Virus record (IMG/VR): IMGVR_UViG_3300035698_032497
From: a virus
Lineage: Duplodnaviria; Heunggongvirae; Uroviricota; Caudoviricetes
Length of the DNA: 64,000 nucleotides
Strand: one strand, 5' to 3'
Position 1 is the stretch's first letter. Every line of letters begins with the position of its first letter. Of the stretch, positions 1-64,000 are shown one piece after another. Position numbers and translations under genes: made by a program. Under the pieces are notes generated by a model that was not told the origin of the DNA, did no database searches, and saw only the letters and a list, made by a program, of their open reading frames with translations.

Positions 1-140
1 CTCGACTTCCTGGTTCTCTCGTCAGGCGAGAGCGCCAGGTTCAGTCCGATGGTCGTGCCGATTGTGCTCATGGGTGCCCGTGACGTGGTCGTGCCGAGTC
101 ACAGTATACCGTGTCGTGGCGGTTCGGGCAGTCTCCGTCG

Positions 141-3100
141 TCATCCTGCTTTTATCGAGTCCAGGCGGCCAGTGAAGCGTTCCATGTCCGTGAACAGATC
201 TGGCTTCAGGTCGAGCTCGAGGTCGAGGTCGAAGTGGGCTCTCTTTCCGTCGTTGAAGATCACAGTGAGCATGACCGGCTGTCTCGACTCTGGGCGGGCC
301 ACGGCTCGGTGCGTTTCGAGCACGGAGAGCAGATGAGTCTCTCTTCCTACGAGCTCATGGTCATGCAGTACGATCTCTGCTGATCTGCTCATCCACCGCC
401 GATACTCGTCGAGCGATCGGATCTCTTCTACCAGGAACTTTCCCTCGGCTCCGTCCTTGTCGAGCGCTCCCTTGATAATGACCGCTGCGCCCTTCTTGAT
501 GAGATGCTTGTAGCGTCTGGTGGTCTCGGGGAAGCAGCTCACCTCGACGATGGCGTCAGGGCTCGAGAGCGTCAGGAAGACCATCTCACGGCCGCCCCTG
601 GTCGTGATTTTGTGGATTTTGCTGATGATCCCCATGGTGCGAAACGGCTTGTGCGCCTTGGCCGTGTCCATCGTTCCGATGCTCTTGTCGCACACGGTCG
701 ACCTGAGGGTGGCAGCGTACTGATCGAGGGGGTGCCCGGTGAGCCAGATCCCGACGGCCTTGAGCTCTTCGTCCATCCTCTTGGACCAGGTCCACGGCTC
801 GGATGCTTCTCTGGCGGCTTCCGCTTCGGCTTCCTTCTTGGGGTTCTTTTTCTTCGTCGGTGGCTTGGACAGAAGGGACAGGTCCCTCCGAGGCTCGAGG
901 TGGTCGAAGGCTCCGACCCGGCAGAGGTTGCTGAAGGCGGTCTTGGAGACCATCCTCCTGGTCGTTCTTCGGAGGAAGTCTTCGACGCTCTCGAAGGGGC
1001 CGTCTTCTTTCCTTAGTCGTTCGATCTCGTTGACCGCTGTCTGTCCGACGTTCTTGACCGCTGAGAGCCCGAAGCGCACCTTGCCCTCTTCCACGTGGAA
1101 GATTCCCCGGCTCTTGTTGATGTCTGGGCCGAGTATTTCGAGTCCGTTCTGTCGGCAGTTGCAGATGTAGGCCAGCAGCTTCTCACTCTTGTGAGCTTCC
1201 CAGGTCATGGCAGCGGCCATCATCTGGGGACGGTAGTGGGCTTTCATCCACGCGGTTTGCCAGGTTATAAGACCATAAGCGGCAGAGTGGGATAGATTGA
1301 ATCCGTAGCCAGAGAAGTGGTCGATCATGTCGAAGATGTGGTTGGCCTGCTTGGACTCGATGCCGTTGTCGGCAGCTCCGGCGACGAACCTGGCGCGCTG
1401 TGCCTGCATCTCGGACGCGATCTTCTTGCCCATGGCGCGTCGCAGCAGGTCGGCGTCACCGAGCGAGTACCCGGCGAGCACTTGTGCGGACTGCATGACC
1501 TGTTCCTGGTAGACGATGACGCCGTGGCTGCGCTTCAGGACGGGCTCGAGCAGTGGGTGGAAGTAGGTGACCTCTTCTCTCCCGTGCTTTCTCTCGACGT
1601 AGTCGTCGACCATCCCGGACTGCAGCGGGCCGGGCCTGTACAGCGCGAGGGTGGCGATGACGTCATGGATGTTGGACGGCTTGAGACGCCTCAACAGGTC
1701 CTGCATGCCGTAGGATTCGACCTGGAACAATCCATGTGTGTCTCCCTTACTGAGCAGCTCGAGCGTCCTGGCGTCGTCCAGGGGGATTCTGGAGAGGTCT
1801 GGTGTCACACCTGTGGCTTCCCTGACCAGTTCTGTTGCCTGGAGAAGGATGTCGAGCGTCTTCAGCCCGAGGAAGTCGAACTTGATCAGCCCGAGGTAAT
1901 CGACAGCCTTCATGTCGACGCCGACGACGTTCTTCATGGCGGCGTTCTTCTTGGTGCTCTCCTTCATGCGATGGACGGGGGCGTAGTCCGACATCGGGCC
2001 CGGGGTGATGACGACCCCCGCGGCGTGCACGCCCCACTGTCGGATGCCGCCTTTGAGCATTCTGGCTAGCTCGAACGCTCTCCTGATGACGGGATCGTTG
2101 TCGTACAGGGCCTTCAGCTGCTCATCGGCCTCGATGGCGAGCTCGACGGTCTTGGCGTCTCCGACCAGCTTGGTGAGACGGTCGGAGTCGGAGAAGAACA
2201 TTCCGATTCCGCGGCCCGCGTCTTTGACCGATCCCTTGGCCAGCGTGGTTCCGTAGGTGATGATCTGGCCGACGCACTCTTCTCCGTATCTTTTCTTGAC
2301 GTGCTGGATGACCTCTTCCCGCCTTGCTCTTCCGAAGTCGACGTCCACGTCCGGCATACTTTTTCGAGCCGGGTTCAGGAATCTCTCGAATAGCAGGTTG
2401 AAAGCCATAGAATCGACATCGGTGATCCTCATCGCCCAGGCGACCAGGCTACCTGCGACGCTCCCTCTTCCGGGCCCGACAGGGATGCCTCGGTCCTTGG
2501 CCCAGTTGATGAACTCGGCCACGATCAGCATGTAGGCACAAAACCCCATGCCATGGATCATCTCGATCTCGCTGGCGAGTCTCTCTCTGTAGACGCCTTC
2601 GTCGAGGTCTTCGTTGTTTTCTCTGGCAGTGCGGAGCCTCACCTCGAGGCCCTGTTCGGCGTACCAGATGAAGTACTCGTCCGTCAGTGACCAGCCTTCA
2701 CGCGTGGCGGCTGGTGCTGGCGGCCTGCTGACGTCTCCATAGGCGGCCGGTGGCTGGAACCACTCGTGGATCCACCTCCAGCGGTTCTTGTTTCCCTCGA
2801 TCTCGGGGGGAGGATCGCTCTGCGGGAAGTGGAATATCCCTGTTGGGGGCTCATAGTTGCAGCGTTCGGCCACCTCGAGGGTGCGATCGATGGCGTCGAT
2901 GTCGTCCGGGAACAGCTCCTCCAGCTCGCTCCTGCTCTTGAAGTAGAGCTGGTCCGTATCGAGCGACATGCCTTTCAGGCGGAGGTGGTCGACGTGGATC
3001 TTCAGTCCGTTGGCCCTTAGGAGCTCCAGCCCGACAGCCCCATGTGGGTACAGGTAGCGTGGTGGGCTGGTGACGACGGTCTTCACGAGGTGGCTGTTCG

Positions 3101-3704
3101 CCCATGTTCTCCCTCGTCCGAGAGCCTCGCGTTGCCCTGGGAGACCCTGGTCGCACAGCTCGACGTACATGTCGTTGTGCCCGAAGATCGCCAGCAGGTG
3201 ACCTGCGAGATCGTCATGTTCCTCGAACCGAAACACTCCGTGCCTGTCCGTTGTCAGGCAGATCAGGCCGTCGCTGTGGGCGTCGAGGATGCTCCAGTCG
3301 ACCCTCGGCTTGTAGTGCATGTGGGTCTGCGCGATGGTGCTCATCCTGCACAGGTTCCTGTGACCGACCTCGTCCTTGGCCAGCAGGGCGATGCTCCATC
3401 CGTTGTCCGGCATCTCTTCGTTCAGCAGCTCGACGTCTTCCGTCATCCACACCGTCATCCCGAAGATCGGCTTGGGGAACGTGAGGAGCTTGGTCTCCTC
3501 ACCTTCCTTCTTCGCTTCGGCGACTTCCGCTCTCAGCCCTTTGACGGCCTTGACCATCTGTACCAGGCAGCAGAGGTTGCTGTCGTCGGTGATGCTGATG
3601 GCCGGCATCCCCATCTTGGAGGCTGCCCGGACGAGTTTCTCTGGAGACAGCAAGCTCTGCATCAGCGTGTGGCCGCTGTAGGCCCTGAGATGCACGAAGT
3701 TCAT
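141..3704 (-). CDS. dnaE: DNA polymerase III alpha subunit (DnaE-type, PHP + pol core)
   Basis: 1187-aa ORF; Pol IIIalpha core block GFCAYMLIVAEFINWAKDRGIPVGPGRGSVAGSLVAWAMRITDVDS; N-terminal PHP-like region. Confidence 0.9.
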   Translation of the reverse strand: MNFVHLRAYSGHTLMQSLLSPEKLVRAASKMGMPAISITDDSNLCCLVQMVKAVKGLRAEVAEAKKEGEETKLLTFPKPIFGMTVWMTEDVELLNEEMPDNGWSIALLAKDEVGHRNLCRMSTIAQTHMHYKPRVDWSILDAHSDGLICLTTDRHGVFRFEEHDDLAGHLLAIFGHNDMYVELCDQGLPGQREALGRGRTWANSHLVKTVVTSPPRYLYPHGAVGLELLRANGLKIHVDHLRLKGMSLDTDQLYFKSRSELEELFPDDIDAIDRTLEVAERCNYEPPTGIFHFPQSDPPPEIEGNKNRWRWIHEWFQPPAAYGDVSRPPAPAATREGWSLTDEYFIWYAEQGLEVRLRTARENNEDLDEGVYRERLASEIEMIHGMGFCAYMLIVAEFINWAKDRGIPVGPGRGSVAGSLVAWAMRITDVDSMAFNLLFERFLNPARKSMPDVDVDFGRARREEVIQHVKKRYGEECVGQIITYGTTLAKGSVKDAGRGIGMFFSDSDRLTKLVGDAKTVELAIEADEQLKALYDNDPVIRRAFELARMLKGGIRQWGVHAAGVVITPGPMSDYAPVHRMKESTKKNAAMKNVVGVDMKAVDYLGLIKFDFLGLKTLDILLQATELVREATGVTPDLSRIPLDDARTLELLSKGDTHGLFQVESYGMQDLLRRLKPSNIHDVIATLALYRPGPLQSGMVDDYVERKHGREEVTYFHPLLEPVLKRSHGVIVYQEQVMQSAQVLAGYSLGDADLLRRAMGKKIASEMQAQRARFVAGAADNGIESKQANHIFDMIDHFSGYGFNLSHSAAYGLITWQTAWMKAHYRPQMMAAAMTWEAHKSEKLLAYICNCRQNGLEILGPDINKSRGIFHVEEGKVRFGLSAVKNVGQTAVNEIERLRKEDGPFESVEDFLRRTTRRMVSKTAFSNLCRVGAFDHLEPRRDLSLLSKPPTKKKNPKKEAEAEAAREASEPWTWSKRMDEELKAVGIWLTGHPLDQYAATLRSTVCDKSIGTMDTAKAHKPFRTMGIISKIHKITTRGGREMVFLTLSSPDAIVEVSCFPETTRRYKHLIKKGAAVIIKGALDKDGAEGKFLVEEIRSLDEYRRWMSRSAEIVLHDHELVGRETHLLSVLETHRAVARPESRQPVMLTVIFNDGKRAHFDLDLELDLKPDLFTDMERFTGRLDSIKAG

Positions 3705-3730
3705 CTGTTCTCCGGATGATGTCCTTCCGC

Positions 3731-4318
3731 CTATGCTATAGGCTCTTCGTCATCCTCGTCATCCCCGTCTTCTTCGTCACCAGTGGGTCCCTGGAGATCC
3801 TGGTCGATGGCATCCTCGAGTGCGATCAGCCCTTCGTCGTCTTCGTCCAGCTCTTCGTCCTGCTCGTCGTCCTCATCGAGCGCCTGCTCCGCTTCGTCCG
3901 TCAGCGGGATGTCGAGCTCGACGATGCCTTCCTGATCGACCACGTATCCGGCGCCCTCGAGCAGGAGGGCGAAGCCCCATGCCAGATCTTCGTGGGAGTA
4001 GCTCTTCTTGATGCCGGGAGACTTGGTCGAGTTCCAGGTGCCCTTTCCGAGCTCCTTGACGTTGATGGTGACGTTGAGGAACGGATCGCGGCCCTCACCG
4101 GCCTCGAGCGCCTGTAGGTGCTCCTTGAGCGCGCCCTTGGCGGTGCGCTGGATTTGCCTGTCCAGGACGCTCTCCATGGACCTGCGTAGCTTCTCCAGCT
4201 TCAGCATGTCGTCGATGCGCTGTCGTTTTTCGGTATGCTGCGTCATGAGCTTGGCGATGAACTCATCGTGGATGGTTCTCACCATCTCGGCGATCTTTTC
4301 GGGGCTGGTGATGCCCAT
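3731..4318 (-). CDS. hypothetical protein with acidic C-terminus
   Basis: 195 aa, balanced composition, GGAGG RBS before ATG; immediately upstream of dnaE on same strand. Confidence 0.6.
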   Translation of the reverse strand: MGITSPEKIAEMVRTIHDEFIAKLMTQHTEKRQRIDDMLKLEKLRRSMESVLDRQIQRTAKGALKEHLQALEAGEGRDPFLNVTINVKELGKGTWNSTKSPGIKKSYSHEDLAWGFALLLEGAGYVVDQEGIVELDIPLTDEAEQALDEDDEQDEELDEDDEGLIALEDAIDQDLQGPTGDEEDGDDEDDEEPIA

Positions 4319-4370
4319 ATTGTTCCTCCGTTATGACAGGAAAGATTGACACTGGTAGTATCATGGAGAT

Positions 4371-4460
4371 GATACTCCGTCAAAGGTGCGAACGGATCCA
4401 GATCACGTCAACCGGACGATACTCCGTCAAAGGTGCGAACGGATCCAGGTCACGTCAACC
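4371..4460. repeat. tandem direct repeat, 2 x 43 nt (period 47) GATACTCCGTCAAAGGTGCGAACGGATCCAG[A/G]TCACGTCAACC
   Basis: Two copies with one mismatch, in the intergenic region between two minus-strand genes (upstream of 3731..4318). Confidence 0.8.
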
Positions 4461-4925
4461 CGATCGTCGTGCTCGCTCTGTCCTGTCCCTCCACCACTCT
4501 CTATCCAGCCGTTCGCCTATGATCTTCGTGGCGCGACCATCGCAGTAGGTCTCTTCGGTGTCGTGGTCGTGAAAAGCGTCTCCGCTCCTGGGGAGATTGG
4601 GGGTCACCCTGTTCATGGTCCGTTTCACGTCTGGCATTGTCTTCAGCTCGTGGTGGCCGAGCTCGTGTGCGATGAGCCATGCGATGGATTTTTGGGTCTC
4701 TGTCGGGTCGACGAAGATGTCGGCCACGTTGCCTATGCTTCTCGCTCTGAACTGCCATGGCTGCAGTCCGACCTTTCCAGTGATCTGGCCGACCATTCTT
4801 CTGGGCCAGATCCTGATGGTGACCCACGGGAATGGGAACTCGGACTCGAGTCGCTCCAGGGTCCATGAGTCTGGCACCCATGGCCTGGCTTCTGGATGGA
4901 CCTCTATGGAGTATTTGCGGTTCAT
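4455..4925 (-). CDS. zinc metallopeptidase, HExxH (ImmA/IrrE-like)
   Basis: Motif WLIAHELGHHE. Start trimmed to the internal ATG (MNRKYSIEV) with a GGAG RBS. The longer track ORF N-terminus is Ser-rich and overlaps the divergent 5020 gene. Confidence 0.55.
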   Translation of the reverse strand: MNRKYSIEVHPEARPWVPDSWTLERLESEFPFPWVTIRIWPRRMVGQITGKVGLQPWQFRARSIGNVADIFVDPTETQKSIAWLIAHELGHHELKTMPDVKRTMNRVTPNLPRSGDAFHDHDTEETYCDGRATKIIGERLDREWWRDRTERARRSG

Positions 4926-5019
4926 GGGACACTCCTGTTGGTACATGATAACCTGGTGTTCGAGGCGTTGGGCCCGATCCCCTGCGCTGCTGTCTCGTGA
5001 CCCGTAGGAGAAGACTGCT

Positions 5020-5526
5020 GTGAGTGGGCCTGCCGACATCGAATCCTCGAAATCCACGATGGATAAGCTCGCCGACGTAATCGACGAGCTCGGGATCATG
5101 TCGAGTCCGGAGGTTTTCGAGCTTCTCTCGTCGGTTTCGTTCGATGCGTCGGGGTCGGTCGAGAGCATCTCCGAAGATCTCCCGATCATGGTGCTCGAGG
5201 TCATCTCGGCCGGTTCGGTCGATCGGGGCGTCTCGGTGAAGACGAGGAACGTTCTACTCGGAGCGTCGTCCCCGAGGTCGGTGGCCAGGTACGTCAGGAG
5301 AGTGCCAGATGCGGTGATCGATCCGGAGGCTCTGGAGTTCCTCTCGGGGGTTGTGAGCTCTGTTTCTCCCATGCTATGGCTGCTGTCGAACATGGAGGAT
5401 GGCGAGCCTGTCCGTCGTGTTGACGGGGCCCTGGTGTGTGGATCTTCGTCCGTGACGGTGAGTGGGCTCGAAAATATGTCGAAGTGGATGAGCAGCAGGC
5501 TGGAAGAGCTAAGGCAGAAGGGGTAA
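5020..5526 (+). CDS. hypothetical protein
   Basis: 168 aa; GC-rich third codon positions; AGGAG RBS 8 nt before GTG. Confidence 0.45.
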   Translation: MSGPADIESSKSTMDKLADVIDELGIMSSPEVFELLSSVSFDASGSVESISEDLPIMVLEVISAGSVDRGVSVKTRNVLLGASSPRSVARYVRRVPDAVIDPEALEFLSGVVSSVSPMLWLLSNMEDGEPVRRVDGALVCGSSSVTVSGLENMSKWMSSRLEELRQKG

Positions 5527-5530
5527 CGGC

Positions 5531-6100
5531 ATGTGGTTGATGATGTCAGCGGTGACGGTCGCGGTAGCGCAGCAGACGGCCGCGAACCCTCCAGCGGACC
5601 AGTTCGTCTTCGACGCCAAGACTATTGTCTCCATCGTTGCGGTTTGCCTCACGGTTCTCATGGCGATCTATACGATCTCGAGGAACAGGCGGACCGATCT
5701 GTCCAACGACATCGAGAAGGTGAAGGCGCAGCTGCAGCAGCAGGTAGGAGACGCCAAGGCGTCCCTGGAAGAGCACGCCAAGAGCACCAAGAAGGGCCTG
5801 GAAGAACACGCCAAGCAGGCGCACGGCAGGGTGAGCAAGCAGGTCGGTGACTGTGACAAACGTTTCGAGAAGCTCGAAGGTAAGGACATGTCCTTCGAGA
5901 GTCGGATACAGGATCTCGAGAAGAACATGAGCCGCTGTGAGGGTGCAGACTTCCCGAGAAGGGTCTCAGAGGTCGAGAAGTCGGCGTCCCTTCATGGCCT
6001 GGCGATCGAGAGGATCGGTACGGAAGTCAAGGGCGCCAAGGTTACCCTGGCGGGTGCTGTGGCCAAGATCGATCGTATGGTTTCGAGAGAAGGAGCATGA
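5531..6100 (+). CDS. membrane-anchored coiled-coil protein
   Basis: N-terminal TM helix, KVKAQLQQQ/EEHAK heptad-like repeats; RBS GAAGGGG. Confidence 0.6.
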   Translation: MWLMMSAVTVAVAQQTAANPPADQFVFDAKTIVSIVAVCLTVLMAIYTISRNRRTDLSNDIEKVKAQLQQQVGDAKASLEEHAKSTKKGLEEHAKQAHGRVSKQVGDCDKRFEKLEGKDMSFESRIQDLEKNMSRCEGADFPRRVSEVEKSASLHGLAIERIGTEVKGAKVTLAGAVAKIDRMVSREGA

Positions 6101-6357
6101 CCATGGGTACCGTCAGAGAGTCCAACCATCGTGATCTGGCAGAGATCAGGGAGCTGCTCGTTGGCGTTGGGGAGAGCCTCGATCGGGCGGTGGAGGAGGT
6201 TGAGAGGTGCAAGGGGAGCTGCACTGTCGTTCGACCTTCAGAGACGCAAGAGCAGACCAGGACACCGACAAATGGTGGTGGTCGTGTTCTGGTGACCGGG
6301 GCGACTACGGTCTCTTCAGGAGGATCAGCGCTGTCCCTATACCCAGAAGACCCATAG
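6097..6357 (+). CDS. small hypothetical protein
   Basis: AAGGAG RBS; start overlaps the previous stop (ATGA). Confidence 0.35.
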   Translation: MTMGTVRESNHRDLAEIRELLVGVGESLDRAVEEVERCKGSCTVVRPSETQEQTRTPTNGGGRVLVTGATTVSSGGSALSLYPEDP

Positions 6358-7774
6358 CCAGCGCTCCCCCTCCGCCGCCTGGCTGTTCTCCGCTTCTCTG
6401 AACGGAGTCTTCCGTCCAGATCTCTTCTGGCGTTTTTTTTTCTTGCTTCGGCGCCTCCGGGGCGTATCCTTCGGCCGGAACGATGCGGTAGAGGCCGTCT
6501 ATGTCCAACGTTGTCTGTCTTTCGATATGGCTTGGTGTTGTTGGTGCTACCGGCCTTGGGCTTCTCGCTTTTCTGTCAGCGAGTATGGACTCTCTCAGGA
6601 CCGAGATCGGGATGCTCCACGGCGGCTGGTTCGAGACGAACTTCTTTCCACGGGACTCTGCGTCGGCCTTTTCGTCCTTGTTCTTTGTTGTGTACGCCTT
6701 CTCCGTCATGTCCTGGTATTTTGGCAGGTCTGCGTACGGGAGCATCTGGAGATGGGACGGATCCTGATGGAGGCCGTGGTGCTGCCAAGAGGTGTCCAGG
6801 CCGAGGTTCTGTTGTCGTTCCGATGCTCCGATGATGAGCCCGTGTTCTTCTGTCAGACGCGCCAGGTCTTTGAAGAACTCGATGGCCTTCTGAAAATCGT
6901 TCAGGCTCAGTATGCGCCCTTGGGATCTGGGGTCGTTGCCTCTTCCGTATCTGTAGTCCTTGTCGACGATGTCAACGGCCATGGACATCGGGTTGCCGCT
7001 GCTGTCGAGGACGTTGTGAAAGCTGAACCTTCTAGCGGTATGACCGTCGATGTACAGTTTCTGTTGGCTCATTCCGGAGCGCCACCCAGATACGACGATC
7101 GGATCCCATTCGAGCTTTCTGAGCTGCTCGAGGATGATCTCCACCTTTCGGGCCAGGCCTGGGTGAAGGGACATGATCTGCTGGATCATTGGCCAGTCGC
7201 TCTCTTCCACTCCTCTTGTCCAGTCCGGTAGCCAGGCTGCTGCGCCGAAGCTCTCGTTGACGATCGTCGTGGCTGACCCGGCCGTCCCGATAGCGAGGTG
7301 TGGGTAGAGGGCTTCCGCGATGTTCGCGCGGAGCTCACCCTTCTCTTCCGCGTTCTTTGGGCGCAGCATGTGGATGCACATCAGCTTCGAGAGCTCTCCG
7401 ACGCGTCTCTCGCCGCGAGCGTAGGCTTTGACCACGGGTCGTCCGAAGTGTCCGTTCAGCTCGTCCACCATTCTCTCGGCGTTCGTCTTCGGGTCTTCGA
7501 TCTGGGTCTCTGTCATGCCTATTCCGGCCCCGCCACAGCGGTTCAGCTGAAACAGGCCGCCGCTGCAGTATCTTCGCTCGTCCTTGTGCCAGTCTCCCCA
7601 CCTCTTCGGGTCCAGGTTGCTCTCCATGTAGGCGTTGGCCACGGCCGCGGCCTGAATGGACGGCCCGTATCCAGCCGCAGCGAAGGCCCGACCGATGACT
7701 CCGGCCATCTTTCGTTGGCCGACGTCGAGGCTCTTGGCCATGCTTTCGATCGGGACCGGGTCGTAGGCCACCAT
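6305..7774 (-). CDS. endolysin with M15 (VanY-like) peptidase domain, C-terminal TM segment
   Basis: SFHNV…GNPMSMAVDIVD matches the SxHxxGxAxD zinc-peptidase signature; lysozyme-like N-terminal region; GGAGG RBS; adjacent to holin-like genes. Confidence 0.6.
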   Translation of the reverse strand: MVAYDPVPIESMAKSLDVGQRKMAGVIGRAFAAAGYGPSIQAAAVANAYMESNLDPKRWGDWHKDERRYCSGGLFQLNRCGGAGIGMTETQIEDPKTNAERMVDELNGHFGRPVVKAYARGERRVGELSKLMCIHMLRPKNAEEKGELRANIAEALYPHLAIGTAGSATTIVNESFGAAAWLPDWTRGVEESDWPMIQQIMSLHPGLARKVEIILEQLRKLEWDPIVVSGWRSGMSQQKLYIDGHTARRFSFHNVLDSSGNPMSMAVDIVDKDYRYGRGNDPRSQGRILSLNDFQKAIEFFKDLARLTEEHGLIIGASERQQNLGLDTSWQHHGLHQDPSHLQMLPYADLPKYQDMTEKAYTTKNKDEKADAESRGKKFVSNQPPWSIPISVLRESILADRKARSPRPVAPTTPSHIERQTTLDIDGLYRIVPAEGYAPEAPKQEKKTPEEIWTEDSVQRSGEQPGGGGGALAMGLLGIGTALILLKRP

Positions 7775-7813
7775 GTGGCTACCTCCTGCTCGACCATCGT
7801 ACCCCGAGCGGGA

Positions 7814-8248
7814 CTATAGCACCAGCAGGATGACCACGACGGTGACGATGGCGCCACCTGTCCCTGTTCCCATGAAGAACGCGCGCCATCGCTCTCTGCG
7901 GCACTCCTTCAGGGCCCCCTTGCAGACGGACAGGTCGTGAGCTGTGTCCTGGTGAGCGGACGCTTCTTGGGTCCGATCGTTGTCACAGGCCGCGACCTGC
8001 TCTTTCAGTTTTTGGGTGGCTTCGACGTAAGGCTCGAGCTCGGCGACCCTGGCGTTGGCTTCACGGATGGCGTCGGGGTGTACGACCCAGTGGTTCTCGA
8101 TGCCCGGGATAGTGGTTGGGGTGATGACCACCTGCTCACCTTCTTCGGGGCGAGCGATGATGACGACGCCATGTTCGTTCTTCTCGACCTGTGCCCCGAA
8201 CGAGATTGAGCAGAGCAGAGCGAGAACAGGGAGGAAGATCATGGTCAC
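7814..8248 (-). CDS. lysis-cassette membrane/secreted protein (spanin- or LysB-like position)
   Basis: N-terminal signal-like and C-terminal TM segments; sits between holin-like genes and the endolysin. Confidence 0.45.
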   Translation of the reverse strand: MTMIFLPVLALLCSISFGAQVEKNEHGVVIIARPEEGEQVVITPTTIPGIENHWVVHPDAIREANARVAELEPYVEATQKLKEQVAACDNDRTQEASAHQDTAHDLSVCKGALKECRRERWRAFFMGTGTGGAIVTVVVILLVL

Positions 8249-8631
8249 TCCTTTGGCGGAGTCGGAGTTGGAGCGCCGATGTTCGTGCCGAAGGTGGAGC
8301 CGAAGTTCTCTGCGGTGGTGTCGTCGCCGGCCTCTCTGGCCTCTTCGCCCTTGATCACAGACTCGGAGACGGCCTCTTGGATGATCTTTTCTGCATCGTC
8401 GATGTGCGGCTCAGGGGGGTTTACGACGACATGCTCGTCGTCCGGATCGATGGGAGCCGGTGGCTTTCTGCGTCCCCTGAGAGCGAGCGTCACCATGGCG
8501 AAGGCGTTGACGGCGTACGAGACCCACTTCAACCACTGTGGGATCTCACGGCCGTTGAACTTGAGCCACGCCATCCAGCCGAGTAGCCCGAGGCCGGCGG
8601 CGAGTAGCACCCAAGGGACTGCGTCCCACAT
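8245..8631 (-). CDS. holin-like membrane protein
   Basis: Two N-terminal TM helices and a charged C-terminus; overlaps its neighbours by 4 nt. Confidence 0.5.
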   Translation of the reverse strand: MWDAVPWVLLAAGLGLLGWMAWLKFNGREIPQWLKWVSYAVNAFAMVTLALRGRRKPPAPIDPDDEHVVVNPPEPHIDDAEKIIQEAVSESVIKGEEAREAGDDTTAENFGSTFGTNIGAPTPTPPKE

Positions 8632-8903
8632 CAGGGAGCCTCATCGTCGACAGTGGGAGACTCGCTGTTGCGCCTGCCCCAGTAGATAGCGCCGAGGGCT
8701 GCCAGGATGGCGCCAGGCAGTGCGGCGTCCATCTCGCCCGGCTGCCAGTCCAGCGAGCCGATGGAGAGCCCCGCGCCCACCAGGAATTGCACGACGACGA
8801 TGGCGCAGGCGACGTTGAGCCACAAGGTGGTGTAGCTGAACCCTCCGTCGCCCGGGGACTGCCAGGGCCAGCGGAAGATCTTCTTCTGTTTGTCGATGAT
8901 CAT
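8631..8903 (-). CDS. holin-like membrane protein
   Basis: 90 aa with 2 TM helices; first gene of the minus-strand lysis operon. Confidence 0.5.
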   Translation of the reverse strand: MIIDKQKKIFRWPWQSPGDGGFSYTTLWLNVACAIVVVQFLVGAGLSIGSLDWQPGEMDAALPGAILAALGAIYWGRRNSESPTVDDEAP

Positions 8904-8976
8904 GACAACCTCCTGTCGGGGCTCATGGTATCACGACCGAACGCTCTTGGGCACCCTCATGAGCGGCTTGTGGACG

Positions 8977-9005
8977 TTGCCACTGTCAGTAGAGAGAGTT
9001 ACTCT
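8977..9005 (+). promoter_or_regulatory. class-A phage promoter: TTGCCA-17-TACTCT with embedded palindrome
   Basis: TTGCCACTGTCAGTAGAGAGAGTTACTCT, 20 nt upstream of the methyltransferase RBS; near-identical to the copies at 21654 and 35086. Confidence 0.6.
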
Positions 9006-9024
9006 TGAGACAGGAGAATCGCCC

Positions 9025-10566
9025 ATGTCAGATCCGTACACTCCTCGTGACTCCCAGGCCGGCCGCAAGACCGGAAAGGACAAGGCTCGTGGCTATGTTC
9101 CGACACCCATGAGTGTGGCCGTGGACATGGTCAGGAAGCTCGAGGGGTGGCCGGCGAAGCCTGGGCTGCTGCTCGATCCGGGCTGCGGTGACGGCGTGTT
9201 CGTCGAGGCCGCTATCCGTGTAGCTGTGGAGCGGGGCCACTGTCCGGTGGAGGTGTCTCGTCGGATCTTTGCTGTCGATATTGTGAGCCCCTTCAGTGCC
9301 ATCAGCGCGAGGATGCGAAGGCTCGAGCGGGAACTGGAGACCGAGTACGAGCTCGGCGTCATCTGCTTCGGTGCGGACATCCTGGACTGGGACATCCCCG
9401 CTGACATCGGCTTCGTAGCCGGAAACCCGCCCTACCTCGAGGCCAAGCGCATGTCCGACACGCTGAAGGCCAAGGTGAAGGCGCGCTGCCCCATTGCCGC
9501 TGTCGGCGCGTTCGACCTGTACGGGGCCTTCGTGGAGCTGGTGTCGAGCATCGTGGTGTCTGGAGCGGAGGCGGTCCTCATCGTTCCAAACAGAATCCTC
9601 TCGGCGAAGTGGGCCAAGGGGTTGCGGGAGTCGATCCTCGAAGAGTGCGTGGTCGACCTGTATGACCTGTCAGCGGACAAGGTGTTTCCGTCGACCTCGG
9701 TCTACCCTGTGGTTGTTCGGCTACAGCGGGCTGTGGACGGTGACGCTCTGTCGGTTCCTGGAGTGAGGGACCGCGGTGAGGTCTTGCTGCCTCCGTCTCT
9801 GCTCGATCGTGTTCCGAACTCGGCGTGGCCCGTGCTCCCGGCGACTCCCGGATTGCAGGACTGTGTCATCAGGGCCCTGTCGAGCTCGACGACGGTCAGC
9901 CTCGATCATGCGGTCGATGCCCGGTGGTGCGTGAGCTTCCATCGTGCCGGCCTCAGGGACTCCTACGTGTCCTCGGAGAAGCCGGACAGTGAACATGCGA
10001 ACAGGTTCATCGGAGGGGTTCCGTACTCTGGAAACCGAGAGGTGGGGTGGCTGAAGATCGACTGGGCAGGGACGTGGATCGACTACGACGAGGAGCGCGC
10101 CAGGGCTGACAAAAACCAGCTTCCTCCGTTGTCGATCTTCGCCGCTCCCAAGCTGGTGGTCTGCCAGAACGCCAGGCGTTGCAGGTGCGCGGTCGACGTG
10201 GTCGGGCACGTGCTGAAGGACACCTTCATCACCATGACCCTGCGCCCGGGCGTCCCACGGTGGTGGTTGTACTGGACGGCGCTGGTGCTATCGTCGAACA
10301 TCTTCCACCTGGTCTACGAGTCGTTGAACGCCGGAAGCAGGAAAGGTGGTGGGTTCCTGTCGTTCCTTCCGTCTACGCTGGGCCGTGTTCCGGTCCCGCG
10401 TCTCGAGGGGCTCTCTCCGTCTGCCATCGCCAAGCTGTACAATGACTGTTCCACGGGTGACGACCATGCGTGGGCCAGGCTGGACGCCATCGTAGCGACG
10501 CTGTACGGCCTCGACGCCAAGATGCTCGATTCACTGTCTTCTGCGGATGTTCCACCGAGAGATTGA
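9025..10566 (+). CDS. N6-adenine DNA methyltransferase (gamma-class, NPPY)
   Basis: LLDPGCGDGVF (FxGxG, SAM-binding) followed by VAGNPPYLE; start moved to the ATG with a GGAGAA RBS. Confidence 0.75.
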   Translation: MSDPYTPRDSQAGRKTGKDKARGYVPTPMSVAVDMVRKLEGWPAKPGLLLDPGCGDGVFVEAAIRVAVERGHCPVEVSRRIFAVDIVSPFSAISARMRRLERELETEYELGVICFGADILDWDIPADIGFVAGNPPYLEAKRMSDTLKAKVKARCPIAAVGAFDLYGAFVELVSSIVVSGAEAVLIVPNRILSAKWAKGLRESILEECVVDLYDLSADKVFPSTSVYPVVVRLQRAVDGDALSVPGVRDRGEVLLPPSLLDRVPNSAWPVLPATPGLQDCVIRALSSSTTVSLDHAVDARWCVSFHRAGLRDSYVSSEKPDSEHANRFIGGVPYSGNREVGWLKIDWAGTWIDYDEERARADKNQLPPLSIFAAPKLVVCQNARRCRCAVDVVGHVLKDTFITMTLRPGVPRWWLYWTALVLSSNIFHLVYESLNAGSRKGGGFLSFLPSTLGRVPVPRLEGLSPSAIAKLYNDCSTGDDHAWARLDAIVATLYGLDAKMLDSLSSADVPPRD

Positions 10567-10620
10567 GTCTGTGCTCCTCCTGGGCTATCCTCCAGGCAGC
10601 CACCTACGCTGGAGCGAGCC

Positions 10621-12117
10621 ATGAGCGGAATCGAATGGGACATCTTCGGTGCCGATGACGAAGCACGGGACGAGGAACGGGACGAGGAGCTGGATGAGAT
10701 CATCGAACAGCTCGAAGAGGGGCCACCATGGGAAGATGTCGTCGGCGACGTGGCGTTGGACTGTATCATGGCAGCGTCGGACACTCTGACGGGTGACATC
10801 TCTGGATACGTGATCGTCGTTCCGGTCATCGTGACGAACATGGTCCAGCTGTACAGGGAGATCGGCCGTGGCCAGAAGCTCTTGTCGTGGGCAGAAGACA
10901 AGGGCATGAACGACAAAATGGCCTTGGAGATGAAGGCCACTGCCGACGACATCAGGAGAGATCTCGTCGACATGATTCAGGGGCTCGTCACGGCGATTCC
11001 GTCTGCCGGTGAAGAGGTCGTGTCTTTGGTTGGCGGGATCGGGATCACCTACTTCGCCAAAGGCACCGTTGAAGACATCTCCACTCTCTACAACGCCATC
11101 CTGGAAGCGTCTCCCGACTTCGTCAGGAACGTGCTCGAGTGGGACGATGAGGAAGCGAGCATCACGCCCCATGGGCTGTTCCTCGATGGCCTGTCCACTC
11201 TCGGGTCGCTGGTCGTCGCCATCGACAGGCACAAGGAAGGCCTCGAGTTCGTTCGGATATACGACCGGCTTCTTCCGGACGACGAGCCGGACGACGAGCC
11301 GGACGACGAGCCGGACGATGAGTCGGAGTTCGAGATGACCAACGGGGACAGAGATCAGCGCAAACTAGACGATGTCTCTGCGCTCGATCTTCGCGCTGAG
11401 GGCTACTCCCTGATGCTCGCGGCTCGCTGCGCTGTGCTGAACGGTGGTGACGTCCCAGAGCAGCTGCGGAACCAGCTGGTCTTCGTCGAGCAGCTCGTCA
11501 GCGAGCTATCGCTGCACGCCGCGTCTCCGCCTGAAGACGATGAGGGCGACGGGGACGACCTCTCGGAGCTGATGGGCGAGTACTCGAGCCACATCTCGGA
11601 CACCTTCGACAGCTCGAGGGGTATCGAGGAGGACGCGCACGGAGTGAAGGGGGCGCTGTGGAGCGTGCTGGAGATCCTCTCGGGAGTGGTCTCGAACATC
11701 GAACGTGACGGAGCAGAGAGCGAGGATCTCGACCCGGACGTGTTCGTCGAACTGCGCATTGATCTGGAGAACACGATCGGGCTGCTCGATGGCGGGATCG
11801 AGCCGGACGATCAAGATCTCGATCTGGATGAGCAGGACGTGAAGCCAGGTAGCTGTGGTGAGCCTGCGACGTCACCAGCACCGGAGACACCAAGGTTCGT
11901 CGCTCCAACCACGGTCCATCCGCCGGTCGAGCAGGAGCCTTCCAGTGTGCTGCCCCCTGGCTTCCGTGAGCCCGCACCCGTGCTGACCCCCGTGGCGCCC
12001 GAGCAGAGCTCAGGCGGCGGCGGAGGGGCCATGGCCGCGCTCCTGTTGGGCGGCGTGGCGGTCGTTGGTGGGGCTGTGCTGTACAAGGCCCGTGGAAGGA
12101 AAGGTGGCAAGAAGTAG
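10621..12117 (+). CDS. acidic protein with C-terminal TM anchor and (PDDE)4 repeat
   Basis: 498 aa, D/E-rich, C-terminal GGGGAMAALLLGGVAVVGG; PDDE repeat at 11275..11322. Confidence 0.6.
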   Translation: MSGIEWDIFGADDEARDEERDEELDEIIEQLEEGPPWEDVVGDVALDCIMAASDTLTGDISGYVIVVPVIVTNMVQLYREIGRGQKLLSWAEDKGMNDKMALEMKATADDIRRDLVDMIQGLVTAIPSAGEEVVSLVGGIGITYFAKGTVEDISTLYNAILEASPDFVRNVLEWDDEEASITPHGLFLDGLSTLGSLVVAIDRHKEGLEFVRIYDRLLPDDEPDDEPDDEPDDESEFEMTNGDRDQRKLDDVSALDLRAEGYSLMLAARCAVLNGGDVPEQLRNQLVFVEQLVSELSLHAASPPEDDEGDGDDLSELMGEYSSHISDTFDSSRGIEEDAHGVKGALWSVLEILSGVVSNIERDGAESEDLDPDVFVELRIDLENTIGLLDGGIEPDDQDLDLDEQDVKPGSCGEPATSPAPETPRFVAPTTVHPPVEQEPSSVLPPGFREPAPVLTPVAPEQSSGGGGGAMAALLLGGVAVVGGAVLYKARGRKGGKK

Positions 12118-12166
12118 CGCTGACGATCTCGACGATCGGTACCGCTAAAAAAAATACTGATGGGCA

Positions 12167-12195
12167 TTGCCACTCCTGGTGGCAGGTGATAGCTG
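12167..12195 (+). promoter_or_regulatory. class-A promoter TTGCCA-17-(TG)ATAGCTG
   Basis: TTGCCACTCCTGGTGGCAGGTGATAGCTG; palindrome GCCAC-TCCTG-GTGGC lies in the spacer. Confidence 0.6.
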
Positions 12196-12224
12196 AGTTC
12201 ACCCGAACCGAGCAGGAGCACACC

Positions 12225-12488
12225 ATGACCGAGCGCATCAGGATGGAAGTCGAAGTCGTTGCAGAGCGCGGTGGCAACACCTGGGACCATACCGGCACTC
12301 GCCAGAGCGGACTGTTCCTGCTGCGGGACACCGCCACGGGCAAGGAGTACACCTTCGACAGCTTCGCCAGGTGGAACGTCGGCGAGATCCGGAAGATCTC
12401 CGCGGTCGTGGACGAGCGTGGGAGCCACTTCTTCGGCGGAAAGTACATCCAGTGCATCGAGTGGCCCCGTCCGGTGAAAAAGATCTGA
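12225..12488 (+). CDS. hypothetical protein
   Basis: 88 aa, GGAG RBS; flanked by two promoter copies. Confidence 0.5.
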   Translation: MTERIRMEVEVVAERGGNTWDHTGTRQSGLFLLRDTATGKEYTFDSFARWNVGEIRKISAVVDERGSHFFGGKYIQCIEWPRPVKKI

Positions 12489-12496
12489 ACCATCAC

Positions 12497-12525
12497 TTGC
12501 TACTGACAGTGGCAGGTGATAGGTT
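12497..12525 (+). promoter_or_regulatory. class-A promoter TTGCTA-17-(TG)ATAGGTT
   Basis: TTGCTACTGACAGTGGCAGGTGATAGGTT, 31 nt before the ArdC-like ATG. Confidence 0.6.
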
Positions 12526-12556
12526 TATTTCACCTCAACCGGACAGGAGAATCACC

Positions 12557-13864
12557 ATGGCCAGCAAGACCCGCTCCCCCCGCAAGCCCCGCTCTCCCCG
12601 CAAGCCCAAGACCGACTCCGTCACCCGGGTCGCCGATCAGATCGCAGCACTCATCCGCAAGAGCCAGCAAGACGGCACGCCACTGCCCTGGCATAAGCCC
12701 TGGGCCTATGGTGAGGTCGAGTGCGACACCGAGATGGTGACCATCCGGCCCAACAGCGGGCACTACAACGGCACCAGCGGGCGCTGCTACAGCGGCCTCA
12801 ACATGTGGTTCCTGGATGCCACCGCTTCCGATCGCGGCTTTGGTGGCCAGGGCTGGACCACCTTCAAGCAGGCCCAGAAGCTGGCCTGTGCCCGCCTGAT
12901 GAAGCTCGGCTACGAGCCCGAGCGCACCAAGACGAACGACAGCGGTGACATCGTCGCCGGCTGGGGCTGGAGCTGGGACGGCGAAGGCGAGGCCCCCATG
13001 GGCGATGAGCCCTGCCCCGGCGTGCGCGGCGGAGAGAAGGGCACTCCGGTGTTCTACTGGTCCTTCTTCGAGAGCTACACCGATCGTGAAGGCAACGTCG
13101 TGCGCAAGCCCAGCAAGGATCGCATCGCACGTGGCGATCTGAAGGTCAAGACCATCCCCAGCTGCCGCGTCTACACGGTCTTCAACTGGGATCAGTGCGA
13201 TTGTCTGCCCGAGCCCCGCCAGCGCCAGTCCAAGAGCCAGGTCGTGATGCTGCCTCGGGTCAAGGATCCGGCCGCCATCGGCATCCCTCTGGAGATCGCA
13301 GAGGCCTACCCCCAGGTGGTCTCCGTCTGGGCTCGCTTCGCCGAGCTGACCGGCTGCAAGCTGTCCAACGGTGGCGACCGTGCCTTCTACCGCGGTGCCA
13401 CCCACGAGATCTGGATGCCCACCGTGGCCCAGTTCGTCTCCAAGGGTGGCGAGGATAAGGGCCTCATCCGCTACTGCTCCACCCTGCTGCACGAGATGGT
13501 GCACGCCACTGGGCACGGAACGGTCCTTGGCCGTGACCTCGGAAACCGCTTCGGCTCTGGCGCCTACGCCTTCGAGGAGCTGATCGCCGAGATCGGTTCA
13601 GCCAGCTTGTGCCACGCCCTGGGCATCGAGTCCGAGCTGCGCGAAGACCATGCCTCCTATGTGGCCTCCTGGCTGAAGAAGCTCGAGGAAGACAAGTACG
13701 GCATCCACACCGCGGCCCGCATGAGCCGTGAGGCGATGGACTGGCTGCTCGGGACGGCCGAAGGTGAGGAGGACGAGGGCGGTTCCGAGCACAACGTGGG
13801 TAGCCAAGAGCAGCACGATCCAGGGGAGCATGGGACCTCCTTGTCCTTCGTGCTACCATCATAG
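12557..13864 (+). CDS. ardC: ArdC-like antirestriction protein (DUF1738 ssDNA-binding N-domain + zincin metallopeptidase C-domain)
   Basis: PLPWHKPW motif; C-terminal LLHEMVHATGH; start at MASKTRSPRKPRSPRKP with a GGAGAA RBS. Confidence 0.7.
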   Translation: MASKTRSPRKPRSPRKPKTDSVTRVADQIAALIRKSQQDGTPLPWHKPWAYGEVECDTEMVTIRPNSGHYNGTSGRCYSGLNMWFLDATASDRGFGGQGWTTFKQAQKLACARLMKLGYEPERTKTNDSGDIVAGWGWSWDGEGEAPMGDEPCPGVRGGEKGTPVFYWSFFESYTDREGNVVRKPSKDRIARGDLKVKTIPSCRVYTVFNWDQCDCLPEPRQRQSKSQVVMLPRVKDPAAIGIPLEIAEAYPQVVSVWARFAELTGCKLSNGGDRAFYRGATHEIWMPTVAQFVSKGGEDKGLIRYCSTLLHEMVHATGHGTVLGRDLGNRFGSGAYAFEELIAEIGSASLCHALGIESELREDHASYVASWLKKLEEDKYGIHTAARMSREAMDWLLGTAEGEEDEGGSEHNVGSQEQHDPGEHGTSLSFVLPS

Positions 13865-13902
13865 CGTCAAGGACAGGACTCATCACGCAGGAGGGTTCGA
13901 TC

Positions 13903-14721
13903 ATGGTTCTTCTCGCCATCGCGGCCGGCTCCCTTGGAGCCGCGGGCTTCATCCAGGCCGTCTCGGAGTCGAAGCGTCGAGATCCGGACAACGAGCGCTT
14001 CGGAGGGTTCTCGGAGGCGCTGTCGCAGCTGGGACCGATGAAGGACGGTGAGAGTTACCTCCGTCGTGCGCTCGACGTGATGCGCAAGGCCATCGGTCAC
14101 AGCTTGGAGCCGATGGCGCTGGTGCAGGCGTCGACTCCGTCTCCGGACGATGCCTTTGTGCGAGCTGGTGTGGAGAAGATCCTGGAGATGGTCATCGAAA
14201 TCCAGCAGGCTTATCCGCAGGCTGAACCGATGCTGGCGCTGTCTATCGTCGAGGTGGCGCTGTTGCTCGAGACTCATCCGTATTGGCTCGCCAACCTGAT
14301 CAACTTCGAGTCGAACAAGAGCTTTTCGTCCAGCGTGAAGAACCCGCACACCAACGCTGTCGGTCTGATTCAGTTCCTCCCGTCGACCGCGGCGGGGCTT
14401 CTGGGGATGACGCCAGGGAGGTCCCGGGGGCGGTACACGAGCGCCCAGCGCGAAGAGGCGGTGTCCATCTTCGAGTCCATGCCGGAGGTGGAACAGATGA
14501 GCTTCGTATTCGACTACCTGGGTCAGTTCGGGAAGCTGAACACTCAGCAGCGGCTGTATATGTCCGTGTTCTACCCCGTGGCCATGCGCTGGCCGAAGGA
14601 CAAGCTGTTCCCCGAGGACGTCCGTGCTGTGAACCAGGCGGAGACCCCGGGACAGTACATCGCGTACGCCGACAGGAACGCCAGGATTCGGAACCCGAGA
14701 GAGAACATCGCTGTCGCTTGA
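13903..14721 (+). CDS. lytic transglycosylase (SLT-domain)-like, membrane-anchored
   Basis: ESNKSFSS…AVGLIQF resembles the SLT catalytic ES…GLMQ block; N-terminal TM; GGAGGG RBS. Confidence 0.55.
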   Translation: MVLLAIAAGSLGAAGFIQAVSESKRRDPDNERFGGFSEALSQLGPMKDGESYLRRALDVMRKAIGHSLEPMALVQASTPSPDDAFVRAGVEKILEMVIEIQQAYPQAEPMLALSIVEVALLLETHPYWLANLINFESNKSFSSSVKNPHTNAVGLIQFLPSTAAGLLGMTPGRSRGRYTSAQREEAVSIFESMPEVEQMSFVFDYLGQFGKLNTQQRLYMSVFYPVAMRWPKDKLFPEDVRAVNQAETPGQYIAYADRNARIRNPRENIAVA

Positions 14722-14768
14722 CAGTTTCTTGACAAAACGTAACGACACTTATGGGCGGATGTCGTTAC
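14718..14768 (+). promoter_or_regulatory. tandem TTGACA boxes plus 9-bp perfect inverted repeat GTAACGACA-N12-TGTCGTTAC (putative operator)
   Basis: TTGACAgtttcTTGACA at 14718-14734; the IR at 14739..14768 overlaps the start region of the RHH-like gene. Confidence 0.5.
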
Positions 14769-14777
14769 ACTGGCGAC

Positions 14778-15029
14778 ATGGCAAAGAAGACACCGTTCAA
14801 CATGCGCATGGACCCCGAGCTGAAGGGCTGGCTCGACGAGCACTGCGCACGTCACGACAAGCATGTCTCCAAGGTGGTCCACGGACTGCTCGAGGCTCTG
14901 CGTGAAGATCGCATCATGGTCTTCCCGCGGCACGTCCCTGGTGTCTTCCAGGCCTTTCCGGACAGCTGTCCCGCACTGGGTAGTAGTCCGGACAACCCAG
15001 CCCTCATCGCCTGGTGCGAGCAGGAGTGA
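14778..15029 (+). CDS. ribbon-helix-helix (Arc/CopG-like) DNA-binding protein
   Basis: MAKKTPFNMRMDPELKGWLDEHCARHDKHVSKVVHGLLEALRE has a beta-strand then two helices, typical of RHH. Confidence 0.45.
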   Translation: MAKKTPFNMRMDPELKGWLDEHCARHDKHVSKVVHGLLEALREDRIMVFPRHVPGVFQAFPDSCPALGSSPDNPALIAWCEQE

Positions 15030-15031
15030 GC

Positions 15032-15838
15032 ATGCGTGTCGAGATCATCCATGGGGGCCGTGTCCTCCAGTCCGTCCATCACAACAGCCAGAGCTTCGTC
15101 ATGGCCCCTACCGAGGGGGACTACGTCATCCGGCTCATCAACGACTCACCGTCCAGAAAGCTGGCGGTGCCCACCGTGGACGGCATGAACGTGGTGGAGG
15201 TCGACAAGTCCGGTCGTGGAGCCTCGCACAGTGGCCCGGGCTACGTGCTCGAGGCATGGCAGACCGTGGACATCCCCGGTTGGCGTCGCAGCGGCTCGGA
15301 GGTCGCCAGCTTCTCCTTCGCGCCCAAGGGCGAGAGCTATGCCGAGGGCGTCGGTCGTGGCGAGAGCAATCTCGGGGTGATCGGCGTAGCGGTCTTCGAC
15401 GAGAAGCCGAGCCCCATCCAGGCGATCTTCGCTCAGCAGACCATCTACCGCTCTCGACGGACGGACAGCCCGTGGGAACCTGTTGGGACCGGCCAGCCAC
15501 AGTGGTCGAGCCAACCCCAGACCCTCGGCTGTCAGCCGCGTGGGGCCACCAAGGGCATCGTTCGGAGCGCTGCGGTGAACTCTCTATCGACGAGCACCAC
15601 AGCGTCGGTCCAGTCCGTCGGCACCGGCTATGGTGCGGCCCAGGCTTTCCACACCGGCACCACGACCTTCCGGCGCCCCGCTGCTCCGTCCGAGGTCATC
15701 GTGCTGCGCTATGCCACTCAGTCTCAGCTCGAATCCTGGGGCGTGCCGCTGCCTGGCGCCTCGGCGCCTACCCCCGCGGCCTTCCCCGGTGAACAGCCTC
15801 ATGCCCCGTGCCCGGCACCTCCGGGATGGCGTGGATGA
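15032..15838 (+). CDS. hypothetical protein
   Basis: GGAGTGAG RBS; the C-terminal half is low-complexity. Confidence 0.45.
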   Translation: MRVEIIHGGRVLQSVHHNSQSFVMAPTEGDYVIRLINDSPSRKLAVPTVDGMNVVEVDKSGRGASHSGPGYVLEAWQTVDIPGWRRSGSEVASFSFAPKGESYAEGVGRGESNLGVIGVAVFDEKPSPIQAIFAQQTIYRSRRTDSPWEPVGTGQPQWSSQPQTLGCQPRGATKGIVRSAAVNSLSTSTTASVQSVGTGYGAAQAFHTGTTTFRRPAAPSEVIVLRYATQSQLESWGVPLPGASAPTPAAFPGEQPHAPCPAPPGWRG

Positions 15839-16041
15839 TCAAGGTGAGCTGCGAGGTCAAGACGCTGAGAGACAACGGCGACCATCGCCCTGTCGGAGAG
15901 GACTGCATCATCGAGGTCCAGAGCCACTGGAACAACGACAGGCTGGTCCACCTGGTGCTCGATGACGGTAGAAAGATGACGGTCAGTGCCCGAGACCTCA
16001 CCGTGGCCATTGATAACGCTACCAGGACCGCAGGGCGCTGA
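15835..16041 (+). CDS. small hypothetical protein
   Basis: ATGA overlap with the upstream gene; MIKVSCEVKTLRDNGDHRPVGEDCIIEV. Confidence 0.4.
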   Translation: MIKVSCEVKTLRDNGDHRPVGEDCIIEVQSHWNNDRLVHLVLDDGRKMTVSARDLTVAIDNATRTAGR

Positions 16042-16544
16042 TGGATCCGCGCTTCGAGCTCGTGCTGTCCTTCTCCATCCCCGGCCAGCCTCACGGTAAG
16101 CAGTCCGTGCGGGTGGCCGGTGGTCGAGGCCGCAAGGCCAAGAAGAGCAAGCTCTACGAGGAGCAGATCGCGAGGATCACCGGGGCCGCGGCGAGGAAGG
16201 CCGGACTGGTCGTTCCGCTGCGTCGAATGGTGATGCTGGACATCACCGCGGTGCTGGCCAGGCCCAAGAACATCCCTGTGGCCCTGCGTGTCCCTGTGCA
16301 GCCTGGTGGTGACCTATCGGGCAGGCTGTTCGCGCCGGTCAAGGCGGACTGGGACAACATCGCCAAGAGCATCGGTGATGGTCTGCAGCAGCGCAGCGAG
16401 ATCTCTGCGCCCGTGCTGAAGGACGATGGCCTGGTCGTGCGCGGGAGGGTCGATACGGTCAGGGCTGCGGTTGGTGAGAGCCCAAAAGTGGAGGTATGGC
16501 TGTGGATCCTGGCGGACCCGAAGGCGTGGCCTGGGCAGCCATGA
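16041..16544 (+). CDS. rusA: RusA-family Holliday junction resolvase
   Basis: KADWDNIAKSIGD (DxDNxxK) and LKDDGLVV motifs; start overlaps the upstream stop. Confidence 0.7.
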   Translation: MDPRFELVLSFSIPGQPHGKQSVRVAGGRGRKAKKSKLYEEQIARITGAAARKAGLVVPLRRMVMLDITAVLARPKNIPVALRVPVQPGGDLSGRLFAPVKADWDNIAKSIGDGLQQRSEISAPVLKDDGLVVRGRVDTVRAAVGESPKVEVWLWILADPKAWPGQP

Positions 16545-18507
16545 TGCCGGCCTCGATGGCCCGGTAGATGCGCTCGGCCAGTTTTGGGTACTCACAGGCA
16601 TCCGAAGACTCGAGCCCCTCGATGAACACGGTGCGGGTCTGCTGGTTTTCGTGCCTATCGTCGATGGTCAGCTCGTTTCTGGCGATCTGTTGCGCTTGGG
16701 CCATGGATTTTCGGATGGCGTCTCCGTTCCATTCGAACCATCCGGTTCTTGCTCCGTGGTCGTTGATGGATGCCCTCTTCCGATACTCGCTGACGTTGAC
16801 CGTGAGGAGCCTGGTTCCTCTGACGCTCTCGTGTCCGCTGCTGGTCGTCACGGTGGCGCTTCCACCCATCTTGAGCGGCTTCTCCGACGTGACCCCGAGG
16901 TGCTTTTCGATCTCTCTAACGACGGTGTTCCAGTCTTCTCCTGGGCGTGTCTCGACGGTGGCACGGTAGATGAACCGTGGTCCCCAGCTGGCTCTCAGCT
17001 TGACGATGAACCCTTCGTCATTCCAGGACAGCTCGTAGTCGAAGGTCACCACCCACTCGAAACGATCGTCGTGGATCTCGATGATGTCGGTCAGCTCGTC
17101 GAGCTTCGCCTCGATCTCGTTGAGCTCGTGCGGTCTGCACTCCAGCGGGATGGAGCCGCTCCCAGAGTGGGTGATGGGGCCTATTCGTAGGCCTATCTTG
17201 TCGATGGTGTTGTTCTGCATCCTGAACTCTGCCCATGGTTCCGACAGCTGCAGGTAGTGGTATATCTGGAGCTCCATCAGGTAGTTTGCGGAGACCGGGA
17301 AGCGGGTTTTCGGTGGGTGGACCAAGATGTCGTGCAGAGTCTCGGGAGGTAGCAGGACGAGCCCGTCCTCACCCATCGTCGAGTACGGACGTGGTCTGTC
17401 CTGGTCGAGCGCACTGTCCGGTCGTGGGTCGAGCAGCATGCGAAGGGCCTTGTCCTGGTACTTTCCGAGCAGGCGCATGTTGCGCTTGCCTCTGGCTTGC
17501 GTGTCGGTCCATAGCATCGCCTGCCAGTGCCCATTTGGGCTGGTTGGGGACCTGCGCTGGTCTGGAGTGATGAACGCTGGTTCCCCAGAGGTGCGTACCA
17601 GTTCGACCCCCGGTAGGAAGACGAAGCTGTCCAGCCGCTGCTCGACCGTCATCACCGGCGTCCTGTCCGGTTTGCGCAGGCTCAGGTAGCGTTTTCTCGG
17701 GTTGTTCAGTTCGTGCTCGTAGGTCTCGATGCAGTGACCCAGCCAGCTCGCCTCTGCGTTGAGGTGCTCGGGAGTTGTCAGCTGGACCACGTGCCAGCCG
17801 TCGTCCCACTCGAGGAGCCTGTCCGGGTAGGCCTCTCCAGTCAGGCTGACAGGGCTCTCCATCCGGGAAGCGATGGCGATGTTCTCGTGCCAGTCTGCCG
17901 CCTGCTCTTCGGCGTATTCGAGGCTCCATCCGTCTTGGAACAGGCTCATGGGATCGGTGCCGGTCCCTCGGAGCCAGTCTCGGATAGCGAAGAAGCCGTT
18001 CCACCCCATGGGGGTATCGATGAGCACCATCCCCCACCCGTGGTAGAGGTTGGTCTCAGCGCCCGTGGCGGTGTGGTCATCGTCTACGTAGAACTTGTGT
18101 GAGCATCCTCCGATCGCTGATCTTCTGGCGGCTGGTCGATATTCTTTCGCCCACTTGACGATGTCGGCCACCATCCATGGAATCAACGACTCGAGGCCTG
18201 TCTCCCATCTTGTTGGGACCTCTCCGTCGAAGCAGCCAGAGCTGACCTCGCAGATCTCGCCATTCACGTATGCCATCATGCAGCGATCGTAGGATCCTTC
18301 GGAGGCTTCCGCCCTGTGAAGCATGGCCTGCACCAAGCAGCTGATCTCCCGCTCGTAGCCCTGGTTTTGCGCCATGGCACGCTCGATGAGCTCGACAGAA
18401 TCGGGCTCGCGCCTCTCGTGCAGTCCGAGCCTGGCCTTGAGCTGGTTCAGGACGGCTTTCCTGGACCTGGCGTCAGGGCTGGTGGCGATGATGGCGGCGA
18501 GGCTCAT
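16459..18507 (-). CDS. large hypothetical protein, member of the GHC-motif paralog family
   Basis: 682 aa; …DDGWHVVQL…ASWLGHCIETYEH…YLSLRKPD… is shared with three other large ORFs in the window. Confidence 0.65.
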   Translation of the reverse strand: MSLAAIIATSPDARSRKAVLNQLKARLGLHERREPDSVELIERAMAQNQGYEREISCLVQAMLHRAEASEGSYDRCMMAYVNGEICEVSSGCFDGEVPTRWETGLESLIPWMVADIVKWAKEYRPAARRSAIGGCSHKFYVDDDHTATGAETNLYHGWGMVLIDTPMGWNGFFAIRDWLRGTGTDPMSLFQDGWSLEYAEEQAADWHENIAIASRMESPVSLTGEAYPDRLLEWDDGWHVVQLTTPEHLNAEASWLGHCIETYEHELNNPRKRYLSLRKPDRTPVMTVEQRLDSFVFLPGVELVRTSGEPAFITPDQRRSPTSPNGHWQAMLWTDTQARGKRNMRLLGKYQDKALRMLLDPRPDSALDQDRPRPYSTMGEDGLVLLPPETLHDILVHPPKTRFPVSANYLMELQIYHYLQLSEPWAEFRMQNNTIDKIGLRIGPITHSGSGSIPLECRPHELNEIEAKLDELTDIIEIHDDRFEWVVTFDYELSWNDEGFIVKLRASWGPRFIYRATVETRPGEDWNTVVREIEKHLGVTSEKPLKMGGSATVTTSSGHESVRGTRLLTVNVSEYRKRASINDHGARTGWFEWNGDAIRKSMAQAQQIARNELTIDDRHENQQTRTVFIEGLESSDACEYPKLAERIYRAIEAGIMAAQATPSGPPGSTAIPPLLGSHQPQP

Positions 18508-18556
18508 GGCACCATCCTATCTCATCCTCCGGCGCGCCTCCATCGCGTTCTCGGTA

Positions 18557-18585
18557 TTGCCACGGACAGTAGAGTATGCTACCTG
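18557..18585 (+). promoter_or_regulatory. promoter TTGCCA-17-TACCTG
   Basis: TTGCCACGGACAGTAGAGTATGCTACCTG; only 7 nt before ATG 18593, so near-leaderless. Confidence 0.45.
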
Positions 18586-18592
18586 GATAGAC

Positions 18593-19261
18593 ATGGATCG
18601 AGCGTACAAGACGGTGGATCTCGAGGTCGAGGTGGTCTGGTCCGGAAGGGCCGTCCACAAGGTGTCCGTAGCTGTTCCTGAGGACTGGGATCTGGAGATG
18701 GCAGCCAGGCACGCGGAGAAGTATGCCGACGAGTTCGAGGTCCATATGGATGACACGAATCTGCAGTCATCGTTCAGGGTCAGGCCGATCGGGGACTCGG
18801 CCTCGAGCCATACGGACATGCAGCTCGACGAGACGGGTGTCAGCGCTCATGACCCATGGCCATTGTTCGTCGAAGATCCACCAACCGAGGACCGCTGGTT
18901 CTCTTGGCGTGAGCGCCGCTGGAGTACCAACGGGATCGCTCTGGTGAGGGCGGACGCTCCTCGGCCGATCGGGTTCTGGGTCAACGGCGATCCGAGCTCG
19001 GTCTGGATGGGACGACATCCGGAAATACTGGAGGCCACGGTCAAGACTATCGATGGTGCCCAGCCGCTGCGCTGGATCGGGACCAGGAGCCCGGGGCGCT
19101 CTGTTCTCCAGGGCGATGATGGGTCCATAGTCCTGGTAGACAGCAGGCTGTCGTTTTTGGTCAGGGCTTGTGTTCTCGTGAGCCTGGGCCCGTGCTGTCC
19201 TATCGAGTGTCGGCTCGTGGGAGAGGTCGTCGCGTACGTGATGCCCTGTCGTGACGACTGA
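18593..19261 (+). CDS. hypothetical protein
   Basis: Start trimmed to the first ATG after the divergent gene's end. Confidence 0.5.
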   Translation: MDRAYKTVDLEVEVVWSGRAVHKVSVAVPEDWDLEMAARHAEKYADEFEVHMDDTNLQSSFRVRPIGDSASSHTDMQLDETGVSAHDPWPLFVEDPPTEDRWFSWRERRWSTNGIALVRADAPRPIGFWVNGDPSSVWMGRHPEILEATVKTIDGAQPLRWIGTRSPGRSVLQGDDGSIVLVDSRLSFLVRACVLVSLGPCCPIECRLVGEVVAYVMPCRDD

Positions 19262-19298
19262 CGTCGTGCTATGCTCTGCTGGACAGGAGGCTTCAGCC

Positions 19299-19676
19299 AT
19301 GAGCTCAGTCCAGCAATCGGCTTCTACTCTCTCTTCGAAGTTCGGGGTCAGGCCCAGCAATGTCCAGGGGACAGATCTGTGGGGTGCGCTGGTCCAGGAC
19401 GGATCGCACGTCACCAACGAGGTCAAGCTGGTAGCGCAGCAGATCGCCCAGTCCTCTGGCGGCCACATCGCTGCGGTCACGGTTCCGTGGAGCGGTGGCC
19501 AGAGATTTGTTGGTTTCTCGTCCGATCCCGAAGCACAGCGTGCGGCGCTGGCGAACCAGGGAAAGACGCTGGATAGACTGGATCTGGTCAAGACCTATGG
19601 CGATGGGCCTCTCTACGGTGGATCGTGGACCTGTGTCGGTGACGACTGCCTGACACCGTGGGGGACACCGAAGTAG
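19299..19676 (+). CDS. hypothetical protein
   Basis: AGGAGG RBS. Confidence 0.45.
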   Translation: MSSVQQSASTLSSKFGVRPSNVQGTDLWGALVQDGSHVTNEVKLVAQQIAQSSGGHIAAVTVPWSGGQRFVGFSSDPEAQRAALANQGKTLDRLDLVKTYGDGPLYGGSWTCVGDDCLTPWGTPK

Positions 19677-19699
19677 AGTTGTGATTTACGCCCGTCTTC

Positions 19700-19728
19700 T
19701 TGCTACCGCCAGTGGAGCATGATAAGTG
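19700..19728 (+). promoter_or_regulatory. class-A promoter TTGCTA-17-(TG)ATAAGTG
   Basis: TTGCTACCGCCAGTGGAGCATGATAAGTG. Confidence 0.55.
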
Positions 19729-19753
19729 ACGGCCTCGAGCGAGGAGGCCGGAG

Positions 19754-19978
19754 ATGCGGTTCGACCCGACACCACCAGGCCAGGAGCATGATTCGTGCGG
19801 ATGGATCCTGGGAACGTCATTTGTCGGATTGATATTTTTCGGCGCTTGGGGGCTCATCCAGTGGAGGACGACAGGGAAGGTCGATCTCTGTGACGACCTG
19901 TGGTCATGGGGCTTCATGTTGTGCGTCATCGTGTTCGTCAGCCCTGTCCTATTGCCGCTGCTGTCAGGAGAGGAGTGA
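19754..19978 (+). CDS. small membrane protein
   Basis: GAGGAGG RBS; 2 predicted TM helices. Confidence 0.45.
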   Translation: MRFDPTPPGQEHDSCGWILGTSFVGLIFFGAWGLIQWRTTGKVDLCDDLWSWGFMLCVIVFVSPVLLPLLSGEE

Positions 19979-20004
19979 CAATCTCTGCTGACATGTGATA
20001 TGCA
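19976..20004 (+). promoter_or_regulatory. sigma70-like promoter TGACAA-17-(TG)TGATATGCA
   Basis: Variant of the family lacking the full palindrome. Confidence 0.4.
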
Positions 20005-20022
20005 GTCCACAGGAGGTTCTCC

Positions 20023-20385
20023 ATGCGAAGAGAAGACCGCGACAGCCTACGGGCAGAGCTCGAAGAGAAGGTGGTGTACCCGTGGAAGGTTCATCCAGTC
20101 GGACCGGGAGCCGGAAAGGAGTCTGGCATGGCGTGGCTCGGTGAGTTCAAGGAGAACGGCGTACAGCTGATGAACCAGCACTCGGACGTCATCCGCTTGA
20201 TCGGGGTCGTCGCCGAGGTGAAGCGCGCAGACAGGATGATCCGTGTGTTCTTCCAGGGAGCGTACCGGCTCAGCCTCGGGAGTGGCCCGTACAAGGGGCG
20301 CGGGTGGCAGCGCAAGGCTGTCGACGCGATGTTGAAGGCTGTTGTCGAGGTCGATCGCCTGCGCGCGATCGACTGCGACCAATAG
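20023..20385 (+). CDS. hypothetical protein
   Basis: AGGAGG RBS. Confidence 0.5.
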   Translation: MRREDRDSLRAELEEKVVYPWKVHPVGPGAGKESGMAWLGEFKENGVQLMNQHSDVIRLIGVVAEVKRADRMIRVFFQGAYRLSLGSGPYKGRGWQRKAVDAMLKAVVEVDRLRAIDCDQ

Positions 20386-20404
20386 ACTATCGCGCCTATA
20401 TAGC

Positions 20405-20433
20405 TTGCTACGTCCAGTAGCAGGTGATATGCT
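20405..20433 (+). promoter_or_regulatory. class-A promoter TTGCTA-17-(TG)ATATGCT
   Basis: TTGCTACGTCCAGTAGCAGGTGATATGCT. Confidence 0.6.
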
Positions 20434-20486
20434 CTTCTCGATGATGACGACCCGCAACGGGCCTGTCGAGCTCGCGAGGAGAGACG

Positions 20487-21182
20487 ATGGTCGAGGCCCT
20501 GAGGACGATTCGGGTAGATGAGATCGTCTGCGAGCTGCGCGTGGACGAGGGAAGGTATGTTTTTTATGGGCCGAGGGGCTGTTTGAGTATGGCTCGTGGG
20601 CCGGGCGAGATCGGAGACGACAGCCTCGATGCTCATTGGGACGCCTTCGTTCGATCCCAGGGGCTCTCGGTCTTGTGCCTCGGCCAGGACGTCGACGTCG
20701 TAGCCAACAACGGATCGCGTGAAGGCGTCGTGCTCTCTGTGATCGATGACAAGGTCATCGTCGAGTACTCGATGCCCTGTGGGTCGACCTCTCTTCGTGT
20801 CGTAGACAGGGTCATGGCAGAGGGCCCCATAGATACTGGGCGCAGCCTCAGCTACTGGTCTGTTCCGAACAAGTGGCTGTCGAAGATGGTCGAGGACGCG
20901 GTGGAATGGTCGGGCAGGCCGCAGCAGTCTCCCAGAGCTCTCCGTCCGTCGGAGATGATGATCTGGAAACGAGCCAGGGCGAGGTTGGGCTTCGGGCACA
21001 CTGTCGTCAGGCCGGTATCGTCCGTGGAGAACGATTCCGGGTTCGGGGTCGTGTTTCACGGCCCGACACTGAACGTCAGCGTCAGGAGTCCAGCGAGGGT
21101 TCTCTCTTCGTGCGGGTTCGAGGTCGTAGAAAAGAAGCCAGATGGCTGGCAGACGTGGCGCTATGTCGGAGATGAAGAATGA
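20487..21182 (+). CDS. hypothetical protein
   Basis: GAGGAGAG RBS. Confidence 0.5.
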   Translation: MVEALRTIRVDEIVCELRVDEGRYVFYGPRGCLSMARGPGEIGDDSLDAHWDAFVRSQGLSVLCLGQDVDVVANNGSREGVVLSVIDDKVIVEYSMPCGSTSLRVVDRVMAEGPIDTGRSLSYWSVPNKWLSKMVEDAVEWSGRPQQSPRALRPSEMMIWKRARARLGFGHTVVRPVSSVENDSGFGVVFHGPTLNVSVRSPARVLSSCGFEVVEKKPDGWQTWRYVGDEE

Positions 21183-21676
21183 TGGATCGGCAGGCTCCAG
21201 GTTCCGAATGGACGGGCACCCACACCGGGCCACGGGTGTGCACGTGGGTTGATGGCAGATATGTGTTGAACAGGTACAGGCACGCGACCTATCGCTGGTC
21301 CGTGCACCTGATCTCGACCACGATCCCCGGGCTGATGTTGTCGATCATGCCGGATGGCCGAACGAGCCGCGAGGTGGAGCTGTTCGACTCCATGGAGGAG
21401 GTGCTCTCCGCTATAGGGGCCAGAGAGAGCTACGAGCTCGAGGCGTTGGGCATGATGAGGGATCTGTCGGCTCTCGAGTCCCGCTGGCACGATGCTGAAC
21501 GCTCCGTGGTCGACGCACAGCAGCCTGGCGCCGAGTTGGCGATGTTGCCGGAGCTGGACAGGGTGGCTCACGAGCTGTACCGGGAACATGACCAGGCAAA
21601 GCGGGACATTCGTCCACATCTACAGGAGCTCGCGTTGACACACGATGAAATCCTTGCCACTGTCAGTGGAGGGTGA
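21179..21676 (+). CDS. hypothetical protein
   Basis: ATGA-type overlap with the upstream stop. Confidence 0.5.
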   Translation: MMDRQAPGSEWTGTHTGPRVCTWVDGRYVLNRYRHATYRWSVHLISTTIPGLMLSIMPDGRTSREVELFDSMEEVLSAIGARESYELEALGMMRDLSALESRWHDAERSVVDAQQPGAELAMLPELDRVAHELYREHDQAKRDIRPHLQELALTHDEILATVSGG

Positions 21677-21682
21677 TAGCTT
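21654..21682 (+). promoter_or_regulatory. class-A promoter TTGCCA-17-(TG)ATAGCTT
   Basis: TTGCCACTGTCAGTGGAGGGTGATAGCTT. Confidence 0.6.
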
Positions 21683-21708
21683 ACGCAGGTAAGGAACGAG
21701 GAGCCCTG

Positions 21709-22677
21709 ATGTCAACGATGAAGCAGATGCTGCGCGACAGCGAGACTCGTCTCGACAAGCGTCGACGTGATCTCGAGAGTCAGATCGAGAACATGGCGTA
21801 CAGATCTGGGACCCGTGATCCAGAGACGAGCATCGCTATTCTCGAGGCAAAGCAGAGACTGCTCGAGCTCGAGCTCGATCACCGCAAGGTCTTGTCGGCC
21901 GAAGCCATAATCGAGGCGACAGGACAAGGTGGACAAGCGTCGGGAGCCGGCATCAGGGAGCCCCGAACCATGACAGCCATGGCACGAGAGACCCAGAAGC
22001 GTATGCTGATGGATGCGCTCGGCGATCGTCGGACCCAGACCGTCGAGGAAGCGCTGAAGAACGGGCTCGACAAGCCTGGTGTTGGCGATCCTTCCAGCAG
22101 GGCTATCGCAGAGGCCGTCGCCAAGGATCATCTCGCGGATGTCGGGATGCACTATTCCGACGAGGATGTCGAGGAGGCCGTGGCCCCGCTCCGTGGAACG
22201 GCCGCAGAGGTGAGCAGCGGTGTGCGCACCATGCGTGCGATGGCCAATGCCGGAAAGCATGGAGCTCAGGTCGCTGCCGCGGCTGCTGCCAACAAGGAGC
22301 TGGTGGATCTGGTCAAGAGCTTGGCCGGGGACAGCTGGCCAGCGTTCCTCGACACCCCCGTCGGGCGATCCATCGCAGAGCTGGCGATGCCGTCCGTTCT
22401 GCTTCACCTGGTCCACACCTATCCCGACACGATACCGCAGGGAGATCTGGTCTCCCACGGCTGTGAGCTGGCCGTCGAGGCCGTCTCGAGGGACACCATC
22501 GAGCCGCTGCTGCACATGATCGTGCCTTTCACGAAGAAGCTGGCACAGGCTGGATCTTCCGTCATGGCGTCCGAGATGGACAGGGTGAGAGGGCACCTCG
22601 ATGTTCTCGATGAGCCCGAACTGGAGCCTGTTCGTGAGCCTGTCTGTGAGCGTGCGACGAAGCGTGAGGAGGCATGA
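21709..22677 (+). CDS. hypothetical protein (tandem paralog A)
   Basis: C-terminal ~130 aa are homologous to the next gene (…AAAAANKELVDLV…GCELA[V/L]EAVSRD…EPL…). Confidence 0.55.
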   Translation: MSTMKQMLRDSETRLDKRRRDLESQIENMAYRSGTRDPETSIAILEAKQRLLELELDHRKVLSAEAIIEATGQGGQASGAGIREPRTMTAMARETQKRMLMDALGDRRTQTVEEALKNGLDKPGVGDPSSRAIAEAVAKDHLADVGMHYSDEDVEEAVAPLRGTAAEVSSGVRTMRAMANAGKHGAQVAAAAAANKELVDLVKSLAGDSWPAFLDTPVGRSIAELAMPSVLLHLVHTYPDTIPQGDLVSHGCELAVEAVSRDTIEPLLHMIVPFTKKLAQAGSSVMASEMDRVRGHLDVLDEPELEPVREPVCERATKREEA

Positions 22678-23495
22678 TGTCCACTGGTAACGACTTCAGG
22701 AGCAGGTTGGCCAGGGCGATCGAGAAGTCCAACGAGAGAGGAGATCACGCTCAGGCTGAGGTCTTGAAGAGAATCCTGATGGGCGCTTCTCCGTCCGGGC
22801 CCGTTGCCGGTCCCGATCCGGTGAAGACCAAGTCGGGGTACGGAACCACGTACACGAGGGCCAAGAGCCCGTCTCCAGACCCAGAAGTTCCGGCCGATGA
22901 GGCGCAGATCGATTCGAAAGAGAGTGAGAAACACGAACCGGACGAGCGTGAGCCGTCCAGACCCGAGGAGGGAGAGATGAGCGAGGACCAAGAGAGGAGC
23001 GCAGCGCGCAACACGCTGTCGGTGCTGGCCCGGGCCGGCGTGCATGGAACCAAGGTCGCAGCCGCGGCCGCAGCCAACAAGGAGCTGGTGGACCTGGTCG
23101 AGGGACTGCTCGGTGAGCACTACCCCGATCTGATGCGCACCAAGGTCGGGCGCCCCGTCGCCGAGCTGATCACGCCGCTGGTGCTGCTGCAGCTGTCCAA
23201 CATGTTCCCGGAGCGGATCCCGAAGGTGGAGCATGTCCAGAAGGGCTGCGAGCTGGCGCTGGAGGCCGTCTCCAGGGACAGCCTCGAGCCGCTGATGCGT
23301 GCGATCGTTCCGTTGTCCGGCAAGATGGCGAAGATCGGTGCGCAGTACATGAGCGACTCGGTCCAGAAGGCTCGGTCGTCCAGGGATCCCGCCATCGAGC
23401 AGATCATCGAGGACGCAGACGAGATCGATGAGAAGGGGATGGAGAAGCTCCGGGAAGAGGCCAGGCGGTACCGCGAGGGCTTGGCCAGCGAGTAG
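22674..23495 (+). CDS. hypothetical protein (tandem paralog B)
   Basis: Shares a C-terminal domain with 21709..22677; start overlaps the upstream stop. Confidence 0.55.
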   Translation: MMSTGNDFRSRLARAIEKSNERGDHAQAEVLKRILMGASPSGPVAGPDPVKTKSGYGTTYTRAKSPSPDPEVPADEAQIDSKESEKHEPDEREPSRPEEGEMSEDQERSAARNTLSVLARAGVHGTKVAAAAAANKELVDLVEGLLGEHYPDLMRTKVGRPVAELITPLVLLQLSNMFPERIPKVEHVQKGCELALEAVSRDSLEPLMRAIVPLSGKMAKIGAQYMSDSVQKARSSRDPAIEQIIEDADEIDEKGMEKLREEARRYREGLASE

Positions 23496-23502
23496 CCGTG
23501 GT

Positions 23503-24390
23503 ATGGCTAAGCGCAGCGATCATGCCTTTCCTCCGGGATACGAGCACCTGAGGGCCGAGGTCTCGAGGATCGAGGGCACGCTGTCTTCGATCGGCGCGGT
23601 CTACCGAGGGTGCAACGCCGAGCAGATCGGGTACGCGATCGCCGAAGCAGGCGATCGCGGCTCCGGCGGGTACGTGCTCGATCTGGACGACTCTGGCGAG
23701 CTGGTGCTGCCAGACGTGAGCTTGCCGTCGGGTAAGCGTCTCTTGGAGATCCGTGAGGAGCTGTCCGACTGTGCCCGCTGTGGTCTCGGAGAACGTAGAG
23801 ACAAAGTGGGCGGGAAGATTGTTTTCGGGTCTGGATCTTCTACGTCGAGCCTGGTGATCATCGGTGAGGCTCCCGGGAAGAGAGAGGAGGGGACGGGGGA
23901 GCCATTTGTGGGGCCTGCCGGTGAGATGCTCGATCGCATGTTGCAGCGGATGCTCGGGCTGTCACGCCAGGACGTCTACGTGATCAACGTGCTGAAGTGT
24001 CGCCCAGAGATGAACCGGGACCCGAACGCGGACGAGATGAGCGCCTGCCGTCCTTTTTTGGATGCGCAGCTATCCATCGTCGCCCCGAAGGTCATCTTGA
24101 CCCTCGGGGCGGTGGCGATCAGGGCGCTGATGGGTCGCAGTGGAGGGATCCATGGGTTCCGAGAGAAGGGCTGGTTCGTATACCGTGGGGTGCTCGTCAA
24201 GCCGACGTTCCACCCGTCCTACCTGCTGAGGCTCGAGGGGCCCGGTAAGAGCGCGGTCGAAACTACCGAGCGCCGGAAGAATGAGCTCATCGAGAAGGGC
24301 CGCGTCAAGCGGGACCTCGAGGCGGTGAAGGATGTGCTGTCCAGGGACCGATATCGCCAACGTCTCATCGATGTTCATTCCAAGACTTGA
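23503..24390 (+). CDS. uracil-DNA glycosylase, family 4, with N-terminal extension
   Basis: Motif A IIGEAPGKRE and motif B TFHPSYLLR, plus CxxC. Confidence 0.8.
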   Translation: MAKRSDHAFPPGYEHLRAEVSRIEGTLSSIGAVYRGCNAEQIGYAIAEAGDRGSGGYVLDLDDSGELVLPDVSLPSGKRLLEIREELSDCARCGLGERRDKVGGKIVFGSGSSTSSLVIIGEAPGKREEGTGEPFVGPAGEMLDRMLQRMLGLSRQDVYVINVLKCRPEMNRDPNADEMSACRPFLDAQLSIVAPKVILTLGAVAIRALMGRSGGIHGFREKGWFVYRGVLVKPTFHPSYLLRLEGPGKSAVETTERRKNELIEKGRVKRDLEAVKDVLSRDRYRQRLIDVHSKT

Positions 24391-24415
24391 CGTGCCACTG
24401 GTGGTGGCATACAGT
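24387..24415 (+). promoter_or_regulatory. promoter TTGACG-17-TACAGT with spacer palindrome GCCAC-TGGTG-GTGGC
   Basis: TTGACGTGCCACTGGTGGTGGCATACAGT. Confidence 0.5.
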
Positions 24416-24535
24416 TCATGCACGAGGCGGCCAGAGGGCTCTGTGGCTCTCACCTTCTGCGGAGGCGTAGAAGGTCCCTCCTGTCCCGAGTAGAACAGTA
24501 CTTTCCGGCCCCTCGCCTTTTCATCCGGAGAACCC

Positions 24536-25015
24536 ATGATCGATCGAGCATCCAGCACCTTCAATCAGCAACGTGAGCTCGTGCTCACGCTCGCCATCGA
24601 CATGGCGATGTGCGCTGGGAGGAAGTGTGAGCTCAGCTCTCGCCCATGGAAGGATCCGGAACACACCGAAGCCCGGGCCAGGCTCGGGTCCGCCAGGTCA
24701 GCGCTGGTACGGGCAGCCAAGAAGCTGGACAACATGCAGCGGGGTATCGACAAGAGAGCCCTGAAGAACGGCGTGACCAAGCCTGGCGTGTGGCTGCTTC
24801 CGATGCCGCCTGGCGAGGCACGAAAGATTCCCGCCATCAAGCTGCTGCGCCACCTGACCGGCATGTTCCTCAAGGAGGCCAAGCTGGCGGTGGAGAGTAG
24901 GTCCCCGATCATGCTGTCCGCCGATCCAGACAGGATGGCCCACTTCGTGTTGTCTCTGTCCGTTTTGCAGCTGGACGGCAAGGAAGAGATCATGCCGATG
25001 GTCGTTGTCCGTTGA
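24536..25015 (+). CDS. hypothetical protein
   Basis: GGAG RBS. Confidence 0.5.
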   Translation: MIDRASSTFNQQRELVLTLAIDMAMCAGRKCELSSRPWKDPEHTEARARLGSARSALVRAAKKLDNMQRGIDKRALKNGVTKPGVWLLPMPPGEARKIPAIKLLRHLTGMFLKEAKLAVESRSPIMLSADPDRMAHFVLSLSVLQLDGKEEIMPMVVVR

Positions 25016-26298
25016 GCAGCGTGCAGCCGAGCCCAGATCAGAAGATCGCCCTGGACACCCTGCACAAAGGGGTGATGCTGGGCCAGCGAGTGATGGTGCT
25101 GACGGGTCCGGCCGGGAGCGGCAAGTCCACCCTGGTGGACTTGCTCGAGAAGCGCTTGATGGAATCCAAGAGGCCCGTCGCCTACATGGCGCCGACAGGC
25201 AAAGCCGCGAGCAGGCTCAAAGAGATCACGAACAGGCCTGTCTCCACGGTCCACTCCAGGCTGTACAAGGGTGTCGGCCAGAGGGGTGACGGCGGGGTGT
25301 CCTTCTTCAATCCGGTCCAGATCTGCCTTCCCGGCGAGGTGCTGATCTGTGATGAGGCCAGCTTCGTGGACTCTACGCTCGGATCCGACATCGAGAGCAA
25401 CCTTCCGCGGGGCTCGACCCTGATCTATGTCGGCGATCGTGAGCAGCTGCCTCCGGTGAGCGGGAAGGGCTGGGGCCCGAACTTCGACAAGCCGGACGCT
25501 GTCCTGACAGAGATCCACCGACAGAGCTCTGGGAACCCCATCCTGCAGATCTCTTCCGAGATCAGGAAGGGCGGGAGGCTTCCCGAGGAGAGCATGGAGC
25601 CGTGGTTCGTGCGCAGGAAAGGGTCGCTGTCCGATGTCGCGGCCTGGGCGGTTCAGAACATGGAGAAAGGCATCGACGTCTCCGTGATCTGCTACACCAA
25701 CAAGGCGGTAGCTGGCCTGAACAGGCTCATCCGCCAGATGCTGGGCCATCGTTCGCTCGGCCCGGTCGTTGTCGGCGAGAAACTATTGTGCCGGCACAAC
25801 AACAAGGACCTGGGCCGCATGAACGGTGAGGCGCTGACGGTCCTCGAGATCCAGGAAAGCTTCCAGAACATGTGGGACTCCGAGTGGCCTGCAGGTAGCA
25901 AGCGTCGGGGGTACGCGAAGGAGTGGTACGGAGACTTCTCCAAGGCCCAGATGGGCGCCATTCGTGTCAACGTGTCCGGAACCGGGATCGACCATGGCCT
26001 CGCATGGATCTGTCCCGATCTCATCGGGTCTCCCTACTACCCAGACTTCACGGGGTTCTCGCGTGGCCTACGCCTGCTGACCAGGAAGCACTTCCTACAT
26101 GTGGACTACGGCTACGCCATCACCTACCATCGGTCCCAGGGCTCACAGTGGCCTCTGGTCGGTATTGTGCTCGACGACGCGATGCAGTGGAGAGGGTGTC
26201 AGACCGTCGAGAACGCGACGATGATGCGCAGGATGCTGTACACCGGGATCACTCGGACCAGGGACGCAGCATGGGTCTGGGACACCAGGAGACGGTGA
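25012..26298 (+). CDS. RecD/Dda-like SF1 DNA helicase
   Basis: Walker A LTGPAGSGKST; YAITYHRSQGSQW (RecD motif VI-like). Confidence 0.8.
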   Translation: MSSVQPSPDQKIALDTLHKGVMLGQRVMVLTGPAGSGKSTLVDLLEKRLMESKRPVAYMAPTGKAASRLKEITNRPVSTVHSRLYKGVGQRGDGGVSFFNPVQICLPGEVLICDEASFVDSTLGSDIESNLPRGSTLIYVGDREQLPPVSGKGWGPNFDKPDAVLTEIHRQSSGNPILQISSEIRKGGRLPEESMEPWFVRRKGSLSDVAAWAVQNMEKGIDVSVICYTNKAVAGLNRLIRQMLGHRSLGPVVVGEKLLCRHNNKDLGRMNGEALTVLEIQESFQNMWDSEWPAGSKRRGYAKEWYGDFSKAQMGAIRVNVSGTGIDHGLAWICPDLIGSPYYPDFTGFSRGLRLLTRKHFLHVDYGYAITYHRSQGSQWPLVGIVLDDAMQWRGCQTVENATMMRRMLYTGITRTRDAAWVWDTRRR

Positions 26299-26345
26299 CG
26301 TCGTAGGTGTTGTTCCACCCCTGGTAGAAAAAAACCACCATTTCC

Positions 26346-26372
26346 TTGACGCCACATGGGGCTCCAGATAGT
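26346..26372 (+). promoter_or_regulatory. promoter TTGACG-(15-17)-TAGTCT, candidate for tRNA array 1
   Basis: Family-like -35/-10 about 290 nt upstream of the first tRNA; coordinates ±2. Confidence 0.35.
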
Positions 26373-26537
26373 CTTGTCACGTGAGCCCGACGTTTCAGCG
26401 GGCAGAGAGACTCATGAACCCTGTCATCGCCACCACCTGTTCATCGTTTAGCAGCTTGCTCTCCAGCAGCTGGCTGCTCTACGTGCAGTCGGAGGTGGCT
26501 TCGTAGGTTCGGACTCAATCCCGCCCAGACGAATGTT

Positions 26538-26580
26538 AGCCCCCTCCGGCCCCCCGCCGCGAGGGGGCTTCCTCGTGTCT
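26538..26580 (+). terminator. GC-rich hairpin (9-bp stem AGCCCCCTC/GAGGGGGCT) followed by a T-rich tract
   Basis: Sits between the helicase gene and tRNA array 1. Confidence 0.4.
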
Positions 26581-26662
26581 GGTCTTGTTCTTTGACATCG
26601 CAACATCGTGCAGAAGATGGATTTCATCGATCGATCGATAGGATCGATCGTGTTCTGCATCT

Positions 26663-26750
26663 GTGCCTGGGTGTCGGAGCTGGTATACGAGCTGGCGTCA
26701 AATCCCAGTGACCGCAAGGTCGTGGGGGTTCGAGTCCCCCCTCAGGCACC
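26663..26750 (+). tRNA. atypical type-II tRNA, probably tRNA-Leu(CAA)
   Basis: 7-bp acceptor GTGCCTG/CAGGCAC, T-loop GGTTCGAGTCC, long variable hairpin. The anticodon region GCGTCAAATCCC has a mismatch next to the loop and resembles the tRNA-Sec UCAAAUCC arm. Confidence 0.5.
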
Positions 26751-26756
26751 ATCCGT

Positions 26757-26848
26757 GGGTAAGTGGCATCTGCTGGTATAGGGTGCGTCGGGCTGTAAAC
26801 CCGGAGCCAATGTGGCCGTCGGGGGTTCGATTCCCTCCTTACCCACCA
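26757..26848 (+). tRNA. tRNA-Tyr(GTA), type II
   Basis: Acceptor GGGTAAG/CTTACCC, anticodon loop CTGTAAA, long variable arm, CCA encoded. Confidence 0.8.
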
Positions 26849-26918
26849 TTTTTTCGTTGATCGTACAGCGTAGCGCTCCGAGCTCTGGCTCGTTGAGCGA
26901 CGTTGTGCGTACACATCA

Positions 26919-27006
26919 GGAGACGTGGTCGAGCGGCCGAAGGCACCCGCTTGGAAAGCGGGTAGGGCAACCACCCTCGCGAGTTCGAATCTCGCCGTCT
27001 CCGCCA
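26919..27006 (+). tRNA. tRNA-Ser(GGA)
   Basis: GGAGACG…CGTCTCC-G-CCA; anticodon loop TTGGAAA; long variable arm. Confidence 0.85.
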
Positions 27007-27100
27007 TTTCATGCGGACCGGGCCCGCAGCCAACAGCCAACAGCCAACAGCCAACAGCTGCTCGCTGCGCTCGCTGGCCATAGACACTGTTCGTTTTTCT
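27007..27100 (+). repeat. spacer repeat A containing (CAACAGC)x4 heptad tandem repeat (27031..27058)
   Basis: Re-used with divergence at 27544..27646 between the second Ser-tRNA pair. Confidence 0.7.
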
Positions 27101-27188
27101 GGAGGCGTGGCCGAGCGGCTGAAGGCACTCGCCTGCTAAGCGAGTACGGTTCACACCGTCGAGGGTTCGAATCCCTCCGCCTCTTCCA
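27101..27188 (+). tRNA. tRNA-Ser(GCT)
   Basis: Anticodon loop CTGCTAA; acceptor GGAGGCG/CGCCTCT; CCA encoded. Confidence 0.85.
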
Positions 27189-27202
27189 TTTTCGAGTTTA
27201 GC

Positions 27203-27280
27203 GGGACTGTAGCTCAGACGGTAGTAGCACCGGACTGAAAATCCGGCATGACGGCGGTTCGATTCCGCCCGGTCCCACCA
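27203..27280 (+). tRNA. tRNA-Phe(GAA)
   Basis: Anticodon loop CTGAAAA; T-loop GGTTCGATTCC. Confidence 0.8.
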
Positions 27281-27284
27281 CCTT

Positions 27285-27442
27285 CGCGGACGAGAGAGAC
27301 TTCGTGTGAGTTCAGAATACTGTAGGTTCGAGTCCTACTTCCCCCACCACCATGGGGGAATGGCGGAATGGCAGACGCAACCGACTTGAAATCGGTCTCA
27401 TTCGAGACGACTCTATTACACTCCCTCACTCTCTTGTTCGCG
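27285..27442 (+). ncRNA. circularly permuted tRNA-Ser(UGA)-like element closed by a 14-bp terminal helix (Y-RNA-like)
   Basis: Order is T-arm GTAGG-TTCGAGT-CCTAC, acceptor 3' TTCCCCC, loop ACCACCAT, acceptor 5' GGGGGAA, D-arm GCG…CGC, anticodon arm ACCGA-CTTGAAA-TCGGT. Flanks CGCGGACGAGAGAG and CTCTCTTGTTCGCG pair over 14 bp with 2 G-U. Confidence 0.45.
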
Positions 27443-27455
27443 ACACCTTTCCTAC

Positions 27456-27543
27456 GGAGACGTGGTCGAGCGGCCCAAGGCACTCGCTTCGAAAGCGAGA
27501 GGGGCAACCACCCCCGAGGGTTCGAATCCCTCCGTCTCCGCCA
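27456..27543 (+). tRNA. tRNA-Ser(CGA)
   Basis: Anticodon loop TTCGAAA. Confidence 0.85.
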
Positions 27544-27646
27544 TCTCATGCGGACCTTTGGTCGGCAGCCAACAGCCGACAGCCTACAACCAACAGCCGA
27601 CAGCTGCTCGCTGCGCTCGCTGGTCATGGACATTGTTCGTTTTTCT
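27544..27646 (+). repeat. spacer repeat A' with degenerate CAACAGC/CGACAGC heptads
   Basis: About 85% identical to 27007..27100. Confidence 0.7.
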
Positions 27647-27734
27647 GGAGGCGTGGCCGAGCGGTCGAAGGCGATCGCCTTGAAAGCGGTAGAGGCTCAC
27701 CCCTCCGAGGGTTCGAATCCCTCCGCCTCCTCCA
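27647..27734 (+). tRNA. tRNA-Ser(TGA)
   Basis: Anticodon loop CTTGAAA. Confidence 0.85.
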
Positions 27735-27738
27735 TTTC

Positions 27739-27815
27739 GTCGACGTACCCAAGTGGCTCAAGGGCTCCGGTTGCAAACCGGGTGTTCGTCGGTTCGAATC
27801 CGGCCGTCGACTCCA
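27739..27815 (+). tRNA. tRNA-Cys(GCA)
   Basis: Anticodon loop TTGCAAA; acceptor GTCGACG/CGTCGAC. Confidence 0.85.
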
Positions 27816-27829
27816 TCTCGTTTTTTTGT

Positions 27830-27915
27830 GGGCCTGTGGTGAAATGGCAGACACGCGGGGTTTAGGACCCCGTCTCCTCTCGGAGGTGAGGGTTCGAATC
27901 CCTCCGGGCCCACCA
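27830..27915 (+). tRNA. tRNA-Leu(TAG)
   Basis: Anticodon loop TTTAGGA; long variable arm. Confidence 0.85.
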
Positions 27916-28072
27916 TCGCTCCAAGGAGCGTACGCAAGTCAGGCGATGTAGGAACACTGGTTCAGGGAAGTCTGGACCAGGGCTGGCTCCCTGGGAGTCC
28001 CGGGGAAACGGGCTGCTGGCGTCCGAGGTTCTATCGGCGAGGCCCGCGTCGGCCTGGACGGCGCACTCTTTC

Positions 28073-28160
28073 GGCCCCGTGGTGAAGCTGGCAGACACGC
28101 TGCGTTCAGGGCGCAGTTCCCCTTGTGGGAGGCCCGGTTCGAATCCGGGCGGGGCCACCA
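28073..28160 (+). tRNA. tRNA-Leu(CAG)
   Basis: Anticodon loop TTCAGGG; long variable arm. Confidence 0.85.
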
Positions 28161-28173
28161 TTTTCTTGTTTTT

Positions 28174-28262
28174 GCGCCCGTGGTGAAGCTTGGCAGACAC
28201 GCGAGGTCGAGGGCCTCGTTCCCTTTACGGGAGGGCCGGTTCGAATCCGGCCGGGCGCACCA
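28174..28262 (+). tRNA. tRNA-Leu(GAG)
   Basis: Anticodon loop TCGAGGG; long variable arm. Confidence 0.85.
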
Positions 28263-28276
28263 TTTTCAACCTTCAT

Positions 28277-28346
28277 ATCGGCCGTCCAGGGGCACTGCAG
28301 GTCTCCAAAACCCGCGGGCAAAGTTCGATTCTTTGGGCCGGTGCCA
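28277..28346 (+). pseudogene. degenerate tRNA-like element (pseudo-tRNA)
   Basis: Acceptor ATCGGCC/GGCCGGT-G-CCA and T-arm CAAAG-TTCGATT-CTTTG are present, but there is no canonical D/anticodon arm. Confidence 0.3.
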
Positions 28347-28406
28347 TTTCTTCTTGCACGATGTTGCGGTGTTGGCTATCAGGCGTGGCTTCGGCCACCT
28401 GTCCCG

Positions 28407-28616
28407 ATGGAGGAGACCATGGTCATGACCGCTGATTTCTCCTGGACAGAGATCCAGAGGATCTTGGATCTGCCGGAGTCCCCGCTGTGGGCTCCGGTGC
28501 GGGTACCCACTATCACCAAGGACGGAGGCAGGAGCCGTCAGTTGCAGGTCGTGCAGCGCAGGGGCACCAGGCCTCCTGCGCAGCAGACTCGGTTTACGAT
28601 GAGCGCACCCTGGTAG
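28407..28616 (+). CDS. small hypothetical protein
   Basis: GGAGGAGACC RBS; start is either ATG 28407 or 28419. Confidence 0.25.
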   Translation: MEETMVMTADFSWTEIQRILDLPESPLWAPVRVPTITKDGGRSRQLQVVQRRGTRPPAQQTRFTMSAPW

Positions 28617-28675
28617 GGGCTTGACTCGGAGACAATGTCGGGTCAAGCTCACCCATCGCCTGGAGGGCCGCAGAC

Positions 28676-28873
28676 ATGCCGAGATTCGAGGACCGTGAAG
28701 AGCTGCTCGACGCCCTGCTCGAGATTCATGGGAGGGACGATCTCTTGCAGGCCATCTTCGCACGCATTCCGAAGAGCACGCTCGAGCGTGTGCTGAAGTC
28801 CGAGATCGCGGAGATCGACGATACCATCTTCGACGAGCCTGCCGACGATGATGGCTTCGGGTTCGACAGATAG
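28676..28873 (+). CDS. small acidic hypothetical protein
   Basis: GGAGGG RBS, 65 aa. Confidence 0.45.
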   Translation: MPRFEDREELLDALLEIHGRDDLLQAIFARIPKSTLERVLKSEIAEIDDTIFDEPADDDGFGFDR

Positions 28874-28875
28874 CG

Positions 28876-29304
28876 CTATGCTGGGTTCGGTGGGCGCCAG
28901 CCCAGGGCTTTGCGCATCAGCTTGCCTATGCGTACGGCTCGTGGGACGTTGGACAGCTTCATCTTGCCAGCCACATACAGCCTGACGGCGTCTACTGTCC
29001 CGGGGTGGTCACGCATCCACAGCAGGCTCTCCGCGGCCATGTCGATGACGCACGGCTCGGCGTCCAGACCGTTTTTCTTCTGCCAGTCTTCGACACGTTT
29101 CCAGAAGGTACTCGTGACCTGGTCCTGTTCGCCTTGGACCCTGGTGACCCGCATCTTCTCGCCGGTGCCGTCGATGACGAAGAAGGTCACCGGACCGAGC
29201 TGGATCAGGTAGATCCCGTACGGTTTCTCGTCATGGTGGTGGTGGACGTATCTGTCGAGGTTCTCCACCAGGTCGTGACACTGTCGAAGTGTGGTTGGAT
29301 CCAT
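28876..29304 (-). CDS. hypothetical protein
   Basis: Start trimmed to MDPTTLRQ with a GGAG RBS. Confidence 0.5.
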   Translation of the reverse strand: MDPTTLRQCHDLVENLDRYVHHHHDEKPYGIYLIQLGPVTFFVIDGTGEKMRVTRVQGEQDQVTSTFWKRVEDWQKKNGLDAEPCVIDMAAESLLWMRDHPGTVDAVRLYVAGKMKLSNVPRAVRIGKLMRKALGWRPPNPA

Positions 29305-29356
29305 GGGCAAGCTCCACTGAGCGTGGAGTATATCCCTGATAAGCTCTCCGGTCGAG

Positions 29357-30031
29357 CTACAGCTGAGCCAGAAGCTCGTACTCGTCGCTGATCTTTTCCG
29401 CTTCGTTTTCCAGTGAGACGCGATAACGCTGGCCGGATGCCAGGATCTCGGTGTCAATGGCCGGGTAGTGGCCACCGTCGAAGCCGCGAACCGCGCCGCT
29501 CGAGGCCAGGCGGCTGACCTTTCGACGTCCCTCGCTGTTCATCAGCGCCAGGCCGAGGAAGTTGAGCAGCTCTGTTGCGTCGTTCCTGTCCCCGAAGTCG
29601 GCCCATGTAAGCGTCGATCCCTTCAGCTGGGCCCGCTTGGCTACCTTGTTCTCGTACCTTTCCATCGCCTTGACCGGGAGGAAGAAGAGAGCAGCGGCAG
29701 CTCCGTAACAGGCGAGCGCGAGAGTGAGGCTGATGGTAGCCAGGAAGAGAGGCACGCCGTACATCCTCAGGGTGCCCGGGAGGATGTTGTCGGTGAAGCT
29801 CGCTCCCCCGAAGACGGACAGGATGTGCGGGATCGTCTGTCTCCACGTGAGAGGAATACCCCTAATGTACAGCACATCTTCCAGGTACTTGCTTGGGGCC
29901 TGGCTATTGAGGAAGCTCTGGAGCTTGTACGTGGAGAGCCCGGTGACGGCCGCGATCGCGGCGAGGTCGAGGTCGCGCTGCTCGAGCCATGCGGTGACCT
30001 TTTCCAGGTTCGTCTCGTCAGAATCGTCCAC
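29357..30031 (-). CDS. membrane protein
   Basis: 224 aa with a central TM pair. Confidence 0.55.
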   Translation of the reverse strand: MDDSDETNLEKVTAWLEQRDLDLAAIAAVTGLSTYKLQSFLNSQAPSKYLEDVLYIRGIPLTWRQTIPHILSVFGGASFTDNILPGTLRMYGVPLFLATISLTLALACYGAAAALFFLPVKAMERYENKVAKRAQLKGSTLTWADFGDRNDATELLNFLGLALMNSEGRRKVSRLASSGAVRGFDGGHYPAIDTEILASGQRYRVSLENEAEKISDEYELLAQL

Positions 30032-30070
30032 ATCGCCGAAGCCGTACTCTTCCGCGAGCTCTTCCGCGAC

Positions 30071-30259
30071 CTATTCCGCGATGACACCGAAGTTGTCGGT
30101 GAAGGGAGCGATGGGGGCGCGAGTGCTGGGAACGAGAGGACTGGGAATGATCCCTTGTCCGAAGACGTCCGGGGCGGCTGCGTCGACGATGTCATCGGCG
30201 ATCTCGTCGAAGATGGCGTAGTGGTGCCCGAGCGTGGTCGAGAGGGCGTCCTTGGCCAT
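30071..30259 (-). CDS. small hypothetical protein
   Basis: AGGAGAA RBS. Confidence 0.4.
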   Translation of the reverse strand: MAKDALSTTLGHHYAIFDEIADDIVDAAAPDVFGQGIIPSPLVPSTRAPIAPFTDNFGVIAE

Positions 30260-30467
30260 GGTGGTTCTCCTGTCCGGATAGGTGTCATCATCCTATATCG
30301 GGTGGTCGTCGAGGTCCACCTTCATCGCGGGTCCGATCCTCTGGATCGCCCACATCATGGCGTGGTTCTGGCTGCAGGGTCTGTTTCTGTCCGCCCACGC
30401 GAACGTACCGAGGAGAACAGTTAGCCACGACCAGTGGAAGGCGCTATACTCGAAAGGTGAGGATGCC

Positions 30468-30704
30468 ATGACCACCGAGCCGAGACATCGATTCTGGTCC
30501 GTACCCCTGTCGATGGTGGTCGGTGCGGTGTTCGCGTCTGTGTGCGGGATACTCGGGGTGCCCGGGTGGATCGTCCTGATGGTCGGCTCCGCGCTGATCG
30601 TTGTTGGCGTCATTGTCATGGTCCGTGAACGGCGAGCCCGAGCCACTGCCCTGAACGAGCCAGAAGCACCTGGCGACGTGATGGTGGATGATCCATGGCT
30701 GTGA
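30468..30704 (+). CDS. small membrane protein
   Basis: AGGTGAGGA RBS; 2 TM helices. Confidence 0.45.
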   Translation: MTTEPRHRFWSVPLSMVVGAVFASVCGILGVPGWIVLMVGSALIVVGVIVMVRERRARATALNEPEAPGDVMVDDPWL

Positions 30705-31033
30705 TGACCTGGTCAGAAGAGCGGGCGCAGCAGCTGGTCCAGTGTGTGCTGCGCCGGCAGCGTCCAGAGGGCGGGCATACGCAGATCGTCAGCTGGGTTG
30801 ATCCCCGCTTTGCCGAGGTCGGGCTCGAGGTCACCGTTGACAGGGACGGGGAGCAGCAGGCCGGCTGGTTCGTGATGTCTCTTGGCTGTGTTCGCACCAA
30901 GGGGTGGCTGTGGGATCATCGCAGCGCCTTGGTCGAGCTGCAGTGTGCGCTGGCGCCGCGGCCCAAGCGCAAGAACAGGCCGAGCTCGAGTGACGCTGCT
31001 GTTGTTCAGTCTTGCGCGATCTTCTGGGAGTAA
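30695..31033 (+). CDS. hypothetical protein
   Basis: Start overlaps the upstream stop. Confidence 0.5.
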   Translation: MAVMTWSEERAQQLVQCVLRRQRPEGGHTQIVSWVDPRFAEVGLEVTVDRDGEQQAGWFVMSLGCVRTKGWLWDHRSALVELQCALAPRPKRKNRPSSSDAAVVQSCAIFWE

Positions 31034-31035
31034 CG

Positions 31036-31293
31036 ATGCCTCACAAGAGAGCAGGTCTTCCTCCGGGGTTCGAGTGGATCCGCGGTCAGGGAAAGCACTC
31101 GGTGACGGACGATAGGGGAGAGCTGTCCAAGACAGTGGCCACCGTGACTCGTCAGCGGGATGAGCGTGGTTGCAGGTATCGCTGGACAGCGCTGGGTGAG
31201 TCTGGCGTGGTGCGTGGTCATCGAGGTCTGCTGTTGGCAAAGATCCGAGCAGAGAGCGTGCTACGCAAGTCGGTAGGGCTCGACAGGGAATAG
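31036..31293 (+). CDS. hypothetical protein
   Basis: GGGAG RBS. Confidence 0.4.
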   Translation: MPHKRAGLPPGFEWIRGQGKHSVTDDRGELSKTVATVTRQRDERGCRYRWTALGESGVVRGHRGLLLAKIRAESVLRKSVGLDRE

Positions 31294-31334
31294 ACGCCGG
31301 GGACGTTCGTACAGATGAATCTTGATCCGATCCC

Positions 31335-31370
31335 TTGACGGGATATGTTCGACCTGCTACTAACAGTAGC
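31335..31370 (+). promoter_or_regulatory. class-B promoter TTGACG-17-TACTAA with hairpin GCTAC-TAACA-GTAGC at +1
   Basis: TTGACGGGATATGTTCGACCTGCTACTAACAGTAGC. Confidence 0.5.
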
Positions 31371-31393
31371 GAATCAACCATGGAGCGCAAGCC

Positions 31394-31666
31394 ATGAACA
31401 CCAAGACCCGTCTCGGGTTCACCTGTGTCCTTTTCTTGGCCTTTCTCGTGTCCGTCCTCTTCCTCGAGGCCGAACCCAACACCGAGCTGGCCGTTGCTCA
31501 GGTGGCCTCCGGCGCCGACCATGCGGCCATCCAGGCCAACTACCTCTACGAGTATGGGACGCACGCTGTGTCCCTGGGGATCGCCGTGGTCCTCGCATTC
31601 CTATGGGCTGGGCCGGCATACCGCCTCATCAGCCCCGTCATCGACACCCAAGACACCAAGAAGTAG
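31394..31666 (+). CDS. membrane protein
   Basis: 3 TM helices. Confidence 0.5.
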   Translation: MNTKTRLGFTCVLFLAFLVSVLFLEAEPNTELAVAQVASGADHAAIQANYLYEYGTHAVSLGIAVVLAFLWAGPAYRLISPVIDTQDTKK

Positions 31667-31670
31667 AGCC

Positions 31671-32627
31671 ATGAAGCTCACCTACACCATCGCCGTCATC
31701 GCACTCACCTTCGCCCTGATGGGGTGCGGCCCCGTGCGGGTCGATCCCATCGAGGAGATCAACAGCTCGGAGACTGCCTTCGTCGTGCCCCTGGAGGGTG
31801 ATACCTCCGGCCAGGCCAAGTTCGACTCCGTCGAGCTGTATGAGAGTGCCAAGGTCGCCGCCAAGCGCGTCACCATCAGCCAACGCAAGCGCAAGATCGG
31901 GCGCTCGTGGCGCGCCTACGAGTGGGTCCCCACCGTGCGGCTCATCAAGGTCAACCGCAAGCCCATCACGGTCAACTGGTCCAAGTCCGGCGACCAGGCC
32001 CTGTGCGTCGAGAGCAAGGACTCCATCGCCTTCTGTACCGGCACCGACCTGACCGCCGAGATCCATGAAGAGGACGCGTCGACCTACCTGTACAACTACG
32101 GCGACAAGGACCTGTCCGCGGCCATCAACGAGGACGTGCGTTCCTTCCTCATCTCTGTGGTCACCCGTGAGTTCGGATCCCGTGACCTGGTCACCGGCAA
32201 GGAGGAGAAGGGCAAGATCATGGAGACGGCCAAGGCCGAGGTCGTCGAGCACTTCGCTACCAAGGGCATCACCGTCACCAACCTGGGGCTCACTGGCGGC
32301 CTGAACTACATCGACCCTGCCATCCAGGAAGCCATCAACCGCACCTTCGTGGCCGAGCAGGATGCCGCGACGGCGACCGAGGAAGCCAAGGCCGAGACGG
32401 CCCGCGCCGAGATCGTGCTCGAGAAGGCCAAGGGCGAGGCCGCGGCCGCCAAGGAATGGGCCACGTCCCTGAACGCTCGCCAGGCCCAGATCCGGCTCGA
32501 GATCGAGAAGATGAACGCCCAGGCCCGCCTGGCGTGGGCCCAGAAGTGGAACGGCGAGCTCCCTGCGAGCATCCTGCCCCAGGGATCCGAGCTCATCATG
32601 AGCTTCGACGAAGCGCCGACCCAGTAG
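31671..32627 (+). CDS. SPFH/band-7-like lipoprotein
   Basis: Lipobox LMGC; A/E-rich coiled segment typical of SPFH C-termini. Confidence 0.55.
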   Translation: MKLTYTIAVIALTFALMGCGPVRVDPIEEINSSETAFVVPLEGDTSGQAKFDSVELYESAKVAAKRVTISQRKRKIGRSWRAYEWVPTVRLIKVNRKPITVNWSKSGDQALCVESKDSIAFCTGTDLTAEIHEEDASTYLYNYGDKDLSAAINEDVRSFLISVVTREFGSRDLVTGKEEKGKIMETAKAEVVEHFATKGITVTNLGLTGGLNYIDPAIQEAINRTFVAEQDAATATEEAKAETARAEIVLEKAKGEAAAAKEWATSLNARQAQIRLEIEKMNAQARLAWAQKWNGELPASILPQGSELIMSFDEAPTQ

Positions 32628-32708
32628 GCGCCCTGCTTACATTGACCCACGGGTGAGCCTCATGCTCACCGTCGCGCCCGGGGCCTCTGGCTCCGGGCGT
32701 TGCTGCGT

Positions 32709-35048
32709 CTACTCTTCGTCACCGAGCTCGTCGAGCTCACTGAGCTGGTCCTCGATTTCGCGGAGCACGGCTGCTGCGGTCTTGACTTTCGCGATCTTGG
32801 TGGCCGGCGCTCTGCCCTTGGAGACTTTCCGCAGCGTGCGGCGCTGGTCTCGGTCCAGGGTGAGCTCTCCGGTTCGGCTCATGGCGGTCATGGGCACCGT
32901 GATGTCCGGGTGCAGCCAGATGTGCTCTGGAGAGCTGGTGACCTCACCGATGACGTCTTCTTCTTCGACGCGCTCCTCGTCGAGCTTCTTCTTCTGGGTA
33001 ACAGTGACCAGGACCTTGGCCTTCAGCATCGCGTCCAGCGCGCTATGCTTGGAGCTGGCGATGGTGGTGCCGTAGCCTCTATCTTCGTCGGGGGCATGGA
33101 CATCCCATCTCGGGATCTGTATCCAGTCGTGGGATCCGTTGGCCACGATGGTCATGAACGATTCCGAGTACTCGGGATCCTGACTGTCTTCGTACAGCTC
33201 GAGGACCCAGTCGCCGCCATGGCTTTCGAAGTCGTTGTAGCTCACCTTTCCGATGACACCGTCGATGGACTCGGAGAGGAACTCCAGCTCGGCCTTGACG
33301 TTGGCCCAGGTCTCTTGTCCATACACGCTGGCGTCATGCTCGTTGAAGCACTCCAGCATCCACTTTGCGAACCCGAAGACCGTGAGCTCGTCCTTGTCGA
33401 CCTCGGCCATGTACTCGATGAGGTCTTGACCATGGCGGTCGGTGATGTACTTCTCCAAGAAGCTTGCGAGCTTCTTCTCCCTGCGCCCGTGCTCCTCGAA
33501 CTCCTCGTCCCCCCATTCTTCTTCATCGTAGCCATGGTCGCTGTAGAAGCTGCGCAGACCGCAGTCGTTGATGGCGGCTTCGAAGTTGTCGATGTTTTCG
33601 TAGGTCTCCTGGTACCAGGACATATTGCAGTCGAGCTCTTCCTGGATGGATAGGGACTTTTGGTTTTGCTCGAGGGTCCACTTGCTTTTCTCGTCTTCTC
33701 CGTCATCTTCGGGGATTTCGTTCTCACGCTTCATCCACTCGGGGATGGCACCGCCCGGAATGGAGAGTGGAAGCGACGGGCCTCCCAGGGCCCAGACGTG
33801 ATCGTCGAGATCGGTGTCCAGCAGGCTATCCAAGAACCACTTCATGCGCTTCGCGGCGGTCTTGTCCGTGACCTGGTGGTTGTCGTGACCCTTGAGGTCC
33901 ACGACCATGGTCCACTCGCCACGGATCGGGATTTCGCCGTCGTGGATTTTCGAGATCTTCTCTTTCTTCCACCCGTAGGGCGGGTACCAGTTCTCGTCGT
34001 CGTTCTTCTCGGTCAGCATCAGGTCGTCGCCGACATGGTTTTCGTCGATGCTCAGGGCCGCGGTACCCCATGGTTTGCCGCTGTCGTCTCGGATGGAGAA
34101 GATGATCTCGGTCCCCTCCCTGACGTAGCTCCAGTGGCCACCGACGCAGTGGCCCATGCTCTTGCCCTCTTCCTCGCACTCCTTGGCCGTCACCAGCCTG
34201 TCGATGTGCCAGCCATCGGGCCAGGTCACGACGGTGACCCCGGGGGTGACGGGGGACTTGTAGTCGGCTTGACCGATGAACTGCTGGTGCCATTCATGGC
34301 TTCTGCGCTGGACTTCTCCGATGCTCATGCCCATGATGTTCGGCCGCTCTTCCTCGATCCAGTCGATGACGTCGGGCATGCCGCCAGGTCTGTAGCCTTC
34401 CTCTTGCAAGCCGACGCGTTCGTCGAAGCCGATCCAGTCGATGTCGTTGGCGACGGGATAGCCGCGGAAGAACTCGTGGAAGTCGCCGTGACCGCTCAGG
34501 CCGTGGGGAGGAATGTAGCCCTGAGGGGCGTTTTCGTCGTGCCAGCGAACGATCCTGGCGCACTCCGAAGCCAGCCATGGAATCCACGGGTCCCAGCGGG
34601 AGTTGGCACCTGGTTCGGGTATGATGTCGGGGTGAGGCATCCAGTCTACCGGAAGCTTGACCCACGAGTTCCCTCTTCCGTGGCTCGCGTTCCATACGGA
34701 TCTGACCGCGAGTCCGCGGCGTTTGCCTGCGTGCTCGGCCATCTGTGCATGGTAGTGGGTTGGGTTTTGAATCAGGTGGCTGTCGATCTTCCATATCAGT
34801 CGGTTTCGATCTGGGATCGTGAACGCCTGGGCGTCATCCAGCAGCTCCCACAGCAGGTAGCGGGCCCTGGCGTCTTGCAGCTGCGAGAACGCCCACAGCA
34901 GCCTGGTGCGAGTCCCGGAGCGCGCCGTGGGTGCCCCACGCAGGCCGGACAAGTTCACCAGCCGGTGCCAGGAGCCCTTCATGCGTCCCTGGCCGGGAGC
35001 GAGGACGAGGGCGGAGATGATGGAGAGGGCTTGCATCGGGCGTAGCAT
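32709..35048 (-). CDS. large hypothetical protein, GHC-motif paralog family
   Basis: 779 aa; …WPDGWHIDRLV…EEGKSMGHCVGGHW…IFSIRDDSGKPWGTAAL…. Confidence 0.7.
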   Translation of the reverse strand: MLRPMQALSIISALVLAPGQGRMKGSWHRLVNLSGLRGAPTARSGTRTRLLWAFSQLQDARARYLLWELLDDAQAFTIPDRNRLIWKIDSHLIQNPTHYHAQMAEHAGKRRGLAVRSVWNASHGRGNSWVKLPVDWMPHPDIIPEPGANSRWDPWIPWLASECARIVRWHDENAPQGYIPPHGLSGHGDFHEFFRGYPVANDIDWIGFDERVGLQEEGYRPGGMPDVIDWIEEERPNIMGMSIGEVQRRSHEWHQQFIGQADYKSPVTPGVTVVTWPDGWHIDRLVTAKECEEEGKSMGHCVGGHWSYVREGTEIIFSIRDDSGKPWGTAALSIDENHVGDDLMLTEKNDDENWYPPYGWKKEKISKIHDGEIPIRGEWTMVVDLKGHDNHQVTDKTAAKRMKWFLDSLLDTDLDDHVWALGGPSLPLSIPGGAIPEWMKRENEIPEDDGEDEKSKWTLEQNQKSLSIQEELDCNMSWYQETYENIDNFEAAINDCGLRSFYSDHGYDEEEWGDEEFEEHGRREKKLASFLEKYITDRHGQDLIEYMAEVDKDELTVFGFAKWMLECFNEHDASVYGQETWANVKAELEFLSESIDGVIGKVSYNDFESHGGDWVLELYEDSQDPEYSESFMTIVANGSHDWIQIPRWDVHAPDEDRGYGTTIASSKHSALDAMLKAKVLVTVTQKKKLDEERVEEEDVIGEVTSSPEHIWLHPDITVPMTAMSRTGELTLDRDQRRTLRKVSKGRAPATKIAKVKTAAAVLREIEDQLSELDELGDEE

Positions 35049-35085
35049 AGCACGCCGTGTTCGGGCAGACAGCCGTGTTCGGCCC

Positions 35086-35114
35086 TTGCCACTGACAGTA
35101 GAAAGTGTTAGCTT
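35086..35114 (+). promoter_or_regulatory. class-A promoter TTGCCA-17-(TG)TTAGCTT
   Basis: TTGCCACTGACAGTAGAAAGTGTTAGCTT; divergent from the large minus-strand gene. Confidence 0.6.
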
Positions 35115-35134
35115 TCATTGGCAAGGAGGTGGCT

Positions 35135-35431
35135 TTGTATCTGCCACTCACCGATGTCGTCCTGATCTCCGTGTGGACGGTCATCTTGGTCGTGCTCTGT
35201 CTCGCCGCTTGGTGGAGCTGTCGTAGGCTGGCACAGAAACGACTGGAACGGCGTCTCTTCGTTGGTGACACTGGGCGAGAGGCCTCTCCTTCGAGACCCG
35301 AGGCCGTCTTTGCTGGACACGATTTTCCAGCGGGGCCCGAGATCGTGAGCGTTGAGCTCGAAGATCCAGAAGAGCTGTTCGAAAGAATGGACGCTGGGCC
35401 AAACTCCAACAACGACCCTGTCGAACAGTAG
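35135..35431 (+). CDS. small membrane protein (TTG start)
   Basis: AAGGAGG RBS 6 nt before TTG. Confidence 0.4.
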   Translation: MYLPLTDVVLISVWTVILVVLCLAAWWSCRRLAQKRLERRLFVGDTGREASPSRPEAVFAGHDFPAGPEIVSVELEDPEELFERMDAGPNSNNDPVEQ

Positions 35432-35475
35432 CGCCACGAGGCAGCCATGCTCCGCGATAGAGCGCAGAGAGAAGG

Positions 35476-36006
35476 ATGAATACGATGGAAGAGCACGAAA
35501 TCAGTCACGCCGATCAAGAAGCCGAAGGCAGAGCCGTCGAGGGTGCGGACCGCGTGGACGACCCCGACTTCGACAGGCGGGCGCTCAGGCGGCGGCTCGA
35601 GGCTATCCCCCCGGATCTTCGCGAACAGCTCGCCTCCGAACCCGGTCCCGGCTGGTTGTGGTGGTACGGGTCCAGCAAGAAGCTGCCGACCATGCAGAAG
35701 TGGCACTATGGCGGCCTGCAGAAGAGCGCCCTGACCGCCAAGCCGCTCACTCCTCACCCGGACGTTCCGGTGGTCCTGCGTGGCAACTCCGAGCTGTCCA
35801 TTTGGCTCCCGGCTTCTCCCAGCTCCATCAACAGGGCCACCATCTCTGTGGTCGGATCCAAACGTTTCTGGCGCATGACCATGAACCGTGCGCTGGACCT
35901 GAAGATGTCCCACAGCGAGTACGAGCCGACCATGAACATTGGCGAGGCCCTGCGCATGTTGATGGGGGTGCTGGGTGAGGTCTCCGTGCGAGAGCTGGGT
36001 GATTAG
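35476..36006 (+). CDS. hypothetical protein
   Basis: AGAGAAGG RBS. Confidence 0.5.
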   Translation: MNTMEEHEISHADQEAEGRAVEGADRVDDPDFDRRALRRRLEAIPPDLREQLASEPGPGWLWWYGSSKKLPTMQKWHYGGLQKSALTAKPLTPHPDVPVVLRGNSELSIWLPASPSSINRATISVVGSKRFWRMTMNRALDLKMSHSEYEPTMNIGEALRMLMGVLGEVSVRELGD

Positions 36007-36008
36007 AG

Positions 36009-36428
36009 ATGAAGAAGCGGGTCAGGAACAAGGTACGTAGGCGCGTTGCCGAGGCGGTGTGGGGGAAGTGGAAGGACCGACGCGGCCGCCCCAGCGGACA
36101 CTTCAGGAGCTACGAACGGGGCTGGACCAAGAACCGATGGATCCCTGGATTCTCCATGCCAGGCCACAGCCTCGAGCAGATGAGGAAGGCAGGAGTCGCC
36201 CACCTGGACGGTGACACGCTCATCATCCACAGGGAAGGTAGTGGAAGATGTCCACGTTCGGTGTTTCTGAGTGAGAAGAGCAAGTGGGCCGTCATGTGCG
36301 GCCGGATGATATGCACGAGTCGGGGGCATTTGTTCGTCAACGGGTACGAGGGTGAGTGCCCGTTCGAGGGGGATGTTGTGGGGCACCATCCGCGCTCGAG
36401 GCATCTCGATGGTCACTTCGTGAAGTGA
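36009..36428 (+). CDS. Zn-finger/HNH-like small protein
   Basis: Cys cluster and GHHPRSRHLDGH. Confidence 0.35.
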   Translation: MKKRVRNKVRRRVAEAVWGKWKDRRGRPSGHFRSYERGWTKNRWIPGFSMPGHSLEQMRKAGVAHLDGDTLIIHREGSGRCPRSVFLSEKSKWAVMCGRMICTSRGHLFVNGYEGECPFEGDVVGHHPRSRHLDGHFVK

Positions 36429-36433
36429 CGTGT

Positions 36434-36462
36434 TTGCCACTCCTGGTGGAAGGTGTTATGTT
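36434..36462 (+). promoter_or_regulatory. class-A promoter TTGCCA-17-(TG)TTATGTT
   Basis: TTGCCACTCCTGGTGGAAGGTGTTATGTT. Confidence 0.6.
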
Positions 36463-36490
36463 TACCGGAACACCTGGACAGGAGTGAATC

Positions 36491-37090
36491 ATGAGCGAAG
36501 GAAACTTCACGCCAGATCAGATCGAGCATGCCGCCGTCACCCTCCGTGACGCCGTGCGCGCCGAGCTCGCCACGCACCCTTCGGGTAGGAGCCGACGCAC
36601 CATGGTCTCCTGGCGCTCGACCGTCGCCGAGGCGCTCGGCCGCAAGAAGCTTCTGTCGAGCTACTTCAAGCTGGTGGTCGACAAGGCGGTCGACATGGAG
36701 ATCTTGTCGATCGAGGCTCGCAACGGTCGTGACTACTTCGTTGTCACCGATTCCGTGGACCCGAAGCATGAGCCGAAGCAGGAACAGGAGCGGCTCGTGG
36801 ATGGCCCAGAAGACGCTATCGATCCTCCTGTGTCCATGACTGGATCTCCAGGCCCTCCCGGGGCCTGCAACCCCGATCCGCACACCTACTGCTACTGCTC
36901 CATCTGCGGCTCTCACTCTGGCAGCAAGGACCCGAACGATCTGTACTTCGACAGCAACGGGGTCCTGTGCTGTAACGCCTGCAACGACATGATCCCTCCC
37001 GACTTGAGGGACGGAAAGCCTGCTCTGTACACCCCGAAGCCCCTGCCGCGGCGAGACGAAGTCCAGAGCCACCACCCCGGTGAGGAGTAG
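36491..37090 (+). CDS. hypothetical protein with C-terminal Cys-rich zinc ribbon
   Basis: CYCSICGSH…CCNACND. Confidence 0.5.
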   Translation: MSEGNFTPDQIEHAAVTLRDAVRAELATHPSGRSRRTMVSWRSTVAEALGRKKLLSSYFKLVVDKAVDMEILSIEARNGRDYFVVTDSVDPKHEPKQEQERLVDGPEDAIDPPVSMTGSPGPPGACNPDPHTYCYCSICGSHSGSKDPNDLYFDSNGVLCCNACNDMIPPDLRDGKPALYTPKPLPRRDEVQSHHPGEE

Positions 37091-37092
37091 TC

Positions 37093-37308
37093 ATGCCCAT
37101 CGTTCGCACCAAGGCAGAGCTCCTCGAAGCGCTGAAGGGCGTGCCGGATGATGCGGAGCTCGCTGTTCATGGTAGCTGGTCGGACTATTTCACGCCGGAG
37201 CTGACGGTCCGTCAGGGGCGTGGCGGAAAAACGGTCCTCGTGACCTTGAGCACCGTGGGCGGCGAATCGCACTACGACATCGACTACTACCCAGAGAAGA
37301 AGGTTTAG
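37093..37308 (+). CDS. hypothetical protein
   Basis: 71 aa, balanced composition. Confidence 0.45.
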   Translation: MPIVRTKAELLEALKGVPDDAELAVHGSWSDYFTPELTVRQGRGGKTVLVTLSTVGGESHYDIDYYPEKKV

Positions 37309-37722
37309 ATGCCCAGTCGCTCGACACACAGAGTCCCTACTGTCTCCATGGACTTGTACGATGCCGTTCGCCACGTCGGAGGCATGATGGACACCGAGGC
37401 GCTGTGCCGGGTCAAGGATATCGACCAGCGGACGGCCATCTCGAAGGCCGTCAGTCGCCGTCTCGAGCTCCTGCAGCGCCAGGGAGTCGTCTTCTGCGTC
37501 AGCTACCCGAACCCCAACGGAGACGGGCCTGGTGACGCTCATGCGGACAAGGTCAAGGCCATCCTGCGGGTTCGTCAGCTGACGGGCTGGGGCTTGCGCG
37601 AGGCCAATGGCTTCGTGCTCGGCAAAGAGAGTGTCTCTCCGGACAGAAGCGTTCTGGACCGTCTATCGAGAGAGGGCTGGGACATCCGCACGGTTTCAGC
37701 GATCGATGAACAGAGAGGATAA
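37309..37722 (+). CDS. protein with ribosomal L7/L12 C-terminal-like segment
   Basis: KVKAILRVRQLTGWGLREANGFV resembles the L12 CTD K[IV]xVIKxVRxxTGLGLKEAKDLV. Confidence 0.4.
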   Translation: MPSRSTHRVPTVSMDLYDAVRHVGGMMDTEALCRVKDIDQRTAISKAVSRRLELLQRQGVVFCVSYPNPNGDGPGDAHADKVKAILRVRQLTGWGLREANGFVLGKESVSPDRSVLDRLSREGWDIRTVSAIDEQRG

Positions 37723-37727
37723 ACACC

Positions 37728-38180
37728 ATGGACACCCTGACCCGTACCAGAATCGAATGCATGAGCCTCGAGGGGATCGTCGATCATCACGAGGCGCAGC
37801 TTCGGGACGATCCGCGTATCTTGACACCTTCGGAGAGAGAGACAGCCAGGCAGAGCCCGTCTCTGGACAGGCTCGTGGAGCAGGACAGGAAGGTCCTCGA
37901 GGACACCTTCTGGCAGCTGGGGAGTGACATCTGCACCAAGGCCTCGACGGAGTCCGGTGTTCATCGCATCCTGGCCATGGGTGCCACTGTCGAAGACGCT
38001 ATCGCCGATCTCTGCAAGCGCAAGGGGTGGGACGGCCCGGTCGAGCTGCGTGGTGAGCTCACGGGCGGTGATCCCGACGAGTACGACTGGGGCTACAGAT
38101 TCCTCTCGGACGGCACCTCGATGAAGTGCGCCGGGAAGAGCATCCCCGGTGGAGGCTTTGTCATCACCTGGTGGAAGTAG
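37728..38180 (+). CDS. hypothetical protein
   Basis: 150 aa. Confidence 0.5.
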   Translation: MDTLTRTRIECMSLEGIVDHHEAQLRDDPRILTPSERETARQSPSLDRLVEQDRKVLEDTFWQLGSDICTKASTESGVHRILAMGATVEDAIADLCKRKGWDGPVELRGELTGGDPDEYDWGYRFLSDGTSMKCAGKSIPGGGFVITWWK

Positions 38181-38196
38181 CGTCGCCGCCTCCGGC

Positions 38197-38234
38197 TTGA
38201 CCTTCACCCTTCATCGTGCTACTCATGGTAGCAC
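38197..38234 (+). promoter_or_regulatory. class-B promoter TTGACC-17-TACTCA with hairpin GTGCTAC-TCATG-GTAGCAC
   Basis: Lies upstream of ATG 38252. Confidence 0.5.
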
Positions 38235-38251
38235 ACGTCGAGGAGAACATC

Positions 38252-39304
38252 ATGCAGAACGACTCTCTGGCCTTGGCCGATCAGGCTCCTCCTGCCCTCA
38301 TCCCCGGTGACCAGGTTCCCGGTGAAGGCCAGGTTCATGACTCGAGCGAAGGGATCGAGACACAGGCCGCGCACATTCTGGCCAAGAGCACCCAGGACAT
38401 CCTGCTGCTGCTGGCCGGTGGCATGACCGCCGAGAACGCTCCCCAGGTGTTGATGAAGATCCAGGCCTTGGCCCAGACACAGCGGCAGCTGCTGCCGTAC
38501 TTCGGTGGATTCGTGCACCCAGAGCAGGATCCCAAGCGACGTCAGCAGCAGCTGAACACGTCGATGGGGGTCAAGAAGCGCTCGAGGGGTGGTAGCGCGG
38601 AGTCGCACGCAGCTCGCTCCGTCCAGGAGCTGATGGCCATGGCGGGTCGGCTGCAGGCTGCCTGGACGTTGCCCCAGACCATCCGGGCGGTCGGCGAAGC
38701 GAAGAGCGCTGGTATGCCCGACGTGGCCGAGCGGCTCGAGAAGCAGGTTCGGGACCAGATGGGCGTCGCGGGTCCCGGTATCGGGATCAGCAAGGATGAC
38801 CAGGACAAGGTCGTCGAGCTGTTGACCGACCATGTCGATCGGCGCTATGGCGGCCACGGCGGCTACAGCGCAGGTGGGATCAGTGTCTCCTCGAGCGGCT
38901 ACGCGGTCAGTGGGACCGCCTCGATGGACCATGGTGAGCCCAACAGTGGCTTGACTCTCGAGATGCCAGGGTCGGGTGGCGCCTTCATCGATCCGATGGA
39001 CATGGGCGACGAAGACGACGTGGGCATGGAAGACCCGGGGCCGTACGGTTCGATGCTGTCCGATCTCGCCGAGGAGGGCATGGCCATCGGAGCCGCGATG
39101 TCCTCGGATTCAGGCTATGCGTCGGCCGCTATGCCGAACCCTGGCCTGCCCATCACGCCTCTGTTCGGAGATATCGTCGGCGGCAACGGCCAGGTCTACA
39201 GCGACATCGAACAGCTCCCTCCGTACGTCATCGGCTTCGAGGCCGATGGTGCGACGCTGGCGAACAGCGGGAGCCCCAACGTCACCCCTGACGGGGCCTG
39301 GTAG
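38252..39304 (+). CDS. hypothetical protein
   Basis: GAGGAG RBS. Confidence 0.5.
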   Translation: MQNDSLALADQAPPALIPGDQVPGEGQVHDSSEGIETQAAHILAKSTQDILLLLAGGMTAENAPQVLMKIQALAQTQRQLLPYFGGFVHPEQDPKRRQQQLNTSMGVKKRSRGGSAESHAARSVQELMAMAGRLQAAWTLPQTIRAVGEAKSAGMPDVAERLEKQVRDQMGVAGPGIGISKDDQDKVVELLTDHVDRRYGGHGGYSAGGISVSSSGYAVSGTASMDHGEPNSGLTLEMPGSGGAFIDPMDMGDEDDVGMEDPGPYGSMLSDLAEEGMAIGAAMSSDSGYASAAMPNPGLPITPLFGDIVGGNGQVYSDIEQLPPYVIGFEADGATLANSGSPNVTPDGAW

Positions 39305-39310
39305 GTCGTC

Positions 39311-40246
39311 ATGCGCTGGTACCTGGCCACCAACTCCGGCGACTTTCGTCTCCTCTCGTCAGAAGGGGACGACGGGAAGCTGTTGACGGATCGCTGCCAA
39401 CTGCTGGTGGAGGACCCCACTCCGCGAGAGCAGGACGTGCTGCAGGCCTTCATCGTCGAGCAGCGCGGGCTGGGTCATGTCGGCCCAGAGGCGGCCTTCT
39501 CTGTCGTCGGCGAGAGCCGCATCGAGCTTGGCTGCTCGGTGGCCGTGGCCGGTCGTCAGCTTGCTCGTGACCTCAACCCTCCCAGGGGCAACCTCACAGC
39601 TGTGCGCAGCAAGTCGGGCACCATGCTGGCCGTGGTGGACGCAGCGAGCATGGACGAGGTCATCACCGCCATCGACGAGAAGGAACGCGCCGAGCGCGAG
39701 GCCGAGGAGGCCAAGGAGGCCAAGCAGGCAGAGGGCCGTCAGATTGCTCGCAGGGAGGCTGCTGTGGTATCGGCCAGGCGCCCAACCCTGTGCTGCCCCA
39801 ATCCTCGTGAGCGGGCTCTGGTGCGCTCCTCGCAGGTGCTGCGAGAGTTCTGCACACCTCGTCAGTGGTCGGACTGGTGCCGGTACGGCTGGCTGATCTG
39901 TCGTGGCGGATCGACGGGGGAGCCCTACCGGGTCCATCATCGCCACCACCCCTTCGCTATCGATGCCGGCTACGTCACCTGGAACTTGACCTGGAACCAT
40001 GCTGTGCACTGCTACGATTGGGGCTATCAGCCTGCCGAAGAGGTGATGGCCATCAAGCTGTTCCTCGAAAACGCCGAGGCATGGATCCGCAACCCGTCCG
40101 GATGGTTCGGTCCCGGTCACCGCTTTCCTCATCCGCTGGGCTATGGCTGCTCGGACGGCACCTGGGACACCGGCTTCATGAGCAACCTCGGTGGTCAGAT
40201 AAGGGGCATCGGGGACGCCTTGGTCGGCGCGCTGGAGGGATCGTGA
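39311..40246 (+). CDS. hypothetical protein (Trp/Cys-rich C-terminal domain)
   Basis: 311 aa. Confidence 0.55.
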   Translation: MRWYLATNSGDFRLLSSEGDDGKLLTDRCQLLVEDPTPREQDVLQAFIVEQRGLGHVGPEAAFSVVGESRIELGCSVAVAGRQLARDLNPPRGNLTAVRSKSGTMLAVVDAASMDEVITAIDEKERAEREAEEAKEAKQAEGRQIARREAAVVSARRPTLCCPNPRERALVRSSQVLREFCTPRQWSDWCRYGWLICRGGSTGEPYRVHHRHHPFAIDAGYVTWNLTWNHAVHCYDWGYQPAEEVMAIKLFLENAEAWIRNPSGWFGPGHRFPHPLGYGCSDGTWDTGFMSNLGGQIRGIGDALVGALEGS

Positions 40247-40725
40247 GGATCCGTCTTCATGGGGTCTCGAACGTTCCGCTCGGGTTTTCCATTGACCTCG
40301 AGCCCGAGGAGTGGCTGTTCGGTCTGGGATCGATCATCGCCGGCTCCGTCACCGCCGTCACCATCGCCGGAGGCCTCGAGAATGGGTGGCAGGCGGTCTC
40401 GGTTTGGGGGATGACGGCGTCGCTGGTGACGCTGGGTGGCATGATGGGTGTGCGTATGCTGCGGTCGTGGCGTAGAAAGCCGCAGGCTCCGGTCAAGGGG
40501 GACTGCTGGTGGGTGCACGGCTGGGGCTCGGTGGAGATCGAGTCCGTCACCGCTTCGCACGTCCATCTTCGTATCGAGGGTGAGGACGAGGTGATGTTGA
40601 TGACCTTGGCGACCTTCGGGCGTCGTGCGACCTCGAGCCAGACCATCGAGCGGCTGCAGGAGCGCGAGGTCATCGCGCTGCCCGATCATCATGTCGGCCT
40701 GTTGACCGATACCGAAGCCCGGTAG
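40243..40725 (+). CDS. membrane protein (GTG start)
   Basis: GGAGGG RBS; overlaps the upstream stop; 2 TM helices. Confidence 0.45.
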   Translation: MRIRLHGVSNVPLGFSIDLEPEEWLFGLGSIIAGSVTAVTIAGGLENGWQAVSVWGMTASLVTLGGMMGVRMLRSWRRKPQAPVKGDCWWVHGWGSVEIESVTASHVHLRIEGEDEVMLMTLATFGRRATSSQTIERLQEREVIALPDHHVGLLTDTEAR

Positions 40726-40736
40726 TCGGGCCCGGG

Positions 40737-41657
40737 ATGGAGATCGAAGTCCTCCCTTGTGCGACGCCCTGGCTGGTAGACAGCCAGAAGTACCGGCTGT
40801 TTGTGAGCTTGAGCCGTCCCACCTTGCGCGACCTGTTGCAGCTGGGGACCGGCAGAGAGCGTGGCTACGCGTTCACGTTGTTCAGGCGTGGCCGTCAGTG
40901 GCACACGGGGAATGAGTGGAACTACCCTCCACGCCATGTCGCAGCCCTTCGGGTGGTTCCCGACATCCTGCGGAGGCTGCTGGTCGACGACATCGAGTGC
41001 TCTGGAATGTTTCCGAGGCTCGAGTCCCTGCTGTCTCACGAGGTCTTCAGGCGTGAGGAGGGAGCGTTCGGCAAGCCGTGCATGGTCCATGTCGATCTGA
41101 CGCGGCTCGAGATGCAGGGGGTCCTGACGCGGCGACGTTGGCAGAGGCTGACCGACTACGTTGTTCAGCTCATTATGGCCAGGAGCCTGCTGTCTGGGAG
41201 GCCGATAGACAGATCCGAGACCGCGATCAACAAGCCCCGTTTCGCCAAGAAAAACTACGGACACAAGTACGGTGAGAAGCACCGATCTTGCCGTAGCCCC
41301 AACGCGGATCAGATCGCGCGAGCCATCGAGCGTGAGGCTACCACGCCCTACCGAAAGAGCTCGAGGAACGGCTGGCGACTGTACAGCGCCAGGTGGCTGG
41401 GGCCCACCAAGGGCTCAGCCTTCTACATCTTTCCGGATCTGTGGGTGGCTTCGATCTTCATGGCCCGTGGTAGCTATTGGCCGTATCCTTTGCCCGATGA
41501 TCACGCTGAGCGCTTCGAGCTCGAGGATCCACTCCGTGATCGTGTCTTCATGGATCCATCGTTCACCGGGCTGTGGAGACGGAGCATCGACGAAGACCCT
41601 GCGATGACCGCTGGAGAGCGAGGAGACGATGTCGTCGACCTCGACCGTGACGAGTGA
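40737..41657 (+). CDS. hypothetical protein
   Basis: 306 aa. Confidence 0.5.
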   Translation: MEIEVLPCATPWLVDSQKYRLFVSLSRPTLRDLLQLGTGRERGYAFTLFRRGRQWHTGNEWNYPPRHVAALRVVPDILRRLLVDDIECSGMFPRLESLLSHEVFRREEGAFGKPCMVHVDLTRLEMQGVLTRRRWQRLTDYVVQLIMARSLLSGRPIDRSETAINKPRFAKKNYGHKYGEKHRSCRSPNADQIARAIEREATTPYRKSSRNGWRLYSARWLGPTKGSAFYIFPDLWVASIFMARGSYWPYPLPDDHAERFELEDPLRDRVFMDPSFTGLWRRSIDEDPAMTAGERGDDVVDLDRDE

Positions 41658-41669
41658 CCGTGCTACCAG
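41641..41669 (+). promoter_or_regulatory. class-B-like promoter TCGACC-17-TACCAG
   Basis: Followed by CAGTAGTGGAG, a degenerate hairpin. Confidence 0.35.
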
Positions 41670-41707
41670 TAGTGGAGTGAGCGGCTCCGGAGAAAGGAGA
41701 GAGATCG

Positions 41708-42184
41708 ATGGATGAATGTACACGTCGTGGCCTGCGCCCCGGGATGGACAAGCTGATGGATCACATCGGGATGATGGATGCGGACCCGTCCCTTCGGCGA
41801 CCGGATCTAGTGGACGGGATGGTCCTGACCATTATCGAGAGTCCCTTCGCCGGGACCAGCAAGGACCCGGACATCAAGGTGGTTCAGCAGGAGCTCAATG
41901 AGCGTTACCTGCTCGCGGCCATCGCAGACAGCCTATCGAGAGGCGAGGCTCCGTTCGCCAGCCACGGTTTCTACACCAGGGTCCTGGACGACGACGATCC
42001 CGTGCAGCGGCGCCAGGGCATGGAGGCCGGCTTCGCCTGGGGTCGGATGGCGCAGCGCGTGGCTGTCTACGGTGACCTCGGCATCTCGCCGGGTATGGCC
42101 GAGGGCATCGAGCGCGCAAAGGCCGCGGGCATCCCGTGGGAGGTCCGCTACCTCGAGAGCACTTGGGCGGTGATCGCGGACTAG
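41708..42184 (+). CDS. hypothetical protein
   Basis: AAAGGAGAG RBS. Confidence 0.5.
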   Translation: MDECTRRGLRPGMDKLMDHIGMMDADPSLRRPDLVDGMVLTIIESPFAGTSKDPDIKVVQQELNERYLLAAIADSLSRGEAPFASHGFYTRVLDDDDPVQRRQGMEAGFAWGRMAQRVAVYGDLGISPGMAEGIERAKAAGIPWEVRYLESTWAVIAD

Positions 42185-42510
42185 TTGTCGTCGCCAGATT
42201 GCTGGATCATGGCATCTGTCATCATCCGGCCGCGAGCGACGCCGTGGCTCACGCTGTAGCAGAAGCTGCTGATCGCCGAGGCGGCATGTGGTCCGTCATG
42301 GGTCTCTGGCTCGAACTCGTCGAGGTCGGATCCGAAGATCGGCATTCGTAGCTTGACGATGAGGTAGCGCATGTCTTCTGGGTCGACCGTGCACTCGTAG
42401 TGCAGGCCTTCGATGAGCGCGATGTACGCATTTGGGTCTTGCAGCTGAAGTCGGGTCGCTTCCGCGGCGGCGTTGTCTGCCGCGTTGGTCAGCTCTTGGT
42501 CTGTTGCCAC
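42181..42510 (-). CDS. hypothetical protein (GTG start)
   Basis: GAGGAGG RBS. Confidence 0.5.
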   Translation of the reverse strand: MATDQELTNAADNAAAEATRLQLQDPNAYIALIEGLHYECTVDPEDMRYLIVKLRMPIFGSDLDEFEPETHDGPHAASAISSFCYSVSHGVARGRMMTDAMIQQSGDDN

Positions 42511-42511
42511 G

Positions 42512-42898
42512 TCAGGCCTCCTCTGGGGTGTTCTTCGTTGTGATCATCTTGCTCACCTGCACCGCCAGGCGCAAGGCCTCGATGACGGCCGTGGTCGCCT
42601 GCAGCTGGTCTCTGGACTCGTCGAGGTCATCGTAAAGGCCGCTCATGCCGGTGAGCCTGGAGTGCAGTACGATCTCTCCGCCCTCTGTCAGCGAGATCAT
42701 CTCGATCTCGAGCCTGCCGCCCGTGATGGCGTTCGGGTGTGTGAGGGTCAGCTGGGCTCTCTGTGTTCTTCGGACCAGCACGTCTCCAAGGTCATAGCCC
42801 TCGAGCTTCACCTGGAGGGTGTCGAAGTGGTCGACCATGGCCTGTATTCGCTGCCTGGCTAGCGCTGTCGCCTCTGCGGTGCGACTGGCCTTTGTCAC
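42512..42898 (-). CDS. hypothetical protein
   Basis: Coupled to the downstream gene. Confidence 0.5.
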   Translation of the reverse strand: MTKASRTAEATALARQRIQAMVDHFDTLQVKLEGYDLGDVLVRRTQRAQLTLTHPNAITGGRLEIEMISLTEGGEIVLHSRLTGMSGLYDDLDESRDQLQATTAVIEALRLAVQVSKMITTKNTPEEA

Positions 42899-43503
42899 TC
42901 TTCACCGTCCCGCTCGGCCCATGGAATGCGAGCTACACGCTGCTGTTCGGAGAGCCTCGCCGGGTCGATCCAGTCGTCCAGCACGTAGCTGTCGTCTCTC
43001 TCGTACTGAATCTCTCCGTCGTCCTCGAACCAGTGCCTCGTGCCGCCGTGCAGCGCCGAGGTGTAGTGTCGTCCTTCGTGGCCCATGGGGCGCTCGCAGA
43101 AGTCCCGATCGTCCTTCGGGGAGACCAGGCAGCAGCACTCTGGCGGATCTTCCGGCTTCGGTTCGGGGATAGAGAAGGACAGCGGAACAGTATCTCCGCA
43201 GCGATCGTCCCGCATGTCGGTCGGGGCGAAGCCCTTGACGATACGCTTTAGGATTCGGTGCAGATCGGTGAGGGCTTCCTCTGTCGTCTGGCCCTTGGCG
43301 AAGTCGACGGTCATGGTCGCCTTGCATCGCTCGTTCGGCTCGGCATAGTGCGGGGAGAGCTCAACATCGATGTCCACTGTGACCGTTGTCGCCGTGCCGT
43401 TGACACGGCCAGAACTGGACAGCTCGTAGGTGAGGACATTCTTCGTGTTGACGTTGGTGCCCTTCTTCGTGGGCTTTCCCATCCTGACCAGCTTGACGCT
43501 CAT
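42895..43503 (-). CDS. hypothetical protein
   Basis: GGAGAAAG RBS; ATGA overlap with the methyltransferase stop. Confidence 0.5.
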   Translation of the reverse strand: MSVKLVRMGKPTKKGTNVNTKNVLTYELSSSGRVNGTATTVTVDIDVELSPHYAEPNERCKATMTVDFAKGQTTEEALTDLHRILKRIVKGFAPTDMRDDRCGDTVPLSFSIPEPKPEDPPECCCLVSPKDDRDFCERPMGHEGRHYTSALHGGTRHWFEDDGEIQYERDDSYVLDDWIDPARLSEQQRVARIPWAERDGEE

Positions 43504-44360
43504 CGCTTTCTCCACGCGGTGTCGGCTTCGATGACCGCCCGGGCTACCAGCTCGGCCATGATGGGCGGTACGGCGTTACCAATGACATAGTAGTTCTCGC
43601 CTGATTTCTCACTGAAGACGTAGTCGTCGGGGAAGCCTTGCAGCCTGGCGAACTCTTGCCAAGACACACGCCTGGCTTCTGGGACCCTGCAGGTGTCCTT
43701 GGGTTTGCGCGGGCCAGGATCGATGCTCCAGAAGTAGAGATTCCCCTTGGTGCTCACGGTAGGGGTGGGCCTGGAGGTGGGCCTGCCTGTCGCTCCCTTG
43801 TGCTCGGAGCGGACCCAGCCCTCGCCGAGCACGGTGGAGGCTGGGATGCGGTCGATACGCGGCTGGGGCCAGACGATGGGGCAGGGGCCGCAGACGAGGA
43901 TGACGCGCTTTCTGTCCTGCGCCAGGCCCATCTCGGCGGCGTCGAGGATCATCCACTGTACCCACGCATAGCGCTTTTTGGCCTCTGCGAGGATCTCCAG
44001 CCAGTAGCCGTACTCTTTGGCCAGGGTGTCCACGTTCTCGGCCATCAGCCAGGTGTGATCGATCTCGTCGATCCTCTCCCAGCACGCGGGCCAGAGGTTT
44101 CTCGGGTCGTCCTTTCCTCTGCGCTTGCCGGCCCTCGAGTAGGGCTGGCACTCGGGTGAAGCCCAGACAGCGTCACATGCCAGGTCTCCTTCGAGCGGTG
44201 TCTTCAGGTCGTGGACGACCGCGGGGTGCCCGTTGGCCCTCGAGATGGCGACCGCGAAGTCCTTGATCTCGTAGCAGGACAGCAGCTCGAAGCCAGCGTT
44301 CTTCATGCCGACGGACGAGCCGCCTCCTCCGTCGAAGAGGACGCGTGCGGTGAGGCTCAT
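43500..44360 (-). CDS. DNA (cytosine-5)-methyltransferase
   Basis: Motif I FDGGGGSSVGM, motif IV ASPECQPYS (PCQ), motif VI MAENVDTL; start trimmed to MSLTARVLF with a GGAG RBS. Confidence 0.8.
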   Translation of the reverse strand: MSLTARVLFDGGGGSSVGMKNAGFELLSCYEIKDFAVAISRANGHPAVVHDLKTPLEGDLACDAVWASPECQPYSRAGKRRGKDDPRNLWPACWERIDEIDHTWLMAENVDTLAKEYGYWLEILAEAKKRYAWVQWMILDAAEMGLAQDRKRVILVCGPCPIVWPQPRIDRIPASTVLGEGWVRSEHKGATGRPTSRPTPTVSTKGNLYFWSIDPGPRKPKDTCRVPEARRVSWQEFARLQGFPDDYVFSEKSGENYYVIGNAVPPIMAELVARAVIEADTAWRKR

Positions 44361-44598
44361 TCTTTGCTCCAGGGTCTGTAGAATACGATCTTCGCGGCCC
44401 TGTTTCCCCATCGTTTGCCCCTGGCGATGTGGCGGCCGTCTTGCGGGCCGAGGGCTCTGGATAGGTGGATGAAGCCGATGCGCATGGACAGCTTCCTGTC
44501 GTAGAGCCTGCGTCGTTTTACGGTGACAGGGACGAAGACGGATCGTATGACCAGCCAGAGGCCCTTGGTCGTTCGTCTCCCGCGAGAGAGCGATGGTC

Positions 44599-44916
44599 TC
44601 ACCGCTGGTCACCCGTCAGGGAGCAGAGCTCGTCGATCTTGGACGAGAGCGAGTCCATGCTGGCCTCGAGCTCACGGAGCTCCTTGGAGCCCTCTCCGAG
44701 ACGCTGTAGCAGGATGGGGACAGCGAAGACAGCCTGGCTCGAGTGGCCGGTCTCGGCTTGTCGGCGGGCATCCTGTTCGGTGTAGAGACCGGCGTGCGCG
44801 GGGTCGTCGGTGTATCCGGAGTGGTTCGGTCCCCAGTAGTGACCGCGTCCTCCACGCTCGGACGGGATGACCTCGAGGAGGTGGTCTTTTCTCTCGTTTG
44901 ACGAGGCGTCTGTCAT
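44599..44916 (-). CDS. hypothetical protein
   Basis: Start trimmed to MTDASSNERK. Confidence 0.4.
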   Translation of the reverse strand: MTDASSNERKDHLLEVIPSERGGRGHYWGPNHSGYTDDPAHAGLYTEQDARRQAETGHSSQAVFAVPILLQRLGEGSKELRELEASMDSLSSKIDELCSLTGDQR

Positions 44917-45143
44917 GACTGTTCGCTGCCCTCGTCTCCCGGTGTGTTCCTCAACTCGATCTCCAGAGCGCTCAGCCGGTCGATCTCGGCGGCGCACAGG
45001 GAGCCGGCCTTCTCGAGCTCACGCTGACGGCCCAGGATGGAGCGCAGGTCGTAGGAGACACTGTGGGGGTGCAGGGGTTTGTCTCCACGCTTGTCCCAGC
45101 AGTTGTGCCAGGACTCGGGCCACATGTCCCACAGCACCTTCAC
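44913..45143 (-). CDS. Trp-rich small ORF; may be the frameshifted C-terminus of the upstream gene
   Basis: MKVLWDMWPESWHNCWDKRGDKP… looks coding but overlaps the low-complexity tail of 45019..45891. Confidence 0.3.
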   Translation of the reverse strand: MKVLWDMWPESWHNCWDKRGDKPLHPHSVSYDLRSILGRQRELEKAGSLCAAEIDRLSALEIELRNTPGDEGSEQS

Positions 45144-45891
45144 GCCGCGAACCCACCAGTGACGGAAGGCCTGGACGGGGGAAGCGTAGCAGGCCGCTCA
45201 TGCCGAGCTCGCCCTGGGTGTGCTGGGCGTCGTGCCCCGGTGTCCAGCCCTCTTCCGTCCGGTGCCGTCGTCGCTCCGAGGCGATGCGTGCGGCTCCGGT
45301 GGGGGAGCTGCCATCCACCATCTCTGCGATCTCGGAGTTGAGCGGCTCCGTGCCGTTTTCGATCCACTTGTGGGCCTGCTCCCATCCATCTTCCCAGGCA
45401 CAGGAAAAAGCGACGGAGTGCAGTGGTGGGTCGGGGACCTCGAGTCCTACCAAGAACGCCATGGCGCCTGCGATCTCCGTGTCGTGGCGCATGGACTTCA
45501 GGGCGCCTCGAAGATCGAAGAGCTCGCCTGCGATGACGATGACAGCCTCGGCGCGAGCTGCGTCCTCAGCAGACATCTGGGTGCTCTGGAGCTCGAAGAG
45601 CTTACGCGCGATGACGATGGCTGCGCCGCTGTTGTTGCCGTTGCCGAGCTCGAGCAGCATCTGGGCTATCTCGAGGCTCACGCCGCTGAAGACGGTACCA
45701 GGTCGTCCGGCTGGGAGGATGTCGTAGCTGTCGTCCTTGCGGTCGAACAGCACCCAGGGTGGAATCATGACACCCATCTTCGCCGTGGGCGGAACGTCGC
45801 GGTCGGCTTGATCGATGGCAGCTTCGGCTCGGGCTTCATCCTCTGGGGATAGCTCGATGTCTTTGGGTTCCGTACGGTCGGTGGGCGTCAT
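45019..45891 (-). CDS. hypothetical protein (3' end uncertain)
   Basis: The N-terminal ~220 aa look protein-like; the last ~60 aa are R/P/A-rich. Confidence 0.45.
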   Translation of the reverse strand: MTPTDRTEPKDIELSPEDEARAEAAIDQADRDVPPTAKMGVMIPPWVLFDRKDDSYDILPAGRPGTVFSGVSLEIAQMLLELGNGNNSGAAIVIARKLFELQSTQMSAEDAARAEAVIVIAGELFDLRGALKSMRHDTEIAGAMAFLVGLEVPDPPLHSVAFSCAWEDGWEQAHKWIENGTEPLNSEIAEMVDGSSPTGAARIASERRRHRTEEGWTPGHDAQHTQGELGMSGLLRFPRPGLPSLVGSRREGAVGHVARVLAQLLGQAWRQTPAPPQCLLRPALHPGPSA

Positions 45892-45894
45892 GGG

Positions 45895-46599
45895 CTACTC
45901 CTCTGGTGTCGTCTTCGTGGTTTGGGTTTCGGTACCAGGGACGAGGACGGCCACCCCGGGCAGGTCCGCCATGGTGGCCTTGGCGGTCATGTCGAGCATC
46001 ATGCCCAGAATAGCCATGGTCTGGTTGAGGACCTGATCACCTTTGATGGACAGGGTGCTCTCCTCGGCGATGCCCGGCAGGCGCCGGAACCGAACGGTGA
46101 GCTCGGCGATGGCGGGCTTGTCGGAGAGGTCGAACTTCAGCGAGATGCCATTGGCGAAGCTCTCTGCGACGGAGCGGTCGATGCGATCGATTACCTTGGT
46201 GCCGTCACTGGAGAAGAGATCTTTGATGCTCACGTTCCGGCTTCCGAGCAGCAGTGAACCGAGGGTCCTGACCCCCCAGGCGGCCTCGAGGATGTACTTC
46301 AGCGCCTCGTAGTCTTCGAGCCCGCCAGGGTTGTCACGCATCCACACATGCGCCTCACTGGGCAGCTGCGTGACGGCGACATAGGGCACCGCGACGCCGA
46401 TGGTGATGATGACATAGTCGCCGTTGGTTTTGTCGATCTTGGCCTTCAGCCAGGAGCGTTCCTGGTCGAAGATTGCGGATCCGACGGTGTCGTCGAAGCT
46501 GTTCGGCATAGCCGGGACCACGGGCCGGGCAACACGGCGGCCGGGGAGCTTGGGGCTACTGAATGTGCCCTTGGGCTTTTTGTCGTCTTCTTTGCTCAT
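45895..46599 (-). CDS. hypothetical protein
   Basis: Start trimmed to MSKEDDKKPK with a GGAGAGAA RBS. Confidence 0.5.
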   Translation of the reverse strand: MSKEDDKKPKGTFSSPKLPGRRVARPVVPAMPNSFDDTVGSAIFDQERSWLKAKIDKTNGDYVIITIGVAVPYVAVTQLPSEAHVWMRDNPGGLEDYEALKYILEAAWGVRTLGSLLLGSRNVSIKDLFSSDGTKVIDRIDRSVAESFANGISLKFDLSDKPAIAELTVRFRRLPGIAEESTLSIKGDQVLNQTMAILGMMLDMTAKATMADLPGVAVLVPGTETQTTKTTPEE

Positions 46600-46645
46600 G
46601 GTTCTCTCCGGGCGGTCGATGGGTGGTTGTCGATGTCGGTTTCCC

Positions 46646-47686
46646 TTACACCTCGAACTGTTCAGCCTCATGGTAGGCACGGCGGCGGTCCCAGCCAGTG
46701 GCGATGACCATGGAGGCGTACATGACAGCGTCGCCATCGCGCACGATCTGACCGATCCATTGGTCGCTCTTGGCGGTCTGAAGCGTGAACGGGCTCAGCT
46801 GCTGGTCGGTCTCGACGGCCATCGGGATGGCGACCATGTCGCGGACCAGAGCCCGGGCGCGTTCGTCCTCTTCGGCCTCTACGCTCTCGAGCATGCGCTC
46901 GAGGTCCTCGAGGCTGTCAGCGTCGTCGAACAGGGGGACGCGCGTGGCGGGTGGATCTTGGCCAACCATGACGCTCTTGCGCTTCTGTACGGCCACGGCC
47001 TGTGCGCCGTAGCAGCTGCGGATCAGGGGCTCCCACACCGCAGTCCACCAGGCACGTGACGGGGCGCGCTCGAGTCCGACCACCACGCCGTCCAGCAGAA
47101 CGATGGCTCCGATCTGGTCTGGGACCAGCTCGAACTGGGCCACGAAGCTGTCCAGCTGCTCGGCGTAGCGCTCGAAGAACAGCTTCATGTTGCCGCGGTC
47201 GGGGATTCCGGCCTCGGTGTTGAACTGCCCGATGGAGTCCCACATGCGGCTGTAGCCATCGTAGCTGCTGCCCTTGTGGCGCTTCGAGGTGGCCGTCTCG
47301 CGCAGCCCCAGCGGAAGGATGGCGAGCCGGTGCTGCCCGATTGAGATGGTGTTGGGCTGGTTCGCCTCGATGCAGACTGCGTTGTCGAAGTGCGCTCTGC
47401 TCTTCTTGGCTACCAGGCCAGCTCCCACCATGGCGTGGTCCTGGGTCCGCTGCTTGGTCATGTAGGCAGCGTGCGCCGGGATGATCATCGGCTTGTCGCT
47501 CTTGTTCTCGGCGATGATGGTGCCATAGGTGGCGGTGCCGACGTAGGCTTCGGTGGGGACCTGGAAGCGGTCGTCTTCGAGCTCGAGATCGGTGAGGATC
47601 AGGGGCACGACCTGCATCAGGCCGACGGACTGCATGCGGCCGGCGCGGCAGCCACGCAGGGCGTCACGGGCGGTGAGGGTGTTCAT
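46646..47686 (-). CDS. hypothetical protein (same operon as the Ro60-like gene)
   Basis: 346 aa. Confidence 0.55.
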   Translation of the reverse strand: MNTLTARDALRGCRAGRMQSVGLMQVVPLILTDLELEDDRFQVPTEAYVGTATYGTIIAENKSDKPMIIPAHAAYMTKQRTQDHAMVGAGLVAKKSRAHFDNAVCIEANQPNTISIGQHRLAILPLGLRETATSKRHKGSSYDGYSRMWDSIGQFNTEAGIPDRGNMKLFFERYAEQLDSFVAQFELVPDQIGAIVLLDGVVVGLERAPSRAWWTAVWEPLIRSCYGAQAVAVQKRKSVMVGQDPPATRVPLFDDADSLEDLERMLESVEAEEDERARALVRDMVAIPMAVETDQQLSPFTLQTAKSDQWIGQIVRDGDAVMYASMVIATGWDRRRAYHEAEQFEV

Positions 47687-47695
47687 GGGTGACTC

Positions 47696-48229
47696 CTACC
47701 AGGACAGGGTGGTGCGGTGGATAATGGGGTGGGTGCTGGGATCGATGCCGAGCTCGCCGAGCACGACGATGAGGCTGTTCGTCAGCATGGTGATGTGCTG
47801 GATGGGGACGTCGTGGTTCGTGTTGTCCCAGTTGTAGTTGTTGGCGCTGGAGATCTCGAACCCGATCCACAGCTCTTCATCGTCACGCTCCGACCTGTCG
47901 CGGTGAGGGATGAAGAACATAGCGCCTTGGAAGCCGATGTCTTGATCCATCGAACACCAGTCACGGATGGCCGTCATGGGGTCCATCGGCTCGTCATGGT
48001 CGGTGTGTTCACAGGTGAGGGCTTCTGGAAGGGCGTCGATCAGGCTCTCTCTCCAGGCGCGCCTGGAGACGCTCTCGAGGCGCTTTACGTCTTCGATCCC
48101 GCAGACAGGACAGAATGCGCAGCCGGCGGCTTCGGGGTGTTCACATGGGGTGGTCTTGGTTTTTTTGATCTGGACGATGTTCTCGGGCTCAACCGGAAGC
48201 AAGATCCAGGATTGTGCGGCGTATCCCAT
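47696..48229 (-). CDS. hypothetical protein with Cys4 zinc-ribbon
   Basis: CAFCPVCG; immediately downstream of the Ro60-like gene. Confidence 0.5.
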   Translation of the reverse strand: MGYAAQSWILLPVEPENIVQIKKTKTTPCEHPEAAGCAFCPVCGIEDVKRLESVSRRAWRESLIDALPEALTCEHTDHDEPMDPMTAIRDWCSMDQDIGFQGAMFFIPHRDRSERDDEELWIGFEISSANNYNWDNTNHDVPIQHITMLTNSLIVVLGELGIDPSTHPIIHRTTLSW

Positions 48230-48232
48230 CTC

Positions 48233-49951
48233 TCAGTCCCCCAGCAGCGCTGCGGCCTTCTGCGCTACCAGCGCCAGGCCTTGGGCGGGGTCGCTCTCCA
48301 GCAGGCCGCGGACCAGGGACAGGCCCAGGGCTGTGGGATCGGAGACCGGCATGGTGGTGGCGATGCCGGGGGCGAGTGGACGTACGCCGCCCTTCTCGCC
48401 GGCCATGACGGGGTTGAACTGGAAGACGGGGGTGTCGATACCCATGCGGCGCACCGCGGCCAGCACCTCGGCCACACGCCCTGCGGGGGCGTTCTCGTAG
48501 CCGTCGGAGACGATGAACAGCACGTCTGGGGTGGCTCCTGGCGCGAGATCGGAGTCGTAGCGGAGGGCCTTGATGACGGCGGAGGCGATGGAGGTGTCTC
48601 CGGCTGGCCGGACGAGCTCGACAGGGAAGCTGTCGGCTTCCGCATCGGGTTCACCACCACAGTAGAACGTCTTGGCGCTCTCGGTGCAGGTCGCCATCAG
48701 GGTGTCGCGCATAGACAGGGCGATGGACATCGGGCGCAGCTTCTGCTCATCCGATCCGGCCATGGATTCGGAGCAGTCTACGACGATGGCCACGTGTTCG
48801 TAGCTCATGCCGAGCACGGAAGCGGCAGTGTGCGCCTTGCGGGCGATGGCCGCGGCGACGCGCTCGTCCAGCCCGACCTCGAAGGCGTGGACCCACAGCT
48901 GCACCAGGCCGAGCTTCATCGGATCGAACTCGACCTCGATGCCGGCGGACTTGGCGCGCTTCTGGACAGCACCCCGCTGACGCTGGGTCATGGAGCCGCC
49001 CTTTCCCTTGGCGTTGGTGCGGCTGGTCAGCGCGATGACGTCGTCCTTGGAGACGGTGGGGTGGTAGTGGCCCCGGATGCCCTCGAGCACCTCGGGGGGC
49101 AGCACGGTGCCCTTGGCCAAGTCGAGCCTGGCCTCGTAGAAAGCGAGGAACAGACCGGAGCGCCAGGTGTGGTGCTCCAGCTTGCGGCCGGCGATGAAGG
49201 CGAGGGCCTCGGCGAGACGGACGGGCTTGTCGATCCCGGTGTCGAGGAAGATGCCGGTGTCGACCGGATGCATTGCGCTGATGAACTGTACGAAGGCTCT
49301 CTCTCGAGGATCGCTGGGCGGGACCTGTTCCGCAGCCAGGTTGTCCAGCCAGGTCGCGGCCGAGCTGCAGATCACGCCGAACTCACGGCTCCCGAGGGCG
49401 TGCTTCAGCGCGCTCTTGATCTTGCCGCGGTACTTGACGCTCCACCAGTGCAGCTTGGTAGAGCCGATGATGGCCCCGAGGATGACCTTGCGCGTCCGCT
49501 TGTTGTTGACGCGTCGCTTGCGCAGCTCGTCGAACAGCTTGAACATGCGCTGGGGCGGCAGCTGGCTGATGAGCTTGCTGATCACCATCCACTCATCGGG
49601 GTTTACGACGTTGGTGACAGAGCTGTCGATGGGAGAGGACAGCAGGCGCAGCAGGGCCTGGCTCTTGGCGCGGTCCAGGGCCCCGGGCATGGCGGCCAGC
49701 GCGCCGTAGATGCGGCGATCGACCATGAAGGCCCGGTCGTGGACCAGGGCCTCGGCGGCATCCTGCTCTTCGCGGGTGTTGTAGGCGGTGGCGCGGCCGG
49801 TGCCGGTGCCGATGAGGTCCATCCAGGACAGGATCGCCGTGCCGGCGGCGACGGCGTTTCCGTTGGACTGGCCGGAGACCAGGGCCTGTGGTACATCGCT
49901 CAAAGGCCTGTCGAGCAGGCCCAGGGCGAGGGTCGAGATTTCGGTGTTCAT
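48233..49951 (-). CDS. rsr: TROVE/Ro60-like (Rsr-like) protein with C-terminal vWA domain
   Basis: C-terminal vWA with MIDAS DCSESM (DxSxS) in the last third, as in Ro60; alpha-helical N-terminal ~380 aa; two tRNA-like RNAs immediately upstream; start at the ATG with a GGAGGA RBS. Confidence 0.5.
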   Translation of the reverse strand: MNTEISTLALGLLDRPLSDVPQALVSGQSNGNAVAAGTAILSWMDLIGTGTGRATAYNTREEQDAAEALVHDRAFMVDRRIYGALAAMPGALDRAKSQALLRLLSSPIDSSVTNVVNPDEWMVISKLISQLPPQRMFKLFDELRKRRVNNKRTRKVILGAIIGSTKLHWWSVKYRGKIKSALKHALGSREFGVICSSAATWLDNLAAEQVPPSDPRERAFVQFISAMHPVDTGIFLDTGIDKPVRLAEALAFIAGRKLEHHTWRSGLFLAFYEARLDLAKGTVLPPEVLEGIRGHYHPTVSKDDVIALTSRTNAKGKGGSMTQRQRGAVQKRAKSAGIEVEFDPMKLGLVQLWVHAFEVGLDERVAAAIARKAHTAASVLGMSYEHVAIVVDCSESMAGSDEQKLRPMSIALSMRDTLMATCTESAKTFYCGGEPDAEADSFPVELVRPAGDTSIASAVIKALRYDSDLAPGATPDVLFIVSDGYENAPAGRVAEVLAAVRRMGIDTPVFQFNPVMAGEKGGVRPLAPGIATTMPVSDPTALGLSLVRGLLESDPAQGLALVAQKAAALLGD

Positions 49952-50039
49952 GGCGTCCTCCATCATCATGGAGGGACAGTGGGGCCGAGCTGGGGTGCCG
50001 AGGGGTCGTGAACAAAGAGCGGTTTTGACACCGCGACTT

Positions 50040-50125
50040 CCTGGGTGTGAACCAAGCGCTCTACTCTGAGCTATCTTTTCTGAAACCTCGGCCGAGCTCT
50101 CGGCCCTTGACTGTACCTCCGTTGA
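50040..50125 (-). ncRNA. degenerate tRNA-Val(CAC)-like structure inside the rsr 5' leader
   Basis: Minus-strand GGTTTCAGAAAAGA-TAGCTCAGAGTAGAGCG-CTTGG-TTCACAC-CCAGG…, followed by the GGCCGAGAGCTCGGCC hairpin. Confidence 0.3.
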
Positions 50126-50150
50126 CGCTTTCTTCTCGTGGTGTTCGTTC

Positions 50151-50186
50151 GCTACTACTGGTAGCAAGGAGAAGGGTGCACGTCAA
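50151..50186 (-). promoter_or_regulatory. class-B promoter (minus): TTGACG-17-TACCAG + hairpin GCTAC-CAGTA-GTAGC
   Basis: Minus strand reads CTCTTGACGTGCACCCTTCTCCTTGCTACCAGTAGTAGC, about 200 nt upstream of the rsr ATG. Confidence 0.5.
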
Positions 50187-50298
50187 GAGGAAAGATGGGA
50201 CGCTGCGGGGGGGGTCAAGGGATCTTCTGTGGTGCCCGGTTTCTGGATCCGGGGACCGATCCTGTGATCTTCGGAAGGGGTCAAGAGACAGGGCGGGG

Positions 50299-50417
50299 GG
50301 CCGAAGCGGTAGCTTTTGGAGACAATGCTCTACCGCTGAGCTATCTGCCCCGAGGGGCAGAACGGGGATCGAACCCGCGACCTTCGTCGTGATGTACTGG
50401 AGCTTCGGTGTAGCTCC
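50299..50417 (-). ncRNA. Y-RNA-like tRNA mimic (YrlA-type module)
   Basis: Minus strand has GACGA-AGGTC-[GCGGG TTCGATC CCCGT]-TCTGCCCC-TCGG-GGGCAGA-TA-[GCTC AGCGGTA GAGC]-A-TTGTC. Acceptor stem is capped by a tetraloop, there is no anticodon loop, and GACGA/TTGTC forms the connector stem. Confidence 0.45.
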
Positions 50418-50471
50418 TATCTCTCGAGGGGTTCACGTAGAGGGGCTGGGGTAGGGGGTCGAGGGGGTAGT

Positions 50472-50549
50472 TGGTGAGTGAAACGGGACTCGAACCCGCG
50501 ACCTCCGGTGCGTGACACCGGCGCTCGTGACCTACTGAGCTATTCATTC
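50472..50549 (-). tRNA. tRNA-Val(CAC)
   Basis: Minus strand GAATGAA-TA-GCTC…GAGC-CCGGT-GTCACGC-ACCGG-AGGTC-GCGGG-TTCGAGT-CCCGT-TTCACTC-A-CCA; one A·C mismatch in the acceptor stem. Confidence 0.6.
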
Positions 50550-50854
50550 TGAACCGTCGACAAAGTTCCCAGCACCTGCTGCGTGATCCTCCCCATGGAA
50601 GGCGATCGGAGTGGCCGGCGAGCGGGATGCTCGCCGGCCGTTGACCGGCTTCTTCCTGGGGGGGGAAGATGGTATATTCAAAGAAGAAAAGGGTAGAGGC
50701 CGGGTGTGGGAGCGTCGCTTATGGGGTTGACCATTAGCAATGAATCCTGGAGCAACGCAGCAGCTCCGACCGTCTCGCACACGAACTTACAATACTCTAC
50801 GGAGCGTGTCAACGGCATCGTCGACTTTTCTTTGATATTTCCCGATCCGTCGTT

Positions 50855-52198
50855 GTGGTCGGTTTCGGTTATGATGATGGAACGATGATCGCCACCCAGC
50901 TCATCACCTCACTCTGCTCAGCTCCTGACGGGGCACGGCGTGGGGTACTGCACGAGCTCGAGAACCTCGCCAACGTGGAGGACGTCAGGCTGACGAGCAG
51001 GCCGCTGCGAAGGGTCGATGCCCGGTTCGAGTGGCTCGAGGCCCAGTTCGGTCCCTGCGTTCGCCATGTGACCGAGGCGCTACTGATCAAGCTCGGGTAC
51101 ATGGTCTTCTCGAACGACTATCCCAAGCTGGCGCCTCTGATTCCATGGATCGGGCGAGAGATCCACAGGCTGCGGAAGAGCTTCCCAGAGGCCTGGGTCT
51201 TCCTCGATGCTGCCTGTGCACTGGACGTGGCCTGGGACGATGATGGCGGGATCTTGGCGACCGTGCTCGATGCGGTCCCTCGCTTGGTCGAGGACAACCG
51301 CACGGTGATCGACTGGTACATGGAGCTGGACCGCCGCCCGGACATCCTTCGTATGGACATGAAGGACGCCTTCGACGATGCCCATGCCTGGCATGAGCAG
51401 CTGCGGGTCAGCGCAGAGAAGGGGATGCCGCGCCCGGGCGTAGTCGTGCTCAACATGGGTCCGCTGCTCGAGAGCGGAAGAGCGGATGGATGGACCCTTC
51501 AGGAGCTGGACACCCGCAAGCGCATCGAGGTCGAGGGCAAGACCATGGGCCACTGCGTCAGCGGTCTGCACTACTGGGAGGGGGTCAGGGATGGTCGGTT
51601 CCGCATCTTCTCCTTGAGGGACCCGGCTGGCCGCCCATGGGCGACGCTGCAGGTGGGCATTACAGGAGACAGTCCGGAGATCATCCAGGTCAAGGGTCGT
51701 GGCAATGTCAATGTCGCCAACTATGAGTCCGGAAAGCTCGATGGGCTGGATGATGGCGCCACCTGCATCATGATCCGGGATCTTGCGGTCATCGCTGCGG
51801 TTTTCCTCCTGACAGGCTCCACGACGATAGGGAGCGAGGAGCTCGATCTGGTCAAGGAAGCGGGAGACATGCGGATGTCTGTCGGTCTCTTCGGTCAGCC
51901 ATGGCCGGAGCTGGATGGCGAGGACGACGAAGACGAGCACGACGAGCACACGTTCCCCCAGGTCTTGGCGTGTCCAGCGTGCGGTAACGTCAACAGCGAC
52001 GATATCAGCGCCTACGTCAACACGGGGATGAGGATCCACATCTCTGCCATGGACGGTCAGCGCAGCAGGACCGTGTCCCTCTCCGCTGGAGACGGCTACG
52101 AGTGGGGAGCTCACGAGTTGAAGCTGGAGTGTCTTCAGTGTGCGCACGAGTGGGATTTCCCGGTGGACGACATCGCGCACACCTACGATGCCTGGTAG
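50855..52198 (+). CDS. large hypothetical protein, GHC-motif paralog family, C-terminal zinc ribbon
   Basis: …DGWTLQELDTRKRIEVEGKTMGHCVSGLHYW…RIFSLRDPAGRPWATLQ…; CPACG…CLQC. Confidence 0.65.
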   Translation: MVGFGYDDGTMIATQLITSLCSAPDGARRGVLHELENLANVEDVRLTSRPLRRVDARFEWLEAQFGPCVRHVTEALLIKLGYMVFSNDYPKLAPLIPWIGREIHRLRKSFPEAWVFLDAACALDVAWDDDGGILATVLDAVPRLVEDNRTVIDWYMELDRRPDILRMDMKDAFDDAHAWHEQLRVSAEKGMPRPGVVVLNMGPLLESGRADGWTLQELDTRKRIEVEGKTMGHCVSGLHYWEGVRDGRFRIFSLRDPAGRPWATLQVGITGDSPEIIQVKGRGNVNVANYESGKLDGLDDGATCIMIRDLAVIAAVFLLTGSTTIGSEELDLVKEAGDMRMSVGLFGQPWPELDGEDDEDEHDEHTFPQVLACPACGNVNSDDISAYVNTGMRIHISAMDGQRSRTVSLSAGDGYEWGAHELKLECLQCAHEWDFPVDDIAHTYDAW

Positions 52199-52200
52199 TT

Positions 52201-52214
52201 TCTCCGCGCGGAGA
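52201..52214 (+). terminator. palindromic hairpin TCTCCGCGCGGAGA
   Basis: 3 nt after the stop of 50855..52198; no U-tract. Confidence 0.3.
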
Positions 52215-52301
52215 CATGGGGACTGGTTTCCGATAATCGCTATTGTAAGCTGGCTTTCTGGCAGAGCCTCGAGATGCACGAAAAAAAAGCCAGGATTCGA
52301 C

Positions 52302-52330
52302 TTGACCCCCTCTGCCACCCTGGGTAGAGT
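52302..52330 (+). promoter_or_regulatory. class-A-like promoter TTGACC-17-TAGAGT
   Basis: TTGACCCCCTCTGCCACCCTGGGTAGAGT; about 460 nt upstream of tRNA array 2, with no convincing ORF in between. Confidence 0.45.
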
Positions 52331-52788
52331 GCTGTCGAACGTCGCCGGTGTCACCACCGCACTCGAACAGGAACCGAACGTCATGTCCGCCTTCTTCTCC
52401 ACAGCGCCTGTGCATATGCCGCAAGCCACGACCATTCAGGTCGCGGGCCGGCTGTCCACATGCGCGAGAGAAGGAAAGCGTAATGAGGACGGTCGGCCCA
52501 CCGAGCGCCGGGGTTCCCGCATGACGTAGCATCTTCCCAGAACGTCGCAGGAACCCCGGCCCACCAGCCGGGGTTTCTTGCGTCAGGGGTCAGGCCCATA
52601 GCCTCTCGATGCTCACCTCTTTGAAACACGAATACGAATGGACGCTGCGGGAGCGGCGCCTCGTGGAATGGTCCACGGGGCGTTGTTCCCCACACAGCGT
52701 GGTGGGCGCGGAGAGACGCGCCTTGGTCGAGGTGCAGCACGAGCTCCCTCCCGGCTCTCTTTGCGCCCACCATGTCTTTGTTTTTCAT

Positions 52789-52865
52789 GTCCCCGTAGCT
52801 CAGATGGATAGAGCACCTGATTGCGGATTAGGAGGCCCCAGGTTCGAGTCCTGGCGGGGACGCCA
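52789..52865 (+). tRNA. tRNA-Arg(GCG)
   Basis: Anticodon loop TTGCGGA; acceptor GTCCCCG/CGGGGAC. Confidence 0.75.
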
Positions 52866-52873
52866 TTTTTAGA

Positions 52874-52950
52874 GCCCTGGTAGCTCAGCTGGATAGAGCG
52901 CTGGCCTTCGGCACCAGATGTTGGGGGTTCGAGTCCCTCCCAGGGCGCCA
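52874..52950 (+). tRNA. tRNA-Arg(TCG)
   Basis: Anticodon loop CTTCGGC. Confidence 0.8.
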
Positions 52951-52955
52951 TCTTC

Positions 52956-53032
52956 GTCCCCATAGCTCAGCTGGACAGAGTGCTGGTTTCCGGTACCAGA
53001 GGTTCCAGGTTCGAGTCCTGGTGGGGACGCCA
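52956..53032 (+). tRNA. tRNA-Arg(CCG)
   Basis: Anticodon loop TTCCGGT. Confidence 0.85.
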
Positions 53033-53050
53033 TCTTCTTCACCCTTTTTT

Positions 53051-53127
53051 GGGGCATTGGTCTAGCGGTCAAGGACACCGGCCTGTCACGTCGGAAGCCA
53101 CGAGTTCGAATCTCGTATGCCCCGCCA
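53051..53127 (+). tRNA. tRNA-Asp(GTC)
   Basis: Anticodon loop CTGTCAC. Confidence 0.85.
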
Positions 53128-53142
53128 TTTTGTACGTTCACC

Positions 53143-53218
53143 GGGCCTATAGCTCAACTGGGAGAGCATCGGACTCTTAATCCGAAGGTCGAAGGTTCGA
53201 TCCCTTCTGGGCCCACCA
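53143..53218 (+). tRNA. tRNA-Lys(CTT)
   Basis: Anticodon loop CTCTTAA. Confidence 0.85.
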
Positions 53219-53270
53219 CTTCTCCTCTTACGTCTCGAGCGCTTCTTCCTCTCATTGCGAAGGAGCTTAG

Positions 53271-53340
53271 TTGGGTTCGAATCCCATGGCCGGGCACCGC
53301 TGGCAACCACCCGCGACCCGGTTTGTGAGCCCTGGATAGG
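53271..53340 (+). pseudogene. tRNA-like fragment (T-arm TTGGG-TTCGAAT-CCCAT then CCTGGATAGG D-loop-like)
   Basis: T-arm remnant is followed by a D-arm-like segment; possibly another permuted or decayed tRNA. Confidence 0.2.
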
Positions 53341-53363
53341 CCTAAAGCGCTCCCCCTTTTCGT

Positions 53364-53440
53364 GCCCCAGTAGGCTAGCGGTCCAGGCCGTCGCCCTCTC
53401 ACGGCGAAGCTCGCGAGTTCGAATCTCGTCTGGGGTACCA
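53364..53440 (+). tRNA. tRNA-Glu(CTC)
   Basis: Anticodon loop CTCTCAC; acceptor GCCCCAG/CTGGGGT. Confidence 0.85.
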
Positions 53441-53656
53441 TCTCTCCCGACACGTACGGGAGGTCGCGCAGCCAGAGCGACGCCGAGGGTCGAAGCGACC
53501 GGGCCCGGTCGTGAAACGAAGGGCCTCCACCTAAAGAAGGTGGCACCCCCATCGGCGTACCCCGTGCCCTGGAGCTGAGGGCGGGGGCTGGCACCCTTTC
53601 TCCCGATAGCCGCGGACCATCGAAGGTGCTACCCTGTCCACGACAGGAGATCACCC

Positions 53657-54175
53657 ATGGCCAACAACGCCGCATCTTGGATTCTCGCCAACCGTTACAG
53701 CTGGATCGATCAGCCTGGCATCGCCAGGACCGTCGATGAGGCCTACGGTTCGGTCAGAGACATCATCGACGAGGCGTTCCTCGGCTTGATGGAAGCGCTC
53801 GATCTGGCCATCGACCGCTACAGCCCCTTCGGGATGGGCATGCATCAGCACGTCGCTGACGATGTCATCGTGATTCGTGTGCATGGCATGCCGCTGTCCG
53901 GAGTCGGAACCTTCATCGCCCAGCGCGTCGAGGACCTCGGGGACCATCTCTTCGAGATCGAAGGGGACATCGAGTACTCGAGCCCGGCTCCAGGCCAGGC
54001 CATCATTGTGATCCACTTCCCGCCAGGGACGATGGCCAAGCAGCGCGCTGAGCGCCTGATCGGCGAGGCACAGGGCTACTCGGATCAGACCATGGACGAC
54101 GAGTTCGGCTCCGCCGGACCTTGGATCTACGCTCACCGCTACGCGTGGTCGAGCGGACCGCCGCGCAACAGGTGA
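53657..54175 (+). CDS. hypothetical protein
   Basis: AGGAGA RBS. Confidence 0.5.
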   Translation: MANNAASWILANRYSWIDQPGIARTVDEAYGSVRDIIDEAFLGLMEALDLAIDRYSPFGMGMHQHVADDVIVIRVHGMPLSGVGTFIAQRVEDLGDHLFEIEGDIEYSSPAPGQAIIVIHFPPGTMAKQRAERLIGEAQGYSDQTMDDEFGSAGPWIYAHRYAWSSGPPRNR

Positions 54176-54187
54176 TCGTGAGGATCG

Positions 54188-56095
54188 ATGGCAGAGATTC
54201 CTCGCCCGCTCTCGGTCATGCTGCTCGGCCACGGGGCCGTCAGGGTCGGTGCGCCCCGGGCCAACCAGGACCGAGCCGAGCGCATCATCGAGCTGGCGTC
54301 ATTGCCAGTGATCGATCTCGACGATCGATCTATCGATGACTTGAACCGGGTGGCCTTCGGGTTCACTACCGGGGATCGCATCTTGGTCCCCACCAGGTAC
54401 TTCTCATCCGAGCGTGTCCCTTTCATCGTCTCGGGCGATCCCAGGGCGCTGCTCCGACATGATGGGAGCCTTGTCCCGCTGACCGCGGGGGTGGCCGAGG
54501 CCATTGAGCACAGCTCGGGTGAAGATGTCGAGGTCGTGGTCATCGTCGAGGGTGACGCGGTCGCGACCATCCACCTGTTGGCAGCCGAGCTGAAGCGCGG
54601 ACGACAGCTGCAGGAGTTCTGGACAGACAAGGGCTGGGACATCAACGCGGAGCAGTTCGTCTCCGGGTGGCAACAGCGGAACCCAGGGCGCTTGGTGCTC
54701 CGGAAGCCAGGCTCTCCCGTGGGGTGGCTCGATGGTTGTTGTGCCACCGGCTTCTACCACATCACTACATCGCTTCGTGATGTTCGAGCGAGCGCGCTCA
54801 AGAGCAGGTTGCAGCTGTTGCGCGAGGTCGATCCCGACTTCGTCATCCCTGGTGACGCCTACGGGCGCTCACGAATCTACCCTAAAGTGGGGCTCGGTGG
54901 CAGTGGTCTCGACAGGCTCCCTGATACGGTCAGTGTGACCTACAGCAAGCAGAGAGCCTTCGACCTCGAGGCCGGAATGCACCTGGCCGTACGCTGCGCC
55001 AAGGCCCAGACGGGATCCGGTCCTCCAGTCGACGCTCTCGAGATCCTCGACTTCGTGCTCGATCTGCATGGCTTTCCTGGTGGCATCGACGCTGCGATGA
55101 AGGGCGCTACGGACTGGCAATGGTTCAGGATGTACGTCGCCTATTTGTTCTGCTACGGACTCGAGGACGACGCTCCTGTTCCCTTCTTCATGATGGTCTC
55201 GAGGATCGCGGACGATCTCCAAGACCCACATGACAGGTATCTACTGAAGAGAGCACTGCTCACGCACGGTATTCGTCGTGGCTTCCTCGATGAGAACGGA
55301 AGACCCAGCTCTTCGGCGATGGTCGATGTCCCTGGTCAGTGGGCTTCTCTCCGAGAGAGCGGGTTCCACTTCGTGCCGTACAGCGACACCAACACATGGT
55401 TGTCCGAGCTCTTGGACTGGTGGAGTGACTCCCTCGAAGGTAACGAACCCATCCCGTATGGTGTTCTGGCCAAGGGAAGATCGGCATCGCCGGCCGATCT
55501 GAAGTACTTTGTCGAAGTCTGCGAGAACAACGAGTACGTCGTGTTGCAGGCCTTGGACAACTGGCTTGGGATGTTGACCGGCGCGCTCGGTGTGCAGGGC
55601 CCCAGGATCGGCTTTTTGGCTCAGGACCAAGTGCTCGCGCAGTTCAGTCCCGATGATGTCGGGATCGTGGTGCTCCAGGTCAAGTCGGAGTCGAGTCCGA
55701 TCTTCGTCTCCGAGGAGTGGGAGCTGACCTTCGAGCCGTCCGATGTGCGGCTCGTCCCCTACGCCGAGATCTCCCGGGTTCTGTCCGGGCAGAGGCCGTG
55801 GACACGTTACGAGGTGGCCGGCTTCGTCAACACCATCGTGGACGAGATGGGCGGAGACCCGGTAGCCATCGACTCGGGCCTGTGTGACGAGTTCGCCGAC
55901 AGGCTCGCGGGCAGGCTCGGAGCGGGTGCCGAGGTTCAGTGTGCTGACCTCGCTTCACCGCTCGCCGGTCACTGCTGGGTCAGGTATCTCTCCAGGGTCT
56001 ATGACCCAGAGACCCCAACAGGGGTCGACCATCCCTGGCAGCTGAACAGCTATCGACGCCGGGGGGCCAAGAACCGGCCGACCTGGTACGGATGA
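54188..56095 (+). CDS. large hypothetical protein (possible divergent member of the GHC family: GWLDGCCATGFYHITTSLRD)
   Basis: 635 aa. Confidence 0.6.
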   Translation: MAEIPRPLSVMLLGHGAVRVGAPRANQDRAERIIELASLPVIDLDDRSIDDLNRVAFGFTTGDRILVPTRYFSSERVPFIVSGDPRALLRHDGSLVPLTAGVAEAIEHSSGEDVEVVVIVEGDAVATIHLLAAELKRGRQLQEFWTDKGWDINAEQFVSGWQQRNPGRLVLRKPGSPVGWLDGCCATGFYHITTSLRDVRASALKSRLQLLREVDPDFVIPGDAYGRSRIYPKVGLGGSGLDRLPDTVSVTYSKQRAFDLEAGMHLAVRCAKAQTGSGPPVDALEILDFVLDLHGFPGGIDAAMKGATDWQWFRMYVAYLFCYGLEDDAPVPFFMMVSRIADDLQDPHDRYLLKRALLTHGIRRGFLDENGRPSSSAMVDVPGQWASLRESGFHFVPYSDTNTWLSELLDWWSDSLEGNEPIPYGVLAKGRSASPADLKYFVEVCENNEYVVLQALDNWLGMLTGALGVQGPRIGFLAQDQVLAQFSPDDVGIVVLQVKSESSPIFVSEEWELTFEPSDVRLVPYAEISRVLSGQRPWTRYEVAGFVNTIVDEMGGDPVAIDSGLCDEFADRLAGRLGAGAEVQCADLASPLAGHCWVRYLSRVYDPETPTGVDHPWQLNSYRRRGAKNRPTWYG

Positions 56096-56099
56096 GGCC

Positions 56100-56690
56100 A
56101 TGAGCGGCCTGAATACGCCAGAGAGGCTGCGGTTGTTCTTGGGGCTGGGCGTAGAGCGCTCGGTCGGTGTCCCGCTGGTCGGGCTGGTTTCCGAGATGGG
56201 CATCTCCGTCGACACCTCGATGATCGACCCTGGGCTGCACGTCTGGAGTCATGAATATCGTTCTCGCCTGACCATGACGCTGATCGATGAGGGTGGCAGG
56301 ACGGTAGGGGAGCTGGCTGCGATCGTCTTGGATGTTTTGGATTTTGTGGACGATGATGACGACGAGGAGTGGGAGGTCGAGCTCATGTCCAGCATGCTTC
56401 AGGAGCTGAGCGCGCTGGTCGGACGTCATTTCTCGAAGGGTGCCTCGATGCATGTCTGGCTCCATGAAGACATGTGGGGCCGTGGAATCGCCCGGGCGAT
56501 GTACGAGGTCGCTGGGCGTATCGTGTCCAGGGACGACATCCCGATAGTGTCAGGCTCGTTCACTGGTGGCACGTCGCCGGACGCCCAGCGCATCTGGCGC
56601 GGGCTCTGCGCCAGACATCCGTCGGTCTGCTGTCCCGACGAGTGGACCGAGACCGGCTGGGCGCCCGCCGTGGCCTGGCTTGGTCCGTAG
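56100..56690 (+). CDS. possible GNAT-like acetyltransferase
   Basis: WGRGIARAMYEVAG resembles GNAT motif A. Confidence 0.35.
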   Translation: MSGLNTPERLRLFLGLGVERSVGVPLVGLVSEMGISVDTSMIDPGLHVWSHEYRSRLTMTLIDEGGRTVGELAAIVLDVLDFVDDDDDEEWEVELMSSMLQELSALVGRHFSKGASMHVWLHEDMWGRGIARAMYEVAGRIVSRDDIPIVSGSFTGGTSPDAQRIWRGLCARHPSVCCPDEWTETGWAPAVAWLGP

Positions 56691-56692
56691 GC

Positions 56693-56983
56693 CTACTTGC
56701 CGCGGCGATGCCTCGAGTGCTTGCGCCTGGCTTTCTTCCACCCGGTACCGAACAGCTCCGGGTAGTTGTTCTTCATGGTCACCTTGGCCGCTCCGATCCC
56801 AGCTGGTCCGGCGGCCTGCATGATGGCCACCCTCCATGGAGACAGCCCGATGGTCCCAGGAGCGGGCCTGTCGCGAGCGACGATGTGCGGATAGTTCTGC
56901 GCGAAGAGGATCTCCGCTTGGTCCTGGTGGCCGGTGGAGGCCAGCTGCAGAGCACGTTTCCATGGGGCGATGATGGTGGGCAT
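56693..56983 (-). CDS. small hypothetical protein
   Basis: Start trimmed to MPTIIAPWK with an AGGAGA RBS. Confidence 0.4.
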   Translation of the reverse strand: MPTIIAPWKRALQLASTGHQDQAEILFAQNYPHIVARDRPAPGTIGLSPWRVAIMQAAGPAGIGAAKVTMKNNYPELFGTGWKKARRKHSRHRRGK

Positions 56984-57128
56984 GGAGATCTCCTGTCCGG
57001 GGGAGGGTGGCGAATAGTGCACCATCTTACATGGTGAGCTGGTCGTTGGGGTGGAAGCGCGATAGAGCACTGATGGTTTCAACAATGGAGAGTGGTAGAT
57101 AGAGAGAGAGCAACGAAGAACGTAGTGT

Positions 57129-57804
57129 AGCCCTTTAGCTCAGATGGATAGAGCAACGGTCTTTGACTAAAAAGGAGCCCTCTTGTGGAAGATCGAGAAG
57201 ACGGTCAAGAAAGGTGAGTACGTGTACGCGGTCGTTCCTGGGCATCCCAGGGCGATTGAGTTCGGGTACGTTCTATTGCACAGGGTGCTGATGGAGAATC
57301 ACCTGGGAAGACTTCTCGATTCGAATGAGGTCGTACATCATATCGATGATAAGAAGCTCAATAACGATCTGAGCAACCTCGAGGTTCTCGACAAGATAGA
57401 GCACCTCAGAAGACACGCGACCACGGGCAGAGCCATGGTCGAGCTGAGGTGTCCCGAGTGTAGGAAGAGGTTTGCGATCGAGCGTCGGCAGTCGCACTTG
57501 CGCAAGGGGCATGAAGTCACTTGCTGCTCGAGGCGCTGTCGGGGCAGGTTCCACGATAAGATTCGACGTCACGGAAGAACGCAAGAGGTGGAGGATGCTA
57601 TATCGGGGAACATCGTAAGGGAGTTCTGCTCCCTCGACAATCCCGAGGAAACCCACGGCCGTGGGGATCCGTAGAGGCCATACGCGTCCCGCCTGTGACG
57701 GTGAAGAGATGGTCCGGACTACAACACCCTCGTGGTGGTCATGGAAACATGATGTGGTGAAGCTAAACCGTGGGTCCTGGGTTCGAGTCCCGGAAGGGCT
57801 GCCA
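57129..57804 (+). tRNA. tRNA-Gln(TTG) interrupted in the anticodon loop by a ~600-nt intron
   Basis: Exon 1 (~57129..57166) is AGCCCTT-TA-GCTC-AGATGGATA-GAGC-A-ACGGT-CTTTG…. Exon 2 (~57765..57804) is …AA-ACCGT-GGGTC-CTGGG-TTCGAGT-CCCGG-AAGGGCT-G-CCA. The two halves make a perfect 7-bp acceptor and 5-bp anticodon stem. Confidence 0.55.
57183..57674 (+). CDS. HNH homing endonuclease (intron-encoded)
   Basis: VHHIDDKKLNNDLSNLEVLDKIEH (H-N-H) plus a Cys4 cluster; AAAAAGGAG RBS and a TTG start straight after tRNA exon 1. Confidence 0.7.
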   Translation: MWKIEKTVKKGEYVYAVVPGHPRAIEFGYVLLHRVLMENHLGRLLDSNEVVHHIDDKKLNNDLSNLEVLDKIEHLRRHATTGRAMVELRCPECRKRFAIERRQSHLRKGHEVTCCSRRCRGRFHDKIRRHGRTQEVEDAISGNIVREFCSLDNPEETHGRGDP

Positions 57805-57855
57805 CGTTCTTCGTACGAGATAGCGTTGAGTCTCTCGAGACGGTAAGATGCCCGC

Positions 57856-60396
57856 ATGAGCATCGTCATCTCCATCACGACAGCCCTGATTGCGCACCCA
57901 GACAAGGCCTCCAGGCGGTCTGCGCTTCAGGCGGTGGCTGGACGCTCTGGACTGGATGTCCGGGCGATCATGGGCCGCACTCGGGACGACACGCCGGAGG
58001 GCCTGGTCAAAGAGACCATGGAGAAGGCCCATCGCTGCGCACCGATCTGCGGCGAGATGGTCGAAAGAATGCTCCGTCCTGGGAACATCGGCGTGTTGAA
58101 TGATGACGGTAGCATTGCCATCGACAACCGGAGAAGGGCCGACGTGCTGGCTATGCTCCCGTGGATAGCCAGGAATCTCTGTTCCGAGTACCGCTCTGCC
58201 GAGGAGGGCGTCAAGGACGCGTCTGTCGTCACCTTGTACGGCAAGCTGTGGTCTCCGGCCGGGGGAGGAAAGCGGGGGACCGTTTTTTGGAACATCAGGA
58301 CATGGGAACGGACCAATGGGACGCAGATCGAGTCCATGACCCTCGAGATGGCCATCGAAGCGGTCAAGCTTTGGATCCCCGAGGACGAAGCAGCCTGCCA
58401 TGACGATGACGGCCCGAGTGCGGTAGTCCCCGCGGTGCAGGTGGTCTCCTGGCGAGATGGTGGCCGAATCGACAGGCTGGTGGACTACCGCCAGTTCGCC
58501 GCAGAGGGAAACGCCATGAACCACTGCATCGGCGGCAGTAACCAGGGGACGTGCGAGGCGGACGGCAGGAGTGACTACTGGCAAAAGAGCCGTGACGGTC
58601 AAGGTGGAGCCTTCTCCTACCGCTATGTCGAGCAGCAAAATCCGTACGTATCGGACAGACTCCTCGGGCTTCCCGAAGGCACGATCTGGTTCAGGCTCGA
58701 TCCACTCAGGCTGACCGACGCCTACGGCTTCGACGATCAGGAGATCGAGGATCGGGTCGCCAGGGAGAGGTTGGTTCGGTTCCTGGTCTCGACACCTGGA
58801 GCCCCCCAGGTTCCCATGGTGCTCCGCACGTCACACCTGGAGCCCTTCCGATCCGAGCTTGGTGTTGGGATACCTGTTCACCACGTTGATCTCGACGAAG
58901 AGGACGAGGATCACGACGAGGACGACTACGACGAGGGCAACCATGACGAGGACGACGAGCATCAGGAGCACGGAGTTCCGGGCGCGTTGCCGGCCGACCT
59001 GTTGCCGGAGATGCCCGGGGAGCCAGAAGGCGCTCACGCTGAGATGGTTGCCACGGCAAACCTGGCGTTGACGCAGGCCGTCAACGAGCTGCGGACGCGG
59101 CTCGCACAGGGCATGGCTCCGACCGATGCGCTGGCTGCGCCCTCGGAGGTCGACGTTCCTTTCCCTGGTGGGCCTTATCCGAACTGGTTCATCGTCGTCG
59201 GATGCCTCGAGAGTCTGCTGCGTGGCAGGTTCGGCATCCAGGGACGTAGAGGGGAATACTTCTATCAGCAGAGACCCTGGGACGAAGACGACCCGGCGAT
59301 CTCCATCACGCTCGGCGCGGACGGGACGCAGCACTTCGAGATCGAGTTCGATCCGATCTTCGATCCGTCATCTCAGATCCCGGGCCTCCAGGGCGTTCCG
59401 GTGGTTCCGGCCTGGCTGCGCAACCTTGGCGTTGACAGTGTTGGTGTGAGGTTCGATGTCGATCCAGACAGGGAGCAGCCCACCGACATCCTGCTCGAGG
59501 TCGATCTGTACCGAGGCCCGGACATCATCGAAGAAATGCAGGCGCCGTTGGATGCGTTTTTGGGGCCGTTCGCCGAGAAGTTCACCGAGATCGTGCGTGA
59601 GCGGGGCGATGCCGAAGAAGACGCCGAGATCGAACCCGAGGCCGAAGACGATCTTCCGGCTCCCATCGATCTCTGGCTGATCGATACTGCCACCGGCAGA
59701 ATCGAGGCCTGGGACGATCCACAAAATCCCCACACAGGAGACGATGTTCATGCCCTGGGGCTGGCTCGTCAGGCCGTAGCCGCCGATGCCTGGACGCACC
59801 CCGTCTACAACAGGGTGCAAGCACTCGAGGCTTTGGGCCTCCACGACGGTGGGGATGAGATCGAAGATGACGACGGAGACGTCGACGAGATCGAACAGTT
59901 CGGTGCCGACTACGAGCCCGACGCCGGTTCGGAGCTCCCCGACATCATCCTCGTTCCACCGAACCTGATCTTCGGCGCCAGCCGCAACCTGATGCGAGGT
60001 ATCGGGCACGACAGTCCCTCTGGCCGGGGCACCGCGCTGTTCATCCCGTACCCTGACGAGGAGAACAAAGCGTGGACGATCTCCAGCCGGGACAGGGCCA
60101 TCGAGCTGTACGTGCAGCATGAGCTGCGCGGCAGGGGACCCTGGCCGAGCGAAAACGGAAGCCTCCTGATCATCCTGCCGCACGCCAGCGGATCTCTGCC
60201 GGGTGCGACTCCTCCGGTCGATGTCCTGTTCGCGGAGCTCAACGCCCGCTTCCCGGGCGGTCTGGCCATCGCGCTCGAGGACCTGGACGATCGAATGGTG
60301 GCCAGGTGGCGCAGGACAGCCGAGCGGAACGACATTCCGATCTTCGAGACCGCCTCCGAGGCCATCGAGGACCATCGCGAAGCCGAAGAGGAGTAG
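57856..60396 (+). CDS. large hypothetical protein, GHC-motif paralog family, acidic repeats
   Basis: …VSWRDGGRIDRLVDYRQFAAEGNAMNHCIGG…; DEEDEDHDEDDYDEGNHDEDDEHQEH. Confidence 0.65.
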   Translation: MSIVISITTALIAHPDKASRRSALQAVAGRSGLDVRAIMGRTRDDTPEGLVKETMEKAHRCAPICGEMVERMLRPGNIGVLNDDGSIAIDNRRRADVLAMLPWIARNLCSEYRSAEEGVKDASVVTLYGKLWSPAGGGKRGTVFWNIRTWERTNGTQIESMTLEMAIEAVKLWIPEDEAACHDDDGPSAVVPAVQVVSWRDGGRIDRLVDYRQFAAEGNAMNHCIGGSNQGTCEADGRSDYWQKSRDGQGGAFSYRYVEQQNPYVSDRLLGLPEGTIWFRLDPLRLTDAYGFDDQEIEDRVARERLVRFLVSTPGAPQVPMVLRTSHLEPFRSELGVGIPVHHVDLDEEDEDHDEDDYDEGNHDEDDEHQEHGVPGALPADLLPEMPGEPEGAHAEMVATANLALTQAVNELRTRLAQGMAPTDALAAPSEVDVPFPGGPYPNWFIVVGCLESLLRGRFGIQGRRGEYFYQQRPWDEDDPAISITLGADGTQHFEIEFDPIFDPSSQIPGLQGVPVVPAWLRNLGVDSVGVRFDVDPDREQPTDILLEVDLYRGPDIIEEMQAPLDAFLGPFAEKFTEIVRERGDAEEDAEIEPEAEDDLPAPIDLWLIDTATGRIEAWDDPQNPHTGDDVHALGLARQAVAADAWTHPVYNRVQALEALGLHDGGDEIEDDDGDVDEIEQFGADYEPDAGSELPDIILVPPNLIFGASRNLMRGIGHDSPSGRGTALFIPYPDEENKAWTISSRDRAIELYVQHELRGRGPWPSENGSLLIILPHASGSLPGATPPVDVLFAELNARFPGGLAIALEDLDDRMVARWRRTAERNDIPIFETASEAIEDHREAEEE

Positions 60397-60592
60397 CTCG
60401 TAACGCTCTCCGTTCTTCTTGGTGCATACCACCAAGGAGGTCGCCATGTGCGACGAGGAGCGGGATGAGCCGAAGACCGAGCTCGATGAAGCATAGCAGC
60501 AGGCCTGGGACGAGATCGTGATAGCGGGAGAGGACGCGCTCGAGAAGAGGCTGCGTGAAGGCCCGGAACCGGAAGATGTCTGCTACACCGGC

Positions 60593-60639
60593 TTGACGCT
60601 GATCGACTGATGAGATAGCATTGCTACCAGCAGTAGCAA
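60593..60639 (+). promoter_or_regulatory. class-B promoter TTGACG-17-TAGCAT + hairpin TTGCTAC-CAGCA-GTAGCAA
   Basis: Ends 10 nt before ATG 60649. Confidence 0.5.
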
Positions 60640-60648
60640 GGAATCATC

Positions 60649-61578
60649 ATGCGGCTCATCAGCAAGTTCAAGGACTACTACGACGGCTGCCAGGCCTCCG
60701 ACCTGGAGCGTAGTCCTGTATGGGTGCGCGCCGAGGAGGTCATCGAGATCCCGAACCTGCGTGGGTCTCGCTCGCAGGACCATGGGCGTGGGCTGCACTT
60801 CAACGGGAGCACAGGAGACGCGCTGCTCGACGAGGCCCTGCCTCGCATCGTGGCCGCCAGGAGTTGGATGCCGGACATGTCCGGGTTCATCCGCTACAGC
60901 TCCTACAGCTCGTTCAGGAATGTCGGAGCCGGCACCGCCAGGGTCTTCGTCTTCTGCTGTGGGAAGCTGTACCCCTACTGGCACGCGACCGATCCGCTGA
61001 GCTCTTCGATCAGTCCGCCCAGTAAAGCATGCCAGAGCGTGGCCGAGGTGATCGCCTTCGTCGAGGGCTGGGACGAGACCAGCGTGGACGCCTGGAGCAT
61101 GGACATCGACAGGAAGAAGAACATCCTGAGGAGCCTCGAAGCACAGAAGGACGCCAAGAGCGGCAGCTTCTATGACGGCAGCCGTAACTACCCGAACAAC
61201 GAGCAGGGATGGCAGAAGTGGCAGCAGGACAACAGCACCGTGCTGCAGCGTGAGTACGACGATCTGCACCGGCACCTGGGTACGCCGCTGTTTCTGATCG
61301 TTCCGGGAACCTACGGCCGCGGCCTGTGCCTGGTGAAGAACCCCGTCTTGTCCAAGGTCGCCTTCCAGGGCATCGTCGATGCCTGGTCCATGTGGCAGTC
61401 GCTGGATTTCTTCCTCGGCAACAACATGGCCACTCAGATGGACCCGGACTCTGCTCGCACCAACCAGGGCATCATCGACGCCCACGGTTTCAATGAGCAG
61501 AGCTTCAGGAGCGTCGCCCCGGGCGAACGCAAGGCTCGTCGCAGGGAGAACCGCAAGCGCAAGCGGGACACGGCATAA
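60649..61578 (+). CDS. hypothetical protein
   Basis: 309 aa. Confidence 0.55.
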   Translation: MRLISKFKDYYDGCQASDLERSPVWVRAEEVIEIPNLRGSRSQDHGRGLHFNGSTGDALLDEALPRIVAARSWMPDMSGFIRYSSYSSFRNVGAGTARVFVFCCGKLYPYWHATDPLSSSISPPSKACQSVAEVIAFVEGWDETSVDAWSMDIDRKKNILRSLEAQKDAKSGSFYDGSRNYPNNEQGWQKWQQDNSTVLQREYDDLHRHLGTPLFLIVPGTYGRGLCLVKNPVLSKVAFQGIVDAWSMWQSLDFFLGNNMATQMDPDSARTNQGIIDAHGFNEQSFRSVAPGERKARRRENRKRKRDTA

Positions 61579-61805
61579 TGGCGATTGGAGACATGCCACG
61601 TCCAGATCCGTCTTATCCGCCTTTGTACGATATGATCGCACGGTACCTGGAACGAATTACCCTCCTCGAGGGCATCCTGGACAAGCGTGTGCCGGGTTGG
61701 CGAGAGCTCGACGAAGCCAAGCGGTTGCAGGAATGCATGCAGGTCGTCGTCGGTAATGTCAGCTTGGGGAGTGACCCTATGCCGTCCGATGGGGGAAAAC
61801 GATGA
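61578..61805 (+). CDS. small hypothetical protein
   Basis: ATAATG overlap with the upstream stop. Confidence 0.4.
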   Translation: MAIGDMPRPDPSYPPLYDMIARYLERITLLEGILDKRVPGWRELDEAKRLQECMQVVVGNVSLGSDPMPSDGGKR

Positions 61806-62044
61806 CTACCCAGCTACAGCGCATCGTCTGGAGACAGCGGGTGATGGCTATTGGGGCCACGAACTACCTGCTGAAGTTCTACATCCTCTTCGGGCGCAAG
61901 GAGCGTCTGACCTGTCCTTCCATCATCGGACTACCACTGAGGCTTCGGATGAGGCTATGGAAGCACGAGAAGGACAACCCCGTCACCGTCAGGGAGTTCA
62001 GCAACTATGGAACAAGGCGACAGACCAGCCCCGAACCGGGGTGA
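61802..62044 (+). CDS. small hypothetical protein
   Basis: ATGA overlap. Confidence 0.35.
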   Translation: MTTQLQRIVWRQRVMAIGATNYLLKFYILFGRKERLTCPSIIGLPLRLRMRLWKHEKDNPVTVREFSNYGTRRQTSPEPG

Positions 62045-62588
62045 GCCCAAGCAGGTGATCGTGATCCGGATGAAGTATCCGGACGCTGATGGCAAGCTGC
62101 GCAAGCTGCGCTTCGGCAAGCTGGCAGCACAGGTGGCTCACGCCTCGAACGCGACGCTGCTCGATCGCAAGATCGAGTTCCTCGACAAAGACGGTGAGCT
62201 CATCCCCATCAGGGGCGTGATGCTCGAGCCGACCAAGGCGGACATCGCAGAGATGACCGGGTCTTGCTCCATGCCGGACGCCGGAAACGTCGTCTTCGAG
62301 GGAGACAGGGTGTGGCCCATGATGCTGCTGCTGACCAAACCCATGGACACATGGTCCAGGGTCCGCTTCAAGAAGATCGTCCTGGTAGCCGACACCGAGG
62401 AGCAGCTGGTCAGGATCCACGAGCTCGCGCTCGAGCGAGGGCTCCCTACGGCGCTCATCGAGGACCACGGGCTCACGGAGTTCCACGGGGTCAAGACCAA
62501 GACCGCGGTCGGCATCGGGCCGGCCGAGCCAGAGCTCATCGACGAGATCACCGGGCCGGACGGCCTGGTCCCATGCAGGCTCGCATAG
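62007..62588 (+). CDS. peptidyl-tRNA hydrolase, PTH2 family
   Basis: KQVIVIRMKYPD…GKLAAQVAHAS and KIVLVADTEEQLVRIHELALERGLPTALIEDHGLTEF…TAVGIGP match the two conserved PTH2 blocks. Confidence 0.7.
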   Translation: MEQGDRPAPNRGEPKQVIVIRMKYPDADGKLRKLRFGKLAAQVAHASNATLLDRKIEFLDKDGELIPIRGVMLEPTKADIAEMTGSCSMPDAGNVVFEGDRVWPMMLLLTKPMDTWSRVRFKKIVLVADTEEQLVRIHELALERGLPTALIEDHGLTEFHGVKTKTAVGIGPAEPELIDEITGPDGLVPCRLA

Positions 62589-62641
62589 GAGTATGCAGAT
62601 CTGAATCAAAATACGGCATAATGCTGTATGAAACTCTTTTT

Positions 62642-62718
62642 CGGGGTGTAGCGCAGTCTGGTAGCGCGCCTGCTTCGGGAGCAGGAGGTCCGCGGTTCGA
62701 GCCCGCGCACCCCGACCA
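62642..62718 (+). tRNA. tRNA-Pro(CGG)
   Basis: Anticodon loop TTCGGGA. Confidence 0.85.
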
Positions 62719-62744
62719 TTTCAGACTACAGTGAAGATGACGAT

Positions 62745-62820
62745 GGGGGCGTAGCTCAACTGGGAGAGCATCTGCTTTGCACGCAGAAGGTCGAGGGTTC
62801 GATCCCCTTCGCCTCCACCA
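62745..62820 (+). tRNA. tRNA-Ala(TGC)
   Basis: Anticodon loop TTTGCAC; G3·U70. Confidence 0.85.
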
Positions 62821-62830
62821 TCATCGTCAT

Positions 62831-62907
62831 CCGGGTATAGCGCAGTCTGGTAGCGCTCCAGCTTTGGGAGCTGGATGTCACAGGTTCGAATCCTGTTACC
62901 CGGACCA
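62831..62907 (+). tRNA. tRNA-Pro(TGG)
   Basis: Anticodon loop TTTGGGA. Confidence 0.85.
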
Positions 62908-62912
62908 TCTAC

Positions 62913-62964
62913 GGGGCCCTCCCCGTTCTGTCCATGGAACGGATCGGGACACCAAGAGGGCCCC
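62913..62964 (+). other. 9-bp inverted repeat GGGGCCCTC…GAGGGCCCC (hairpin) between tRNAs
   Basis: Perfect 9-bp arms with a 34-nt loop. Confidence 0.5.
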
Positions 62965-62975
62965 TCCAGTTTCCC

Positions 62976-63048
62976 GGGGGCGTAGCTCAGTTGGTAGAGC
63001 ATCGGCCTTTTAAGCCGTGGGTCACGGGTTCGATCCCCGTCGCCCCCA
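62976..63048 (+). tRNA. tRNA-Lys(TTT)
   Basis: Anticodon loop CTTTTAA; CCA not encoded. Confidence 0.8.
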
Positions 63049-63068
63049 CCTCTCTTTCATCGTTTTGC

Positions 63069-63145
63069 TGATGCGTGGTCGAAATGGCAAAGACGCCGGG
63101 TTCTGGCCCCGGAGGTTTCAGGTTCGAATCCTGGCGCATCAACCA
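63069..63145 (+). tRNA. tRNA-Gln(CTG)
   Basis: Anticodon loop TTCTGGC; U1-A72 as in bacterial tRNA-Gln. Confidence 0.8.
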
Positions 63146-63260
63146 TGGAGCTCTCCGTCGGAGCGAGAGACAAGACCCGATGGGGACGCCCTGACGGTTG
63201 AACTGTAGGGAGGACGTTATGCCTTTCGAGGGCCAATGTCGTCACCCATCCGGCAATCAT

Positions 63261-63350
63261 CGGGCAGTAGCGCAGCATGGTAGCGCACCAGTTCGGGGTA
63301 CTGGGGGTCGCGGCTCCTGCGGAGCGCGTTGAGTCCCGCCTGCCCGACCA
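63261..63350 (+). tRNA. tRNA-Pro(GGG)-like with unusual extra hairpin in the variable region
   Basis: Anticodon arm CCAGT-TCGGGGT-ACTGG, then a GCGGCTCC-TGC-GGAGCG hairpin before the T-arm. Confidence 0.4.
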
Positions 63351-63354
63351 TTTT

Positions 63355-63540
63355 TCAGATTGTGATGCGGATCCTCATCTGTTCGTCGGTGACGAGCAGA
63401 GATCTCTTCATGGCATCCGACTCACGATTCGCGGACAGCTCGATCTCTCGTATGACTCTCCGGCCGTCGTCGGATCGTAGCCAGGCGATGATGCGGTTCT
63501 CTGCCTCTTTGCGCTTCTCTTTGGTCATCACCATGACCAT
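63355..63540 (-). CDS. small basic/acidic protein encoded antisense within tRNA array 3
   Basis: MVMVMTKEKRKEAENRIIAWLRSDDGRRVIREIELSANRESDAMKRSLLVTDEQMRIRITI; GC-rich codon third positions; GAGGTG RBS. Confidence 0.35.
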   Translation of the reverse strand: MVMVMTKEKRKEAENRIIAWLRSDDGRRVIREIELSANRESDAMKRSLLVTDEQMRIRITI

Positions 63541-63552
63541 ACCACACACCTC

Positions 63553-63628
63553 GAGGGCATAGCTCAGCCGGTAGAGCACCAGAGTGCCACTCTGGATGTC
63601 ACGGGTTCGACCCCCGTTGCCCTCTCCA
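63553..63628 (+). tRNA. tRNA-Gly(GCC)
   Basis: Anticodon loop GTGCCAC. Confidence 0.85.
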
Positions 63629-63635
63629 TTTTCTC

Positions 63636-63712
63636 GCCCGCGTAGCTCAGTTTGGCAGAGCAGGGCTTTCGTAAAGCTCGGGTCAGCGGTTCGATTCCGC
63701 TCGTGGGCCCCA
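63636..63712 (+). tRNA. tRNA-Thr(CGT)
   Basis: Anticodon loop TTCGTAA. Confidence 0.85.
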
Positions 63713-63725
63713 TCTCTTTATCTTC

Positions 63726-63804
63726 GCCGCCGTAGCTCAGTTGGCATTAGAGCACGTCATTGGTAATGACGAGGTCACGGGTTCGAGTCCCGTCGGTGGC
63801 TCCA
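63726..63804 (+). tRNA. tRNA-Thr(GGT)
   Basis: Anticodon loop TTGGTAA. Confidence 0.85.
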
Positions 63805-63819
63805 CTTCACAACGATTAT

Positions 63820-63896
63820 GGTGGCCGTAGTTCAGCAGGTAGAACACCGGATTGTGGGTCCGGTTGTCGCGAGTTCGAGTCTCGTCGGTCACCCCA
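63820..63896 (+). tRNA. tRNA-His(GTG) with encoded G-1
   Basis: Anticodon loop TTGTGGG; extra 5' G; discriminator C. Confidence 0.85.
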
Positions 63897-63903
63897 TTTC
63901 AGT

Positions 63904-63979
63904 GCGTGAGTAGCTCAGTTGGTAGAGCCTCGGCCTTCCAAGCCGTTGGTCGCGAGTTCGAGTCTCGTCTCACGCTCCA
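63904..63979 (+). tRNA. tRNA-Gly(TCC)
   Basis: Anticodon loop CTTCCAA. Confidence 0.85.
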
Positions 63980-64000
63980 TCTCAGAGGTCCGGTCGTCTA

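What the first reader, a model, noticed from the sequence alone, without database searches (positions are those of the whole stretch)
62007..62588. Phage-encoded PTH2-family peptidyl-tRNA hydrolase immediately upstream of tRNA array 3
The 193-aa ORF matches both conserved PTH2 blocks: K.VIV.R…GK…AQ.AHA and KIVLV…GLPT.LI.D.G.TEF…AVGIGP. PTH2 is normally archaeal or eukaryotic; bacteria use the unrelated Pth.

Such a gene next to an 11-tRNA array suggests the phage manipulates or protects the translation apparatus. It could rescue ribosomes stalled on phage mRNAs or counter tRNA-targeting defences.
Basis: partly seen in the sequence, partly recalled or inferred. Interest (0 to 1): 0.55.

Follow-up and report, generated by a model that had tools for sequence, protein, structure and literature searches.

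The report
Phage PTH2 peptidyl-tRNA hydrolase beside tRNAs
The gene is a real PTH2-type peptidyl-tRNA hydrolase (an enzyme that frees tRNAs stuck to unfinished peptides) sitting just upstream of a tRNA gene array in a probable giant phage, an arrangement already described in many large phages, so it is a sound but ordinary finding.

Summary
The 193-aa ORF at 62007-62588 (+) is real. It has a strong coding signature (GC3 0.87) and is a clear PTH2 homologue: Pfam PF01981 E=2e-20; AlphaFold core pLDDT above 90; the top 14 PDB fold hits are all Pth2. The residues I recall as catalytic in S. solfataricus Pth2 (K18, D86, T90) align to K38, D153 and T157, which are invariant in 67 relatives.

A tRNA array starts 53 nt downstream on the same strand, with no predicted terminator. 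There are 11 tRNAs in the window and more beyond it. A 68%-identical relative keeps the same gene order with a 21-nt gap.

None of this is new in kind. PTH2 is annotated in Myrna, RaK2, XacN1, Atu_ph07 and phiM12. It has been reviewed for jumbo phages and reported inside mycobacteriophage tRNA arrays. One motif scan found 319 IMG/VR contigs with a relative; of 72 non-identical loci among the best 80, 35 (49%) had tRNA or tmRNA genes within 5 kb.

The only distinctive feature is a ~56-residue insertion after helix α1. It is low-confidence in both models, less constrained than the core, and lies at a loop whose length varies across the family.

Most likely this is an active tRNA-recycling enzyme expressed with the element's tRNAs. 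An anti-defence role is possible but untested. Phage origin is likely but not proven.

The parts
62007..62588 (+). PTH2-family peptidyl-tRNA hydrolase gene (193 aa plus stop)
   Evidence: ORF; GC3 0.87; Pfam PF01981 E=2.1e-20; phrog_1866 E=6.7e-18; AF2 model with fold hits to PDB Pth2 only
62007..62048 (+). 14-residue N-terminal extension (MEQGDRPAPNRGEP) ahead of strand beta1; overlaps the end of the upstream 80-aa ORF
   Evidence: Conserved at protein level in P0002 (MNQQSDRPEPNRDEP), dN/dS 0.16; absent from archaeal Pth2
62049..62165 (+). N-terminal PTH2 block (aa 15-53): beta1, a short MKYPDADGKLRK hairpin insertion, and helix alpha1 carrying G37-K38
   Evidence: Alignments; model strands E15-21, E23-25, E31-33 and helix H36-52, pLDDT about 90-97
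62118..62120 (+). Codon for K38, aligned to K18 of S. solfataricus Pth2
   Evidence: Invariant in 67 sequences; register against 1xty_A
62166..62336 (+). Lineage-specific insertion of about 56 residues (aa 54-110) between helix alpha1 and helix alpha2
   Evidence: Absent from archaeal Pth2 and much shorter in most relatives; pLDDT about 40-63 in two models; 43% identity and dN/dS 0.55 against P0002, versus 80% and 0.30 for the core; only the first ~22 residues are shared with P0071/P0082
62337..62588 (+). C-terminal PTH2 block (aa 111-193) with the EDHGLTEF active-site loop and the GIGP motif
   Evidence: Best stretch in Pfam and PDB matches, aa 112-184; pLDDT 88-98
62463..62477 (+). Codons D153-H-G-L-T157, aligned to D86...T90 of S. 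solfataricus Pth2
   Evidence: D153, G155 and T157 invariant; register against 1xty_A; sequence read
60649..62044 (+). Three co-oriented upstream ORFs (309, 75 and 80 aa) whose stops and starts overlap each other and the PTH2 start (1, 4 and 38 nt); probable translationally coupled operon
   Evidence: Coordinates; GC3 0.86 for the 309-aa ORF and 0.77 for the 80-aa ORF, the 75-aa ORF not being listed by the filter; the same order 309 aa, 74 aa, PTH2 in the relative L086; only hit is phrog_4243, unknown function, for the 309-aa protein
62589..62641 (+). 53-nt AT-rich spacer (34% GC) between the PTH2 stop and the first tRNA; no terminator-like site
   Evidence: the equivalent spacer is only 21 nt in L086
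62642..63979 (+). tRNA array 3: Pro(CGG), Ala, Pro(UGG), Lys, Gln, Pro(GGG), Gly, Thr, Thr, His, Gly; continues past the window end
   Evidence: ARAGORN; Rfam confirms 10 of 11; same order in L086 and continuation in L001; 10 of 11 encode CCA

Best explanation
The ORF encodes a catalytically competent PTH2-type peptidyl-tRNA hydrolase carried by a ~385-kb element that is most likely a jumbo phage.

[quoted passage not shown] This returns free tRNA to the pool.

The gene ends a run of overlapping, co-oriented genes and is followed after 53 nt, with no predicted terminator, by a same-strand tRNA array. It is therefore probably transcribed together with the tRNAs. The element would then supply both a near-complete tRNA set and the capacity to recycle those tRNAs during heavy late translation.

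Shown: family membership, fold, conservation of the active-site positions, purifying selection, and conserved gene order. Inferred: enzymatic activity, co-transcription, physiological role, and phage identity.
For: Family and fold:
- Pfam PTH2 E=2.1e-20, above the gathering score.
- A profile of the protein and 17 relatives hits all PDB Pth2 chains at 1e-28 to 1e-40 over their full length.
- AF2 model has mean pLDDT 83 with the core above 90. Foldseek's top 14 PDB hits are all Pth2 or Bit1, with TM-score 0.76-0.85 normalised to the target for the 13 crystal-structure chains. The best viral hits are annotated phage peptidyl-tRNA hydrolases.

Active site and selection:
- K38, D153 and T157 align to S. 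solfataricus K18, D86 and T90 and are invariant in 67 relatives.
- dN/dS is 0.30 for the core against a 68%-identical homologue.

Context:
- Same-strand tRNA array begins 53 nt downstream, with no terminator-like site.
- The relative L086 keeps the order 309 aa, 74 aa, PTH2, tRNA-Pro/Ala/Pro/Lys/Gln... with a 21-nt gap.
- Of 72 non-identical IMG/VR loci with a relative, 35 have tRNA or tmRNA genes within 5 kb, 29 have three or more, and 9 have one within 100 bp. 89% of those genes are on the PTH2 strand.
- Literature reports the same association (PMC5966550; PMC7824862).
Against: - No activity was measured here, and I found no experimental test of any phage PTH2 in the held literature.
- The scores are below NCBIfam's equivalog cut-offs for archaeal Pth2 (74.7 against 126; 57 against 82).
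- A ~56-residue insertion of unknown structure interrupts the domain.
- The active-site residue assignment rests on my memory of the S. solfataricus mutagenesis study, which I could not retrieve.
- Co-transcription is inferred only from spacing and the lack of a predicted terminator. The AT-rich 53-nt spacer could instead hold a separate promoter.
- Adjacency is not universal: Myrna and XacN1 PTH2 genes have no annotated tRNA within 4 kb.
- No capsid, portal or terminase was found in the ~85 kb inspected.
Confidence: 0.75

Rival explanations
1. Same chemistry, but the selected role is counter-defence. The enzyme would strip N-acetyl-aminoacyl-tRNAs made by GNAT toxins (TacT/AtaT/ItaT type), or release peptides from tRNAs stranded after host anticodon nucleases or mRNA cleavage. 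This works alongside the replacement tRNAs encoded next door. It is not mutually exclusive with housekeeping recycling.
For: Bacterial Pth reverses TacT acetylation of aminoacyl-tRNA (PMC9241777). Iyer et al. propose PTH2 acts in rescue after tRNA cleavage in jumbo phages (PMC7824862). PTH2 genes sit among tRNA and sometimes tmRNA genes in many viral contigs. The window also carries anti-restriction (ArdC-like) and methyltransferase genes.
Against: Nothing in the sequence discriminates this role from general recycling. No defence or anti-defence assay exists for any phage PTH2. The neighbouring genes are ORFans that give no hint.
Confidence: 0.2
2. The insertion and N-terminal extension change substrate or partner. 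Examples are restriction to the element's own tRNAs, ribosome-bound action, or a related deacylase activity, making this a functionally new PTH2 variant.
For: The spacing from G37-K38 to the DxGxT motif (D153) is 116 residues, against about 68 in archaeal Pth2 and a median of 79 in 195 relatives. The first half of the insertion is conserved with P0002 and partly with P0071/P0082. Relatives elaborate other loops, including a CxxCxGxG pair.
Against: The insertion lies at a loop whose length varies widely in the family: 21 of 195 relatives have spacing of 96 or more. Its second half is unconserved even at 68% overall identity, with dN/dS 0.55. It has pLDDT 40-63 in both models. It begins at the C-terminal end of helix alpha1, while K38 is at the N-terminal end.
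Confidence: 0.1
3. The gene is carried by a megaplasmid or another giant extrachromosomal element rather than a phage, so the 'phage' framing is wrong.
For: No capsid, portal or terminase in ~85 kb. ArdC-like and two PcfJ-like proteins are typical of conjugative plasmids. The contig is absent from IMG/VR, where the best match is 42% identical. DnaE is equally distant from phage and plasmid or chromosomal copies.
Against: - Phage tail lysozyme domain, a baseplate-hub PHROG hit, Dda-like helicase and RusA.
- HNH endonuclease near the tRNA arrays.
- NAD-salvage genes downstream.
- Few proteins match any known family, and there are more than 40 tRNA genes.
- The nearest PTH2 relatives lie on IMG/VR viral contigs of 74-619 kb with similar tRNA arrays.
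Confidence: 0.12
4. The protein is a non-catalytic PTH2-fold protein, acting by binding only, as described for non-enzymatic roles of eukaryotic Pth2/Bit1.
For: Score below the NCBIfam equivalog cut-offs and a large insertion.
Against: All family-invariant positions, including K38, D153 and T157, are retained. The core is under purifying selection. The non-enzymatic partners (ubiquitin-like domains, apoptosis factors) are eukaryotic; this last point is from my own knowledge.
Confidence: 0.03

Closest known systems
Archaeal Pth2 (P. horikoshii 1WN2/2D3K, M. jannaschii 2ZV3, A. fulgidus 3ERJ, S. solfataricus 1XTY) and human PTH2/Bit1 (1Q7S)
   Same: Same Pfam family, and the same alpha/beta fold (TM-score 0.77-0.85 normalised to the target). 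The GK...AQ.AHA and D.G.T...GIGP motifs and the aligned K/D/T active-site positions are shared.
   Different: - 193 aa against 115-121 aa.
- A 14-residue N-terminal extension, an ~8-residue hairpin insertion before helix alpha1, and a ~56-residue insertion after it.
- One extra residue in the TEFHGV.T loop.
- Below the NCBIfam equivalog cut-offs.
- Carried by a bacterial mobile element rather than an archaeal or eukaryotic genome.
Annotated phage PTH2 proteins: Agrobacterium phage Atu_ph07, Mycobacterium phage Myrna gp36 and cluster C/J relatives, Xanthomonas phage XacN1 ORF295, Klebsiella phage RaK2 ORF188, Sinorhizobium phiM12 group, Ralstonia RsoM2USA
   Same: All are PTH2 genes in large, tRNA-rich phages. 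In cluster C mycobacteriophages the gene lies inside the tRNA array unit in about 96% of arrays (PMC5966550). [quoted passage not shown]
   Different: Only 31-53% identical, and mostly over the C-terminal block alone. Those proteins are ~115-155 aa without the long insertion. Myrna and XacN1 copies are not directly next to annotated tRNAs.
Metagenomic relative P0002 (194 aa, 68% identical) on contigs up to 180 kb
   Same: Same length, same insertion and N-terminal extension, and the same gene order, including the order of the downstream tRNAs.
   Different: The second half of the insertion is unrelated in sequence. The spacer to the first tRNA is 21 nt rather than 53 nt. One small upstream ORF is missing.
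Bacterial Pth1 (E. coli Pth)
   Same: Same reaction and cellular role: recycling tRNA from dropped-off peptidyl-tRNA. Pth1 also removes N-acetyl groups' carriers made by TacT-type toxins (PMC9241777).
   Different: Unrelated sequence and fold, with a different catalytic set (His/Asp/Asn) (PMC4929431). No similarity to the query was detected in any search.

Membership tests
PTH2 (Pfam PF01981) | Significant match to the family profile above the curated gathering score | tested here: met
   73.5 bits against a cut-off of 23, E=2.1e-20. The match is split into two stretches by the insertion.
PTH2 (Pfam PF01981) | Pth2 alpha/beta fold (four-stranded sheet packed by helices) | tested here: met
   AF2 core pLDDT above 90. 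The top 14 Foldseek PDB hits are all Pth2 or Bit1; TM-score to target is 0.76-0.85 for the 13 crystal chains and 0.48 for the NMR model 1rzw.
PTH2 (Pfam PF01981) | Active-site residues equivalent to S. solfataricus Pth2 K18, D86 and T90 (residue roles recalled from Fromant et al. 2005; paper not retrievable here) | tested here: met
   K38, D153 and T157 align to K18, D86 and T90 of 1xty_A and are invariant in 67 relatives.
PTH2 (Pfam PF01981) | Hydrolysis of peptidyl-tRNA or N-acyl-aminoacyl-tRNA; complementation of pth(ts) | not testable with these tools
   Needs biochemistry or genetics. No published test of a phage PTH2 was found.
Archaeal Pth2 equivalog (NCBIfam NF003314 / TIGR00283) | Score at or above the curated equivalog cut-off | tested here: not met
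   74.7 against 126 bits and 57 against 82 bits. It is therefore a PTH2-family member but not an equivalog of the archaeal enzyme by NCBI's criterion.
Phage PTH2 genes associated with tRNA arrays (as in cluster C mycobacteriophages; jumbo phages) | PTH2 gene within or adjoining a cluster of same-strand tRNA genes | tested here: met
   The first tRNA begins 53 nt downstream and 11 same-strand tRNAs follow. The arrangement is conserved in L086. 35 of 72 related viral loci have tRNA or tmRNA genes within 5 kb.
Phage PTH2 genes associated with tRNA arrays (as in cluster C mycobacteriophages; jumbo phages) | Carrier is a phage (virion structural and packaging genes on the same replicon) | tested here: inconclusive
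   A tail-lysozyme domain and a baseplate-hub PHROG hit were found, but no capsid, portal or terminase in ~85 kb. ArdC-like and PcfJ-like genes are also present.
Bacterial Pth1 (PF01195) | Similarity to the Pth1 profile or fold | tested here: not met
   No Pth1 hit in the Pfam, NCBIfam, PDB sequence or fold searches.

The most novel reading that the evidence does not exclude
The clade-specific insertion (aa 54-110) and N-terminal extension adapt this PTH2 to a special substrate or partner. Candidates are the element's own tRNAs, ribosome-bound peptidyl-tRNA, or N-acetyl-aminoacyl-tRNAs and broken tRNAs produced by host toxins. On this reading the gene is an anti-defence factor co-transcribed with replacement tRNAs, not a housekeeping recycler.
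Probability: 0.12. Interest if true: 0.6.

Novelty: new member of a known kind. Interest (0 to 1): 0.2.

Why it matters
The finding adds one more divergent example to a documented pattern: large tRNA-rich phages carry the archaeal/eukaryotic-type PTH2 among their tRNA genes. The useful point is general rather than specific to this locus. The association is frequent: 49% of the related viral loci examined have tRNA or tmRNA genes within 5 kb, and five also have a tmRNA. Yet I found no experimental test of any phage PTH2. If the enzyme proved to counter tRNA-targeting or tRNA-acylating defences, this locus, with its tight link to a tRNA array, would be a reasonable test case. As it stands it is a correct annotation, not a discovery.

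Tried and rejected
- **Near-identical DNA in GenBank phages:** none found, so the element has no close cultured relative.
- **Insertion alone against the 5.8-billion-protein collection:** no candidates, not even the parent protein. The result is uninformative. A local phmmer search against the 213 fetched relatives showed that only P0002, and weakly P0071/P0082, share part of the insertion.
- **Second AlphaFold run restricted to long-insertion relatives:** the insertion did not improve, pLDDT 40-63. No fold could be assigned to it.
- **The 309-aa gene upstream:** no hit in GenBank phages or in PDB sequences; only phrog_4243, of unknown function.
- **Attempts to prove phage identity:** Pfam and PHROG scans covered about 65 proteins from the window and flanks. 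They gave replication, methylase, anti-restriction, lysozyme, RusA, baseplate-hub and NAD-salvage hits, but no capsid or terminase. The ORF giving the baseplate-hub hit was not located.
- **DnaE as a marker:** it is about 33-36% identical to phage, plasmid and chromosomal copies alike.
- **Sigma-70 promoter in the 53-nt spacer:** none passed the scan.
- **Papers defining Pth2 catalytic residues:** not held. The residue roles are cited from memory, but the numbering fits the 1xty alignment exactly.
- **Pth1, pseudoenzyme and shadow-ORF readings:** rejected on the evidence given above.

Full report

Yes. The ORF listing returns a 193-aa ATG-initiated ORF at 62007..62588 (+), exactly as reported. 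No other in-frame start codon lies between 62007 and the family-conserved K15-Q16, so the start is well defined. GC at the three codon positions is 0.65/0.40/0.87 in a 61.8% GC window. That is a strong coding signature, and the 203-aa antisense ORF is the usual high-GC shadow.

ARAGORN finds 30 tRNAs in the window. Eleven of them run from 62642 to 63979 on the same strand as the ORF, and Rfam confirms ten of those eleven at gathering score. The window is identical over its last 11,994 bases to a 385,225-bp metagenomic contig (ENA ERZ27316532 k141_1542414). On that contig the array continues beyond the window with tRNA-Glu and seven more tRNA calls, one of undetermined type.

**2. What is the protein?**

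- **Sequence.** Pfam PF01981 (PTH2) matches at E=2.1e-20, 73.5 bits against a cut-off of 23. PHROG phrog_1866 matches at 6.7e-18. The archaeal Pth2 equivalog models of NCBIfam match at 6e-21 and 2e-15 but fall below their strict cut-offs.
- **Solved structures, by sequence.** The best PDB matches are Pth2 from P. horikoshii, M. jannaschii, A. fulgidus, T. acidophilum and S. solfataricus, and human Bit1. A profile of the protein and 17 relatives matches these chains end to end at 1e-28 to 1e-40.
- **Model and fold.** An AlphaFold2 model built on 67 sequences has mean pLDDT 83, with the core above 90. Foldseek's top 14 PDB hits are all Pth2 or Bit1. TM-scores normalised to the target are 0.76-0.85 for the 13 crystal-structure chains and 0.48 for the NMR model 1rzw.
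- **Active site.** In the profile alignment, S. solfataricus residues K18, D86 and T90 fall on query K38, D153 and T157. I recall these as the residues shown by mutagenesis to be needed for activity, but I could not retrieve that paper. All three positions are invariant in the 67-sequence alignment, together with G37, H45, K123, G155, T166, G171, P172 and T182.
- **Selection.** Against the 68%-identical homologue P0002, the core has dN/dS 0.30.

The protein is therefore a PTH2-family member with an intact set of conserved residues.

**3. What is unusual about it?**

The match is split. The N-terminal block covers residues ~15-53 and the C-terminal block residues ~111-184. About 56 residues lie between helix α1 and helix α2 that archaeal Pth2 lacks. 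There is also a 14-residue N-terminal extension and an ~8-residue insertion (MKYPDADG...) before α1; several relatives share the latter.

The long insertion is not a recognisable domain.
- Two AlphaFold runs give it pLDDT 40-63, with only a small hairpin and one helix.
- Its first half is conserved with P0002, and weakly with P0071/P0082. Its second half is unrelated even in P0002.
- The region has 43% identity and dN/dS 0.55, against 80% and 0.30 for the core.

Across 195 fetched relatives, the spacing from the GK motif to the DxGxT motif has a median of 79 and ranges from the 60s to 152. It is about 68 in archaeal Pth2 and 116 in the query. Twenty-one relatives have 96 or more. This is a length-variable loop that the query's lineage has expanded, not a unique architecture. 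It starts at the C-terminal end of α1, whereas K38 sits at the N-terminal end, so it need not obstruct the active site; this last point is inference.

**4. Context**

The gene is the last of four co-oriented ORFs (309, 75, 80 and 193 aa) whose boundaries overlap by 1, 4 and 38 nt. A 53-nt AT-rich spacer (34% GC) follows, and then tRNA-Pro(CGG). The scan finds no terminator-like or promoter-like site there.

The relative carrying P0002 (L086) has the same order: a 916-aa protein, a 309-aa protein, a 74-aa protein, PTH2, then tRNA-Pro, Ala, Pro, Lys, Gln, Pro, Gly, Thr, Thr, His, Gly, Glu. Only 21 nt separate the stop codon from the first tRNA. This makes co-transcription with the array the simplest reading, but it is inferred.

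The upstream genes have no informative homologues.

**5. How general is the arrangement?**

- tblastn finds the protein's relatives in 31 GenBank phage records, many already annotated as peptidyl-tRNA hydrolase. These include Myrna gp36, Baka, Phabba, Sandalphon, XacN1, Atu_ph07, phiM7/M12/M19/N3 and Xoo-sp13.
- Structure search of viral proteins returns Atu_ph07, Myrna, RaK2, CcrBL9, VH7D, and even giant-virus and fowlpox PTH2.
- A single-motif scan of IMG/VR found 319 viral contigs encoding a relative.
- Among 72 non-identical loci, 35 have at least one tRNA or tmRNA within 5 kb, 29 have three or more, 9 have one within 100 bp, and five have a tmRNA. 251 of the 283 genes are on the PTH2 strand.
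- I could not run a matched random-window control. The density of 0.3-0.5 tRNA per kb is, to my knowledge, well above typical phage genome-wide averages.
- Adjacency is not universal: Myrna and XacN1 show no annotated tRNA within 4 kb.

**6. What is already published?**

- Simoliunas et al. 2013 noted a Pth2 in RaK2 and the archaeal/eukaryotic oddity (PMC3622015).
- Morgado and Vicente 2018 reported a PTH2-like gene in ~96% of cluster C mycobacteriophage tRNA array units and linked it to ribosome rescue (PMC5966550).
- Iyer et al. [quoted passage not shown] They proposed that it clears peptidyl-tRNA after tRNA cleavage and discussed its evolutionary origin (PMC7824862).

I found no experimental test of any phage PTH2.

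**7. Is the carrier a phage?**

Probably. Evidence in favour:
- Size of 385 kb, more than 40 tRNA genes, and few proteins matching any known family.
- An HNH endonuclease near the tRNA arrays.
- A phage tail lysozyme domain, a baseplate-hub PHROG hit, a Dda-like helicase and RusA.
- A phage-type DnaE (phrog_405, 2e-265).
- NAD-salvage genes just downstream.

Evidence against:
- No capsid, portal or terminase was seen in the ~85 kb inspected.
- ArdC-like and PcfJ-like proteins are also plasmid-typical.
- The contig is not in IMG/VR.
- DnaE is equidistant from phage and cellular copies.

I put phage identity at about 0.85.

**8. Mechanism**

The best-supported explanation (confidence 0.75) is an active peptidyl-tRNA hydrolase that releases tRNA from dropped-off peptidyl-tRNA. 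It would be expressed with the element's own tRNA set to keep tRNAs available during intensive translation.

An anti-defence emphasis is compatible with the same chemistry and is not excluded. The enzyme could remove N-acetyl-aminoacyl-tRNAs made by GNAT toxins, as bacterial Pth does for TacT (PMC9241777). It could also clear products of tRNA cleavage, as Iyer et al. propose. I give this about 0.2.

A changed specificity conferred by the insertion is possible but weakly supported (about 0.1). A non-catalytic role is unlikely (about 0.03).

**9. Verdict**

The gene is a new, divergent member of a known kind of phage gene in a known kind of context. Interest is low, at 0.2. The only lead beyond the ordinary is the expanded loop, together with the zinc-finger-like second insertion in related proteins.

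Noticed in passing
L007:4989-5606 (+); proteins P0071 and P0082: Related PTH2 proteins (205 and 203 aa) on a 288-kb IMG/VR contig carry a second insertion right after the active-site TEF motif. It contains two CxxCxGxG motifs (CSSCEGTG...CEPCQGTG), the pattern of the DnaJ zinc-finger domain. A zinc finger inserted next to a PTH2 active site may be more unusual than the window's own protein.
   Followed up: partly
window 63261-63350 (+): ARAGORN calls tRNA-Pro(GGG) as 90 nt, with extra bases in the variable region. Rfam does not report it at gathering score. The equivalent tRNA in the relative L086 is a normal 77 nt. It may be a degenerate or insert-bearing tRNA.
   Followed up: partly
window 63355-63579 (-): A small ORF (74 aa as listed; GC3 0.75) lies on the opposite strand inside the tRNA array, between tRNA-Pro(GGG) and tRNA-Gly. 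It is also called as a gene on the 385-kb contig. Its function is unknown.
   Followed up: no
L022, L041, L062, L065, L066 (IMG/VR loci): Phage tmRNA genes lie within a few kb of the PTH2 gene (58 bp away in L065). This suggests a recurrent phage module of tRNAs, tmRNA and PTH2.
   Followed up: partly
window 50011-50080 (-): Rfam reports a tRNA (42.5 bits) that ARAGORN does not call. It lies inside the 644-aa ORF at 48233-50167 (-), close to the lone minus-strand tRNA-Val at 50472-50549.
   Followed up: no
window 62642-63979: Ten of the eleven tRNA genes in array 3 encode their 3' CCA. The ARAGORN call for tRNA-Lys(UUU) at 62976-63050 ends in ACC.
   Followed up: partly
window 12371-13864 (+), 32709-35048 (-), 50855-52198 (+): The window holds an ArdC-like anti-restriction protein with a zincin peptidase domain and two PcfJ-like proteins. 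These are more typical of conjugative plasmids, and they sit in an element otherwise resembling a jumbo phage.
   Followed up: partly
L001:15209-20329 (just beyond the window end): A cluster of NAD-related genes follows the tRNA region: a NAMPT-like protein, an NAD synthetase and a NUDIX/NrtR-like protein.
   Followed up: partly
L089:13634-20238 (just before the window start): Two very large ORFans (1139 and 1056 aa) with no Pfam or PHROG hit sit next to the DnaE gene, followed by a DnaJ-domain protein. Their function is unknown.
   Followed up: partly
proteins P0069, P0072, P0118, P0132 and others: Many PTH2 relatives are 220-337 aa long, with the PTH2 domain at the C-terminus and an uncharacterised N-terminal extension of 120-250 residues.
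   Followed up: no
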